Below are positions 1 through 64,000 of a stretch of 64,000 nt of DNA, piece by piece. Source of the stretch: Octopus vulgaris (taxonomy: Eukaryota). The notes beneath the pieces were generated by a model. The model was not told the DNA's origin, made no database searches, and was given only the letters and a program-made list of their open reading frames with translations. A program made the position numbers and the translations under genes. The DNA is taken from NCBI GenBank assembly GCA_951406725.2, contig OX597817.1:145700001-145764000 (forward strand), given 5' to 3'. Numbering within the stretch: position 1 is the stretch's first letter; the number at the start of each line of letters is the position of its first letter.

Positions 1-660
1 TGACCTTGCTCTCATAGCAGAAGCACTACCAGAACTTAAGAAGAAATTTCATGTGTGGAAACAAGGTTTAGAATTGAAGGGCCTTAGAGTCAATGTTGCA
101 AAAACCAAAGCCCTAGTAAGTAGGAAGAAACTCCATAAGATGTACCCAGTGTAAGCTATGGACGCATAAGAGGTGCAGCAACATCAAAGGAAGGTTAACT
201 GGGAAGATAGCTTTTGTGTGCGGCAGATGCACAGGGGCAATAAACACTGCAGATGCTCAGAAAACTGATTCCATCACATGCCAGGGGAAGAAACTAGAGG
301 TGGTTGATAGCTTCTGCTACTTAGGTGACCAAGTCTGTAGTGGGGGGTGGGGATGCTCAGAGAGTGTTGCCACTAGAATAAGAATAGCCTGGGCAAAGTT
401 CAGAAAGCTTCTACCTCTACTGGTGACAGGGCCTCTCGCTCAGAGTGAAAGGTAGATTGTATGATGCATGTGTGCAAGCTGCCATGCTAGATGGCAGTGA
501 CTACTGAAGATATGCGTAGGCTTGAAAGAAATGAGGCTAGTATGATCTGCTGGATGTGTAATGTCAGTGTGCAAACATGACAGAATGTAAGAGCCCTGAG
601 AAAAAAGTTGGACATAAGAAGCATCAGATGTTGTGTGCAAGAGAGACAACTGCACTTGTA
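1..660 (+). mobile_element. RTE-clade LINE reverse transcriptase C-terminal fragment (degenerate)
   Basis: DLALIAE...GLRVNVAKTK, VDSFCYLG and RIRIAWAKFRKLLPLL, with frameshifts and stops. Confidence 0.85.
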
Positions 661-928
661 TGGTCTGGAAGGCTGCACTAGATTCCAGCCTGATTTAGCA
701 TGGTTTCTATGGCAGGATGCCCCTCCTAACACCAACCACTCCAAGAGTTTAATGGGTACTTTTACATGCCATTGGCACAGGTGCCATTTACGTGATGCTC
801 GGGTGCATTTACATGTCACTGGCATGGGTGCCAATTTGTGTGACACCAGTGTCTGCCACGACTGTGATTTTGCTCAGCTTGATGGTCTTCTTCTCAAGCA
901 CAACATAATGCCAAATGTCTTGGTCATT

Positions 929-1195
929 GCCTCCATGAGGCCCAAAACTCGAAAGGGACTCAGCCATTTTGCCTTGGTCAGATCCAATGCTTAAGCGGAA
1001 CTCAGCCACATTGCCTCTGCCAGGCCCAACTCTTGAGAGGAACTCAGCCACTTTGCCTCCATGAGGCCCAATATTTGAAAGGAACTCAGCCACCTTGTCT
1101 CCGTGAGGCCCAACACTCAAAAGGGACTCATCCACTTTGCCTCCTTCAGGCCCAACACTCGAGAGGAACCCAGTCACTTTGTCTTTGTGAGGCCC
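929..1195. repeat. ~39-bp minisatellite (about 7 diverged units) at an RTE ORF end
   Basis: Repeating GCCTCC.TGAGGCCCAACACTC.AAAGGAACTCAGCCACTT. It explains the 13-aa repeats in ORF 809..1177. Confidence 0.85.
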
Positions 1196-1292
1196 CTCTT
1201 TATATTACCATCCAAACAAGAACAGGTGTAAATAATAATAATAATAAGTACTGTAAATAGAAAGATTGTGAAATCATTGAAATTAAACTTAC

Positions 1293-1415
1293 AGCATAAA
1301 TATCTAGTCTACCTGAAGCTTGAGGAATGGGAGAAGGAATCCGTAAATCAACATATTGATCTTCTCTTTTTATTGGAGATGGTAAGTGGTATATATTGCC
1401 ATCTTTATTTACAGT
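1293..1415 (-). CDS. LIN37: LIN37 exon 6 (TVNKDGNIYHLPSP...LRIPSPIP...DIYA)
   Basis: ttttcag| ... |gtaag boundaries, 123 nt, phase 0. IYHLPSP and RIPSP match LIN37 VYKLPPP and RIPSP. The gene continues beyond the left edge. Confidence 0.9.
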
Positions 1416-3363
1416 CTGAAAAGAAAAGGAAAAATTAAAAGAAATGTTTCAATCGAAGAGATACCTAAAGATATATTACAAAACATTACAGTGTTTATAG
1501 ACTCTCTTGTACTTAGCAAAAGTTGACCCAGGTTTACTTCAGCAAGAATTCAAACGAAAACCACAGGATTTATATAAATTGCTGTACAGATTTTGATTGC
1601 ACAAGGAGGACACGTGTGTGCATTCAGATGCTCTACATCTTCCCATACTAAGCAAATTTTGTAACTGAAACACAGATGGAATTCAGTCTGAAGAACTCTT
1701 TTACTCGATAGTATTTTAACTTCTACCAGAAATGGAATTTTTGCAAAAATATCAAAGTAGCAACTAAAATACTCTATAAGGCATTTAATTGGTTCATTTT
1801 ATTTGATTAGTATATATCAATTAATAAATTACAAAAGAAAAGGAGTTAAGTGCTGCGATTTGCACTGACATAGCATGGACTGCTGAGCACATTTTATGAA
1901 AATGGGACTACCATGCACACATAAAAAACAAAAAAATAGTTAAAATATCTTCTTATTATATAATGGGTGCAAGTTTTACATCATCTGAAAAGTCATTAGT
2001 TGAACTATTATTCCTCTTGCATTCTGAGGGGTACTGGAGAGTTTGAGTGACATTAGACCCCAACAAACGCCCATAAATTAAATGCATCTACCTGGGCCAC
2101 GATTGTGGCCTGTCGACCTGTGCCTGACAGCCACAATCATGGCCAGTCGTGCTTTATGTGTTAAGATAAAGTGTATGTTTATTTCAGAAAGCATTTAAAT
2201 ATATAAAGTTGGTTACATTCAGAACCGTATGTATAAATAATGTAATATGGCTTGAGGGTGAGAAATCACACCCAGAGATATACAATTACATAAATGTATT
2301 CACATACACACATATATCTATGCATGCGTGCATACATACATACATATGCACTTGAGAAGAAGACCCATCAAGCCAAGTGAAATCATAGTCAGGTGACTGG
2401 TACCTGTGCCAGTGGCATGTGAAAGCACCCATTACACTCTCAGAGTGGTTGGCATTAAGCAGGGCATCCAATCGTAGAAACCATGCTAAATCAGAGTAGA
2501 GTCTGGTTTGCCAGCCCTAGTCAAACTGTCCAACCCATGCCAGCATAGATAACGAATATTAAATGATGATTGGCTGATGTCAGTGCCACCTGACTGGCTC
2601 CTGTGCTGGTGGCACGCAGAAAGCACCATTCATGCATGGGTCATTGCCAGTGTCATCTGACTGGCTCCCTGTGCTGGTGGCACATAAAAAGCACCATCCG
2701 AAATGTGGCCGATGCCAGTGCCGCCTGACTGGCTCCCGTACCGGTGGCACATAATGAGCACCCACTACACTCTCGGAGTGGTTGGCATTAGGAAGGGCAT
2801 CCAGCCGGAGAAACATTACCAGATCAGATTGGAGCCTAGTGCAGCCTACCGGCTCGCCAGTCCCCAGGCAAACCGTCCAACCCATGCCAGCATGGAAAAT
2901 GGACGTTAAACGATGATGATGATGATATATATATATAGGCATAGGCATAGGCATGACCTGTGAGGTTAATAAGCTCACTTTGCAACTATGGGCAAGTGTC
3001 TTCTACTAAAGCCCCAGGCCGACCAATGCCTTGTTTTGTTTTAGTGTACACTGTACTGCAGAAGATATCTATAGACTTTTAGGTAACAATGTATGTATTT
3101 ACAAATGTAAGCACTAAACACTTTATATACAATAGAATTGTAGACAGTGTTGGCTAAAAGGAAAAAGCCTAGCTACTATATTCTGTAGGAGAGTAAAATC
3201 TTCAAAGACAACCCTGTTACTGTACCAGTAATGCATTAATACCCACTCATACTGGTGTCTACTTGCACAAAAAGTAACCAACCAACTTTCCAGTCATAAG
3301 AAAGAAATTAGTATAAAGCAAGTTAATAATATAAAGCAAGTTAATAACAAAATATACAATTAC

Positions 3364-3533
3364 ATCTTCATCAGTTTGTGCATCTGACTCAGGACTAGAA
3401 GAGCGATTTTGGTTATTTAGGTTGTTGTGAGGTTGATTTTTAATCCAAGAACGGCAAATCGGATAGAGAGGTGTATTTTCATTGAATTGAGCCAGGTCTA
3501 CACTCCGATCAAATAATTTCATCACATGAGTAT
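3364..3533 (-). CDS. LIN37: LIN37 exon 5, conserved core ([32 protein letters not shown])
   Basis: Near-identical to the LIN37 signature [29 protein letters not shown]. Bounded by cag| and |gtaatt, in phase. Confidence 0.95.
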
Positions 3534-4724
3534 CTGAAGGCAATAAATGAATAAACAGAAGATTAACATAGGAAAACACACACAGTTTATATAAAAACAT
3601 AGAATGAGGTTTATTTTGACATATATAAAGTACAGTCATCGCTCATTTGTGAGCGAGAATGGATTGATAACATGTACCATGCTTTCACTGTTTTAGGGTG
3701 CCTACATAGTTGTGAGCAAACACAGAGACCTTCTTAACTCCCTAATGGAAAATCCAGGGTATGACAAATGGAGAGAGAGAAGGCTGTACCAACACTTAGC
3801 TGAGTAGACTGGTGTAACATGAAATGAAGAGTCTTGCTCAAGGATACAACACATCACCTGGAACTGAAGCTATGATGTTACGATTATGAGCCAAACAGCC
3901 CTAACTACTAGGTTAAACTACCATAGAGGGTGAATAGTTGAAGTGGTGGATAACAAATCAATATTTTGCCAAAATCAATTCTATTATTTTAATTTTTTTT
4001 AATAAAAAACTTTCTACATTGATATCATATTTAATTATTGTAAAACACCCTTTGGTAGATTCAAATATGAATATGCTGATTGCTGTTGTGTTTCGTCATC
4101 AGAGAACATCTCCTCCTTTTAGACAACATCTGTTCATAGCATGTGATTCATTGACATAAGGGGACTCTGAGTCACCAAGGTATTTTGACCTTATTTTGTG
4201 TCTCTTCAGTCAGAGCTAACTCATTAGACCAATGAATCTTAAGAGTCCTGGCCAGGACTCTTGTTTATAGAAATCTGCAAATTATTTGCTGATGTCTGCC
4301 AAACCGATAATAATTCATGAAGTGCATGCTAAACAATGATACTCATTTACAACTGTCACGTGACATCAGAGCAGGACAATTTTCATGTTAGGAACTCTTG
4401 AAAATGGAATACAATATTGTTGTTTAACCTAAGGTCAGCTATGACTGAGCAACCATTCTGTCCTGTTTGTATATCAAGGACTAAAATACTGTCCAACATA
4501 ACCTTCTTTTTTATGATAGCAGGGTACGATTTGAAGGAGCTATTAGACTGTTATTTCTAGCAATTTGAGTAACCATGCAATGCACAGTGGTGGTAGTGGT
4601 GGTGATAGTAGTAGTAGTAGTACTACTACTACTTCCACCACCACCACCACCACCACCACCACTACTACTACTACAGCTGCTGCCATTTATTCGGTGAATG
4701 TAAAATTCAAGCATCAAAACTTAC

Positions 4725-4831
4725 GGTGATACTGTCCAATGTCTGACCCTGCTGAATCTTCTTTTCTTTTACGTTTCCGACTGACTTTGGATAAACTTGA
4801 TTTCCGTGGTGATTGTTGTGGTGATGGCAAT
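4725..4831 (-). CDS. LIN37: LIN37 exon 4 (LPSPQQSPRKSSLSKVSRKRKRKEDSAGSDIGQYH)
   Basis: ttgcag| ... |gtaag boundaries, in phase. The basic RKRKRK patch matches the position of LIN37 RRKKRR. Confidence 0.85.
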
Positions 4832-5766
4832 CTGCAAAGGGAGAGATCACAATATTTCAAAAACATAAACGAAGAAATTGTCCTGGGCAAGTCATGAGGT
4901 GGTGAGGCTCCAGCTTGGGAATTCAGGAATTTTGGGGACTGTGGAGTTACCCCTTAGATACCACTATTCCCAGACCAGGATTATATGACTTGTGAAGGGC
5001 CTCAGTGATGAGACTGATAGCAGAAGGTGGCTCTCTTCTATGGCTAAAGTGCAGAGGATTTGGAGATGGACAGGCCCCTAGGCATATACTCCACAGGACC
5101 ACCAGAGTGCAGATATGCCCTGATGTAACACAAACCAATTCTCTGCCTTCAAATTAAATAGACCTTATTCCCTCGGGGATAAGCTCAGGAGAGTGGGAAA
5201 CCAGCTGGAGACTTCTGTTGATTAAACTAACTTGCACCTGTACCGGTGGCACGTAAAAAGCACCAACCAATCATGGCCGTTGCCAGCCTCCCCTGGCACC
5301 TGTGCCAGTGGTACGTAAAAAGCACCCACTACACTCACGGAGTGGTTGGCGTTAGGAAAGGCATCCAGCTGTAGAAACACTGCCAGATCAGACTGGAGCC
5401 TGGTGCAGCCTCCTGGCTTCCCAGACCCCAGTCAAACCATCCAACTGATGCTAGCATGGAAAACAGACGTTAAACGATGATGATGATGATGATGATGATG
5501 AAAACGATGGGAAATCACTGCTGTATTTATCCCAAGAAGGAAGAAGTTGTTTGATAAGTAATAGGTGTTTCTCCCAACCTGAATCCTAAATTTCCCTAAA
5601 TTTTAACTCAGTGGTTCTCAACTGAGCTCAATTTAAGATTTTGTCATTAAAATTTATGTACAGTAGATTGCTTATACTTCAACAATACACAAAATATTTT
5701 AATTTCTTTTTCTACAATTCCTAATAATTTAATTCTAAAAATATAATGGGATGTTTTTAAACATAT

Positions 5767-6158
5767 AGGAGCAGGAGTGGCTGTGTGGTAAGTAGCTTGC
5801 TTACCAACCACATGGTTCCGGGTTCACTCCCACTGCATGGCACCTTGGGCAAGTGTCTTCTACTATAGCCTCGGGCCAACCAAAGCCTTGTGAGTGGATT
5901 TGGTAGACAGAAACTGAAAGAAGCCCATCGTATATATGTATACATATGTGTGTGTGTGTATGTGTTTGTCCCCCAACATCGCTTGACAACCGATGCTGGT
6001 GTGTTTACGTCCCCATAACTTAGCAGTTCGAGAAAAGAGACCGATAGAATAAATACTAGGCTTACAAAGAATAAGTCCTGGGGTCGATTTGCTCGACTAA
6101 AGGTTGCTCCAGCATGGCTGTAGTCAAATGACTGAAACTAGTAAAATAGTAAAGAGAG
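5767..6158 (+). mobile_element. tRNA-derived SINE family 1 (representative copy)
   Basis: Head GCAGGAGTGGCTGTGTGGTAAG...GGTTCA.TCCC with A/B boxes and a CCTTGGGCAAGT core. Other copies at ~25913, 28128, 42140 and 57560 (+) and 16380-17045 (-). Confidence 0.85.
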
Positions 6159-6287
6159 TATCAAATTGTTATGAGGGTCCACTTAAATAAAATAAAAAAA
6201 GGGAACCAAAGGAGTCATCGGTAACAAAATGGTTGAGAACCACTGGTTTGAATTATTGGAACACATGAAATAAAAGAGAATAATTAC

Positions 6288-6341
6288 CGCTGAGGTGGTT
6301 CAGGCTGAGTGTTAACACAGTCAGGTTCACAAGAAGCTGGG
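6288..6341 (-). CDS. LIN37: LIN37 exon 3 (SPASCEPDCVNTQPEPPQR)
   Basis: ttgcag| ... |gtaatt boundaries, 54 nt, phase 2-2, no stops. Low-conservation linker. Confidence 0.65.
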
Positions 6342-6547
6342 CTGCAATGACAGTAACAAAGATAGATATATTTAATATGTAGCTTTCATTTTATGTTCAA
6401 GCATCAGGTTTACACAGCAGAACGTAAGAGATTTGTAAATGTTCTACAGCATGAGGCGCTCGGGATTGCAAAGCAGTGTATCAGAGAGAATAGAGATGTG
6501 GTGGATGAGAAATGTGTGCAAATGGATAACGGTATGCATGCACTTAA

Positions 6548-6757
6548 GGCGGCGAGCTGGCAGAAACGTTAGCATGCCGGGCGAAATGCTTAGCAGTATT
6601 TTGTCTGCCGCTACATTCTGAGTTCAAATTCCGCCAAGGTCGACTTTGCCTTTCATCCTTTCGGGGTTGATAAATTAAGTACCAGTTTTGCACTGGGGTC
6701 GATGTAATCGACTTAATCCGTTTGTCCCCTCTGTGGGTAGTAAAGAAATAGAAATAG
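6548..6757 (+). mobile_element. tRNA-derived SINE family 2 (Meta-domain-like; representative copy)
   Basis: GAGCTGGCAGAA...GAGTTCAAATTCC then GCCTTTCATCCTTTCGGGG.TGATAAATTAAGTACCAG. Other copies at ~7243(-), 9736, 20523, 31328, 31928, 36894(-), 55810, 57050 and 59020. Confidence 0.85.
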
Positions 6758-6764
6758 GTATGCA

Positions 6765-7495
6765 TGCACTCAGTGACTCAGAGAATAAAGAGGCATGGAA
6801 GTGTCACTATGAAAGGTTACTAAATGTAGAAAATGCATGGAAGAAGGAGAGTCTTTTAAAAATAGAACCAATTGAAGGACCAGTCATCAGGGTTGATAGC
6901 AGCATGATAGATAAGGCAATTCAGGATATGAAGACAGGGAAAGCCCCAGACCATCAAGAATGACTACTGAGATGATTAAAATATCCAGCAGTGTAGGATA
7001 CAGCCTAGTCACCCATATAGTTAATCAGGTTATTCAGGAAGGCGCCATCCCCAATGACTGATGTAGTAGTATTATAGTTAGATACTACAAGGGTTAAAGG
7101 TGATGCCTTAGATAGAAACAACTACAGAGATATCAAACTACTAGGCCAAGTCTTGAAAGTTACAGAGAGAATTATAGCTCAGTTAATTGGAAATAGAATT
7201 AAAGTAGATGAGATGCAGTTTGGTTTTGTACCTGGGAAGGGTACCTATTTCTTTACTACCCACAAGGGGCTAAACACAGAGGGGACAAACAAGGACAGAC
7301 AAACGGATTAAGTTGATTATATCAACTCCAGTGCGTAACTGGTACTTATTTAATCGAGGATGAAAGGCAAAGTTGACCTTGGCGGAATTTGAACTCAGAA
7401 CGTAGCGGCAGACGAAATACCGCTAAGCAATTTGTCCGGCATGCTAACGTTTCTGCCAGCTCACCACCACAGACGCCATCTTCCTGGTGAGAGAC
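6765..7495 (+). mobile_element. RTE LINE RT fragment interrupted by a SINE
   Basis: WKCHYERLLNVEN, MKTGKAP, KGDALDRNNYR, DEMQFGFVPG; reading resumes as TDAIFLVR after the SINE at ~7243-7468. Confidence 0.85.
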
Positions 7496-8333
7496 AGCTT
7501 TATGTCAGGTGATGAGAGGTTAAAGTATGGCAGAGGGACAAGAACAGGTGTCTTACTGTAGAGTAGATACATGGTTACCACAGTTGGGAAAAAAAGAGGA
7601 TGATGGTGAAGATGGACCTTTCATTTAGGTTGTCACTCTTAATGTCAGCTCAATGGTAGCTAAGTCTAACAAAATTGTTGAGATATTAGAGCAGAGCAGA
7701 TGTGTGAGATATAAGATGGAGAGCCATTCAAGCGTGATTGTTACCAACATCGCCTTACTGGCACCTGTGCCAGTGGCATGTGTAAAAAGATTCGAGCGAG
7801 GTCATTGCCAGTACCGCCTGACTGCTGACTGGCCCCGTGCCAGTGGCACGTAAAAAGCACCCACTACACTCACGGAGTGGTTGGCGTTAGGAAGGGCATC
7901 CAGCTGTAGAAACTCTGCCAGATCAAGATTAGAGCCTGGTGCCGCCATCTGGTTCGCCAGCCCACAGTCAAATCGTCCAACCCATGTTAGCATGGAAAGC
8001 GGACGTTAAACGATGATGATGATGAGTCACTAATGGATCCCAACTAACCTTGCAGAATCCATCTACCTTCAGCTCTTCAACCAAGATGGCTCTACAAGAA
8101 GTGGTCTTGGGAATATTGATACTAAATATGGCTGTGTGGTAAATGAGTTCACTTTACAACAATGTCATTTTAGCTTGAGTCCCACTGCATGACACCTTGG
8201 ACAAGTGTCTTCTACTCTAGCCACAAGCTGACCAAAGCTTGGTAAAGTGTCAAGTGAAAGGAACCCATTGTACATGTATCGCCTGAAAGAAGCTCAAAAT
8301 AAAATATTTTTAAAAACAATTAAATATATTTAC

Positions 8334-8409
8334 CTTTCTTTCTTCTCGATTAAATTCTGGAGCTTAGACTCTAAACGTTGTCGGGCTAATTTCACATCAA
8401 TAGTCCCTC
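8334..8409 (-). CDS. LIN37: LIN37 exon 2 (RGTIDVKLARQRLESKLQNLIEKKE)
   Basis: ttttcag| ... |gtaaat boundaries. Resembles the LIN37 N-terminal helix (human EMAKARNQLDAVLQCLLEK, from memory). Confidence 0.85.
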
Positions 8410-11400
8410 CTGAAAAAAAACATTATCATTAATTTCATGTTAATTTCTCAAGAGGGAGAGAGAGCAAGTACCTATATATATATATATATAAAATAGTAAA
8501 AAGTGAAAAAACTACAGAAGGCTTGTTTTAAAAGGTTAAAAAATATATATTTGAGTCAATATGTCTGAAGAATGTTATCAATTTTTTTCTTACAATGACA
8601 TAGTTTAGAAGAAATGATCGGTTTCGCGTTCAGCTTTTCAAATTTCTTACATCGTTATGTTTATGTTGAGAAACCAACTTTCTCATCTATATATATATAT
8701 ATATATACACACATACATATATATGTATGTATGCATGTTGGGTACTATGTTTGTTTTAACTTCTATTTTATAATCAGATGAGATTTTAGTAACATCAGTT
8801 TCAAATCCAATGTGCTCTGAGTTCACATTCTGCCAACTCTTTTAGAGTTGATACACAAGAATACCAATCTAAGGTGGCACAATGGTTGAGTGGATGCCTT
8901 GCAGTATTTGTTCCAACTCTTTGCATTCTGAGTTGAAATCCTACCATGGTTGACTTACTTGGGTGGTAGACTGAACCCTATGACACTGTATTCCTGCTAT
9001 ACTAAGAATAGGTTAAACATCATCTCTGCTGGATTCTCAGTAAAGCAGTAATGGACAACACACATAGATAAAGAAGATGCAGTTGTTTCTGTCCATTAGT
9101 TTGCCTGCAATAGTTACTCTTCAGCTGTATATGCAACTGTTTTTTTGCTCAGGAGCCCAGGTGGAAGGTAAAGTCAGACACAGGGGTCCGGGTCTGAAAG
9201 GGTCAATTTACTGCCCCTAGCAGAGTCCACTTTGTTGAAAGTATTCAGGTCAAGCTTCTGGTTTGAGGATACCTGCCACTCATCACTCTTGGAGGTTGTG
9301 GGCATTATTTTACCGCTTGACCAAAAGATAAAATAGAGATTTACACAAAATATCAAGAAATTTCATCTCTTCATAGTGTACAAATTTACCTAAACTTATG
9401 ACATTTCCTAGAAACATTTTGTCATGCTTCTACCTGTCAACAGGTGCAACTTCTACATTGCAGGTGAGTGATCAGCAATAGGAAGGGAATCCAGCTGTAA
9501 AAAAATAGTTCAGCAACAAGTGTTTCTAGTAATGAATAGACTATAGATTAATACTCAGGCATATACAAGGTTCAAAACAAGTCTACAAGGGAATATCTAC
9601 GTGGTTACTCAAGCTGCTAGAAATAGCAACCAAATCTCCCCACCACCACCACCGCCACCACACCATGCAGTCTCAAAGCAAGAAGGTGAAGAGTACATTA
9701 GATAATATACTCTTAGATACACTATTCATGAATACAGGTTGCGAGCTGGCAGAAACGTTAGCATGCTGGGCGAAATGCTTCGTGGTATTTCAGCTGCTGC
9801 TACATTCTGAGTTCAAATTCCACCGAGGTCAACTTTGCTTTTCATCCTTTTGGGGTCGATTAAATAAATACCAGTTATGCATTGGGGTCGATATAATCAA
9901 CTTAATCCGTTTGTATGTCCTTGTTTGTCCCCTCTATGCGTTTCGTCTTGTGGGTAGTAAAGAAACAAGATACATTATTCATGAAAACAAGATGAGCTGG
10001 TCATGAATGGAAAGCCTTTGCTCATAGGTCTGCTCAATCAGAGCAATGGCTAACAAGAGTTTATTACAATATGCCATAAGCCAGAAAAAGGACATCATGG
10101 CATGAATATAGCTCTGCTCCCTAAGTGCTGTTATGCAAAGCTCGAATTTGTTTTCACTTGTCAGGCAAAGTGAAAGCACTTTTTGTGCAACACACATGGA
10201 AATTCAACAGCAACTGGTTTGGCTCTTGATGAGGTAAACAATTTTTCTATTTCTTTTTATGATGGCTATGCAACTGATACTGATAGGGTCATCATCATTT
10301 TACAGTCATTTTCCATACTGGCATGGGGTAGACAATTTGACAGGATCCAAAAGGTTGGACGACCACATCTTGCTCGGTCTCAAGTTTGGGTATGGGTTCT
10401 ATGGCTGGATGCCTTCCCTAACACTAGCCACTTCACAGAGTTTACTGGCTGCATTTTTTTCTTTTGTCATCAGTGCTACAGGGTGTCTTGCTCTCAGCAA
10501 GATTAAAGAGTCCTCTCAAGTCCTGCACTGTTGCTGTTTGATTCAATTTATCATCCACTAAGAGTATATTGGGTGCTTTTTTTTTTGTGGCACCAACACT
10601 GGTGGGTGGTGAGGGTCACCTTGAAGCTTGCAAAGCAAAAAAAAAAGTTAGCCCATGATGGATGAAACAGATTTATTAGAGAGGATGCTAGAAAATAATA
10701 ATAAAGGGAATGGTGTTGAGGGAGGGAGTAATGGGTGAGACAGGGGAGAAGGAAAGAAAGAATAATGTCAAGGATTAGGGTGAAGCAGAAGTGCTAACTG
10801 ACCCACCTCATCACTAGGTAGGCCCAGTGATGAGGTGGATCAGTTAGCTTGTCATAACTGCAAGGGTTGTCCAGTTCAGGTTCATCAGGGTTCCAGGTCA
10901 GTTCTTATTGGAGTTATACAAGTTTATTGAGAGAGGGCAGTCAAGGAGAGAACAACAGAGATACTGATAAGGATGGTGGAGGAGTCTATGGATCTCATGA
11001 TTCCTGCAGTCAATTAAAAATACTGACAGGAAGGAAGCAGAAAGTCAGATGTGGTGTTGAGGCCAACCTTGTAAGAAAGATGTTTGGGTAAGCAACATAA
11101 CAAGTGAATATCTCACCAGAATAAGAACTCATAGAATATCAGGCACAGGGAATTTCATTCTCTGTGGAACAAAATTTACTAGTTGTTGATGTGTTTTCAG
11201 ATACTTGCAAACCCCTCTGCTAAACATCAGTCCTGTTTGATGATGAAAAGCAAGTAAAACTCTTAGGCATAGTTTCCTTGGGAACCTGCTGAGCGGAAGA
11301 AGTAATCATGGAAAATATTTTAGAAAACAAAAATTCCACCAAGATAATATCTCTTCTGAAATCAGTGGCAATGTCGTAATTCTATCACCTACTAATTTTA

Positions 11401-13089
11401 ATCATTAAAACTGAAATGACAGTGGATTATCATGGCTATGGAGGGCATGTGTTTTTGGAATATACCCTGATAATATGGACCAGTTACTGAGCACAATATA
11501 ACTGGTAAACGAAGCAAGTATTGAACACCTTCCCTACTGTATTAAAATAGCAACTGAAGAATGGTCAACATGTAAATATAACTGATGATGATGTGAATAT
11601 AAGATTGATCACAAGAAAGGTGACAGGTCAAATAGAAGAAACCAAGATCAAGGTATCTAAATTTCATAAACCAAAAGTTATGCGTAGATTTGTTGAAAGT
11701 TCACGAATTGTATTGGAACGAAATAATATCAAATCTATATGATCTGCTTTAATTAGATATAAAAGATTTTGGTTGGAGAATTGATCACATCCATAAAAGG
11801 TTATGTAATATGGAATGGGCTTGCGATTCGTGAAAGGGAGCGTGCACGTAAAACTGGGTACACAACTTCTAGCAGATGTAGGTTATTTACTGTTTGTAAC
11901 TAAATTCAATGTCGGTACTGGATTTTTAAAAGACATCTGAGCAATAATTTGCGAATTGCAGAGAGAAGCAGAGAATGTGAAAGAAAGGATTTGAGATCGA
12001 AGATCTAAGTGTAAAACAGCTACAAGAATAATGCCTCTTATAATATCAAAATAGGAAATTAATAAAAATGCGATTACTAATAACCTACATTCATGTTGAA
12101 ATCATAAAGCTATGGATCTTCCCATATCTTTGAAATAGTAATGATTTATAATCACAATCGATTACAATATATGAATCAAAAGTTAGACAACGAAGCGTAC
12201 TACTTTCTACCTTAAGGTTATAGATAGACGTTAATGGTTAAACTTTCTCTATTGAGGTCAATGTTACAGGTGTGCCATCTGGAATACTTGGACACTACAA
12301 CGACCAATGTTGGCATTATTTTCATCCATACAAAATATGCGACGTATCATTTATTAAACACTATCTGGAAAACCTCATTGAGAAACATCGCATATATTTA
12401 GGAAGAAACCAATGCCTTTTAATTGATCCATTTCAATCTGACAATCATGTGAACCTTAATTTCCCTTAATTTAGATCTCCCTTATTGATCGGTGGTTTGG
12501 GGTTAATAAAGAGAAATGAGAAGTGACAAATAATGATTTTTTTTTAATAATGCAAGACTATTTCTCTATACCGTATGTTGGAATGGTTTTGCGATTCTTA
12601 GATTTTTTTTTAGTATCGGTTAAATATTTACAACAACAATGTAGAAAGCATGCTTGTAAAGGAACTATTATTCTTTTAAATAAATATATACTCAGGTTAG
12701 TTCGATGTCTGATATATATTGAATAAATCCGTGATTTTATTGAGTGATCATTTATTAAAATGTGATATTTGTAAACATGTTAAAATGTTGTTGGAGGTAA
12801 ACTTCTTGTGTAGCAAAGCTGCGACGCGGTTTCGATCCTCGGTTGTAGCCATTTCACCTCAATTACGTACCTAGTGTTCTTCGGAAAGGAATGAATGTTA
12901 CACATTCGCAATCCCTTTATAAATCTGAGCTCGTATACCGATGTAAAAGGACAAATATAAACGAAAAACATAAAGACAACACCATTTATAAGGTTAGTGT
13001 GCGCTCAAAGGAAAACTGTGTTAATGAAAACAATGAATAAAAATTTAAACTGAATTAATTTAAACCGAACGAGAAAGAAATGTAATTAC

Positions 13090-13102
13090 TTTTGGAAGAC
13101 AT
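13090..13102 (-). CDS. LIN37: LIN37 putative first coding exon (MSSK)
   Basis: Minus strand reads AAA ATG TCT TCC AAA A|gtaatt. Phase 1 joins exon 2 in frame. It lies in a CpG-richer region next to CCAAT and YY1-like motifs. The exon is short, so assignment rests on phase and context. Confidence 0.65.
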
Positions 13103-13199
13103 TTTGCAATAGTTGTCGATGTAATTTCATTCAATTAGTTCATATATTCTATTTTGCTAATAAACGTCTCTCCGTCGCATTACACAACTTACAAACTGT

Positions 13200-13260
13200 A
13201 TAGGCCGCCATTACCACTTAGGAAGACGTCATTGTTACGGCGTTTCTCATTGGCTAATTC
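13200..13260 (-). promoter_or_regulatory. Putative LIN37 core promoter (YY1-like AATGGCGGC and NF-Y CCAAT box TAGCCAATG)
   Basis: Both motifs read on the minus strand 100-150 bp upstream of the putative ATG, in locally CpG-retaining DNA. Confidence 0.45.
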
Positions 13261-13723
13261 CATCCCTCCCTCACCTTCCTCTTTACTAATCATATCCGTG
13301 TTGGGTATTTACGAGAGATCCCCTATATGGCTGCTCGACCTGCTAGAAATAGCAGCAGAAAATATCTCCCTCAAATCAGCTGTTGTCTTATGAGAACACA
13401 TTGGATAATGTAATTCTAGGTGTACATAAAGACGGGTTACGGTTACGGTTGGAATGCGTTTCATCATAGGTCTGCCCCATCAGGGCCGACCTGAAGCTAA
13501 ACATCTCGGGTAAACGAACGAACGAAAGCGCCTCTTTATGGTCAATCGATCTGTTAGAAATAATAGTAAAATCTTACTCAACTCGCAACAAACTATCTTT
13601 GAAAAAAGAAGGGTGCATTGAACAAGGTAGTCCTACTTGAGAAAAGTGGTCCCGGTGAGCGCACTCGCGTACTCGCGCAACCACACTAGCTAGTCATGAC
13701 TAGTCGATCCTTACTTTGTGTTG

Positions 13724-13940
13724 GGAACCTCTGCTCTACGTGGACATTCAATCTGCCAGAAACAGCAGCTAAATATTCCTCATATCATACTTCACCATCA
13801 TCATCATCATCATCGTTTAACGTCCGCTTTCCATGCTAGCATGGACGTTAAACGATGATGATGATGATAGTGAAGTATGATATGAGGAATATTTAGCTAC
13901 TGTTTCTGGCAGATTGAACGTCCACGTAGAGCAGAAGTTC
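13724..13940. repeat. ~100-bp-arm fold-back palindrome
   Basis: Arms are reverse complements with about 4 transition mismatches plus CAT-unit and central indels. Confidence 0.92.
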
Positions 13941-16900
13941 CAATCTTTTTAATATCCGGGCCAGATCCTAAACCTGTTTTTTTTTAAGGGACTGCACCAA
14001 ATAAAGTAAAACACAAGTCAATTAAAAAAAAAAGTGGGGAAGAACACGTTAACAACATCTGAAACAAACTAATCTCGCACACAGTTAAGTTGTTCCGCCC
14101 CAAATCACTTCTGATCAAATAATCGAAGTCATTCTAACAGCTGTCGCATCTTTTATTCGAACAGTTGATCTCAGACTACATTACCTAATACATCCCTCCT
14201 GTACACACGGTAGGGTGTAAATTGTCTGTTATTTCTAGCGTGTCGAGTGACCAAATTGGTGTGTGATTTATGAAGTTGTTAGTCCCCCACCCCACGTCAA
14301 TCCTAATTCCCTAATTTATTAGAATGATCAAAGACGTTTCAGCTACAACTATCTAGTCTTATTGTATGTCAAAGACCACATTATCCAATGTGTCTGTTAC
14401 ACACACACACACACACACACACATATCAAAAGCATTAAATATTACTACCCTGTATAATGATTATATTTCAGTTTACTAATTAAAAACAAATAAATTTAAA
14501 TAAATCAAACGTATTTTATGTAAGCATGTATCTGACTCATACACTGTTCGCTTTCCAGACATTTATACGTTACTGCATATACTTTATACGCACTTTTGAC
14601 AAGTTGTGGTGCACCTGAGCAATGTATACAATAATTTCATTATTATTATTATTATAAACACTCATTTGTTTGTTTTTTACTTTGATTCAGTGTAGCTTTT
14701 TTTTTTCTCACTTAGTCCACCATTTTATATGTACAAAGTTTGAATGATCATCTAGTGATCACACAGGGTAATACCATTGGCTGGATATCATCTGAGACCC
14801 CCTTTGGTCACGACATAGATCATGGGATTGCACCTAGAAAGTTACCTTCCCAGGCACAAATCCGGGCAAGGCTGTTTATGGAAGACCAGCAGTCGTCCAT
14901 GCATACCAGCTTCCCCTCTCCACGCCACCAGTGTTATCCAAGGGATAGGCAAAGGGGCCGATACAGCTTGGCACCTGTGACATCGCAACTCATTCGTACA
15001 GCTGAGTGAACTGGAGCAACGTGAAATAAAGCGTCTTGCTCAAGAACACAACATGCAGCCCAGTACAGGATTCGAGCTCACAACCTCATGATTGTAAGCT
15101 TGACACTCTAACCACTGAGCCATGGATATCATAAAATAAAAGTTATTAATATGTTCAGTCAGTTGTTAGGTTTTAATTCCTGCTTCTAGCCTCTTCATTT
15201 GCCTTATGTCTCTAATTGGATGGAACGGGATGTGACCATAACAACGTTTGCATTGAACTTCTTCTATAAATGGACACATTACCAATGATGTTTCTTGGGG
15301 TCATTAGGTGTTTCAACATCAGACGCTTTCAACCAGGAAACCCAGCCAGGATTGACTGAGCCTCAGCTTGTGTCCAATTAGCACTACCCCAGGTAGCACA
15401 GCTTCTTCTAGGGCTGAAGACCACTCGACCTCTGCTCCACAGCCAACCTGAAGATCTTCTACCCACTGGTCCCTACAATACCAAATGTGTTGTAAGATCT
15501 GCAGAGGGACTGGCCTGCAAATGCTCTGCATTCCATCTTAATGGGATCACACCTAGCTTGTTATTTATTTTTTTTTAGCATAACTCCATTAGCTCAGCAT
15601 GTTTCCTCCTCTTACTCTTACTTGCTTCCTTGATACAATCCTCCTATTGAATGGAGAGTTCTGACAGAGGTATCTGATTGGATGCCTCTCAGATCAGCAC
15701 ATATCCATACATACATACATACATACATACATACATACATACATACATACATACATACACTAGGTTTTATTAGTAAATGCTTAAGGAGAATCTGGATAAA
15801 CTGGGATTTTCAGAAAGAGAAATCAACCAGCTGATTCGTACATTATAAGTTCAATCAGTGAGTGGAACAGTAAAAATATGCAAGACTTTTCTCAAGTTAC
15901 AAATGTGAATTTGTCTGTGTTAACTACATGCCAAAGATGGAGCCTTGCATCTTTGTTGGAAACTGGATCTCGCCTCAGTGGAAGATTAATAATAATTAGA
16001 AATAGATGAAACATACATATAATTATTGGAGTTGCCGGCTATATATCAACCGATTTGGGGTAAAGTATGGGAGTTGGAGAGAGAATGCAAATCCTTAATT
16101 CATATGTTACAAATGATCACAATATCTTGGACTACAAAAATCTGCAAGACCTTTGTAAGATTTAAAGGATCAGGGTTAAAACAACATGCTTTTCTTTACA
16201 AACTTGCAACCAAGTAGGTGGCTGGTCAAAATTTATTCTAAATTAAAAGAAAGAGAACAACATATATACATTCATACATACATTCATATACATACACACA
16301 TACATGCATACATACAAGACAGGCTTCTTTCAGTTTCTAACTGCAACATTCACTCACAAGGTGATGAAACCTAGAGCTATACTCTTTTACTCTTTTACTT
16401 GCTTCAGTCATTTGACTGTGGCCGTGCTGGAGCACCGCCTTTAGTCAAGCAAATCGACCCTAGGAATTATTCTTTGTAAGCCTATCGGTCTCTTTTGCCG
16501 AAGTGCTAAGTAACAGGGACGTAAACACACCACCATCGGTTGTCAAGCGATGTTGGGGGGGACAAACACAGACACACAAACATAAACACACACATACATA
16601 TATACATATAGTGGTTAGGGCAGCGGACTCGCGGTTGTAGGATCAAGGTTTTGAGTGTTTATTGAGCGAAAGCACCTAAAGCTCCACGAGGCTCCGGCAG
16701 GGGGGTGGGTGGCGATCCCTGCTGTACTCTTTCGCAACAATTTCTCTCACTCTTTCTTCTGTTGGCCTGCTTGCTTAGCCAGCGGGGTGGCGTCATTTGA
16801 AGGCTAAAACAATGCGAAGCGCATTGTGGCCAGCGATGTGTAGCAACATCTGATAGCCTGGTCGATCACGGTGATATATATATATATATATATATACGAC

Positions 16901-17229
16901 GGGCTTCTTTCAGTTTCCATCTACCAAATCCACTCACAAGGCTTTGGTTATAGTAGAAGACACTTGCCCAAGGTGCCACACAGTGAGAATGAACCCTGAA
17001 CCATGTGGTTGGTAAGCAAGCTACTTATCACACAGCCATTCCTACACCTATAGTAGAAGACACTTTCTCAAGATGCCACTCAGTGAGACTGAACCCAAGA
17101 CCACATGGTTTGGAAGCAAGTCTCTTAACCACTCAGCCACACCTGCTTATATGTTTTATATATGGTACTAGCTGGCCTTGTGCCATAAAGTATTTTACAT
17201 ATAAATAAGGACAAAAGATAGAATGTGGA

Positions 17230-17625
17230 AGGTAAATCAAATTAAGACACATGTCAACATTATCTAGTGGTTGTCTTTTGAGATGGGACATCAATCATCG
17301 TTTGTTACAGAAAGAACGCTGGTTCACACACAAACATTCACATACTTCCCTTGTACATGCACACATATACCCACACAGAGTTGAAACGCTGTTTGATTTT
17401 TCTTTTCAGTATTGAATGTTCACCATCCCACTTCCATTGCACACACACACAGACACACACACATTCACATACTTCCCTTTTTACATACACACACATACTC
17501 ACACACAGTTGAAACGTTCCCACTACCAGTTTGCCATCATCTCTTTCTTCCTTATTCATCTATCACCCCTTCCTTTCTCATTCATATGTTGTGACGGAGA
17601 AAAAAACAAGAGTATAGTAGATAGT
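17230..17625. repeat. Unclassified interspersed repeat (second copy ~37140-37447)
   Basis: Shared TTATCTAGTGG...CATCGTTTGTTAC...CACACAGAGTTGAAAC...GTGACGGAGAAAAA in the same orientation. Confidence 0.7.
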
Positions 17626-18087
17626 ATTTATATGTTTGTTCCATCTCGAGCCATATCTGGCTCATTAAGGCCAGTTTCCCCGGTTTCCTTGGCGTATAGG
17701 TTCTTCACCTGGATGGGACGCCGGTCCATCACAGGTGAGCTGCAAGATGAAGGAGGAAAGAGTGAGAGAAAGTTGTGGTGAAAGAGTCAGCAGAAGTTCG
17801 CCATTACCTTCTGCCGGAGCCGCATAGAGCATAGGTGTTTTGCTCATAAACACACACACCACTCGGTCTGAGATTCGAACCCGCGATTCCGCTGCTCTAA
17901 TCACTTGGCCATGTACATCACACACACACGCACACATACATACATACATACATATATAACGGGAAGCTTTATGAAAATAGACAAAAGACGAAGGCAGGTT
18001 TACGGAAATAAACAAAAGATGAAGGCAGGTGGAATACAAACAAACAATTGTATTAGTATGGCGCTCAGGAAATATAAATAAAACAAG

Positions 18088-18125
18088 TCTTTAACGTTTC
18101 GAGCCTACGCTCTTCAACAGAAAGA
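18088..18125 (-). ncRNA. Minimal Penelope-type hammerhead-like motif (second copy)
   Basis: Minus strand reads TCTTT CTGTTGA A GAGCGTAGGCTC GAAACGTT AAAGA. Confidence 0.5.
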
Positions 18126-18819
18126 TACACAGAGAAAAAACATACATATACATATACATATATATGTATATATATGTGTGTGTGTGTGTATATATGTTTG
18201 TTCCTTCTCAAGCCATGCCTGGCTCATCAGGGCCAGTTTCCTGGTGTCCTTGGCGTATAAGTTCCCCACCTGGACAGGACACCAGTCCATCGCAGGTGAG
18301 CTGCACGATGCAGGAGGAAAGAGTGAGAGAAAGCCGTGGCGAAAGAGTCAGCAGAAGTTCGCCATTACCTCCTGCTGGAGCCATGTGGAGCTTAGGTGTT
18401 TCGCTCATAAACACACACATTGCCTGGTCTGAGATTCGAACCCGCAATCCCTCGATCGTGAGTCTGCTGCTCTAACCACTAGGCCATGTGCCTCCATGTG
18501 TTTAAATGTAGTCCACTGATTTATATATTTTATATGTGGCCTTCAGGAAATGAATCTGGCTTGCAGAGCACTGGATTAAGATTTGCTAGGGCCTGAGATA
18601 TGAGGATTACAAGCCCTCAATCCCACTCTCACCCCACCCCCATTAACACCCTTGGAAGTCTCTGAGCTGCAATTTCTGATGCTTACACCTTAATCCAACA
18701 CTGTTTGCTAATTCTGAAGAGCAGATGTCATTATAACGTCTCTGTCTCTTTATAAATGTTTTTATTTGACACTTTAAGGACAATGATGAAAACGAGATAG
18801 CTGAGAGAATATGGTATTA

Positions 18820-19807
18820 AGCGATGGTGTGGTGGTGGAGGGGAGCAGGTAATGTGGTGGTGATGGTGCTGATGGCAACGACAAGGATAATGATGATTTT
18901 GGTGGTGGTGGTGGTGTTGGTGTTGGTGGTGGTGGTTGTGGTGGTGATGGTTGTGGTGGTGGTGGTATTGGTGTTGTCGTTGGTGGTGTTGGTGCTGGTG
19001 TTGTCGTTGGTGGTGTTGGTGCTGGTGTTGTTGTTGGTGGTGGTGGTGATAATGATAGTGGTGGCAATTTGATGATGATGATGATGGTCATGGTTGTGGT
19101 GGTGGTGGTGGTGGTGGTAGTGGCGAGAGTATTGGGGGTGATAATATAATGTTCATAAAGATAATAGTAGTGATGAAGGCGGTGGTAGCGGTGATGGTGG
19201 TGGTTTTCAAGGTCTGGATTATGACAGAGGCAGCAAGGATGATAATTGCAATGATGAAATGAGGTTAATGATGGCAGCAGTACTGGTACTGCTAGTATTA
19301 GCGGTGGTGATGATGATGGTTGTCATGGTGACGGTGATGGTGGCAGATGTAGCACTGGTTGTTAAGCTCAGGATTAAGATGGTGGTGGCAATGGTGGGGA
19401 TAAGGGTGACAGTGTTTACACAGTGATAATGATGTTGAAGATGATACTGATGAGGATGATGTGGTGTTAGAGGAGGAGGTGGTGGTGGTGGTGGTCGTGG
19501 TCGTGGTGGGGTTGTCACATTAATGTTAATAGTGGTGGTTACAGTGATCATGGAGTTGCTATTGTTGTTGCTGCTGCCATTGTTGTTGGTGTTGTTGTTG
19601 TTATTGTTGCTGTTGTTGATGTTGTAGTTGTGGTGGTGGTAGTGGTAATGCTGGAAGTGATATGGTGATGCTGGTGATGATGATGATGGGGTGGGGAGAA
19701 GATGGTGGTAGGGGTGGGGGTGATGATGATGATGATGATGAGGAGGAGGAGGAGGAGGAGGAGGAGGCGGGCCTTCAGTCATGTAATAATAATAATAATA
19801 ATAATAA
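18820..19807. repeat. ~1-kb mosaic trinucleotide low-complexity tract (GGT/GTT/GAT/GAG/TAA)
   Basis: Directly visible. Produces poly-P/H/N/V pseudo-ORFs. Confidence 0.9.
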
Positions 19808-20428
19808 TTGTGTACAGTGCTCAGGTGCACTACAACTCATCTAAAGTGTATATATAATCAGGTGTAGTTTCGGCGGATTTCGGAAAGCATGAGGGCCTTA
19901 AAGGATGCAGTGTCATGGCAGTCAACAACTGACGCAGGCAGTTTATTCCATGCTTCAGCAACTCTGAGCGTGAAAAAATGTTTCCGAAAGTCATGGGAGC
20001 TGTGTTGTTTTCTGACTTTGTAGGCATGTCCACGTGTGTTAGACACATGGAGATCAAAAAGGTGTTCAGTGTTGTTGTTGGTGAGGTGGTTGATAACTTT
20101 GTGGGTGTTTACCAAGTCCGTCGCCAGATGCCGGAGCTTCAGTGAATCCATGCCCAGGGAAACAAGGCGCTCAGAATATGGTAGGTGTCTGATGGAGGGT
20201 ATGCGTTTGGTTGCACGTCTCTGGACAGATTCCAGGAGGTCAATGTTCTGAGCAAGATAGGGGTTCCAAACTGATGATGCAAATTCCAAGTGTGGTCGTA
20301 CCATAGCTGTATACAGTTTTAAATAGATGGCTGGAGAGCGGCTAACAAAAGTCTTGCTAAGTGATGCCAAGACACCCTCGGCCTTCTTGACAATTTTAGA
20401 GATATGCTTTGTCCAACGCAAATCACTG
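19784..20428 (-). mobile_element. CR1/L2-group LINE 3' fragment with microsatellite tail
   Basis: LYTAMVRPHLEFASSVWNP, LESVQRRATK, TRGHAYK, FFTLRVAEAWNKLP. Ends at a (TAA)n run. A second copy lies at ~29660-30140. Confidence 0.9.
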
Positions 20429-22047
20429 TACTGAGCAATTCACCACCACCTCCATAGGAATTTGTGGCATGATGCTGATTTGAGACAGCATCATTATTAT
20501 TGTTTTTATATTTATTGTTATCAAGCTGGCAGAATCATTAGCATGCTGGGCAAAATACTTTCATTCTGAGTTCAAATTCTGCTGAGGTCGACTTTGCCTT
20601 TCATCCTTTTAGGGTCAATAAATTAAGTACCAGTTAAAGACTAGGGTTGATATAATCGACTCACCTCCTCCCACCAAAATGCTGTCCTTGTGGCAAAATT
20701 TGAAACCATTATTATATTATTATATCATGCCGTTATATTTTGTGAAGGCATGTCACTTAATGGTTAGAGAAGTTGGCTCACAATGTGGTTTACAAGGCTG
20801 CACTCCACTAGCTTTACCATGCCCTTGAACATCCCGTGAAGTAAGTTAGCTTAAAATTAGTTACTTAGTTCCCTAGGTTGTTGCTTTACATAAAAAATTG
20901 CCCCAAGTTGATTTCCTACATGTTTTATTGGATAAACTTATTATTGTCCCTTGGATCGCAGGACGGTCTGCTGTACTTACCTTGGATCATAGGGCAACTG
21001 GCTGTGCTTCAGGAGACCTATTGAGTCAAATACATCAACATCAAAAAAGCACCAACCGATCGTGGCCATTGCCAGCCTACCCTGGCACCTGTGCCGGTGG
21101 CACATAAAAAGCACCATCTGTACATAGCTGATGCCAGCGCCACCTTGACTGGCTTCTGTGTCAGTGGCATGTAAAAAGCACTAACCGTTCGTGGCCGTTG
21201 CCAGCCTTCCCTGGCACCTGTGCCGGTGGCACGTAAAAAGCACCCACTACACTCATGGAGTGGTTGGCGTTAGGAAGGGCATCCAGCTGTAGAAACACTG
21301 CCAGATCAGACTGGAGCCTGGTGCAGCCTCCTGGTTCCCAGACCCTGGTCAAACCGTCCAACTGATGCTAGCATGGAAAACGGATGTTAAACGATGATGA
21401 TGATGATGTACGTTCTCATAAATTCATCATGCTTTTCCATCTAGATTTACCTCCAGCTAACACATTTGCATGCATCATTTTTGTCCTGCTTTTCTTCCGT
21501 CAACCTGCACATAACTGAACCTTCCATTTTTTGTTGTTTTTCTACTGCTTAAAGGCACGTTTCTTTCCTGCCAAGTTTACTGTTTAAACCATGTTTGTGT
21601 TCTCCCAGTCAACAGCCCTATCATTACTGGTACTTTAAACTCTTCGGTTGCATATTTGTGTGAATAAAATCGTTTTTTTGGAGAATAGAAAAATAGTCTA
21701 TCTTTATATCTTCTTTTGTTGGTGTCTCAAATTTAGGTTAAATCAGTGTTTCTCAAAGGGGAGGCTTATGGGACTGTCGGACAAGTTGTTTTGAGAAAAT
21801 TTGGTTTAAATGTTTGACAACTCAGCACCGTCCATTGGATGGGGGACATTTTGCTTGTATATATACAAATAGATCAGTAGCCACTACACACATTTTTTTT
21901 CTCTCCTTGTTTCTTTCTGTGTTCCTTTCTTTGGAAGAGCGTAGGCTCGAAATGTAAAAGACTTTTTCTATTCCTGAGCGTTATACTAATATATCTGTTT
22001 GTTTTCTACACAATCTGCCTTCGTCTTTTGTTTTTTTCGTGAACTCT

Positions 22048-22097
<50 letters not shown>

Positions 22098-22123
22098 TAT
22101 ACACACATATACATACATACATA

Positions 22124-22660
22124 TGTAACGGGAACGAGTAGCTTCATGCACTTTTAGAGTGCATGTGGTGCATACAAATCACCGTTGCTTTAATATCCAG
22201 ATTCTACCAGTCAAAGAAACACAAAACGCAGACGTAAAAAATATATATACTTTATTGTCTTATAACGGTAAGAAATGAGTGGTATATCTGGTTCCGCTTG
22301 GTATGGATGTGTCAGAGCTGAACTTTATCGCTTGTAAGATTTTACAATGTTCAAATGCTAACGACACTGGTCAAAATGGCGTCCAGAGAGAGAAAATGAT
22401 GTGGTCTGCAACAAATCCTGGTTAAAAGTCTTCTGCCGACTGCTGCTATGTTAAATCCGGCGAGAGAGAGAACTACACGTCTGTTGCCTTCAATCGCTGT
22501 GTCTCAAGTCAGCCCACTGCTGCTATGTCTCTCTGGACCCTTTTAAGGTTCACGCTCCCTTGCCTCGGCTAACTTCCACGTCAGCAAAATTCCCTCTTCC
22601 GGACTTCACGTATGCGCGAGAGGGCGCTGCGCGCACGCGCTGCCGGACAGCGTCACTACA
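22124..22660 (-). mobile_element. Solo LTR (Gypsy-like)
   Basis: TGTA...TACA termini, 4-bp CATA duplication on both sides (within a CATA microsatellite), AATAAA on the minus strand near 22251-22256, CpG-rich. Confidence 0.7.
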
Positions 22661-22745
22661 CATACATATATATAGATAGTGAAGCAAGTGCTAATGCTTT
22701 TAATGTGGCAAGCTTTTAATGTATCAAGACTGTATTTGTATCGAT

Positions 22746-22977
22746 CAGTGGTTCTCAATCAGGCTCCATAATGGTCTTTGGGGGTCCATACAAGATTTTA
22801 TTGTTGAGATTTATGTGCAATAAGTCAACTCTACTACACTTTTTTTGTACAATTCCTTTTAAAACTTAATTATAAAAATACAACAGGATTCTTTAAATAT
22901 CAAATTACTATGAGAGTCCACCCAAGTAAAATAAGAATGAAAGGGGTCCGTAGGTAAAAACTGGTTGAGAGCCCCTG
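22746..22977. mobile_element. hAT-type MITE
   Basis: TIRs CAGTGGTTCTCAA / TTGAGAGCCCCTG; 8-bp TSD GTATCGAT/GTATAGAT. A related copy at 5609-6245 is interrupted by a SINE. Confidence 0.8.
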
Positions 22978-25439
22978 GTATAGATACATGACAAACATTG
23001 TTGCACAATGAATAAATCAACCACAGACAAAGTAGACAACTCATAATATAAAAAGGAATATTTTGTAATCATTTGATGCAGTAAAGTCTCAAAAAAAAGA
23101 AAAATTCCTTTATTATTAGAAAAGATAGAGTAACTGTGAAAATGAGGCCTAGATTAGGTCATGACCTAGATTTACTCGGAGGTTACTTCTTACTCTATGG
23201 CAATCATCTTATTATATGCTACTATTGTTAGTTATATGTAATTTTAAAAAAATCTTTCCACCCATGACAAGCTACTTTTCTTATTGCTGAACAAAGACAT
23301 TGAATTGAACTGATTCAAGAAGGAGCAAATTGGTTTTGTGATACATCACAAAGATAGAGATATTGGGTTCAAATTTTGGCACAAGGCCAGCAAGTTCATG
23401 AGTGTGGGTAAATTGATGATATCAACTCCAGTGCTCAACTGGTACTTATTTTATCGATCCCCAAAAGAACAAAAGGCCAAGTTGACCACGGCAGAATTTG
23501 AGCTCATCATCATCGTCGTCGTCGTCATCATCATCATCGGCGTAGGCGTCGCCATCATCGTTTAACGTCCATTTTCCATGCTGGCATGGGTTGGATGGTT
23601 TGACTGAGGTCTGGCGAACCAGATGACTACACCAGGCTCCAATCCAATCTGGCAATGTCTCTACAGCTTGATGTCCTTCCTAATGCCAACCACTCCAAGA
23701 GTGTAATGGGTGCTTTTTACGTGCTACCAGCACAGGAGCCAGTCAGACGGGCCTGGCTTTGATCACGTTTGGATTGTGCATTTTACATGCCACTAGCACA
23801 GGGGCCAGTCACGGGGTCCTGGCATCGGCCAAACCACTAAGCATTTTGTCCTGCCTGCTAATAGTTCATCCAGTTCACCGCTTTATAAGGGTAGAGATAT
23901 TAAAATGAAACTTGCTAACTTATAGTTCAAATCTACAAGTTAGCTGAAGTTAGCGTAATATTTCACTTTACCAGAGCTGATAAAATATACATCAATGTCC
24001 CTTTTGAAGTAAATAATTAAAGCTCAGATAAGGAAGTTGCTTCCTTACATTTCATAAGCTGCTTCAACCAAAGCTAACTGGTTTATCCATCAACAACTTC
24101 TTAACTAGGCCAGAAGCCACTTTGTCCTAAAACACCACACTCAAATGTCAATTAAACATCTTCATGATTCAGATGTAAAACCACCACCACAATATCAATG
24201 TGATTTATTATGATATTATCTAAAGCTATATTTTCCTTTCTCACTATTATCTTTCCATTAACATTTAGGATTCCTTGCATTATGACACCTAATTCCAGAA
24301 GAGAACATAGTATCTGTAATGGAGTTCAGATTTCCCCCTATAAATATTTTATTAGTAAATATCTCTTCTCATTTCTTTATGCTGATATCTGAAACATAAT
24401 GCACCAGATTTTCTTAAATTTTTTGAAAAGTGTATATAAAACAGTTGTAGTTTATTCTTTTATTCTTTTACTTGTTCAGTCATGTGACTGCGGCCATGCT
24501 GGAGCACTGCCTAAAAGAGTTTTTTTTTTTTTTAGTTGAAGAAATCGACCCCAGGACTTATTCTTTGTAAGCCTGGCACTTATTCTATCGGTCTCTTGCC
24601 GAACTGCTAAGTTACAGGGAAGGGTTTTTTTAGTCGAAGAAATCGACCCAAGAAATTATTCTTTGTAAGCCAATGTTCTGTATCCACAGAACATTCAAAG
24701 AAACTTTGTCTTAAAATTATCATAAGTTCAATTATTTCAAATATATTTATTTACTCTGCAGTTATACTCATTTTTAACTGAGATTATTAGAAATATCATT
24801 AATCTGATTTTTATTAGCCTTTAGAAAACAACTTGGTAATCATTCTTTTTTTATTAACTGATGATGATGGTGACGATAATATTAACTTAATATTAATCAA
24901 TTAATCCTTTTCAGACAGTGTCTAAAGCTGCTTTCTTTATTAAGTTTAGGAAAAAGGAGAAAAAGAGAAAATGTTAACTGAAGATTTGCTAATTAAATCC
25001 CTAAAAATTCTTAATCTGTTATTCATTATTGCATAAGGAAAATATTTTGAAATAGAGCTTTACAAAAACTATAAAAAGGTTGTGCATTTATTTATTTATT
25101 TATTTATTCCACATAATTGGAAAAGAAAACAAGGCTATGCCAACAACATTTGTAGTTTTTCATGTACAGTGAAGTCAATACAAGGCTAAATTTCTGTTTA
25201 TTGATGCCTGTAGGTGAAAAACGGCAAGTAGATCTCAGAAGGCTGGAAGAAGGTTACCCAAGTTGTTTCTGAAATATCATGGCTTAATAATATTCAAAAA
25301 CTGTTTTAATCCATTGTTTATAAAAGAAGTTCTCTAGCGTTTCTGCCACTTTCCATTCTTACATTATAATGTAAAATGTCTCCAAAGTCTGGAAAGATTT
25401 ATCTTGTCTCTTGACAAGAGTCATCATTATGTGTGATAA

Positions 25440-27300
25440 TTGGTACCTGTATGGAGTATCCAACAGCTCCATATTTGCTTTATGAAACACCTGGAATACC
25501 TGATCTCTTATAAGCTTACCTTAAATCAAGCTTTTGTCAGGCAAGTCCTAAAAATAATCTTGACAATTTTCCAAATGATGAAAGACAAAGGTGGACATCA
25601 TTTTTCTACAACTTCATATGGGAAACAAACCAAAAATGGTTGTGAAAAAAATTGGCACTGACTTATATACTTACCAAGAACAAACATTGGTTTCTTTTGC
25701 TTGTTGAAGTTTTCTTTTTCTTTTCTGTTTCTTTTTTGAAGTTTTACAAATGAGTTGAATGGTTAGGGTGATCCAAAAACTGTTAGCAAGACATTGTTAA
25801 AGGTACATACAAAGGCATGGAATAATAACCCCCACCTTACCCCAAAAAACAGACAAAAATCTTTTCCTTAACATATTTCTTTTGGTCAATAACAGAACTT
25901 TCGTAACTTTTAAGGTGCAGGAGTGGCTGTGTGGTAAGTAGCTTGCTTACCAACCACATGGTTCCGGGTTCAGTCCCACTATGTGGCACCTTGGGCAAGT
26001 GACTTCTACTATAGACTCAGGCTGACCAAAGCCTTGTGAGTGGATTTGGTAGACAGAAACTGAAAGAAGCCTGTCATATAGATATATATATATATATATA
26101 TATGTATATACATGTATATATTTGTGTGTCTGCGTTTGTCCCTCCAACATCGCTTGACAACCGATGCTGGTGTGTTTACGTTCCTGTCACTTAGCGGTTT
26201 GGCAAGAGAGACTGATAGAATAAGTACTAGGCTTACAAAGAATAGGTCCTGAGGTCAATTTGCTTGACTAAAAGGTGATGCTCCAGCATAGCCAAATGAC
26301 TGGAAAAAAAAATTGTGTTGTAACAGTAGAAAGGAAAGAGACAGAAAAAATTAGGAAGATTCTAATCCATATTATAGATGTAATTCTTTATTTGAGGGAA
26401 CAAGGACTGGCATTCTGTATTTGTTGTGAGTATCAGGGTTTAATACCACCAAGGACAAACAAGGCAATTTTATTTAAACTAAATTATTTAACAAGAAATA
26501 ATACATTACATGAATAACATTTTTTGCTGAATTATCATAATGCGACATATTTCAGCCCTGACATACAAAATTATCTAACACAGTTCTTATCAAAGTGGCT
26601 AAGTACTTTTAAATAATTGTTGACTCTACTATTGATATCAGCAGAATCAATCAATTTTCTTTATCCTTATATGTAACAATAAATGGTGATACAGTGAAAT
26701 GAATGTATATAATTCAGCGAATTACCTAAAACAATGACTGAAGATTCCTTTCAATATTCTTCGTCCAGTAATCAAAAAATAGGGTATCAATAACTATGCA
26801 TAATGGCCAGTTTCCCAATGAAGCAAGTGCCATGTTGAGCAAACTATCTGGAGTGGAGGCACATGGCCTAGTGGTTAGAGCAGTGGACTCACAGTCGAGG
26901 GATCGCAGGTTTGAATCTCAGACTGGGTGATGTGTGTGTTTATGAACGAAACACCTAAGCTCCACACAGCTCTGGCAGAAGGTAATGGCAAACTTCTGCT
27001 GACTCTATTGCCACAACTTTTTCTCACTCTTTTCTCCTGCATCTTGCAGCTCACCTGCAATGGACCAGCATCCCGTCCAGGTGGGGAACCTATATGCCAA
27101 GGAAACCAGGAAACCGGCCCTTATTAGCCAGGCATGGCTCGAGAAGGAACAAACAAACTACCTGGCTTCCAAATAAATGATAGGGAAGTTATGCCAAGCA
27201 CATTCTTTATACAGCCATATAAACAATTTAAATTTGGTTTTAATTGATACAGTAAGCTCCAATATTCAAATCAAGTTGTTTCCTTTTTTTATTCAACTCT
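25440..27300 (+). mobile_element. Decayed hAT (ZMYM/DUF4371-like) transposase remnants with nested SINEs
   Basis: Fragments IIDVILYLREQGLAF, TYFSPDIQN, VDSTIDISR and NLNLVLID, broken by stops and insertions. Confidence 0.6.
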
Positions 27301-27376
27301 AGAAAGGGCCTTTACACTTTATTTTACTGTCTATTCACCTCTCTTGTCTTTCAGTATGAGATGGACATTGCAATCA

Positions 27377-27849
27377 TCTATATCTATAAAAGGCAGGATG
27401 TGTGTGTAAGTGAATGTACTTTATGCACGTCCTTAAATTAGAATGCATGTCACTCCAATTTTAGGAGGACATTGGTCACGACCATGGCTGTACTTTTGTC
27501 AACTTATTTTTCCTGAGGCACCCCCAGATAGCGGTAAAAATAGGTTTTCAACCATAACTCTTACCAATTTTCACGTCGGTGAAATCCATAAGTTTACTAA
27601 TTCATTCTACAACAATGCCTCTGAAAAAAATTAGATTTCAACTACCTAAGCAATCTCAGCATAGGAAAAGAGAAAGAGCTGAAGAGACTGACTATCAGCT
27701 GACCCATTAGTAAAATATTATAACTTTTTGGGCCGAAACCTGGCAATAAGTGCTTGCGGATATTTCACTACAAAACATTCAATAATATCGAAGGGTATAA
27801 TTTTTGAAAACTCTTTCTGAACCCAGTCAACAACGGGTATTTCTGCTAG
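27377..27849 (+). mobile_element. Non-autonomous Helitron
   Basis: A|TCTATATCTATAAA start, degenerate CCCAGTCAACAACGGG hairpin, CTGCTAG|T end. Confidence 0.65.
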
Positions 27850-29659
27850 TATCAGATAAAGGTAAAGGTGAAGTTACCTTCTCAAGTCATGTTGACAAAT
27901 AAGGGCTGGGTTCCTGGTTTCCATGGCATAGAAATTCCCCAGCTCCAGGTGGAATACGAGTTCATAGCAGCATTAGTAATTTTTGCCAGCTGAGTGGACT
28001 GGAGCAATGTGAAATGATGTGTTTTGCTCAAGAACACAATGGGTTGCCTGGTCCAGGAATCGACATCACAATCTTACAATCATGAGTCCAACACCCTATA
28101 TAAATAAAAAAAATGTTTCTTTTCCATAGGTGCAGGAGTGGCTGTGTGGTAAGTAGCTTGCTTACCAACCATATGGTTCTGGGTTCAATCCCACTGCATG
28201 GCACCTTGGGCAAGTGTCTTCAACTATAGCCTCAGGCCGACCAAAGCCTATATGTATGTGTGTATCTATATGTATATATGTGTGTGTATGTGTATATGTG
28301 TATCTATATGTATGTGTGCATATGTGTGTGTGTGTGTTTATATGTATGTATGTGTGTGTTTATATGTATGTATGTGTGTGTATGTGTATGTGTTTTTGTG
28401 TATTCTTGCCTTGGCATCATGTAATGGCTGTAAATGAGCATCACCATCACACAGGTGAAGTTGTTTGTTTCCATTCTTCTGTGAAAATATCTCCTTAGTT
28501 TGGAAACAGGTGAAGGTTGATAACAGGAAGGACAACCACCCATAAAAATTTGCCTCAACAGATTCATCTGACCCATGCAAGCATGGAAAAGTGGATGTTA
28601 AATGATGTTGATGTCTCAGTGCATGCATGCACTTACAGTTTGGCTGCCAGCATGACTCCAGGAAAATATAAAATTCCTCACCTGTTGCCAAACAAAATGA
28701 TACTAAATGTGGAATAGCAAAAATGCAAGTGATGCCTCAAACTCCATAACTGTGAAACTAATGTGTCGATTATTTTTTTTCCTTTATAAAATTTCTCACA
28801 AATTATCTAAATTTCAGAAATTTAATTGTGAGAATCAACCACAGCTTTCTGCAAATTAAGCATCAAATTTGATGATAATTTGTATAATTTGTATAAAGAA
28901 AACATTTTGAACACACAGACACACACACGCATGCACAGACACACACACACACACACGCATGCACGCACACACGCACATACATGTATTCTGAAGTTGAAAA
29001 TAATTTGGACTGGAAAATGAAAAACTATGAAGTGAAATATCAATTTATTTTCAATCAAATAGAATTTGTTGAACCAAAAGTCAAATTCTTAGAATATTGT
29101 TTTAATTTATTTTCGATTTCAGAACCCAATGGCGATTGTTTAAGAGCTTGTTTTCTTTGGTTAAAACTCAATGATTAGACAAAAAATTAACTGGATGTTT
29201 TGACTATCATTGCCATTGTTTTATGTATTTTTAATTTCAAGGACGTAAAATTGTTTGAAATTCAATAAAATCTGGAACAAGAAAAAAACAATTAGTTATG
29301 AACTATGATTTTAAACATTTTAATTTCCTTTTTCAGTAAATAATTTAATAAAGTACATCAACATTTTATATTCATGCATAAAAGGCATATGTTGTGGTTG
29401 GAGTGTGTGTTCGAGCATGCAAACTAAAATCCTTTTTGGTCCCAGTTGGGCATTAAAAAATAAAGTCACCCTAGTAGTAACAGACAGAAAAAAAGTACAT
29501 AAAATGCCAGAAAATGAGGAGTGTACAACATTGCTTTGTATATTGTGATGTTGGTTATTCAACATAATTTTTCTCAAAAATGTTTTTTTTAACTGATAAA
29601 CACCTATCCAACAACAACTAAACCAAAAGCACCGACCATGAGTTGACCCACTCATTTAA

Positions 29660-30140
29660 TAATAATGAATAATAATGAAATTATTGTATAGTGCTCAGGT
29701 GCACCACAACTTGTCAAAAGTGCATATAAAGTATATGCAGTAACGTACAAATGTCTGGAAAGTGTACAGTGTATGAGTCAGATGCATGCTTGCGTGTGTA
29801 TGGAGGAGAGAAAATCAGGTGTAGTGTTGGCAAATCTCAGGAAGCATGGAAGTTTTGAAGGATGCAGTGCTCCGACAACTAACAACTGATGTGGGCAGTT
29901 TGTTCCATGCTTCAGCAACTCTTAGCGTGAAAAAATGTTTCCAAAAGTCATGGGAGCTGTGCTGTTTTCTGACTTTGTAAACATGTCCACAGGCGTTAGA
30001 CAGATGGAGTTCGGAAAGGTGCTCAGAGTTATTGTTTGTAAGATGGTTAATAATTTTATGGGTGTCTTCCAAGTCAGTTGCCAGACATCAGAGTTTCAAT
30101 GTATCCATGCCCAGGGAAGTAAGGCATTCAGAATATGGCA
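29660..30140 (-). mobile_element. CR1/L2-group LINE 3' fragment (second copy)
   Basis: HFFTLRVAEAWNKLP and the same 3'UTR as 19784-20428. Confidence 0.85.
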
Positions 30141-30821
30141 AATGCAACAAAATATTGTATACTCTTGCCCTCAGTAATGATAAAGAGGCCTCAGCATATC
30201 GGGGGATCTTGGTATAATTGTTAGCCAAAGGCATTTCAGTTGCAATAATTTGCTTGCACAATATTGAGTGAAAATTTCCAGTGTTTGCTGCCATTTCCTG
30301 CCAAAAACATGACAATAAATTGTGATGCATACCACAATAAACCAGAGAAGAGATGCAGAGACACAGCCAGAGGCAGCAGATGTCCGTGAAAAGACAGGTT
30401 GTTCAGTCATTGCTTGACTCTAGGTTAACAGATTAAAAGGAATAATCTGTCTACAATGAACACAGCATTTTCCCACCTCTTACAGCACAAAGATATAGCT
30501 GTTTTTTTCTAGCTTGCATGAATACAAAACTCACTACTGTTAATCACTGATACAGCCTCCGGCAACAGGCTATTGTACACATTGTAATGTTAATTTATAA
30601 ATAAATAGTTTCATTGAAAACTGCAAATGGACTTGGGTTTTAATGAGTAAAACATTAACCAGCCTAAAACAGTTTTACCAACAATTCAGCACATTTAACC
30701 AAGCCTCCACACCCTAAACATTAATACATTCCCAATGAGTAGAGTCAAAAATTATGTGGAGTACTTAAAAAAATGACAATTTCTATGGATGTATGTTTTA
30801 AGCCTAGTAGATTATAAATCT

Positions 30822-30903
<82 letters not shown>

Positions 30904-32599
30904 AGAGTCCCATTGTAATTTTTCAGTTTTAATTTTCTTTTGAAAATTATTGTCAGATTTTTGTTTCAAACAGCTGAGATAATGATTCTTTAAAAATATG
31001 CATAATATAAATCTGAAAAATTTTTCAAAAATACATCAAATCTGAAAACAATGCTTAAAATAACTACAGCCAAAGAAATTACAGATGTTGACATGCTTTA
31101 CAATTTCTGACTCTATACTAAACACACGCCAAGCATTATTTTGACGATAGTGGTAGGACATACACACACACACACACTCACGACAGGCTTCTCTCAGTTT
31201 CCACCTACTAAATCCACTCATAAAGCTTTGGTCAAGCCAAGGCTATATAGTAGAAGATATTAGCCCAAAGTGTCATGCAGTGGGACTGAACCTAGAACTA
31301 CCAGGTTGTTTGGGGTGACAAAGCAGGTGCTTTACGTTCTGAGTTTAAATTCCGCCGAGGTCGACTTTGCCTTTCATCCTTTCGGGGTCGATAAATAAAG
31401 TACCAGTTACGCACTGGGGTCGATATAATCGACTTAATCCGTTTGTCTGTCCTTGTTTGTCCCCTCTATGTTTAGCCTCTTGTGGGCAATAAAGAAATAA
31501 GAATCATTAGCACACCGGGCGAAATGTTTAGCGACATTTCGTCCGTCTTTACGTTCTGAGTTCAAATTCCGTCGGGAGATTGACTTTGCCTTTCATCTGT
31601 TCAGGATCGATAATATAAGTACCAGTTGAGCACTGGGTTGATGTAATCGACTTGCCCCTTTCCCCGAAATTACTCTGAACAAAAATTTGAAACTAATTTA
31701 AAGAATGTGTGTTTGTGTGTGAACAAAAATATTTATTAACGAAGTTACAAAATGAAAATAGTTAATAATTAAAATATGCTAATTTTCTTGCAACTTGGGG
31801 ACATGAAATGAGTCAAGACCTGTGAATAAACGAAAAGACTTGATAACGAAAAGTTTGTTTACTTAATTATTATGGCATTATAAGAGGATTTAACAGGACA
31901 ATGTTGTCCTCAATAAACTAGAATAAGGCAGGGAGCTGGCTGAATCGTTAGCATGCCTAGCGATATTTATTCTGACTTTGCCTTCTGAGTTCAAATTCTA
32001 CCGAGGTCAATTTTGCTTTTCAACCTTTCGGGGGGTCGATAAAATAAGTACCAGTTGAGCACTGGAGTCGATGTAATCGACTTGTCCCGCCCCCAAAACT
32101 TCAAGCCTTGTGCCTATAGCAGAAAAGAAAAGAAAAGAAAAAAAGCTTCGGCTAAAAGGGCGGGATGATCGCGACTGGAATGCTTTTGAATATACGTCAT
32201 CAGCATGTTCCACCGAACTAAGAAATATAGATAAAAAATATAAAAATATCTATATTTCAATTTTTAACTCCCATAAATCGAATCTTATGGTTGTTGAATT
32301 CAATATACTGCGATATATTTATTCTTTATCAAATATTACCTTTACACGAGCAGGGAATGACATTTTTGGCGCTCTCATCTTATACTATAAGTCTATTATC
32401 TTATTGTAAGCAACAGGAAGTTTTGTACTCCTGCACACCTGAATCCAAGGATAACTACCTTTCTCGTTCCCACCCCCACTACATTTTCGTTTTTGAAAAT
32501 CCCACGCCCCGTATCCTAAATTAATTTCCCTCTCCTTGAAAATCCCAGGTTTCAATGATGTCCTCAGTAACAAATAGGAAGCTGTTACATTCTTTGAAG

Positions 32600-33371
32600 A
32601 TATTGTTCCAGCACGTTACGATCAACTCTATCACGTTTCTGATGCTGCTATCACGTTCCCATTAACCCTATCACGTTGCTTCGCAGATGAAAATTTGGTT
32701 GTTCACTGAAGCATTCTAAAGAAACCTAGCATGAGCGGAGCTGTTTCTATCAAACTCAAAATCTATTTGCAATGTTTTTTTTTTTTTTAATATTTACACT
32801 TGTATTATTACTAGTATGTATTACATAATTGCCTGTTGGCATCTATGTAATCACAGTGTAATGGTTTCCAATATTCGCAGCAAAACATTTTACATATAAA
32901 TAAATAGATAAGTTGAAATATAAAAAGAAACTAACATAAAATAAATGAAAGATATAAATATAAATAAAAAACTAACAAAAATGCAATAGTAAAATGTATG
33001 AAATAAGTAAAAATAAAATATATAAAGAAACTCAATAAAATAAAATAAAAATAAAATTTAAATTTAAATACAATAAAAATAAAATAAATACAATAAATAG
33101 AACAGATAAACAACATAAATAAAAGCAATTAGATAAGAAATATACACAAAGGAAAGAAAATAAATAAAAATTCAGTAAAATAAAATAATAAAAATTAAAA
33201 AAAATTACAATTAAATCAAAGCGAACCGAAATATGCAAAGGGCAGTGACATACTAAGTAATATAATGAAGTTATCTCCCTTGAATTTATTGTTGTTATTT
33301 TTCACCCTCACGTTGCATGACAGATGATCAGGGGAACCTGTCAAGGTAGTAATTTAAATCAGCGTATTACC
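32600..33371 (+). promoter_or_regulatory. Putative cry promoter and first exon (E'-box array, D-box, A-rich tract, donor GTAAGT at 33372)
   Basis: CACGTT at 32612, 32632, 32652, 32672 and 33309; TTACATAA at 32821; CpG-retaining region; consensus donor on the + strand. The link to cry is inferred. Confidence 0.5.
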
Positions 33372-35533
33372 GTAAGTCATATTATTTCTTTTATACTAAT
33401 TATCCGTTTTCTTTCTAATATATATATATGTTTATAAAATACTTACGTTTTGAAGAATTTAAATGTCGTTGTCCAAAATATTATTTACAAACCTCTATGT
33501 TTTAATTAGAAAATTATTTTTTAAAACTTACACTTCCTTACATATGTTTTGTTACACTGAGATTTACTTGTTTTAGTAATTGTTTTGGTTTATATAAACC
33601 TCTATTATATTCAGAAATCGTGAATCTAGTCTAACTCGTTCGTTTATTAAATATAGTTGAGTTTTTTTCTTTCGCCCGAATAGATTTATTAGTGGTTATC
33701 CTTGTTTATCTAAAAGCCGTTTATATATATTTTCCCCCCTAGTTATCAACTTTCAAAACATTTGCCATTTTATGATTTAATTGTTTCATTTAAACGATAA
33801 AACAGTCATATTGATAACAATGGTTAAGGAAACGATCTTACTCTAACGGCATTACGAATCTTGAAATTTACAAAATATGTATTTGAATCTCTGTTTACGC
33901 AATAAGAGATGGACGATAATGAAGTTTATTAATACCTTGTAGCGTGTGTATGTGTTATATATTTTCCATTACGGAAAGATACACACACACACACACACTT
34001 GTGTGTGTGTTGTTTAGATCCAAATTAGATATGATGTTATGGTCATAGTTTATTATAATTGTTTAACCCTAAGTTAGCGGTGATCAAACATTCTGACAGT
34101 GACTATACATCATTTTAAGAGTTTACGGGATTACATTATATTATGTGTCCTTCCTTTGTTTTTCTTAAGACGGCAGCAGATTTCTTATGAGATCGATTTG
34201 GCTACTGTTTCTAACAGCTCGACCGCCCTCCCCCCGCTTTCCTAGACTTGTTGAATACCTCCAACTCACGTGTTGGACGAATATGTGCGATCCACTGATT
34301 CAAGGTTCCAAAATACAGTGTGCATGTGTTTGTTTATATGAAAGAAGGTGTAATAAGTCTATTAGTCCAATGTTTGACGGAGTTTGGGGATTGCTGTACT
34401 TCGAAATCCCATACTTCATTGAAGAGGGAAAGAGTAGCTTTTTTTTCCTTTCATCGTTTTTCTTGGAGTGGGGATGCCATCTTTGTTTTCAAATATATAA
34501 ATATACAACTTCGTTATGATTTTATTATAAATCCCTCTGTTATATGTACCTAAATCCAAAGATCGATAAAATATCTTTTCTCCTAAATTTCTTTTCTTTA
34601 CATTTTTGCCCGCCTCTTCCGTACTCTTCTATTCCCATAAGGTGTGAGTGGACACCAAGAGACAATTATTCCTAAATTCCTCCTAGTTTTTTTAAACTAC
34701 CAAAAAAGTCCCTAATCGTACGTAATTTGACATCTAGATTCCATACGGTTATGATTCCATATATCTCGGTATTCAGGGCCGACACATTTGGTGGTACCGT
34801 AAGTATTAGTTAATCCCTAATGGTGCTGTTAATCTCCGTATTTTAGCATTCTGTGATTATTTCTCATGTTCAAAGAATAAACGCAAGTTACCAAGGATAC
34901 ATACACGCATATTATATTTTATATGTATGTGTGAGCGTGCGCTCATGCTGTCATATATACACAGATATATGTGCGCGCACGTCTCTGTGCGTGTATCGTT
35001 TGCTTTTTACTTGCTTCACTAATGTACTGCGACCGTGCTGGGGTATCATCTTGGAGGATTTAGTCGAAGAGATCGCCCCCTTCTAGTGCTTCTTTTATTA
35101 AACCTGGCAACTTAATCTATTGGCTTCTTTTGTCGAACCGCTAAATTACGGGGACGTAAACAAACCAATGCCAAGTATCAAGCGGTAGGACTGAACCCAA
35201 GGCCATGTCGTTGGGAAGCAAACTTCTCAACCACATAACCACGCCTGCACCTATTTTGGTATCCCTTCGATATAACTCGACAAAATCAAATCATTTCACT
35301 TCGGGTATTTTCCGTGGGTTGTGGAGTTATGCCAGCAGTGTCTCATTTTAAACTTGAAGAAAAAAAAAGCCTTGCATATTTGTTTTTACCTGTTTCATGT
35401 GTGGATGTAAAATCCGCAAATTTCCAAGCAGAAAACAGAATCGAACTGTCATTTGCTTCCACGGAAATGCCCGAAGTGAAATGTTTTGATTTTGTCGAGT
35501 TGTATCGAAAGAATGCCCCTATTTTTAACGGAA

Positions 35534-35580
35534 ACCCTCTGTGAGGATCGAACTCATGGCCCCTGGTTTACAAGGCCAGT
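35534..35580 (-). pseudogene. Truncated tRNA-Thr(TGT)-like fragment
   Basis: Minus strand ACTGGCCTTGTAAACCAGGGGCCATGAGTTCGATCCTCA has an anticodon arm with TGT and a GTTCGA T-loop. The 5' half is missing. Confidence 0.65.
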
Positions 35581-36364
35581 ATATAAATGAACCGATATGT
35601 TTCATGTAAATATTTTCGGTCCCCAAAGGTATTTTTAGCGTGTCAGTTTACTTGCTACTTTCAGAAAGAATTCCAATACAAATAACAAAATACACACGCT
35701 ATGAAAACACAATTTGGTAAATGGTAGGTTTGCAGATAATCCCCTTGTTTATTGTCCGTGAACTGGTGACTCCGTAAAATGTTGTTTACTATCACTGACA
35801 CATTCTCATCCCTTCTGTCTGCTTGTTGCTTTCTCGTTCTCTCTCTCTCTTTCTCCCTCTCTCAAATCACACTTTTTATCACTATTTGTATCTCTGTCTA
35901 CTCGACTGGCATCTTGTCTGTCCATATCTATCCTGTTTTGCTATCTATTCATCTGTCCGACGATCTATATTTCTGTGTCTCTTTATCCATATGTCTACGT
36001 ATCTCTCTATCTAATCTATTTATCTACCTACCCACCCACCCTCTCTATAGACTTCCAGCCATCTGCAGCCCTTTTCTTCTTATTATTTTAATTTTTTTTT
36101 GCAAACCATTCTAGATCCAAACAGCATGATTGTGAATCAGTAGATAAACCATGGTATTAACCAGTAAATGCTTGTAAATCAATCATTTATTTCTCTTTAG
36201 GATTCAGTTTAGAAAATTGGTTTAAGATCCACATTAACCCTTTTGAAACCAGCCTGGTTCTATGATATAAACTTTCTGTTTTAAAGTAATCTTTATTAAA
36301 ATTTTCTATCAAAATTTCAAGTTAATTTTTTTTCCAAACACCAGCTATTTTACTAAATTCCTCA

Positions 36365-36762
36365 TCTCTATATATAAACGGCAGTTTGTCTGTCTGTGTG
36401 GCTGTCAGGTTGTACCCTCACCCTGACCACGGCTTTCAACCAATTCTGATGAAACTTGACACACACATAGCCCAATGTCATAATTCAAAACTAACGCAGC
36501 GAAAATTTTGAAAAGTTCCCCCAGTTCTGAAAAAAGTCGATAAATTCGACATGGGGTCGAGAATCTAAGCTTTTTTTATGCAACACGTTTTCTGTCGGGA
36601 GACAGCTAGGAACATCGTATACATAGAAGTATTCGAGTGAAGAGAAGACATAGCAATCTACACATGCGCCTTCGTTCCCTAGAGGGAAAGAACTAGATTG
36701 GGATTAGTCGTTGCCTACTAGGGGCTCTTACATACCCGGGCAACGCCGGGCTATGCTGCTAG
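36365..36762 (+). mobile_element. Non-autonomous Helitron
   Basis: A|TC 5' end, subterminal hairpin CCCGG-GCAACG-CCGGG, CTAG|T 3' end, no TSD. Inserted into a piggyBac-like MITE. Confidence 0.8.
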
Positions 36763-37514
36763 TTATTTTCTAAATTAACTGTAAGAAAGACATTGTATTT
36801 CAACAGAAATATGATAACAAAATTGGGTCTTATCAATTTATTAGCTGGGCCTGTGCTGTCAAAAATGACGGCTAATTGTAATATTTACCATATATTTCTT
36901 TACTACACACAAGGAGCTAAACACAGAAGGGACAAACAAGGACAGACATAGGTATTACGTCGATTATATCGACCCCAGTGCGTAACTAGTACTTAATTTA
37001 TCGACCCCGAAAGGATGAAAGGCAAAGTTGACCTCGGCGGAATTTGAACTCAGAACGTAGCGACAGACGAAAGTACTGAGTATTTCGCCCGGCGTGCTAA
37101 CGTTTGTGCCAGCTCGCCAATAATTATATATGGATTGTAAATCAAATTAATACACTTGTCAATGTTATCTAGTGGAGATGTGACATTGACCATCGTTTGT
37201 TACTGAAAGAACGTTAGTTCACACATACAAACATACACACACACATTTACCCACACAGAGTTGAAACAATGATTTTTCTTTTCAGCATTGAATGATCATC
37301 GCTCTTCCATTGCGCACACACCTCTCTTTTACATACGCGCACACATACTCACACAGAGTTGAAACCCTCCCACTACCAAGTTTGCGATCACCCCTTCCTT
37401 TCTCATTCATATGTGACGGAGAAAAACAGAGTATTAACATAGTAGATTATTTCTTAACTCTTAAAGAGGAAGAATTCTAAACTTTCTGATCTGGTTTTGT
37501 TGTCAATGTTATAT

Positions 37515-37892
37515 AGTGGAGGCGCAATGGCCCAGTGGTAAGGGCAGCGGACTCACGGTTGTAGGATCGCGGTTTCGATTCCTAGACCGGGCGTTGTGAG
37601 TGTTTATTGAGCGAAAGCACCTAAAGCTCCACGAAGCTCCGGCAGGATGTGGTGGCGAACCCTGCTGTACTCTTTCACCACAACTTTCTCTCACTCTTTC
37701 TTTCAGTTTCTGCTGTACCTGTATTTGAAAGGGCCAGCCTTGTCACACTCTGTGTCACGCTGAATCTCCCCGAGAACTACGTTAAGGGTACGCGTGTCTG
37801 TGGAATGCTCAGCTACTTGCACGTTAATTTCTCGTTCCGTTGATCGGATCAACTGGAACCTTCGTCGTCGTAACTGACGGAGTACCAACAAC
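37515..37892 (+). mobile_element. tRNA-Arg-like SINE family 3 (representative copy)
   Basis: Head TGGCCCAGTGGTAAGGGCAGCGGACTCACG...GTTTCGATTCC. Relatives at ~16610 and 26851 (+), and 17634, 18195 and 54037 (-). Confidence 0.8.
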
Positions 37893-38495
37893 AATATGTA
37901 GAATAGCCCAGAAGTATCATTAGAGATTGTATTAGTAGCATCTTAATTGCTGTTCCCTTGATAATATGTGATGTGATTTAGTCTTTATATTGTTGAATGA
38001 GATGAGTTTGTCTGTCAAGTCCTTATTTGTGGATTCAGTGTGTTCAAGGTGAAGTGTTTAGGATAAGAAATATTAAGGAGTAAAGTGTTAAGATATGGAT
38101 AGAAGTGTGTTTTGCAGAGGCGTGGTAGCAAGGTCTTTAACGTACAGAAGCAAGTGTGTGGGAAATGTTGCTAAATGGATCAGAGTAATGAGAAATATAT
38201 AAAGATAATAGGTGGGAAAATTAGCTACAAGGTTATCAAGCCAAACAGGTTTTGACACTTAGCTAATGTTAAGTGATTTTGCTCAAAGACTGACAGACCA
38301 TATAAATGTGCATTTACATGCATATGCTTATATACACATGCATGCATATATGTATGCATATGTACATATATCATCATTTTTCTAGCTGTTGCTAGGATAG
38401 TTTTTCACCTCCCTTTGATACATATATATATAATTTATATTAATGTTTTTTTAATAACTACTTGTATTCTTATCTCAAATGTATTGAATTTTATA

Positions 38496-38555
<60 letters not shown>

Positions 38556-38649
38556 TATTATGGTTGTAGTTTTGATAATTAAATAAGACAACATTCTAAT
38601 ATCCTAAAGCTGATAAACCAACTAATGTGTTTCTTCATTTACTTATTTG

Positions 38650-38689
<40 letters not shown>

Positions 38690-38750
38690 ATAAGAGTAGA
38701 TCGTATACGAGTGGGTATATATTTGTAAAAAAGAAGTTTGAAAATGCCAC

Positions 38751-39131
38751 TATATTAGATAAATTTTAATTTTACATGTTTCGGTTCTATATTAGATAAA
38801 TTTTAATTTTACATGTTTCGGTTCTATATTAGATAAATTTTAATTTTACATGTTTCGGTTCTATATTAGATAAATTTTAATTTTACATGTTTCGGTTCTA
38901 TATTAGATAAATTTTAATTTTACATGTTTCGGTTCTATATTAGATAAATTTTAATTTTACATGTTTCGGTTCTATATTAGATAAATTTTAATTTTACATG
39001 TTTCGGTTCTATATTAGATAAATTTTAATTTTACATGTTTCGGTTCTATATTAGATAAATTTTAATTTTACATGTTTCGGTTCTATATTAGATAAATTTT
39101 AATTTTACATGTTTCGGTTCTATATTAGATA

Positions 39132-39137
<6 letters not shown>
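38751..39137. repeat. Perfect 37-bp tandem repeat, 10 full copies plus 17 nt
   Basis: Unit TATATTAGATAAATTTTAATTTTACATGTTTCGGTTC, followed by a long (TA)n run. Confidence 0.97.
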
Positions 39138-39222
<85 letters not shown>

Positions 39223-40599
39223 GGAGTAAACACATAAATGTGAAACAAGGTGGAAAAAAGAGTACTCAAATACCAGTGGTAGAGTAATATGCTTTATTTA
39301 AAGCAGCAGAAAATTCAAATTCAAATTTTCTGCTGCTTTAAATAAAGTATATATATATATAGATATATATAGCTGTCTGGATGTTTTGCGTTCTTGTCCC
39401 ATTTTTTGTATTCCTATATATATGTATGTATGTATATGTATTATCATCATCGTTTAATGTCTGCCTTCCTTGCTGGCATGGATGGAACAGTTTGACAGCA
39501 GCCAGTCAGGCATAAACCTGCAGAAGACTTTTGCGATTGTTTTTGCAGGATTTTTTCAACTGGATGCTCTTCCTAACATCAACCACCCAACAGAGTGGAC
39601 TTAATGCTTTTTATGTGGCACAAGCACAGGCAAGATTTTTACAGTTGGATGCCCTTCCAAATGCCAACCACTTTACAGTGTGGACTGGATACTTTTTAAG
39701 TGGCACCTGCACTGACAGTGTCACCAAGTAACCTGCAAGACAAAGCTCTTTTGAGAGAGGAGTGGGGCATTGGAGGTGGTGATATTGTGCCAGATGATGA
39801 AAGGTTATAGTGAGACAGAGAGACAGAAACAGGTGTCTTGCTGTAGAAGAGGTACAAGGTTACCTGGCCAGTGAGAGAGAGAGAAGGAATGAGGACAGAA
39901 ACAGGTGCACTGCCACAAAGGAGATACATGGTTACCCAATTTGAGGGAAGTGCAGGAGAAGGAGAGAGAGAGTGAGTGAGAGACATCGGGATAGAGATGG
40001 TGGCAAAGTGCCAGGCATAATCACAAAGGACAGAGATCAGGATATAAATGATATGGTTGAGTAAAACCAGAGAGAGATATAGATGGTAGCAAGTGCCAGG
40101 GCATACCCTCGAGATTTGAAGGTCATAATATAAGTAGCAAGATATTGCCAAAGAAGTATGATTAGAGAGTGGGGAGGGGAAGTGAGTGGTGAAAATCTGG
40201 GTATATAGAGTGGGGGTGGGGCTACTGGGTAGCAATGATACAGAGAAACAGGGCCCGTGCGGACAGGATTGGGGAGTGAGAGGTAGACATAGTGCATGAA
40301 GGAGGAGATGTGACGAAGAGATATAGATTGGTTTGTTGGGGAACAGTGCACGAAAAATTTTTTTGTTATGTGTGGGTGGAACATAGGTCAGGGGCTAGCG
40401 GATAGCAATGATACAATGAGACAGGGCCAAGTGGACTGGATTGGGGAGTGGGAGGTAAGCATAATGCATGAAGTGGAAATGTGAGGAAGAGAAGAGATAT
40501 GGGGATGTAGTTTGGTTTGGTGTGGTAGGGTGTGTGAGAAGTTTTCTTGTTATGTGTGGATGGGACACACAGCGTTTCTAGAACTCAGTTTCACTGATG

Positions 40600-41130
40600 T
40601 GGGTGGGTCTTCTCAAGAACCTCATATCACCAAACATCTTGGTCCATTGTTATTTCCTCCATGAAGCCCAACATCCTGAGATCAGTCCTTACCACTTCAT
40701 CCCATGTCTTCGTTGGTCTCCCTCTTCTGTGGCTATCATCCACTTTCAGTGATCAGTACTTCTTTATACAGCTGTCCTCATTCAAATGCATCATATGTCC
40801 AAACCAACATAGTCCTCTCTCTTGCATGCTGCATTTGAATCTTCTTATGCCCAACTTTTCTCTCAATATATTTGCCCTTTGTCATACATGTGCACTGATG
40901 TTGCACATCCAACAGAGCATACTACCTTCATTTCTCTCCAGTCTACACATGTCTTTTGGATTCAGAGCCTATGGAGTATAGCCATTTGCACACAAGCATC
41001 ATACAGTCTACCTTTCACTCTGCGAGAGAGAGTCCTTTTGTTGCCAACAGAGGTAATAGATCTCTGAACTTCCTCCACCCTATTCTTATTCTAGAAACAA
41101 TACTTTCAGAGTATCCTCCACCATTGCTAA
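40600..41130 (-). mobile_element. RTE LINE C-terminal fragment
   Basis: Minus strand RGRPTKTWDEVVRTDLRMLG; homologous to 1-660 and to the 63900-64000 end. Confidence 0.7.
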
Positions 41131-41168
41131 TACGCACAACACATCCATAAAAGATTTTATCTTGGATG

Positions 41169-41465
41169 TAAAGACCTGTTTCACATGATTACTGGTCATC
41201 TTACTTCAACCTGTCACTAGATACTAATCAGGGAGACTCAGAGAGTGGTACTCGTGTTGTATAAGTGCTTATCTCTATAATCCAATGATGTACAGATGTC
41301 TCTTTATGGTGTACTCATTCATCATTCTTTCTACTTGCCAAAATACTTCTTGGATCCCTAGCTCCAGCCTCAGCTGTGAACTTGGAACCTAACGGGTGGC
41401 CAATTATAGCACGTACACAGTGTACCTATTCATTTAGATCACCAGTGAACTAAATCCTTCATATT

Positions 41466-41537
<72 letters not shown>

Positions 41538-41950
41538 TATATATATGTATGTTTGTGTATATATGGTGATTATCCAATCTTCAGAGATGATTCCCATCTC
41601 TTTCTGCATCCTCTTGTCAATAGCATTTCTGACATTCCATCCATGACCTCTCAGACAAAGATTTAGCCCTGTTGCAGATCTGCATGGTTTGGAGTATAGG
41701 TGACAGACAGAAATTGTAGCTTGCTGCATCTTTATAACTGGTTAGGTCTTCACACTTCACTTTTCCGTTGCCATAACACTTCCAGTAAATGGAATAACAT
41801 ATGAGGTCAACATAAAGCGACATCTGTACATCATTGGATTATAGAGATAAGCACTTGTACAACATGAATACCACTCTCTAAGTTTCCTCGATTAGTATCT
41901 AGTAACAGGCTGAAATCAGATGATCAGTAATCATGTGAAACAGGTTTTTA
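41169..41950. mobile_element. Foldback/MITE-like element with ~130-bp terminal inverted repeats
   Basis: 41169-41300 is the diverged reverse complement of 41819-41950. Confidence 0.7.
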
Positions 41951-44693
41951 TCTATTTATTTATCTATCTACACACACACATCGCCATATTTCATTCTATA
42001 ACAGCTACCTCTGAAGAACGCAGGGTTACATAATTAGACTGTTACCTAACGCTCAATTGAACTCCTAGTGCGAAACCAATTGGTAAGATCAGCCATAATG
42101 GATAAATAATACCGTACACTTCAATTAATATATATATATATGCAGGAATGGCTGTGTGGTAAGTAGCTTGTTTACCAACCACATGGTTCTGGGTTCAGTC
42201 CCACTGTGTGGCACCTTGGGCAGGTGTTTTCTACTATAGCCTCAGGCTGACCAAAGCCTTGTGAGTGGATTTGGTAGACAGAAACTGAAAGAAGCCTGTC
42301 ATATATATGTATATATGTATGCGTGTTTGTGTGTCTGTGTTTGTCCCCTAGCATTGCTTGACAACCGATGCTGGTGTGTTTACGTCCCCGTCACTTAGCA
42401 GTTCGACAAAGGAGACCAATAGAATAAGTACTGGGCTTACAAAAGAATAAGTCCCAGGGTCGAGTTGCTCGATTAAAGGTGGTGCTCCAGCATGGCCGCA
42501 GTCAAATGACTAAAACAAATAAAAGAGAGTAAAGAGTAATATAAATATATATATATATATACATAAAAGTATGATATTGCAAACAGGGAAAATAGAACTC
42601 AAAATATGAGTATATGAATATTTTTATTAATATTTAGCAGAAGCAACAGAGTGACCCGAGGTCTGAGAGTTTTGTGCATTGAAACTCTTGGCCCTTGAGT
42701 CACTCTGTTGCTACTGCGCATATATATATATTGTGTGTGTGTGTGTGAGAGAGAATGCGTGTGTGCATGTATGTGTGTGTGTGAGAGTGAGTGTGTGCGT
42801 GAGAGAGAGTGTGTGTGTGCGAGAGAGAGTGTGTGCGTGCATGCATGTGTGTGTGAGAGAGAGAGAGAGCGTGTGTTTGTATGAGAGAGTGAGTGTGTGC
42901 ATGCATGTGTGTATGTGTGTCTTATTTACACATTTTGCCCTTAGCTACTTTCAGAGCTGAATTCCTTTTCATCCCTTCTTACATTTTTGGGTGCTTGTTT
43001 AAAGGAATCTTCCCGAAATTTCTGTGTTTCCCCCATCTCTAACTCATATTTATTTATAGATTTTCTACATTTTGAATATTGTTGTAATTCCCTGCATTTT
43101 AACTCCAACCTGACCTCTGTTGACATCTTCCTAATGTTTTGACAATCACCTTTTCAAACCAACAAAGAAATTGCTGTTATTTGACTTGCTACAAATACCA
43201 GCCAAATCTCCCACAAATCATACAATAGTCCCAGACAAATAATAGTCTGGGACAAATAACAGTCCCAGACAAATAATTTAGTCTTTGACACAATATGTTT
43301 GGAAGGAAGAGTGAGTGAGTGAGCGAGCGAGCGGGCAAGTTCTTTCTTTCCTTTTTTTTTCTTCCTTCCTTTCTTTCTTTCAACAATGAGTGATTTAGCC
43401 AATATGAATAGTTTTTTACTGGATTCTCATCAGGGACATCTGCATCTATTTTACCAATCTCAGAGAAACAAACAGCCAATACAATATGCATGTATATATT
43501 TGCATGTGATAACAAATATCAAAGAATGGAGTTAGCAAATCATTTTCATGCATAGCTTACAATCATTTCATCCTTATGTAGTGTAGCTTTTCTTGCATCA
43601 TGTTGTAACCATGTCAGCAACTATTAATTAATTTCCATGTGCTGCGTAGGACTTCTTTTCAATTTTCAGATATCAGATATCTGTAGAAGTGCTTCATGTA
43701 ATAAACACAAGGGTTAGATATAGCACTTCACTTGATATATATATATATATATCATCATCATCATCATTGTTTAACGTCCACTTTCCATGCTAGCATGGGT
43801 TGGACAATTTGACTGAGGACTGGCAAATCAGATGGCTGCACCAGGCTCCAATCTAATCTGGCAGAGTTTCTACAGCTGGATGCTCTTCCTAACGCCAACC
43901 ACTCCGAGAGTGTAGTGGCACAAGGGCCAGTCAGGCAGTACTGGGAATGGCCATGCTCAAATGGTGTTTATTACATGCCACCTGCATAGAAGCCAGTCCA
44001 GTGGCACTGGCAACGACCTTGCTTGAATGTTTTTCCATGTGCCAGTAAGGCGACGCTGGTAACGATCACGCTCGAATGGTGCTTTTTACATGCTTTATCT
44101 TTTACTTGCTGCAGTCATTTGACTGTGAACATGCTAGGACGTAATATATATTTATATATGCTTGTGTGTGTCTGTGTGTGTGTGCATATATATATATATA
44201 TATATTTACAATATATTTATTGAAGAAATATCTCTTAACTTATCAATTATATATCAAAATCAAATCACAATCAAATGGAAATTGTAGTTGTGATCCCTGT
44301 GCTGGCAGCATGTAAAAAGCACCATCCAAATGTGGCCAATGCCAGCACCACCTTGACTGGCTTCCATGCCGGTGGCACGTAAGAAGCACCATCCGATCAT
44401 GGTCAATGCCAGCCCCCTCTGGCCCCTGTGCTGGTGGCATGTAAATAAGTACCCACTACACTCTCGGAGTGGTTGGCATTAGGAAGGGCATCCAGCTGTA
44501 GAAACACTGCTAGATCAGATTGGAGCCTGGTGCAGCTTCCTGGCTTCCCAGACCCCAGTCAAACCGTCCAACCCATGCCAGCATGGAAAACAGATGTTAA
44601 ATGATGATGATGACATGATGATATATATATCGCCATGTTGATTCGCTAGCTTCTGCGCGCATTTTTTTTCTCTCCGTGTTTCTTTTCTGTGTA

Positions 44694-44731
44694 TCTTTCT
44701 GTTGAAGAGCGTAGGCTCGAAACGTAAAAGA
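44694..44731 (+). ncRNA. Minimal Penelope-type hammerhead-like motif
   Basis: TCTTT-CTGTTGA-A-GAGC GTAG GCTC-GAAA-CG-TA-AAAGA. Stems I and II pair; palindromic stem III; A6>U core variant. Confidence 0.55.
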
Positions 44732-44827
44732 CTTGTTTTATTTATATTCCTGAGCGCCATACTAATACAATTGTTTGTTTGTATTCCACCTGCCTTCGTC
44801 TTTTGTTTATTTTCATAAAGCTTCCCG

Positions 44828-44881
<54 letters not shown>

Positions 44882-46439
44882 TACAAGCACTTAAGAAACC
44901 TTTTGAGGCTAACCTTCTACAGAAAGACTATATATAAGAAAACAACATGTGATTTAATGCAGGGAAATTCTAAGCCTTCTGTAACCAGCTGTCTTCTGCT
45001 TACATGCAACAACAATGATTCTCTGAAGCAAAAGGAGTGGCAAACCCACAGTCTAGTACAGTGTGTGATCTGGGGATTGATATGAGAAACAACACCTTGG
45101 TGTATGTGCATATCACCAAGATGATGGCAATGTGCAGGCAAATGGCTGGCTGGATTCTGAGAATTTTCAGAACAAGGGGCCAGGAAACTATGTGTATATA
45201 TCATCATCATCATCTTTTAATGTCCATTTTCCATGCTGGCATGGGTTGGACAGTCTGACCAGAACTGGCAAGCAGGAGAGCTGCATCAGGTTCTGATCTT
45301 ATTTGGTTGGTTTCTATTGCTGGATGCCCTGCCTAATGCCAACCATTTTACTGGGTGCTTATAATGTGGCACTGGCATGAATGCTTTTTATGTGCCACCA
45401 GCATAGGGCTCTTGCAGGCCAGTCCTTTTATTAGGGGGTGTGGCATTAGTATTTCTGCTGTGGAATACGGGTTCTCTTAAGTACAGCAAGGCAACAGGTA
45501 TCTCAGTCCTTTGATATCTCCTCTGCAAGGAGAATAATGTTCACAATGCATCTTTTACGATATTCTTCTAACCACTTTTACTCTTTACTCTTTATTCTTC
45601 TAACTAATTTTAGTCTTTATTCTTCTATTTTATTCCTTATAAACTGTGAGTTCTATTCTTTGTAAACTGTAAATCTTCTGGAGAAGTACTTGCATGGCAA
45701 GTGACCTGATCTTAGATCATGTGCTGATGCTGCAATTGTAAATTTTCCCCGTCTAAAATATTCATACCTTGTCCCTGATGATGGCGAACCATTTACACAC
45801 TGGGGTCGATGTAATCGACTTAATCCCTTTGTCTGTCCTTGTTTGTCCCCTCTGTGTGTAGCCCCTTGTGGGCAGTAAAGAAATAAGAAATTGAAAGAAG
45901 TCTGTTGTGTGTGTGTGTGTCTGCGTGTGTGTCTGCGTGTGCGCGCACGTGTGTGTATGTGTGTGTCCATTACTGCTAGGCAACCAGTGTTGGTGTGTTT
46001 ACAGCTCCATAACTTAGCAGTCCAGCAAAAGAGACTGATAGAATAAATACCAAGCTTAAAAACAAAACAAAAAACAAACAAGTACTAGGGTTGAATCATT
46101 CGGCTAAAAATTCTTCAAGGTGGTACCCCAGCATGGCCGCAGTCTAATAACTGAAACAAAAAAAAAGATAAAACTCTAGTCTTTCGCCTCTGGTCTCAAA
46201 TGGGTTTGCCGTGTCAATTACAATACATAGTTTCTTCTTATCTGTTGTCATTTTTGTTGTTGATGGTAATGGTAGCTTTAATATTTATCTTTTTCTTTAC
46301 ATTTCTGCTGCGAATAGGCACAATAAATGCAGAATTTTGTTTCACCATTCTATGAAAGAAATAACCTGGAGGATCGTAAAATCGTCTACGATGTTTAAAG
46401 GATGTTGTTTCGTTGATCACATGTAATTTTAGTAATATA

Positions 46440-46807
46440 CTAGCAATATCGCCCGGCGTTGCATGGGTTTGTTTCAACCTTTTAGAATTGGAATTTTTGA
46501 AAAGTAAAGAAGTTGCATTATGTAGCTTGTTATTGAACATTAAATGAACATTTTTCTGGTTGAAATACACCGAAAAATGTTGACACAGCAGTCAAAAAAT
46601 CGTAAAAAATGGGGATTTTCATAGAAAAAAAGCACCTTTTTGATGTAAATAATTTTTGGTGTTAACTTGGTCCGATTTGAATTTTTTCTTCTACGGAAGG
46701 AAGAGCAAGCCTTCTTCTATCGCCGCAGGGTCTCGGAGGAGATGGTGTTAGTTGAAGGCTACCAAACCTGCCATACACAGACAACTTCAGCTTTATAAGG
46801 AGAGAGA
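46440..46807 (-). mobile_element. Non-autonomous Helitron
   Basis: Minus strand A|TC start, CCCATGCAACGCCGGG hairpin, TTGCTAG|T end. Confidence 0.7.
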
Positions 46808-46878
46808 TTAAAACGCTAATGAGAAATTCCCCCCGTGGTGTAAACAATCTGTCATGGTGTAGAAAGGGGATGATATAA

Positions 46879-46909
<31 letters not shown>

Positions 46910-47163
46910 GGGGGAGGGAGATGGGAAAGAGAGGGAGGGAGATCCACAGGACACTACCAGCACATACACGCTCACATATCTGTTTATCTATCTTCTGGCT
47001 TCTATTAAAGGGCTAAGGGGATGATAAAAGTAAGTGTGCAATATATGTGTGTAAGGGGGAGAGAGGGATTCGAATGAAACCTGCTGGTACATATAAACAC
47101 TCTCGCATCACTTATTTTACTATCTTCTGTTATATTAGTGTTAAAAGGTGATAAAAGCACGTC

Positions 47164-47194
<31 letters not shown>

Positions 47195-47271
47195 CTCAAA
47201 TAAATGCCACGCATATACTCACACTCACATGAATGTTATTGATGCACATACACACATGCAGACAACATTTG

Positions 47272-47742
47272 TTTACCCTTTCGTTACTGTATTTATTTTG
47301 AGATGCTCTGTTTTTTTTTTTCAATTACTTTAAATATAACAAAGAATTTAGTAAAATAACTTAACTATCATTCAGCTAGTGTTAGGAGCATTAATTGGGA
47401 CTAAGGTTTAGTGGAAGATTTTAATTCAAAACTTATGAAAACAAGACGTTTATATTACAAAGCCAGAGCCTGTTTCAGTCGGGTTGGTAATGAAATGATT
47501 AAATTAATCATTTGTTAACCGTTTTGTTACCATATTTCTGTTGAGATGCTCTATGTTTCTTTCAATTGCTTTAAATATAACAAAGAATTTAGTAAAATAA
47601 CTAAGTTATCATTCAGCTAGTGTTAGGAACATAAATTGTGACTAAGGTTTGGTGGAAGATTTTAATTCAAAACTTATGAAAACAAGACATTTGTATTACA
47701 GAGCCAGAGCCAGTTTTAGCCGGGTTGGTAACAAAAGGGTTT
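47272..47742. mobile_element. Two adjacent ~230-bp piggyBac-like MITE copies
   Basis: Direct duplication 47272-47502 / 47515-47742. Termini resemble TTAACC.TTT.GTTACC / GGTAACAAAAGGGTT.A. Confidence 0.65.
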
Positions 47743-47820
47743 ATCCATAGAATCAGCTAATTTAATTTTCAACTTGTTTTTATTCAGTATGTTTATTTGC
47801 TTTTATATTTCAGATCAATA

Positions 47821-49452
47821 ATGTCAATGAATGACTGCAATGGCGTGATGAAACACGAAAAGAAACAAAAGATAGCTGTTCATTGGTTCAGGCATGGGCA
47901 ACGTCTTCATGATAATCCTGCTCTTGTGAATGCCCTGAAAGACTGTGACGAATTCTATCCAGTCTTTATCTTTGATGGAGAAGTTGCTGGTACAAAACTG
48001 TGTGGTTTTAATAGATGGCGATTTCTATTAGAAAATCTGAAAGATCTGGACGAATCATTTGCTGAATATGGTGGAAGGCTCTATACTTTCCAAGGCGACC
48101 CTGTTGATGTTTTTAAGAATCTTCAGAAAGAATGGGGTATTACTCATATCACAGCTGAAATCGATCCTGAACCAATATGGCTGGAAAGGGATGATGCTGT
48201 GAAAAAATTTTGTCAGAAATCAGGTATCGAGTGTGATTTTTTCACTTCTCATACTCTGTGGGATCCACAACTTTTACTGAAAAAGAATGGAGGGACACCT
48301 CCATTGACCTTTGAATTATTTCAGCTTGTTACTTCTTCTCTTGGACCACCCCTTCGCCCACTTGATACACCAAATTTTGAAGGAGTTAAAATGCCACTAC
48401 CAGAAAACCACGATAAATTTGCTGTACCAACATTAAAATCACTTGGTATTCATCCTGAGTTTGAAGAACAGAAAAACCCCATCAACGTTTTTATTGGTGG
48501 TGAAAAACGTGCTCTTGTACTACTTAAAGCACGTTTAGAGAAAGAAGCCCAAAGTTTCCGCCACGGTCAATGCTTACCAAACCATCAAGAGCAACCGGAA
48601 CTGCTGGCCAGAGCTGTCAGTTTAAGTCCTTATCTCCGCTTTGGCTGCGTATCAATCCGTAAAACTTATTGGGATATATGTGATACTTATAAAAAGATCA
48701 AGAATGTCGAGGCTCCAAATGAGATTGTTTGCCAACTTTATTGGAGAGAGTATTTCTATATTATGTCTATTGATAACATCAATTTTGATAAAATTGAGAA
48801 CAACCCTTATTGTCTGAAAATCAACTGGCAATATAATGAGGAGTTTTTGAAGAAATGGGAATTAGGACAAACTGGTTACCCATGGATTGATGCAATCATG
48901 AATCAGTTACGCTTTGAAGGCTGGAATCACCATGTTGGTCGTCATGCAGTGTCTTGTTTCTTGACAAGAGGTGATCTTTGGGTGAGTTGGGAAGATGGTT
49001 TGAATACTTTTCTGAAATACCAGTTGGATGCAGATTGGTCAGTTTGTGCTGGAAATTGGATGTGGGTGTCCAGTTCAGCTTTTGAGAAAGCTCTTCAGTG
49101 TCCTACCTGCTACTCTCCTGTTATGTATGGTATGCGGATGGACAGAAATGGAGATTTTGTGAAAACCTACGTTCCCGTCTTAAAAGACATGCCACTTAAA
49201 TACTTATTCTGTCCCTGGAAAGCACCTTTGGAAATTCAAGAGAAAGCTAATTGTATTATTGGCAAAGATTACCCTGAACCAATCGTCATGCATCGTGATG
49301 CTTCCAAACAAAACATGGCCAAGATGTATAAAGTAAAAGAACATTTGTTACACCAAGACGTACCTCATTGTGGTCCAACCAATGAAACAGAAGTTTGGAA
49401 ATTTGCCTGGCTCCCACCAATTGAACACCACGATCTGGCCCACAATATTTAG
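47821..49452 (+). CDS. cry1: Cryptochrome, light-sensitive Drosophila-type (type 1 / L-CRY), 543 aa, single coding exon
   Basis: Motifs HWFRHGQRLHDNPAL, FIFDGEVAGTK, EPIW..RD, SHTLWDP, LSPYLRFGC, GWNHH, DADWSVCAGNWMWVSSSAFE (Cys as dCRY C416) and tail PHCGPTNETEVWKFAWL (dCRY PHCRPSNEEEVRQFFWL). Splice acceptor tttcag ends at 47813. Confidence 0.96.
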   Translation: MSMNDCNGVMKHEKKQKIAVHWFRHGQRLHDNPALVNALKDCDEFYPVFIFDGEVAGTKLCGFNRWRFLLENLKDLDESFAEYGGRLYTFQGDPVDVFKNLQKEWGITHITAEIDPEPIWLERDDAVKKFCQKSGIECDFFTSHTLWDPQLLLKKNGGTPPLTFELFQLVTSSLGPPLRPLDTPNFEGVKMPLPENHDKFAVPTLKSLGIHPEFEEQKNPINVFIGGEKRALVLLKARLEKEAQSFRHGQCLPNHQEQPELLARAVSLSPYLRFGCVSIRKTYWDICDTYKKIKNVEAPNEIVCQLYWREYFYIMSIDNINFDKIENNPYCLKINWQYNEEFLKKWELGQTGYPWIDAIMNQLRFEGWNHHVGRHAVSCFLTRGDLWVSWEDGLNTFLKYQLDADWSVCAGNWMWVSSSAFEKALQCPTCYSPVMYGMRMDRNGDFVKTYVPVLKDMPLKYLFCPWKAPLEIQEKANCIIGKDYPEPIVMHRDASKQNMAKMYKVKEHLLHQDVPHCGPTNETEVWKFAWLPPIEHHDLAHNI

Positions 49453-51474
49453 TCATATTTTTGTAACAACTTCAAGTAATTTTATTAAGCTGTGTTGTTA
49501 CTGTTAGTTTCTCGATTATAATCTGTAGTAAAATAACCATTAGTGGCCTAGACAGCACTAACAGATTTGTCATAATGAAAGTAACTATGCACTTACTCTT
49601 TTCTAAAACAATTTATTTTCTTGTTGACTGGTTAAATACAAGGCGCTTGTATTATTTGTTCAGTATTCTAGTTATAATCATCTTGTGTATATTATTGGGG
49701 AAAAATTAAAAAAAAAAAACCCATTTCACTCTCTGATGAAGGGCTTTACTTGAAACAATGTTCTCATGTTACCACAACATATGAATTTAATTCTATTATG
49801 TTGACCTAAGATTTATATCTTAGACATTTGTTATGTATTGTAAAATATTGTAAAGTGCTTATTGAGAGAAAGCATTGGCAGAAAGAATTTGTAATTGCCT
49901 CTTGTCACTAGTTTAAGATTTCTTAACATGAAAGGTTTTGAGACAGAATGCACAGTAACAACCCGTGTCAATTCATGCAACTCCTGCAGCTTATGTCTAG
50001 CCCATTAGAAAGTACCTGGATGTTTTAATAATGCTAATTGTATGCTAAAGACAGGCTAAAAACCTATAATGTATGTTGGACCATTGGATAAGTTTTCAAT
50101 TGGCTTCTGAATAGCATCAGGTTATTTAAGTAGAACTGACTGGAGATATTAATAATGAAAAATAAAATATTTTAAAATTCATTTTTACAACTGATCACTT
50201 ATTTGATTTCGATACCTTCCTGAATTGTTAGCACAGACATTTTACCCATGGATTCTTTTCTTGAGACAGCAAACTGGCAGGGTCATTAAAGCATTAACCG
50301 AAATACCTTGTGTTAGTTTTTCTGGCTCTTTTCATTCTAAGTTCAAATCAGTCCTGCCTCAGCTACCTTGGGTGGCAGATAGATAAACTCATATTTTGGT
50401 GAGTAGACTACTTGCTTCTCTGCACCATTTCTTAATCATTAGGACATTAAAACCAAAATTTAATTTTTATCCTCCATAAAATTTCTTTCATTAGATTGTG
50501 ACTCACAGGTTTCAGACAATAATTTAAATATTTTCCCCCATTCTCATCAGTTCAAGGTTGCTATTTGTAATTTAGTTGTTGGATAATTTTATTTGTTGTT
50601 TCCCATATGATTTTTACAAAAGACATGATCTGTGTCATACAGTGCAAAAAAAAAATAATAATAAAAATAAAATAAAAAATAAAACACAAATAGTTATTTA
50701 GCTGCACAATGCTTTCACATTCTTTTATTTCATTTCCTCATTCTTATAAGAAATGTCATGTTCATTGTTGTAAGCCTGAAAGCAATGAAGTCATAAAAGA
50801 ATCATCCATAACTTGCAGTAAGCAACATTTATTAAAATATAAGTATTCAGAACACAGAATAACCTGTAACAAAAACAATTTGCAAACATATTTACATTCC
50901 CATATAACAGTTAAGAACATCACCATTATTGTATTACACATGCACGGAAGTGTTTGTTTGACTAGGTACTGCTGGCTTACTTATGCACGACTCAAGTTAG
51001 AGAAGGGGTGCATGTTATACACAAGATTTAGGCTTTTCAGAGGTACGGCCCCCTAAAAATCCCCTGCGTATTATACTCAAGGGCGGACTATACTCGAGGA
51101 TTTACACTAATCATATTAATTATCTCATAAGATCCTAATCTATATTTTGCTACATCATTAGAACATTTGATATACTCTGGTAGTTGTTATTTTATGGGGA
51201 GGTAATCACTTCTAAATTAATCATGATGAGGTTAGAAGTTTGAAACTTAAATTGAAGAGTAATGAAGATGCAGAGTATACATTTAAAATTTTTTTTCTCT
51301 CGTTACATTAATCTTAAATATTCTAATCATAGGTGGCCATGTATAGTGCCATTTCATCCTTATTTGAAATCATCAGCATGACATAACTCAATTACACTAC
51401 ATTAGGCTTTACATCAAAATTTAATATGACTGAAATTTTGAAAACATTTTTTTCCTGTTAATTATGTACTGCTG

Positions 51475-51558
<84 letters not shown>

Positions 51559-52653
51559 TGATGATGATGATGATGATGATGACAATGATAATTGACATAT
51601 TTCTAACAATGATCATTAAGAGAAAAAAATTAATCAAATTAAAATTGAATTTAATGATAATTTGATGCTATAACATGAATTTAGACTAATTAGACATTAT
51701 TAATTAAACAAGTTGATTTTATCAGTTTGGATTTTTTTTTCAGTTTTTAGTTTTTACCTATTTTTGGTTAGCATGGTAACATAAATTCCCATACTTTCAT
51801 TAAACTATCAAGATTAATTACTTTCTCAGTTGGATGTATACCTTTACTGGGCTGGGAGTATCTTATATATTCCCAGATAAAGCAGATCAAGTTCAAAATG
51901 AATGCATGGAAGAGATATATTCATTTTAAAGTGGTTTCTAGTCGTCTTTTATGGATATTTAAAGAATTTTCTTAACCTCACTTTAATTAGTTATTCAATA
52001 GCTGTTAGTGTTTTCTAGTGTTTTTATATTTTCATTTATATCAGTTTGTTAGAATTGTTCATAAAGACATTGTATTTTCATAAATGACTTCTTGGCATGG
52101 GGTATTTTGTTATACAACCATGATATACTATAAAGCGTGTTAAATGTCAGTGTAAGTCAACACCACATTCTACTGTGTTAGCAGTGCTCTTTACATTATC
52201 TTGTTAAGGTTATTTCTACAGAAATAACCTTACAGATTTTTGCCCCTTTATCAGCACCCACTCTTGTCTTCGAACACATTGCTTATATAGCCACCACATA
52301 CAACAAACCCTCAGAATATGGCATATACACTCATCACCCATTTTTCTCTTCAGTCTCATTGTTTGTTTACATCTGATGCCTTGATATGAAACATTGTATC
52401 AAAAAATCCTTGTTGGCTATAATAACCATAACAAAATAATGTAAAGAGCACTGCTAACACAGTAGAACGTAGTGTTGCCTTATAAAAACATTTGACATAC
52501 TTTAATAGTATAATATGGTTGTATAATGAGATACCATGTGCCTACAAATCATTAATGTTTACATACCAGCTCCAGGAATGCGTTTAATATGTAAATTGCT
52601 ATATCCAATAACTTAACACCGCTGTATGTGGTGGCTGTATAAGCATTGCGTTT

Positions 52654-52741
52654 GGAGGCAAGAGTGGGTTTGATGGGTGCTGATGAAGGGCAAAACTCCC
52701 CTGAAATATGGCATATACACTCATTTCCCATTTTTGTCTTC
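52654..52741 (+). ncRNA. Type I hammerhead ribozyme candidate
   Basis: Stem I GATGGGTG/CACTCATT, core CTGATGA (52680-86), stem II AGGG/CCCT, GAAA (52703-06), stem III ATAT/ATAT, AUA cleavage triplet, plus a 15-bp stem I extension. Confidence 0.75.
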
Positions 52742-53075
52742 GATCTCATTGTTCATTTACATCTGACGTCTCAATACGAAACATTGTAGCAAAAAAATCT
52801 GTGCTGGCTATAATCTCTGTAGAAATAACCTTAACAAAATATTGTAATTTCATGATTAAACTCATTAAATATATGCACTTACATTTGTAATCTGTGTTTG
52901 TTCTTTACTAAATCTTTATTTTATTCTTATTTTTTATTGTTAGAATATTGTTTGTCTTTTTTATTGGTTTCCTATGATGGGAATGATAATTAATAATGAC
53001 AGAAGCAGTATCAATACCAAAAGGTAATATTTTGATGTTGTGTTGGAACACAGAATACTGCATTATTTATGATTA

Positions 53076-53586
53076 CCGTAAATCCCCAAGTATAATCTGC
53101 ATTTTTTTCCCAAAATTTAAAGGTCAAAATCCCTAGTGCATTCTATATACGAGGCTAAAAATGAAAATCATTTTCTAAGCAATGTCCAAGTCTCTATTTG
53201 GTGTCCGGCAATGTTTATTCAGATGCATTTTGTGATGTCGGGCACGAAAATACCTTAAGCTAAGCCTGAAAGCAATGAAGTCATAAAAGAATCATCCATA
53301 ACTTGCAGTAAGCAACATTTATTAAACGTTATTACTGTTATTTCTTCATTTTCTGCTAACAAAATATGCAAAAAGCTACACGTTTGCATTATGTTATATA
53401 TACAATAATAATAAAGGACGTTACCATATACATTTTTACAAACCAAGGACATTATATAGACCTCCTTGACTCAAGTTAGAGAAGGGGTGCGTATTATACA
53501 CAAGGTTTAGGTTTTTCAGAGGTACAGCCCCCTAAAAATCCCCTGCATATTATACTCAAGTGTGGACTATACTCGAGGATTTACGA
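53076..53586. mobile_element. pogo/Tigger-like MITE
   Basis: TA|CCGTAAATCC...GGATTTACGA|TA. A partial copy lies at ~50771-51104. Confidence 0.75.
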
Positions 53587-56500
53587 TACTTTCTGTCCCT
53601 TCTTTTACCCCTTTTTTCCAGAGTTGTGATGCACCTAAGCACTATCATGTCTCAGCTCTTTCCTGCAACTTAGAAACACAATACTTACCTCAACATATGC
53701 ACTTTTCCAAATATGGTCATTGACTGTTCTTTCAATAAAGTCTGGTCCAATCCCACTTCATGGTACCTTGAGATAGTGTCTTCTACAATAGCTTCAGGCC
53801 TACCGAAAGCTTGTGAGTGGATTTGGTTAACTGAAACTTTGGTATTATGTTGTCATTGTCATCATCACCACCCAATTATAATATTGCTTACCATTCATCC
53901 TACTATGTTAAAATAACAAAATTCCAGTCTGTCTCCTTGTTGACATTACAGTCATACATTTCCCTCACCAGCCTATAACACTGATTCACACCACTACACT
54001 CAACAACCACACTACTTCCTAACTTTATGCACAAATCGTGGCACTCCGTTGGTTATGATGACAAGGGTTCCAGTTGATCTGATCAATGGAACAGCCTGCT
54101 CTTGAAATTAACGTGTAAGTGGTTGAGCACTCCACAGACGTGTGTACCCTTAATGTAGTTCTTGGGAAGATTCAGCATGATGCAGTGTGTGATTAGGCTG
54201 GCCCTTTGAAATACAGGTACAACAGAAACAGGAAGAAAGAGTGAGAGAAAGTTGTGGTGAAAGAATACAACAGGGTTTGCCACCACTCCCTGCCAGAGCC
54301 TCATGAGCTTTAGATGTTTTCGCTCAATAAACACTGACAACATCTGGTCTGGGAATTGAAACTGCAATCTCTGCTGCCCTAACCACTGGGCCATTGCACT
54401 TCCACTTACACACAAATAGATAATAGCTATAAGAACAACAAAACTCAATTGAGCAATCCTCAATAGCAACACCATCAGCAAATACTCAATAACTCAGTAA
54501 ACATCACAAGTCTGTGGCTATCAAACAATCTCTGAGGTCACTAAAACCTATGCAGTATACGAAACATATTTGGATTTTCATATTGAATACCTCAAGGATC
54601 TGATCTCCTGACCACTTTCTTCTAGCTATATCTACAAAACCTTCCCATACCTTCACTAAGCATGTACACAACTTTATATGCAGATTCCATCTTTCACCAT
54701 TGTCTAGATACAGTTGCATAAACTCCTTCAATATTGATCACCTAGGAAGCTGGCTTCAAATAGTTTATATCAAATACATCATCACCCTTATTACCAATGG
54801 CATCGGAGAAGACATGTCACACACACACCCAGATGACAAAAATACTAGAAGTTACATTCAGTGCATCCATTCAGAACAGTCAAAGGCAACACATTAGACA
54901 AACAACAGTATTGTAAACAATATCTGGCATAAAGCCATCTTCCCTTCTCAAATGCCCCCATACACACACTTAGCAAGAGTTTTTACTTTTCCCCTGTTCT
55001 TTTTCTTGTCTTGCAATTAATTTGGCAACTTCACTGTTGTTGGTGGCAAAAAAAAAAGCACAGTAAAGACTGTAAAGAGCATCCAGCTGTAGAAACCAAA
55101 TCAAAGTTGACATTGGTGTTTGATGCAGCTCTGTGGATTGCCTGATCCTGTCAAACTGCCCAGCCCATACCAGTATAGAAAACAGATATTAAATGATGAT
55201 GGTCATCATCATCATCATCGTTTAGCATGTGTTGGACGATTTGACTGAGGTCTGGTGACTCAGATGGCTGCATCAGACTCCAATCTGATCTGGCAGAGTT
55301 TCTACAGCTGGATGCCCTTCCTAACACCAACCACTCCGAGGGTGTAGTTGGTGCTTTTATGTGCCACTGGCACGAGAGCCAGTTTGGTGGTACTGGCAAT
55401 GGCCATGCTCAAATGGTGCTTTTTATGTGCCACCTGCATGCAGATCCATCATTGACTCTCAATCTCTTTTCAATGCATTACAAAGAACACAAAACAGACC
55501 AACATGAACATAGAAGGAACACAGTTTGTTGCTGCAACAACCATCTAGAGGTATTTACACTACTGCAGAATACTACTTCAGTATTACATCAATACAACCA
55601 TAGCACTATTCTAAAACCAATTCTCTCAAACCAGACGACCACAGGAAACAAATACACTCAAAAGTAGCAGCAATATCAATAGTCTTGTTAGTTCCAAACA
55701 TAGTGCTTGGGATTCACATCATTGATAAGAGCAGAAGAACCAGCAACAGTTTAACTCTGACCAAATCAACCCTGTTTGCTTTTGTTGTGACACTAACCAG
55801 AAAGTAGAAGGCAGTGAGCTAGCAGAAACGTTAGCACGCTGGGCAAAATGCATAGCCATATTTGCTCTGCCACTACGTTCTGAGTTCAAATTCCGCCAAG
55901 GTCGACTTTGCCTTTCATCATTTTGGGGTTGATAAATTAAGTACCAGTTATGCACTGGAGTCGATGTAATCGACTTAATCTATTTGCCTGTCTTTGTTTG
56001 TCCCCTCTGTGTTTAGCCCCTTGTGGATAGTAAAGAAATAGGTATTTCGTCTGCTGTTATGTTCTGAGTTCAAATTCTGCCAAGGTCGACTTTGCCTTTT
56101 ATCTTTCCGGGGTCAATAAATTAAGTACCAGTTATGCACTGGGGTCGATCTAATCGACTTAATCCCTTTGTTTGTCCCCTCTATGTTTGTGGGCAATAAA
56201 GAAATTAGAAAGTAGAAGTGTAAAAAAATAAATTGGATAACGGAGAGAGAGAGGACGTTTCTGAAGTGTCTCAACGTACCTCATGAAATAAAACCATAGC
56301 AAGCATTCAGATGTGCACTTTATGATGCTTACCTTAGCAGAAGCTTCATGTGTCTGAAACAATGGATCTATGGGTTTCACCTTGTTATTTAGCTAATATC
56401 CTGTGTGTTGTAAGTCTAACCTAACTTGGAACATCACCACCACTGCCAACAACAACAACAGCATCTGCAGATTATGTCTTGCAGTTAGTATATTTGTTGA

Positions 56501-59500
56501 ATTTGTGTCATTTTTTCTGTAGACTTTATGAGATATAAAAACTGTGTCTATGTTGTTAACCAAAGATGAAAGAACCAGCTGTGTATAACTGAATGAATTG
56601 GAAAATCTGCCCGTCAGTATTTAGCCAGCAGCTCTCTGAATTTATGGTAGAAATTTCTTTAGATGTCCAACACAATTATTTTTTCTTTTCTTAAATAGTT
56701 TGGCCTGGTCGAAATATCTGTACCCTGTCCTCTGCAGGCCCTACAACACCAGGGATACTGATACAGATGATGTTCCTCATGAACAGCTGCATGTTAGTAG
56801 TTTCAAAGGAAACCATGGGTTGGGAGGAAATTCCAGAAAGATAGTATTTGATTGGCAACTCTATGAAGATCCTACTGTACCAGAGCACTGTTCTGCCAAC
56901 AACAGTCTATGCAGAACAAACTTAGAAAATGACTGCCAAACCACTCAAAAGTTGAATGCATTCCATAGACTGTCTGTGCAGATTACTCAAGATCACCTTC
57001 AGGGACCAAACCAATTTGCATAGCATACAGGAAATTGTAGTGAAAAGGTGGCAAGCTGGCAGAAATGTTAGCACACCGGATGAAATGTGTAGCCGTATTT
57101 TGTCTGCCATTATGTTCTGAGTTCAAATCCCGCCAAGGTCGACTTTGCCTTTCATCCTTTCATGCAGAGTAATGAAGGTCCAAGAGAGCCAAACAATGGG
57201 TACCACCAGAGGGACAAAGAAAGCAAAGGAGGCCTAAGAAGACATGACATGCTACCTCAAAGACCTGAAGTAACTTAGCATGACCGGAGAAGAAGCAGGC
57301 AACAATACTCAAAACCAGGATTATTGGAGATGTCTTGCTGCCCATTGTTCAGGAGAACTGTATGAGAGGAACTAAGACTAAGGTGTTCTGGGAGGTATGA
57401 CTTAGAAAAAATGGTAAATGCTGGATTTGGGTGGGCACACAATATGGCTGACATAAAAAGAAAAGTAAGAGATACCCACTGAATTTGTAACTAATAATTG
57501 AAACATCAGTTTTCGTGTTAGTTTCTATTGTTCTCAGGATTTACATTTGGAATTTATTATAGGCGTAGGAGTGGCTTTGTGGTAAGTAGCTTGCTTACCA
57601 GCCACATGGTTCCGGGTTCATTCCCACTGTGTGGCACCTTGGGCAAGTGTCTTCTACTATAGCCTTGGGCCGACCAAAGCCTTGTGAGTGGATTTGGTAG
57701 ACAGAAACTGAAAGAAGCCTGTCATATATATGTATATATATATGTACATGTGTGTATATGTTTATGTGTTTGTGTTTGTCCCCCCAACATCGCTTGACAA
57801 CCGAGGCTGGTGTGTTTACATCCCCATAACTTAGTGGTTTGGTAAAAGAGACCAATAGAATAAGTACTAGGCTTACAAAGAATAAGTCCTGGGGTCGATT
57901 TGCTCGACTAAAGGCGGTGCTCCAGCATGGCCTCAGTCAAATGACTGAAACTAGTAAAAGAGTAAAAAAAATGAGTAGTGTCACCAGTCAAATTTCCCAC
58001 CATATAAGGTCATACAGAATTCAGATTGCTATTGACCTGGTTTATCTTTAGGACAAAAATAAATGTCACCTGTGAAAAAAATACCTGTTCTTTATTCACT
58101 TTTAGACAATCTACTTTTGTCACATTTTATCACCTTCACTGAGGTCTAGTTTACATGCACATGCAGCTGTAAAAATCCTACCAAAACAGTCACAAAAGCC
58201 TGGTGCAGGTTTCTGCCTGGCCAGATCCTGTCAAACCATCCCACCCATGCCAGCAGGGAAGGCAGACGTTAAACAATGCTGTTGCTGCTGCTGATGACGA
58301 TGCACTAAGTTGTGTGTGAACCTTGCACTGTTGCCTTCCTCTTTCCACATAAAAATAACTGTTACAAGCTCAATGCCTAGAGATTCTCAATGAAAACAAA
58401 CATCTGGATTTACTTCTAACTTGTCATAGCGAAAAAACTTTGTAAAAGGTGAGAAAAATCTATAAGTATAAGCAATTTTTTCTTTGTGAATTCATTTTAA
58501 TACATTTGAGCAACTGCCACATGCAGCCTTATCCAAACTTCTTACCAATTACATACAACCATAACAGGAGAGATGAATGAGTTAGGAAGGTTGAGTGGAG
58601 GGGGAGAGGACCATCCAGCTCCAAGGAGTGGAGATCACTGTTGTAGTAGTAGTGGCAATATAAGTAGAGCATTGAAACTGCAGGTCTATGGACCAAAAGT
58701 TGGAGTGTGTCAGAAACGAAGAGTATGAATTCATATTCTTCCCATAACAATGGTTTCAAATTTTGGCCCAAAGTCCATAATATTAGGGCAAGGGGCAAAG
58801 TTGATTAAATTGACCTCAGTGCTCAACTGGTATTATTTTATTGACTCCAAAAGATTAAAAGGCAAATCAACCTTGGCAGAATTTGAATTCAGAATGTGAA
58901 GAGTTGGATGAAATGCTGCTAAACATTCTGTCTAACGTTCTAATAATTTTGGCACAAGGCCAGCAATTTTAGGCTAAGGGCAAGTTGATTACATTAACTT
59001 CAGAACTTGACTGGCACTAAGGCAGTGAGCTGGCGGAATCGTTAGCATGCTGGGTGAAATGCTTTGCGGTATTTTGTCTGCCACTACGTTCTGAGCTCAA
59101 ATTCCGCCGAGGTTGACTTTGCCTTTCATCCTTTCGGGGTTGATAAATTAAGTACCAGTTACGCACTGGGGTCGATCTAATCAACTTAATCCCTTTGTCT
59201 GTCCTTGTTTGTCCCTTCTGTGTTTAGCCCCTTATGGGTAGTAAAGAAATAGATATTTTGTCTGCTGCTACGTTCTGAGTTCAAATTTCGCTGAGGTTGA
59301 CTTTGCCTTTTATCGTTTTGGGGTCAATTAAATCAGTACCAGTTATGCAATGTAATCGACTTAATCCCTTCCCCCAGATATGAGGCCTTGTGCTTCCAGT
59401 AGAAAAGATTATCATCAGTTATTGGCCTCAGTAGCGTGTCAGTCTCATAATCAAGTACTTGGCTGGTACTTTATTTTATCAGCAGAATTTGAATTCAGAA

Positions 59501-59621
59501 TGTAAAAAGTTGCTAGAAATGTAAAGCATGTCTAGTATGTCAATGGTTCTTCCAGCTTACCACTTTAACTCTTTTACATTAGGATACAGTAATGACAAAA
59601 ACTATGACATCAATGTATATG

Positions 59622-59857
59622 CAGGGTGTTCAGAAAGTCTCTCCGCAGTAAGTACTTAATGGTTTTCAGGTGATTCTTGTACACTGATCCTTTACTTGCT
59701 CCCCAGAAAAAAAAAAGTCTGGCAGTGTTAAATCAGGTGATCTTGGTCGCCAAAGTCCCTTTGAAATAATCCATTTACTGAAAAACTCTTGAAGTAGCGC
59801 CATGGCGATGCGCAGGATGAAAAAAATTTACTGCAGAGAGACTTTTTGAACATCCTA
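59622..59857 (-). mobile_element. Internally deleted Tc1/mariner element
   Basis: 29-bp TIRs (25/29 match). Internal minus-strand WRPRSPDLTLPDFFF-WG motif. Confidence 0.8.
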
Positions 59858-60387
59858 TACTCCTTGATCTAAAAGACTGAGTCGGAGTCTATAACCTTAA
59901 AACATCAATTTGAAGCTTGAATTATTGTGATGGCAATGAATCAAATGTCACCCTACTTTTTCTGTTTTTGTTTTATAATTAGCAACAGAGTTACCATATA
60001 CTTAAATAAACATCTTTCAGTGAAACTCTCTTTGTTCCTTCATATCAACTGGCTCTTCTCATTGACACTTAATATTACTTCACTTGTTAATTTTTCTGTA
60101 TTCACTTTTCTTGATGCAAGCAAATAATACTTTGTTTTTTTCTTTTCTATTCTTATTCTAGAGATTGCATTCAAATATGGAACTGTATATAACCTCAATT
60201 AGCTAGCATATGAAATGGAAGGAGAGCTTAGAAATTCAAATAACTTATCTATGTAATTTAGTGTTTATTCTTACCATTTTTTTAAAGAGTTTCTGTCTCG
60301 TTTCCTCTTTCTTTTTTTTCTGTTTACTGATCTAGAACTTCATCTCTTGAGATATTGTTGTATTCAGTTCAGGAAACATAAAACATT

Positions 60388-61075
60388 ACAAGGGTTGTGA
60401 GCAACTGAAGTTTATTTTTCAACATAGACCTTTGTGGTTCACACACTTTTCCCATCGGTGTTGCAGTGCTTAGATTCCATTGGTGAAGAAGCTTTCATCG
60501 TGTTGCTCAAAAAAAGTCACCAATAACAGATATAATGCCATCATCACTGCAATACTGGTTCCTGGCCAAGTGTTTTTTTATGTTGGGGAACAGTCAGATG
60601 GAGCCAAGTCAGGAGAATAGGGAGGGTGATCAACCAGCACAAAGCCACAACCATGCACAGCAACCATTAAAAATAAGGACTTGTGCTGGAGCATTGTCCT
60701 GATGAAACAAGACCCCTTTTGTCAGTTTTCCTGGGCATTTTGTCTTGATAGCCTTTCATAACCGCCTCAATAAGTTGGCATATTACTCTCAATTGATGGT
60801 GTGGCCCATTTGAAGAAATCAATAAACACAATGTTTTTGTATTCAAAAAAGCTGAGGCCACCACTTTCCCTGCAGATGAAACAACTTGGCCTTATTTGGA
60901 GCCGGAGAGGAGAGGGTGTTTCCACAGCATGAACTGTCTCTGCCTCTGGCTCAAAGTGATGAAGCCAACATTCATCTTGGCTGAGGAAACATTCAAGAAA
61001 ACCAGCTGGATCTGCTTCAAACAATATCAGATTTTCCCATTATGTAATCAACCTGGTGTGCTTTTTGATCAGGTG
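60388..61075 (-). mobile_element. mariner transposase remnant
   Basis: DECWLHHFEPE and PYSPDLAPSD motifs on the minus strand, frameshifted. Confidence 0.8.
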
Positions 61076-62397
61076 TCAGAAGATGTCTTATGGACATGTA
61101 TTAAAAACTAAGTATTGAAGAGAGACAAAGAATCGCCCCAGCAATGGCCAGTGAGAATGCTAATTACATTTTGGCCTTTTTAATAATGTGTACTCATATC
61201 TCAGGATGAATACCACAGTAAGTGGCCATTCAATAGAGTACATACATTAAATATGATCCATGTTTAGTTGGATATAAAAATTGCCTTTTGGTATTAATAC
61301 TGCTTCTGTTGTTGAGAATTAATTTTTAATAAGCCTACAGGCTATTTGTGACGTCAGTATCTGAAAAGATGCTGAAATCCTATACATTGTAGCAGCAAGA
61401 CTTGACTAGCATGTAGTCCACCTGGTGCTTCCTGCTATTATGTTAAATTGTCATATGTCCAAATCTGGCCAAATTTGATTTTCTAACACAACTTCTACAA
61501 TTACAAATTACAAAAAGCTGTATGGTAAGAAATTTGTTTCCCAGTCACATGGGTTCAGGTTCAGTCCCTTGGCACAACACTTTAGGCAAGTGTTTTCTAT
61601 TATAGCTCTGAGCTGACCAAAGCCTTGTGATTGGATTTGGTAGACAGAAACTGGAAGAAGCTGGACATACGTGTGTATGTGTGTGTGTGTGTGTGTAAGT
61701 GCGTGCATGCATGTGTTTGTGTGTTACTGTCTATTTGATAGTTATGAGTGTCACTGTCATACAAGTGGTATCCATTGTTTCCAGTTTTCCATAAAGACAT
61801 GTTTGGTCATGGGGAAGTATTACTTTACTCAGAAATAGGTGAGTGCTGGCAACAGGAAGCATACAAAAGTGGACATTAAAACAATGATGAGAAATATAAA
61901 AATTACAAGAAAAGCGAATAACTTCCAAAATTTATTCTTTAATTTCAGAAATGGATTCAATTAAATTCCACAATGCATAAATTGTTTTATCATTAAAGAA
62001 TATTGATTTTTAAAGCAGATTGACTACACTTTCAGTTTATGTTACAGAGCTGTCAGAGTGAGAAAATAAGAGTAGTATGTCGTACATATTTTCAGAATAT
62101 TTCAACAAGAGAAGAATTGAGATGTAGGAGAAAACTAATAACTGGCAAAATATAAAAATTCCTCATAGATAATAAAAGTTTGAAGCTAAGGGTGGGAGAA
62201 AAAAAGTTATTTTTATTATAGGCTAATACAAGTGGGACATGTTGGAAAAATCTGCTAAACAATATCATGATTTAAGTGTGAGAATATAGTAAATCTTTTA
62301 AATAGAGTTGCTAGTAAAATTTAACAAAGTTCATAGTATTATATGTCAAATACCAACAAGATAACAGAACAGCATTGCAACTTATTGAATTGCCTGC

Positions 62398-62571
62398 TTA
62401 ATCCTCCTCCTCTTCACCTTGCTGTTCACCTTCACCAGGTGGTGGAAGTTTAATATCTGATGGCTCCACACCCCAAATCTGACGAGCATACTCACTGATT
62501 GTGCGATCGCTGGAGAATTTGCCAGAAGCAGCAATGTTGTAAACACATTTTTTGGCCCATTCATTAGCATT
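62398..62571 (-). CDS. PYG: Glycogen phosphorylase, terminal coding exon ([57 protein letters not shown])
   Basis: [18 protein letters not shown] is the conserved phosphorylase C-terminus. Acceptor cttccacag|; stop TAA at 62400-62398. The ORF track shows another frame here. Confidence 0.95.
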
Positions 62572-63285
62572 CTGTGGAAGGGGAAGAAAAAGATATACAT
62601 GAGTTTCAAACAGATTCTTAAAAAACAGAAAATCTTGGATATTATTTTGGTCATAATTGTTTTTTCATCATCATCATCGTTTAACGTCCGCTTTCCATGC
62701 TAGCATGGTTTGGACGTGTGACTGAGGGCTGGCGAACCAGATGGCTGCACCAGGCTTCAATCTTGATCTGGCAGAGTTTCTACAGCTGGATGCTCTTCCA
62801 AACGCCATGGTTTATGTCTCATTTGTGGCACTCCATCAGTTATGATGACGAGGGTTCCAGTTGATCCGATCAACAGAACAGCCTGCTTGTGAAATTAATG
62901 TGCAAGTGGTTGAGCACTCCACAGACATGTGTAACCTTAACATAGTTTTTCAGCACATGGTCTCAAATTATAGGCCACAATTATTAAGAATATCTATTTA
63001 TTGGAGTGGAATATATCTATAACTAGCCTGAACTGGATTATCCAACCCAACCTCTATCACTGGTTATCAGGCAGTTTCTCTCTCAGTTAAATAACAGCAT
63101 TACTGAACAGGGTTATCGCCTAAATTTTGAAGATATTAGTGAAACTGTCGAGAGAGCTGGTAGACATACTGGCAGGTCAAGCAACTATAATAACTCTCAA
63201 ATTTTGTCAAATCCTAGATGTAGTGATCTCTAAATGGTAATATTTGCTGAAAATACGCGAACTGAAGAATAAACTATTTACAATT

Positions 63286-64000
63286 ATCATCATCATCATC
63301 ATCATCATCGCCATCATTTAACGTCTGCGTTCCATGCTAGCATGGGTTTGACGATTTGACTGAGGTCTAGTGAACCAGATGGCTGCACCAGGCTCCAAGC
63401 TGATCTGGCAGAGTTTCTACAGCTGGATGCCCTACATAACGCCAACCACTCTGAGAGTGTAGTGGGTGCCTTTATGTGCCACTGGCACGAGGGCCCAGTC
63501 AGGTGGTACTGGCAACGGCCACACTCAAATGGTGCTTTTTATGTGCCACCTGCACAGGAACTAGTCCAGCGGCACTGGCAACGACCTCGCTTTAATGTTT
63601 TTTCACATGCCACCGGCACAAGTGCCAGTAAGGCAATGCAGGTAATGATCACGCTCGAATGGTGCTTTTTACGTGCCACCGGTGCGGAAGCCAGTTTGTT
63701 GTTCTGGTAAAGATCACGCTTGGATGGTGCTCTTAGCGCTCCACTAGCATGGATGCCAGTCATCGAATTTGATTTCAATTCGAATTGACTTGCCTCAACA
63801 GGTCTTCACAAGCAGAGTTTAGTGTTCAATGAAGGAAAGGTATGCATAAGTGGGCTGGTTACACCCCTGGCATAGGCCACGAGGTTATGGTCTCACTTGG
63901 CTTGCCGAGTCTTCTCAAGCACAGCATATTTCCAAAGGTCACTAGTCATTGCCTTGGTGAGGCCCAATGTCGAAGGTCATGCTTCACCACCTCATTCCAG
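63286..64000 (-). mobile_element. RTE LINE 3' end: ORF C-terminus plus ~600-nt 3'UTR ending in (GAT)n
   Basis: Minus strand WNEVVKHDLR...WKYAVLEK runs into the repeat ending GGACGTTAAACGATGATGAT-like. Truncated copies lie near 2600-2925, 5230-5500, 7730-8025, 21030-21408, 23548-23830, 43752-44090, 44270-44615, 55200-55440 and 62666-62785. Confidence 0.8.

What the first reader, a model, noticed from the sequence alone, without database searches (positions are those of the whole stretch)
32612..32677. Four E'-boxes (CACGTT) at an exact 20-bp period with different spacers
Seen in sequence: CACGTT starts at 32612, 32632, 32652 and 32672. The last three share CTATCACGTT, while the intervening bases differ (ACGATCAACT, TCTGATGCTG, CCCATTAACC). 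Conserved motif and spacing with diverged spacers is not what a recent tandem duplication looks like. Established: CACGTT is the non-canonical CLOCK:BMAL1 site in mammalian Per2/Cry1 promoters, and 20 bp is about two helical turns. Inference: a phased circadian enhancer for the downstream cry, notable because Drosophila cry is not regarded as a direct CLK/CYC-activated gene.
Basis: partly seen in the sequence, partly recalled or inferred. Interest (0 to 1): 0.75.

Follow-up and report, generated by a model that had tools for sequence, protein, structure and literature searches.

The report
Clock-box array upstream of octopus cry1
Four evenly spaced copies of a short DNA motif known from clock genes sit about 700 bases before a predicted upstream exon of the octopus light-sensor gene cry1 and likely let the clock proteins CLOCK and BMAL1 drive it daily, a familiar kind of control that is untested here.

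Summary
The array is real: CACGTT at 32612/32/52/72, single-copy in the genome, not part of a dispersed repeat, and far beyond chance. It is best read as an old tandem duplication of a 20-bp unit whose core (CTATCACGTT) was kept while the spacers drifted. It is not a remote enhancer 15 kb from the gene. A public gene model splices an exon ending at 33371 onto the intronless cry1 (light-receptive type) coding exon, so the array lies about 690 bp before that donor. A fifth E'-box, a D-box and a canonical E-box are nearby. Four of five sites have the T-flanked form TCACGTT. CLOCK and BMAL1 with conserved basic regions exist in the genome, and per and cry2 carry similar sites. The 'two helical turns' reading is not supported: published cooperative spacers are 6-8 and 16-17 bp, not 14. 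Only the last unit and the fifth site fit the 6-bp EE geometry. Conservation is shown only in very close relatives, the TSS is unmapped, and binding and rhythm are untested. An E-box near oyster cry1 is already published. Verdict: a likely CLOCK:BMAL1 E'-box cluster, new member of a known kind.

The parts
32608..32677 (+). Four 20-bp units, each with CACGTT (32612, 32632, 32652, 32672); units 2-4 have CTATCACGTT (reverse strand AACGTGATAG, which also contains a WGATAR match)
32672..32689 (+). EE-like element 1: CACGTT + 6 bp + CAGATG (last unit of the array)
   Evidence: criteria from PMC2254435
33309..33326 (+). Fifth E'-box and EE-like element 2: TCACGTTGC-N4-CAGATG, a look-alike of the last array unit, 45 bp before the donor
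32821..32850 (.). D-box match TTACATAA (32821-32828) and a looser CTATGTAA (32843-32850)
   Evidence: motif scan; background 0.075 per kb, about 4% chance of one within 300 bp, post hoc; consensus recalled
32415..32509 (+). Ets-like AGGAAGT (32415) and KLF/Sp-like CCACGCCC (32502) matches upstream of the array
   Evidence: motif scan; consensus names recalled; matches only
33363..33377 (+). 3' end of an upstream cry1 exon (33363-33371 in the public model) and its donor GTAAGT (33372-33377)
   Evidence: N-terminus of P0242 maps uniquely here between AG and GT
34266..34272 (.). Canonical T-flanked E-box TCACGTG in the intron
31000..38000 (.). CpG-retaining region (o/e 0.7-1.4 against 0.44 for the window) around the array and the upstream exon
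   Evidence: weak as a promoter mark, since 52% of arbitrary 2-kb bins of this genome also reach 0.7
47812..49452 (+). cry1: acceptor AG 47812-47813, single coding exon from 47814, ATG 47821, 543 aa light-receptive (Drosophila-type, L-Cry) cryptochrome

Best explanation
The array is an old tandem duplication of a 20-bp unit about 690 bp before a predicted 5' exon of cry1, and it likely acts as a multi-site E'-box cluster through which CLOCK:BMAL1 would activate cry1 with a daily rhythm. Shown: the array, its single-copy status, the selective retention of the core, the identity of cry1, and the presence of CLOCK and BMAL1 with conserved basic regions. Taken from a public gene model and not re-derived from reads: the splice from 33371 to the coding exon. 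Inferred: that the core was kept by selection, that CLOCK:BMAL1 is the binder, and that the output is rhythmic transcription. The four sites probably add up as independent weak sites. Only the last unit and the site at 33309 have the 6-bp EE geometry that would allow cooperative double binding. The adjacent D-box would add a PDP1/VRI or light input.
For: Core kept, spacers near random. CTATCACGTT-N10-CTATCACGTT occurs exactly only here: 2 of 2 exact matches, 4 matches with one mismatch allowed. The 521-bp region has 1 match in the genome. Public protein P0242 requires the exon end at 33371 joined to 47814. No Pfam hit above its curated cut-off in 146 of the 154 ORFs listed between lin37 and the array, 2 weak hits only; lin37 has its own start at 13102. 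4 of 5 E'-boxes are TCACGTT against 26 of 81 in background; flanking T's are informative in the E1-E2 model (PMC2242825) and AACGTGA is cited as a preferred CLOCK:BMAL1 7-mer (PMC6802832, one passage). CACGTTGC-N4-CAGATG has 6 matches in 2.8 Gb, 2 of them here. Octopus BMAL1 and CLOCK bHLH regions align to PDB 4H10 with the basic residues kept. cry2 has GTCACGTT and GTCACGTG 19 bp apart about 680 bp before its ATG, and the likely per 5' region has GTCACGTT plus 6 CACGTG in 14 kb, P = 0.02. No listed difference falls in the array in contigs of organisms C and D, while C lacks about 18 bp just downstream. CACGTT is the essential site of a mussel per enhancer. Squid escry1 cycles in the head (PMC3622930).
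Against: The spacer of 14 bp is not a published cooperative spacing. No canonical CACGTG lies in the array. By the loose EE criteria 19% of background sites qualify, so 2 of 5 is not significant (P = 0.25), and the two look-alike elements may share ancestry. The conservation test is weak: organisms C and D are about 98-99% identical, zero differences in 70 bp has P = 0.10-0.27, the flank contrast ranges from P = 0.02 to 0.54 with the cut chosen, and 1 of D's 11 differences was not displayed. 5 loci in the genome have 3 TCACGTT at a 20-bp pitch, so such arrays also arise in plain repeats. The TSS is unmapped, and the public long model starts in a solo LTR and uses a 9-nt exon, so it may be partly a prediction artefact. 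Platynereis L-cry does not cycle clearly (PMC3913041) and Drosophila cry is run by VRI/PDP1 (PMC6143808). ARNT has a similar basic region and HIF-alpha and ARNT are present.
Confidence: 0.55

Rival explanations
1. The array is a functional site cluster for another factor: an ARNT-containing bHLH-PAS dimer (HIF, SIM; core ACGTG), a USF/MiT/CWO-type bHLH, or a GATA factor reading the overlapping TGATAG, giving hypoxia, tissue-specific or constitutive control of cry1.
For: Each unit contains ACGTG on the - strand and units 2-4 contain TGATAG. The conserved block (10 bp) is longer than an E'-box needs. HIF-alpha and ARNT exons exist in the genome. The 14-bp spacer does not match CLOCK:BMAL1 cooperativity.
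Against: The target is a clock photoreceptor gene, and per and cry2 show the same T-flanked E/E' signature. The preferred HIF site is TACGTG and preferred GATA sites end in AA (recalled). Unit 1 lacks the GATA match but keeps CACGTT.
Confidence: 0.22
2. The array is a neutral, decayed minisatellite that happens to contain CACGTT; the exact period is only a trace of duplication.
For: TRF detects it as a period-20 repeat. Units 1 and 3 share 14 of 20 bases. Four other loci carry 3 TCACGTT at a 20-bp pitch, and the one examined (C12) is a decayed AT-rich repeat. Cross-species data do not exclude neutrality.
Against: Uniform decay does not produce an intact core with saturated spacers. It is the only four-copy case at 20-bp pitch among the 100 of 192 matches listed. 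It sits within 700 bp of a clock gene's 5' exon with a fifth look-alike site, a D-box and a canonical E-box.
Confidence: 0.15
3. The array is functional but serves another transcript, such as a non-coding RNA from the same CpG-retaining region or lin37 at a distance, and not cry1.
For: The TSS is unmapped, and the DNA at 24-31 kb is CpG-depleted as gene bodies are, which could mark an unannotated transcription unit.
Against: lin37 has its own CpG-retaining start about 19.5 kb away. No coding gene was found in between. The nearest annotated exon end belongs to cry1.
Confidence: 0.08

Closest known systems
Mammalian EE / E1-E2 element (Per2 CACGTT-N6-TATGTG; PMC2254435, PMC3043000, PMC2242825)
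   Same: CACGTT first site with 5' T; 32672 and 33309 have a second E-like site 6 bp away that meets the published mismatch limits.
   Different: The four-copy array itself has 14-bp spacers, all sites are non-canonical and in direct orientation, and no activity is shown.
Drosophila tim TER1/TER2 boxes (as described in PMC5499816 and PMC2254435; the original paper was not held)
   Same: Repeated non-canonical E-boxes close to a clock gene, said to carry most of the activity.
   Different: TER1 pairs with a canonical E-box 7 bp away. The array has none, and the target is the photoreceptor cry, which in flies is VRI/PDP1-controlled.
Bathymodiolus per enhancer block 118 (10.1101/2025.10.08.681125)
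   Same: Mollusc; the first CACGTT is essential for activation by molluscan CLOCK+BMAL.
   Different: Target is per; two CACGTT and one CACGTG over 86 nt, not periodic; conserved across mussel species and tested.
Oyster CgCry1 upstream E-box (PMC5224872)
   Same: E-box near the start of a molluscan light-receptive cry1 (-274 bp), with expression correlated to per and tim.
   Different: A single consensus match, not a fourfold periodic array; not functionally tested in the passages read.
Drosophila CATAC element (PMC5499816)
   Same: Clock-gene promoter cassette with an E-box-like part and extra conserved bases beside it.
   Different: Its core TRCGCATACG does not match the unit's CTAT flank or spacers (compared by eye).

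Membership tests
CLOCK:BMAL1 E'-box cluster | CACGTT core, preferably T-flanked (AACGTGA) | tested here: met
   4 of 4 cores; 3 of 4 in the array and 4 of 5 in the region are T-flanked, against 26 of 81 in background
CLOCK:BMAL1 E'-box cluster | Located in the 5' regulatory region of a clock gene | tested here: met
   About 690 bp before the donor that public model P0242 splices to cry1; rests on that model
CLOCK:BMAL1 E'-box cluster | Cognate factors present with conserved DNA-reading basic regions | tested here: met
   BMAL1 and CLOCK bHLH and PAS-B exons match PDB 4H10/4F3L
CLOCK:BMAL1 E'-box cluster | Conservation across species | tested here: inconclusive
   No listed difference in organisms C and D, but these are about 98-99% identical; P = 0.10-0.27
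CLOCK:BMAL1 E'-box cluster | Binding, transactivation, repression by CRY2/PER, rhythmic output | not testable with these tools
   Needs reporter, ChIP and time course
EE / E1-E2 tandem element | Second E-like site (up to 2 mismatches) at 6-7 bp: between the four array sites | tested here: not met
   Spacer is 14 bp; units 1-3 have no E2 at 6-7 bp
EE / E1-E2 tandem element | Second E-like site at 6-7 bp: 32672 and 33309 | tested here: met
   CAGATG at 6 bp in both; 19% of background sites meet the loose rule, 1 of 81 has CANNTG at exactly 6 bp
EE / E1-E2 tandem element | Within 1 kb upstream of the TSS | tested here: inconclusive
   TSS not mapped; contigs cannot show starts
Dispersed repeat or satellite family | Related copies elsewhere in the genome | tested here: not met
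   1 match for the 521-bp region; exact double unit only here
Light-receptive (Drosophila-type) cryptochrome, target gene | Closest to L-Cry/dCRY-type proteins, with a separate repressor-type cry2 in the genome | tested here: met
   Best PDB hit 8P4X light-receptive cryptochrome, E 1e-202; orthologues named cryptochrome-1; second cry gene on C15; no tree was built

The most novel reading that the evidence does not exclude
Octopus has wired its light-sensing cry1 directly into the CLOCK:BMAL1 loop through a purpose-kept fourfold E'-box array whose 20-bp pitch is itself functional, placing all four sites in one rotational setting on a nucleosome or supporting a cooperative geometry other than the 6-7 and 16-17 bp spacers known from mammals; the 19-bp site pair before cry2 would be a second instance of the same grammar.
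Probability: 0.12. Interest if true: 0.65.

Novelty: new member of a known kind. Interest (0 to 1): 0.38.

Why it matters
It gives a compact, testable candidate (about 70 bp, plus a D-box and two EE-like sites) for how a cephalopod clock controls its blue-light receptor. Animals differ here: fly cry is VRI/PDP1-driven, Platynereis L-cry does not cycle clearly, squid escry1 cycles and is light-inducible, oyster cry1 tracks per and tim. A positive reporter result would place octopus cry1 in the E-box phase group and supply a native reporter element for cephalopod clock work. The element type is well known, so the gain is comparative rather than mechanistic unless the 20-bp pitch proves to matter.

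Tried and rejected
RNA evidence for the TSS: no RNA holder listed on record. Two runs guessed to be RNA each gave one low-depth contig over the array (X15 32572-32796, depth 2.3; X17 32530-32680, depth 3.7). They may be DNA, intronic or promoter RNA and show neither start nor strand, and lack of cover further downstream proves nothing. The exon end at 33371 was not examined with reads, so the splice rests on the public model. A guessed TSS near 32925 (CCAAT 32868, TATAAAT 32895) or 33174 (TCAGT) could not be confirmed. My guess of an in-frame ATG at 33317 with a donor at 33346 was not borne out by the 7 cephalopod CRY1 sequences read. The four other CACGTTGC-N4-CAGATG loci and four other period-20 loci were fetched and showed no shared flanks or E-box/D-box modules; their nearest genes were not identified. 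timeless was not located (family search empty), so its promoter was not compared; vri, Pdp1 and cwo were not examined. The per 5' end is inferred from the CpG boundary only; Pfam confirmed PAS-B and C-terminal exons but not the first exon (81 of 90 ORFs scanned). The cry2 upstream E-box count (P = 0.002) is inflated by a local duplication and is not used. CpG retention as a promoter mark is weak genome-wide. Two look-ups in earlier findings returned nothing. Papers on the tim TER boxes, the Per2 E'-box and the CLOCK:BMAL1 bHLH-DNA structure were not held and are recalled or cited second-hand. The value for a 14-bp spacer in PMC3043000 Fig. 5C is in a figure that could not be seen. Supplements were not read (oyster E-box definition, mussel preprint alignments) and may bear on the comparisons.

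Full report
Observation. CACGTT starts at 32612, 32632, 32652 and 32672, and units 2-4 share CTATCACGTT. The window has 15 CACGTT against 13.7 expected, so only the clustering is unusual. None of 300 Markov simulations had three same-strand copies within 100 bp. In 400 kb of arbitrarily chosen genomic DNA there were 0 clusters of four and 2 of three E/E' sites. Apart from perfect or near-perfect tandem repeats, it is the only place in the window where a complex hexamer recurs four times at one period.

Origin. Tandem Repeats Finder reports the array as a period-20 repeat, and units 1 and 3 share 14 of 20 bases, so it most likely arose by an old duplication. The decay is uneven: 2 mismatches in the ten core columns and 19 in the ten spacer columns. 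Column permutation gives P = 0.003, and uniform decay never gave this pattern in 100,000 trials at each of three rates. The region is single-copy (1 match), and the exact double unit occurs only here. An exact period is not itself evidence of selection. Among all 41 matches of TCACGTT-N13-TCACGTT, 5 loci have three copies at 20 bp, and the other four look like plain or decayed repeats. Among the 100 of 192 matches listed for CACGTT-N14-CACGTT this is the only four-copy case; the other 92 were not seen.

Which gene. The window holds lin37 (- strand, start at 13102), a single-exon coding region for a 543-aa cryptochrome (47821-49452) and the 3' end of glycogen phosphorylase. The cryptochrome is closest to the light-receptive L-Cry structure 8P4X, and a separate cry2 lies on C15. 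The coding exon begins at a splice acceptor 7 bases before the ATG, so an upstream exon is expected. Public protein P0242, labelled Octopus vulgaris, has a 14-residue extension that maps to 22275-22300, then uniquely to 33363-33371 between AG and GTAAGT, then to 47814. The array is thus about 690 bp before a cry1 donor and is not a remote element. The first exon of that model lies in a solo LTR with many genomic relatives, and a 9-nt exon is odd, so the model's 5' part may be a prediction artefact. The TSS is unknown. No Pfam hit above cut-off was found in 146 of 154 ORFs between lin37 and the array.

Surrounding sites. A fifth CACGTT lies at 33309. It and the last array unit both read CACGTTGC-N4-CAGATG, a pattern with 6 matches in the genome. 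Both meet the published EE criteria (PMC2254435, passages). The loose criteria are met by 19% of background sites (P = 0.25 for 2 of 5), whereas CANNTG at exactly 6 bp is seen in 1 of 81 (post hoc). The two may be one duplicated module. A D-box match is at 32821 and a canonical TCACGTG at 34266. Four of five E'-boxes have a 5' T, against 32% in background. Flanking T's are part of the E1-E2 model (PMC2242825, passages), and AACGTGA is cited as a preferred CLOCK:BMAL1 7-mer (PMC6802832, one passage; primary paper recalled, not held).

The clock in this genome. BMAL1 (C7) and CLOCK (C16) have bHLH and PAS-B exons matching the solved structures, with the basic-region residues kept. ARNT and HIF-alpha are also present. 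cry2 has an inverted GTCACGTT and a GTCACGTG 19 bp apart about 680 bp before its ATG, and a D-box just before the ATG. At the CpG boundary taken as the per 5' end there is a GTCACGTT, with 6 CACGTG in the next 14 kb (P = 0.02). Neither 200-kb region has a periodic four-site array.

Conservation. Contigs of two other organism labels span the array. Organism C has 3 substitutions in 32245-33023, none in the array, and lacks about 18 bases at 32717-32743. Organism D has 11 substitutions in 32151-32736; the 10 shown lie outside the array, 8 of them upstream of 32400. At 32682, in the EE spacer, C, D and run X15 read G. These relatives are too close for a firm test: P = 0.10-0.27 for no change in 70 bp, and the flank contrast is P = 0.02-0.54 depending on the cut.

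Phasing. In mouse, CLOCK:BMAL1 pairs cooperate at spacers of 6-8 and 16-17 bp and lose activity at 4, 10 and 20 (PMC3043000, section 12 and passages); the EE element needs 6-7. The array's spacer is 14, one turn more than the poor 4-bp spacer (inference); the measured value at 14 is in a figure I could not see. The 'two helical turns' argument therefore has no published support in what I read. Additive binding to several weak sites, with cooperativity only at the two EE-like positions, is the simpler mechanism. Shared rotational setting on a nucleosome remains possible and untested.

What is known. A CACGTT is the essential site of a mussel per enhancer activated by molluscan CLOCK+BMAL (10.1101/2025.10.08.681125, passages). 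An E-box at -274 of oyster CgCry1 is published, and CgCry1 correlates with per and tim (PMC5224872, passages). Squid escry1 cycles in the head and is light-dependent in the light organ (PMC3622930, abstract and section 7). Platynereis L-cry lacks clear cycling (PMC3913041, passages), and fly cry is controlled through VRI/PDP1 boxes (PMC6143808, passages). CATAC does not match (PMC5499816, passages). PMC10733189 and PMC12049834 (passages) gave only gene-content background. Searches listed no paper on a cephalopod cry1 promoter; only listings were seen for most hits and subscription journals are largely missing.

Verdict. A real, selectively preserved E'-box cluster in the 5' region of octopus cry1, most likely a CLOCK:BMAL1 input (0.55), with other bHLH or GATA factors (0.22), neutral decay (0.15) and another target (0.08) as rivals. 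It is a new member of a known kind. Interest 0.38.

Noticed in passing
window 47814-49452: The whole cry1 coding region is one exon, whereas cry2 on C15 is split into at least 7 exon matches; intron loss or a retroposed origin in cephalopods is possible.
   Followed up: no
window 22124-22661: Solo LTR (TG...CA) of a family with 823 first-look candidates, often paired 2.1-2.5 kb apart; the public long cry1 model starts inside it, so it may be an alternative promoter or an artefact.
   Followed up: partly
window 33363-33371: 9-nt exon in the public model P0242, possibly the tail of a longer first exon.
   Followed up: partly
G000:C15:68368291-68368315 (L046): Candidate cry2 promoter pair AACGTGA / TCACGTG 19 bp apart, and a D-box match just before the ATG; an E'-N5-E pair occurs twice further upstream in a local duplication.
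   Followed up: partly
G000:C3:159371-159385 kb (L016-L017): Likely per 5' region: sharp CpG boundary and several CACGTG each within 40-260 bp of a D-box match.
   Followed up: partly
G000:C1:18971755-18971772 (L002): Exact 18-bp copy of the 33309 element with no shared flanks; nearest gene not identified.
   Followed up: partly
window 32890-33215: Strongly A-rich stretch on the + strand between the array and the upstream exon end; could be 5' UTR.
   Followed up: no
window 38750-39138: Perfect 37-bp tandem repeat, 10.5 copies, in the cry1 intron.
   Followed up: no
G000:C23:34760852-34761877: Satellite whose 111-121-bp unit carries three TCACGTT at 20-bp pitch.
   Followed up: no
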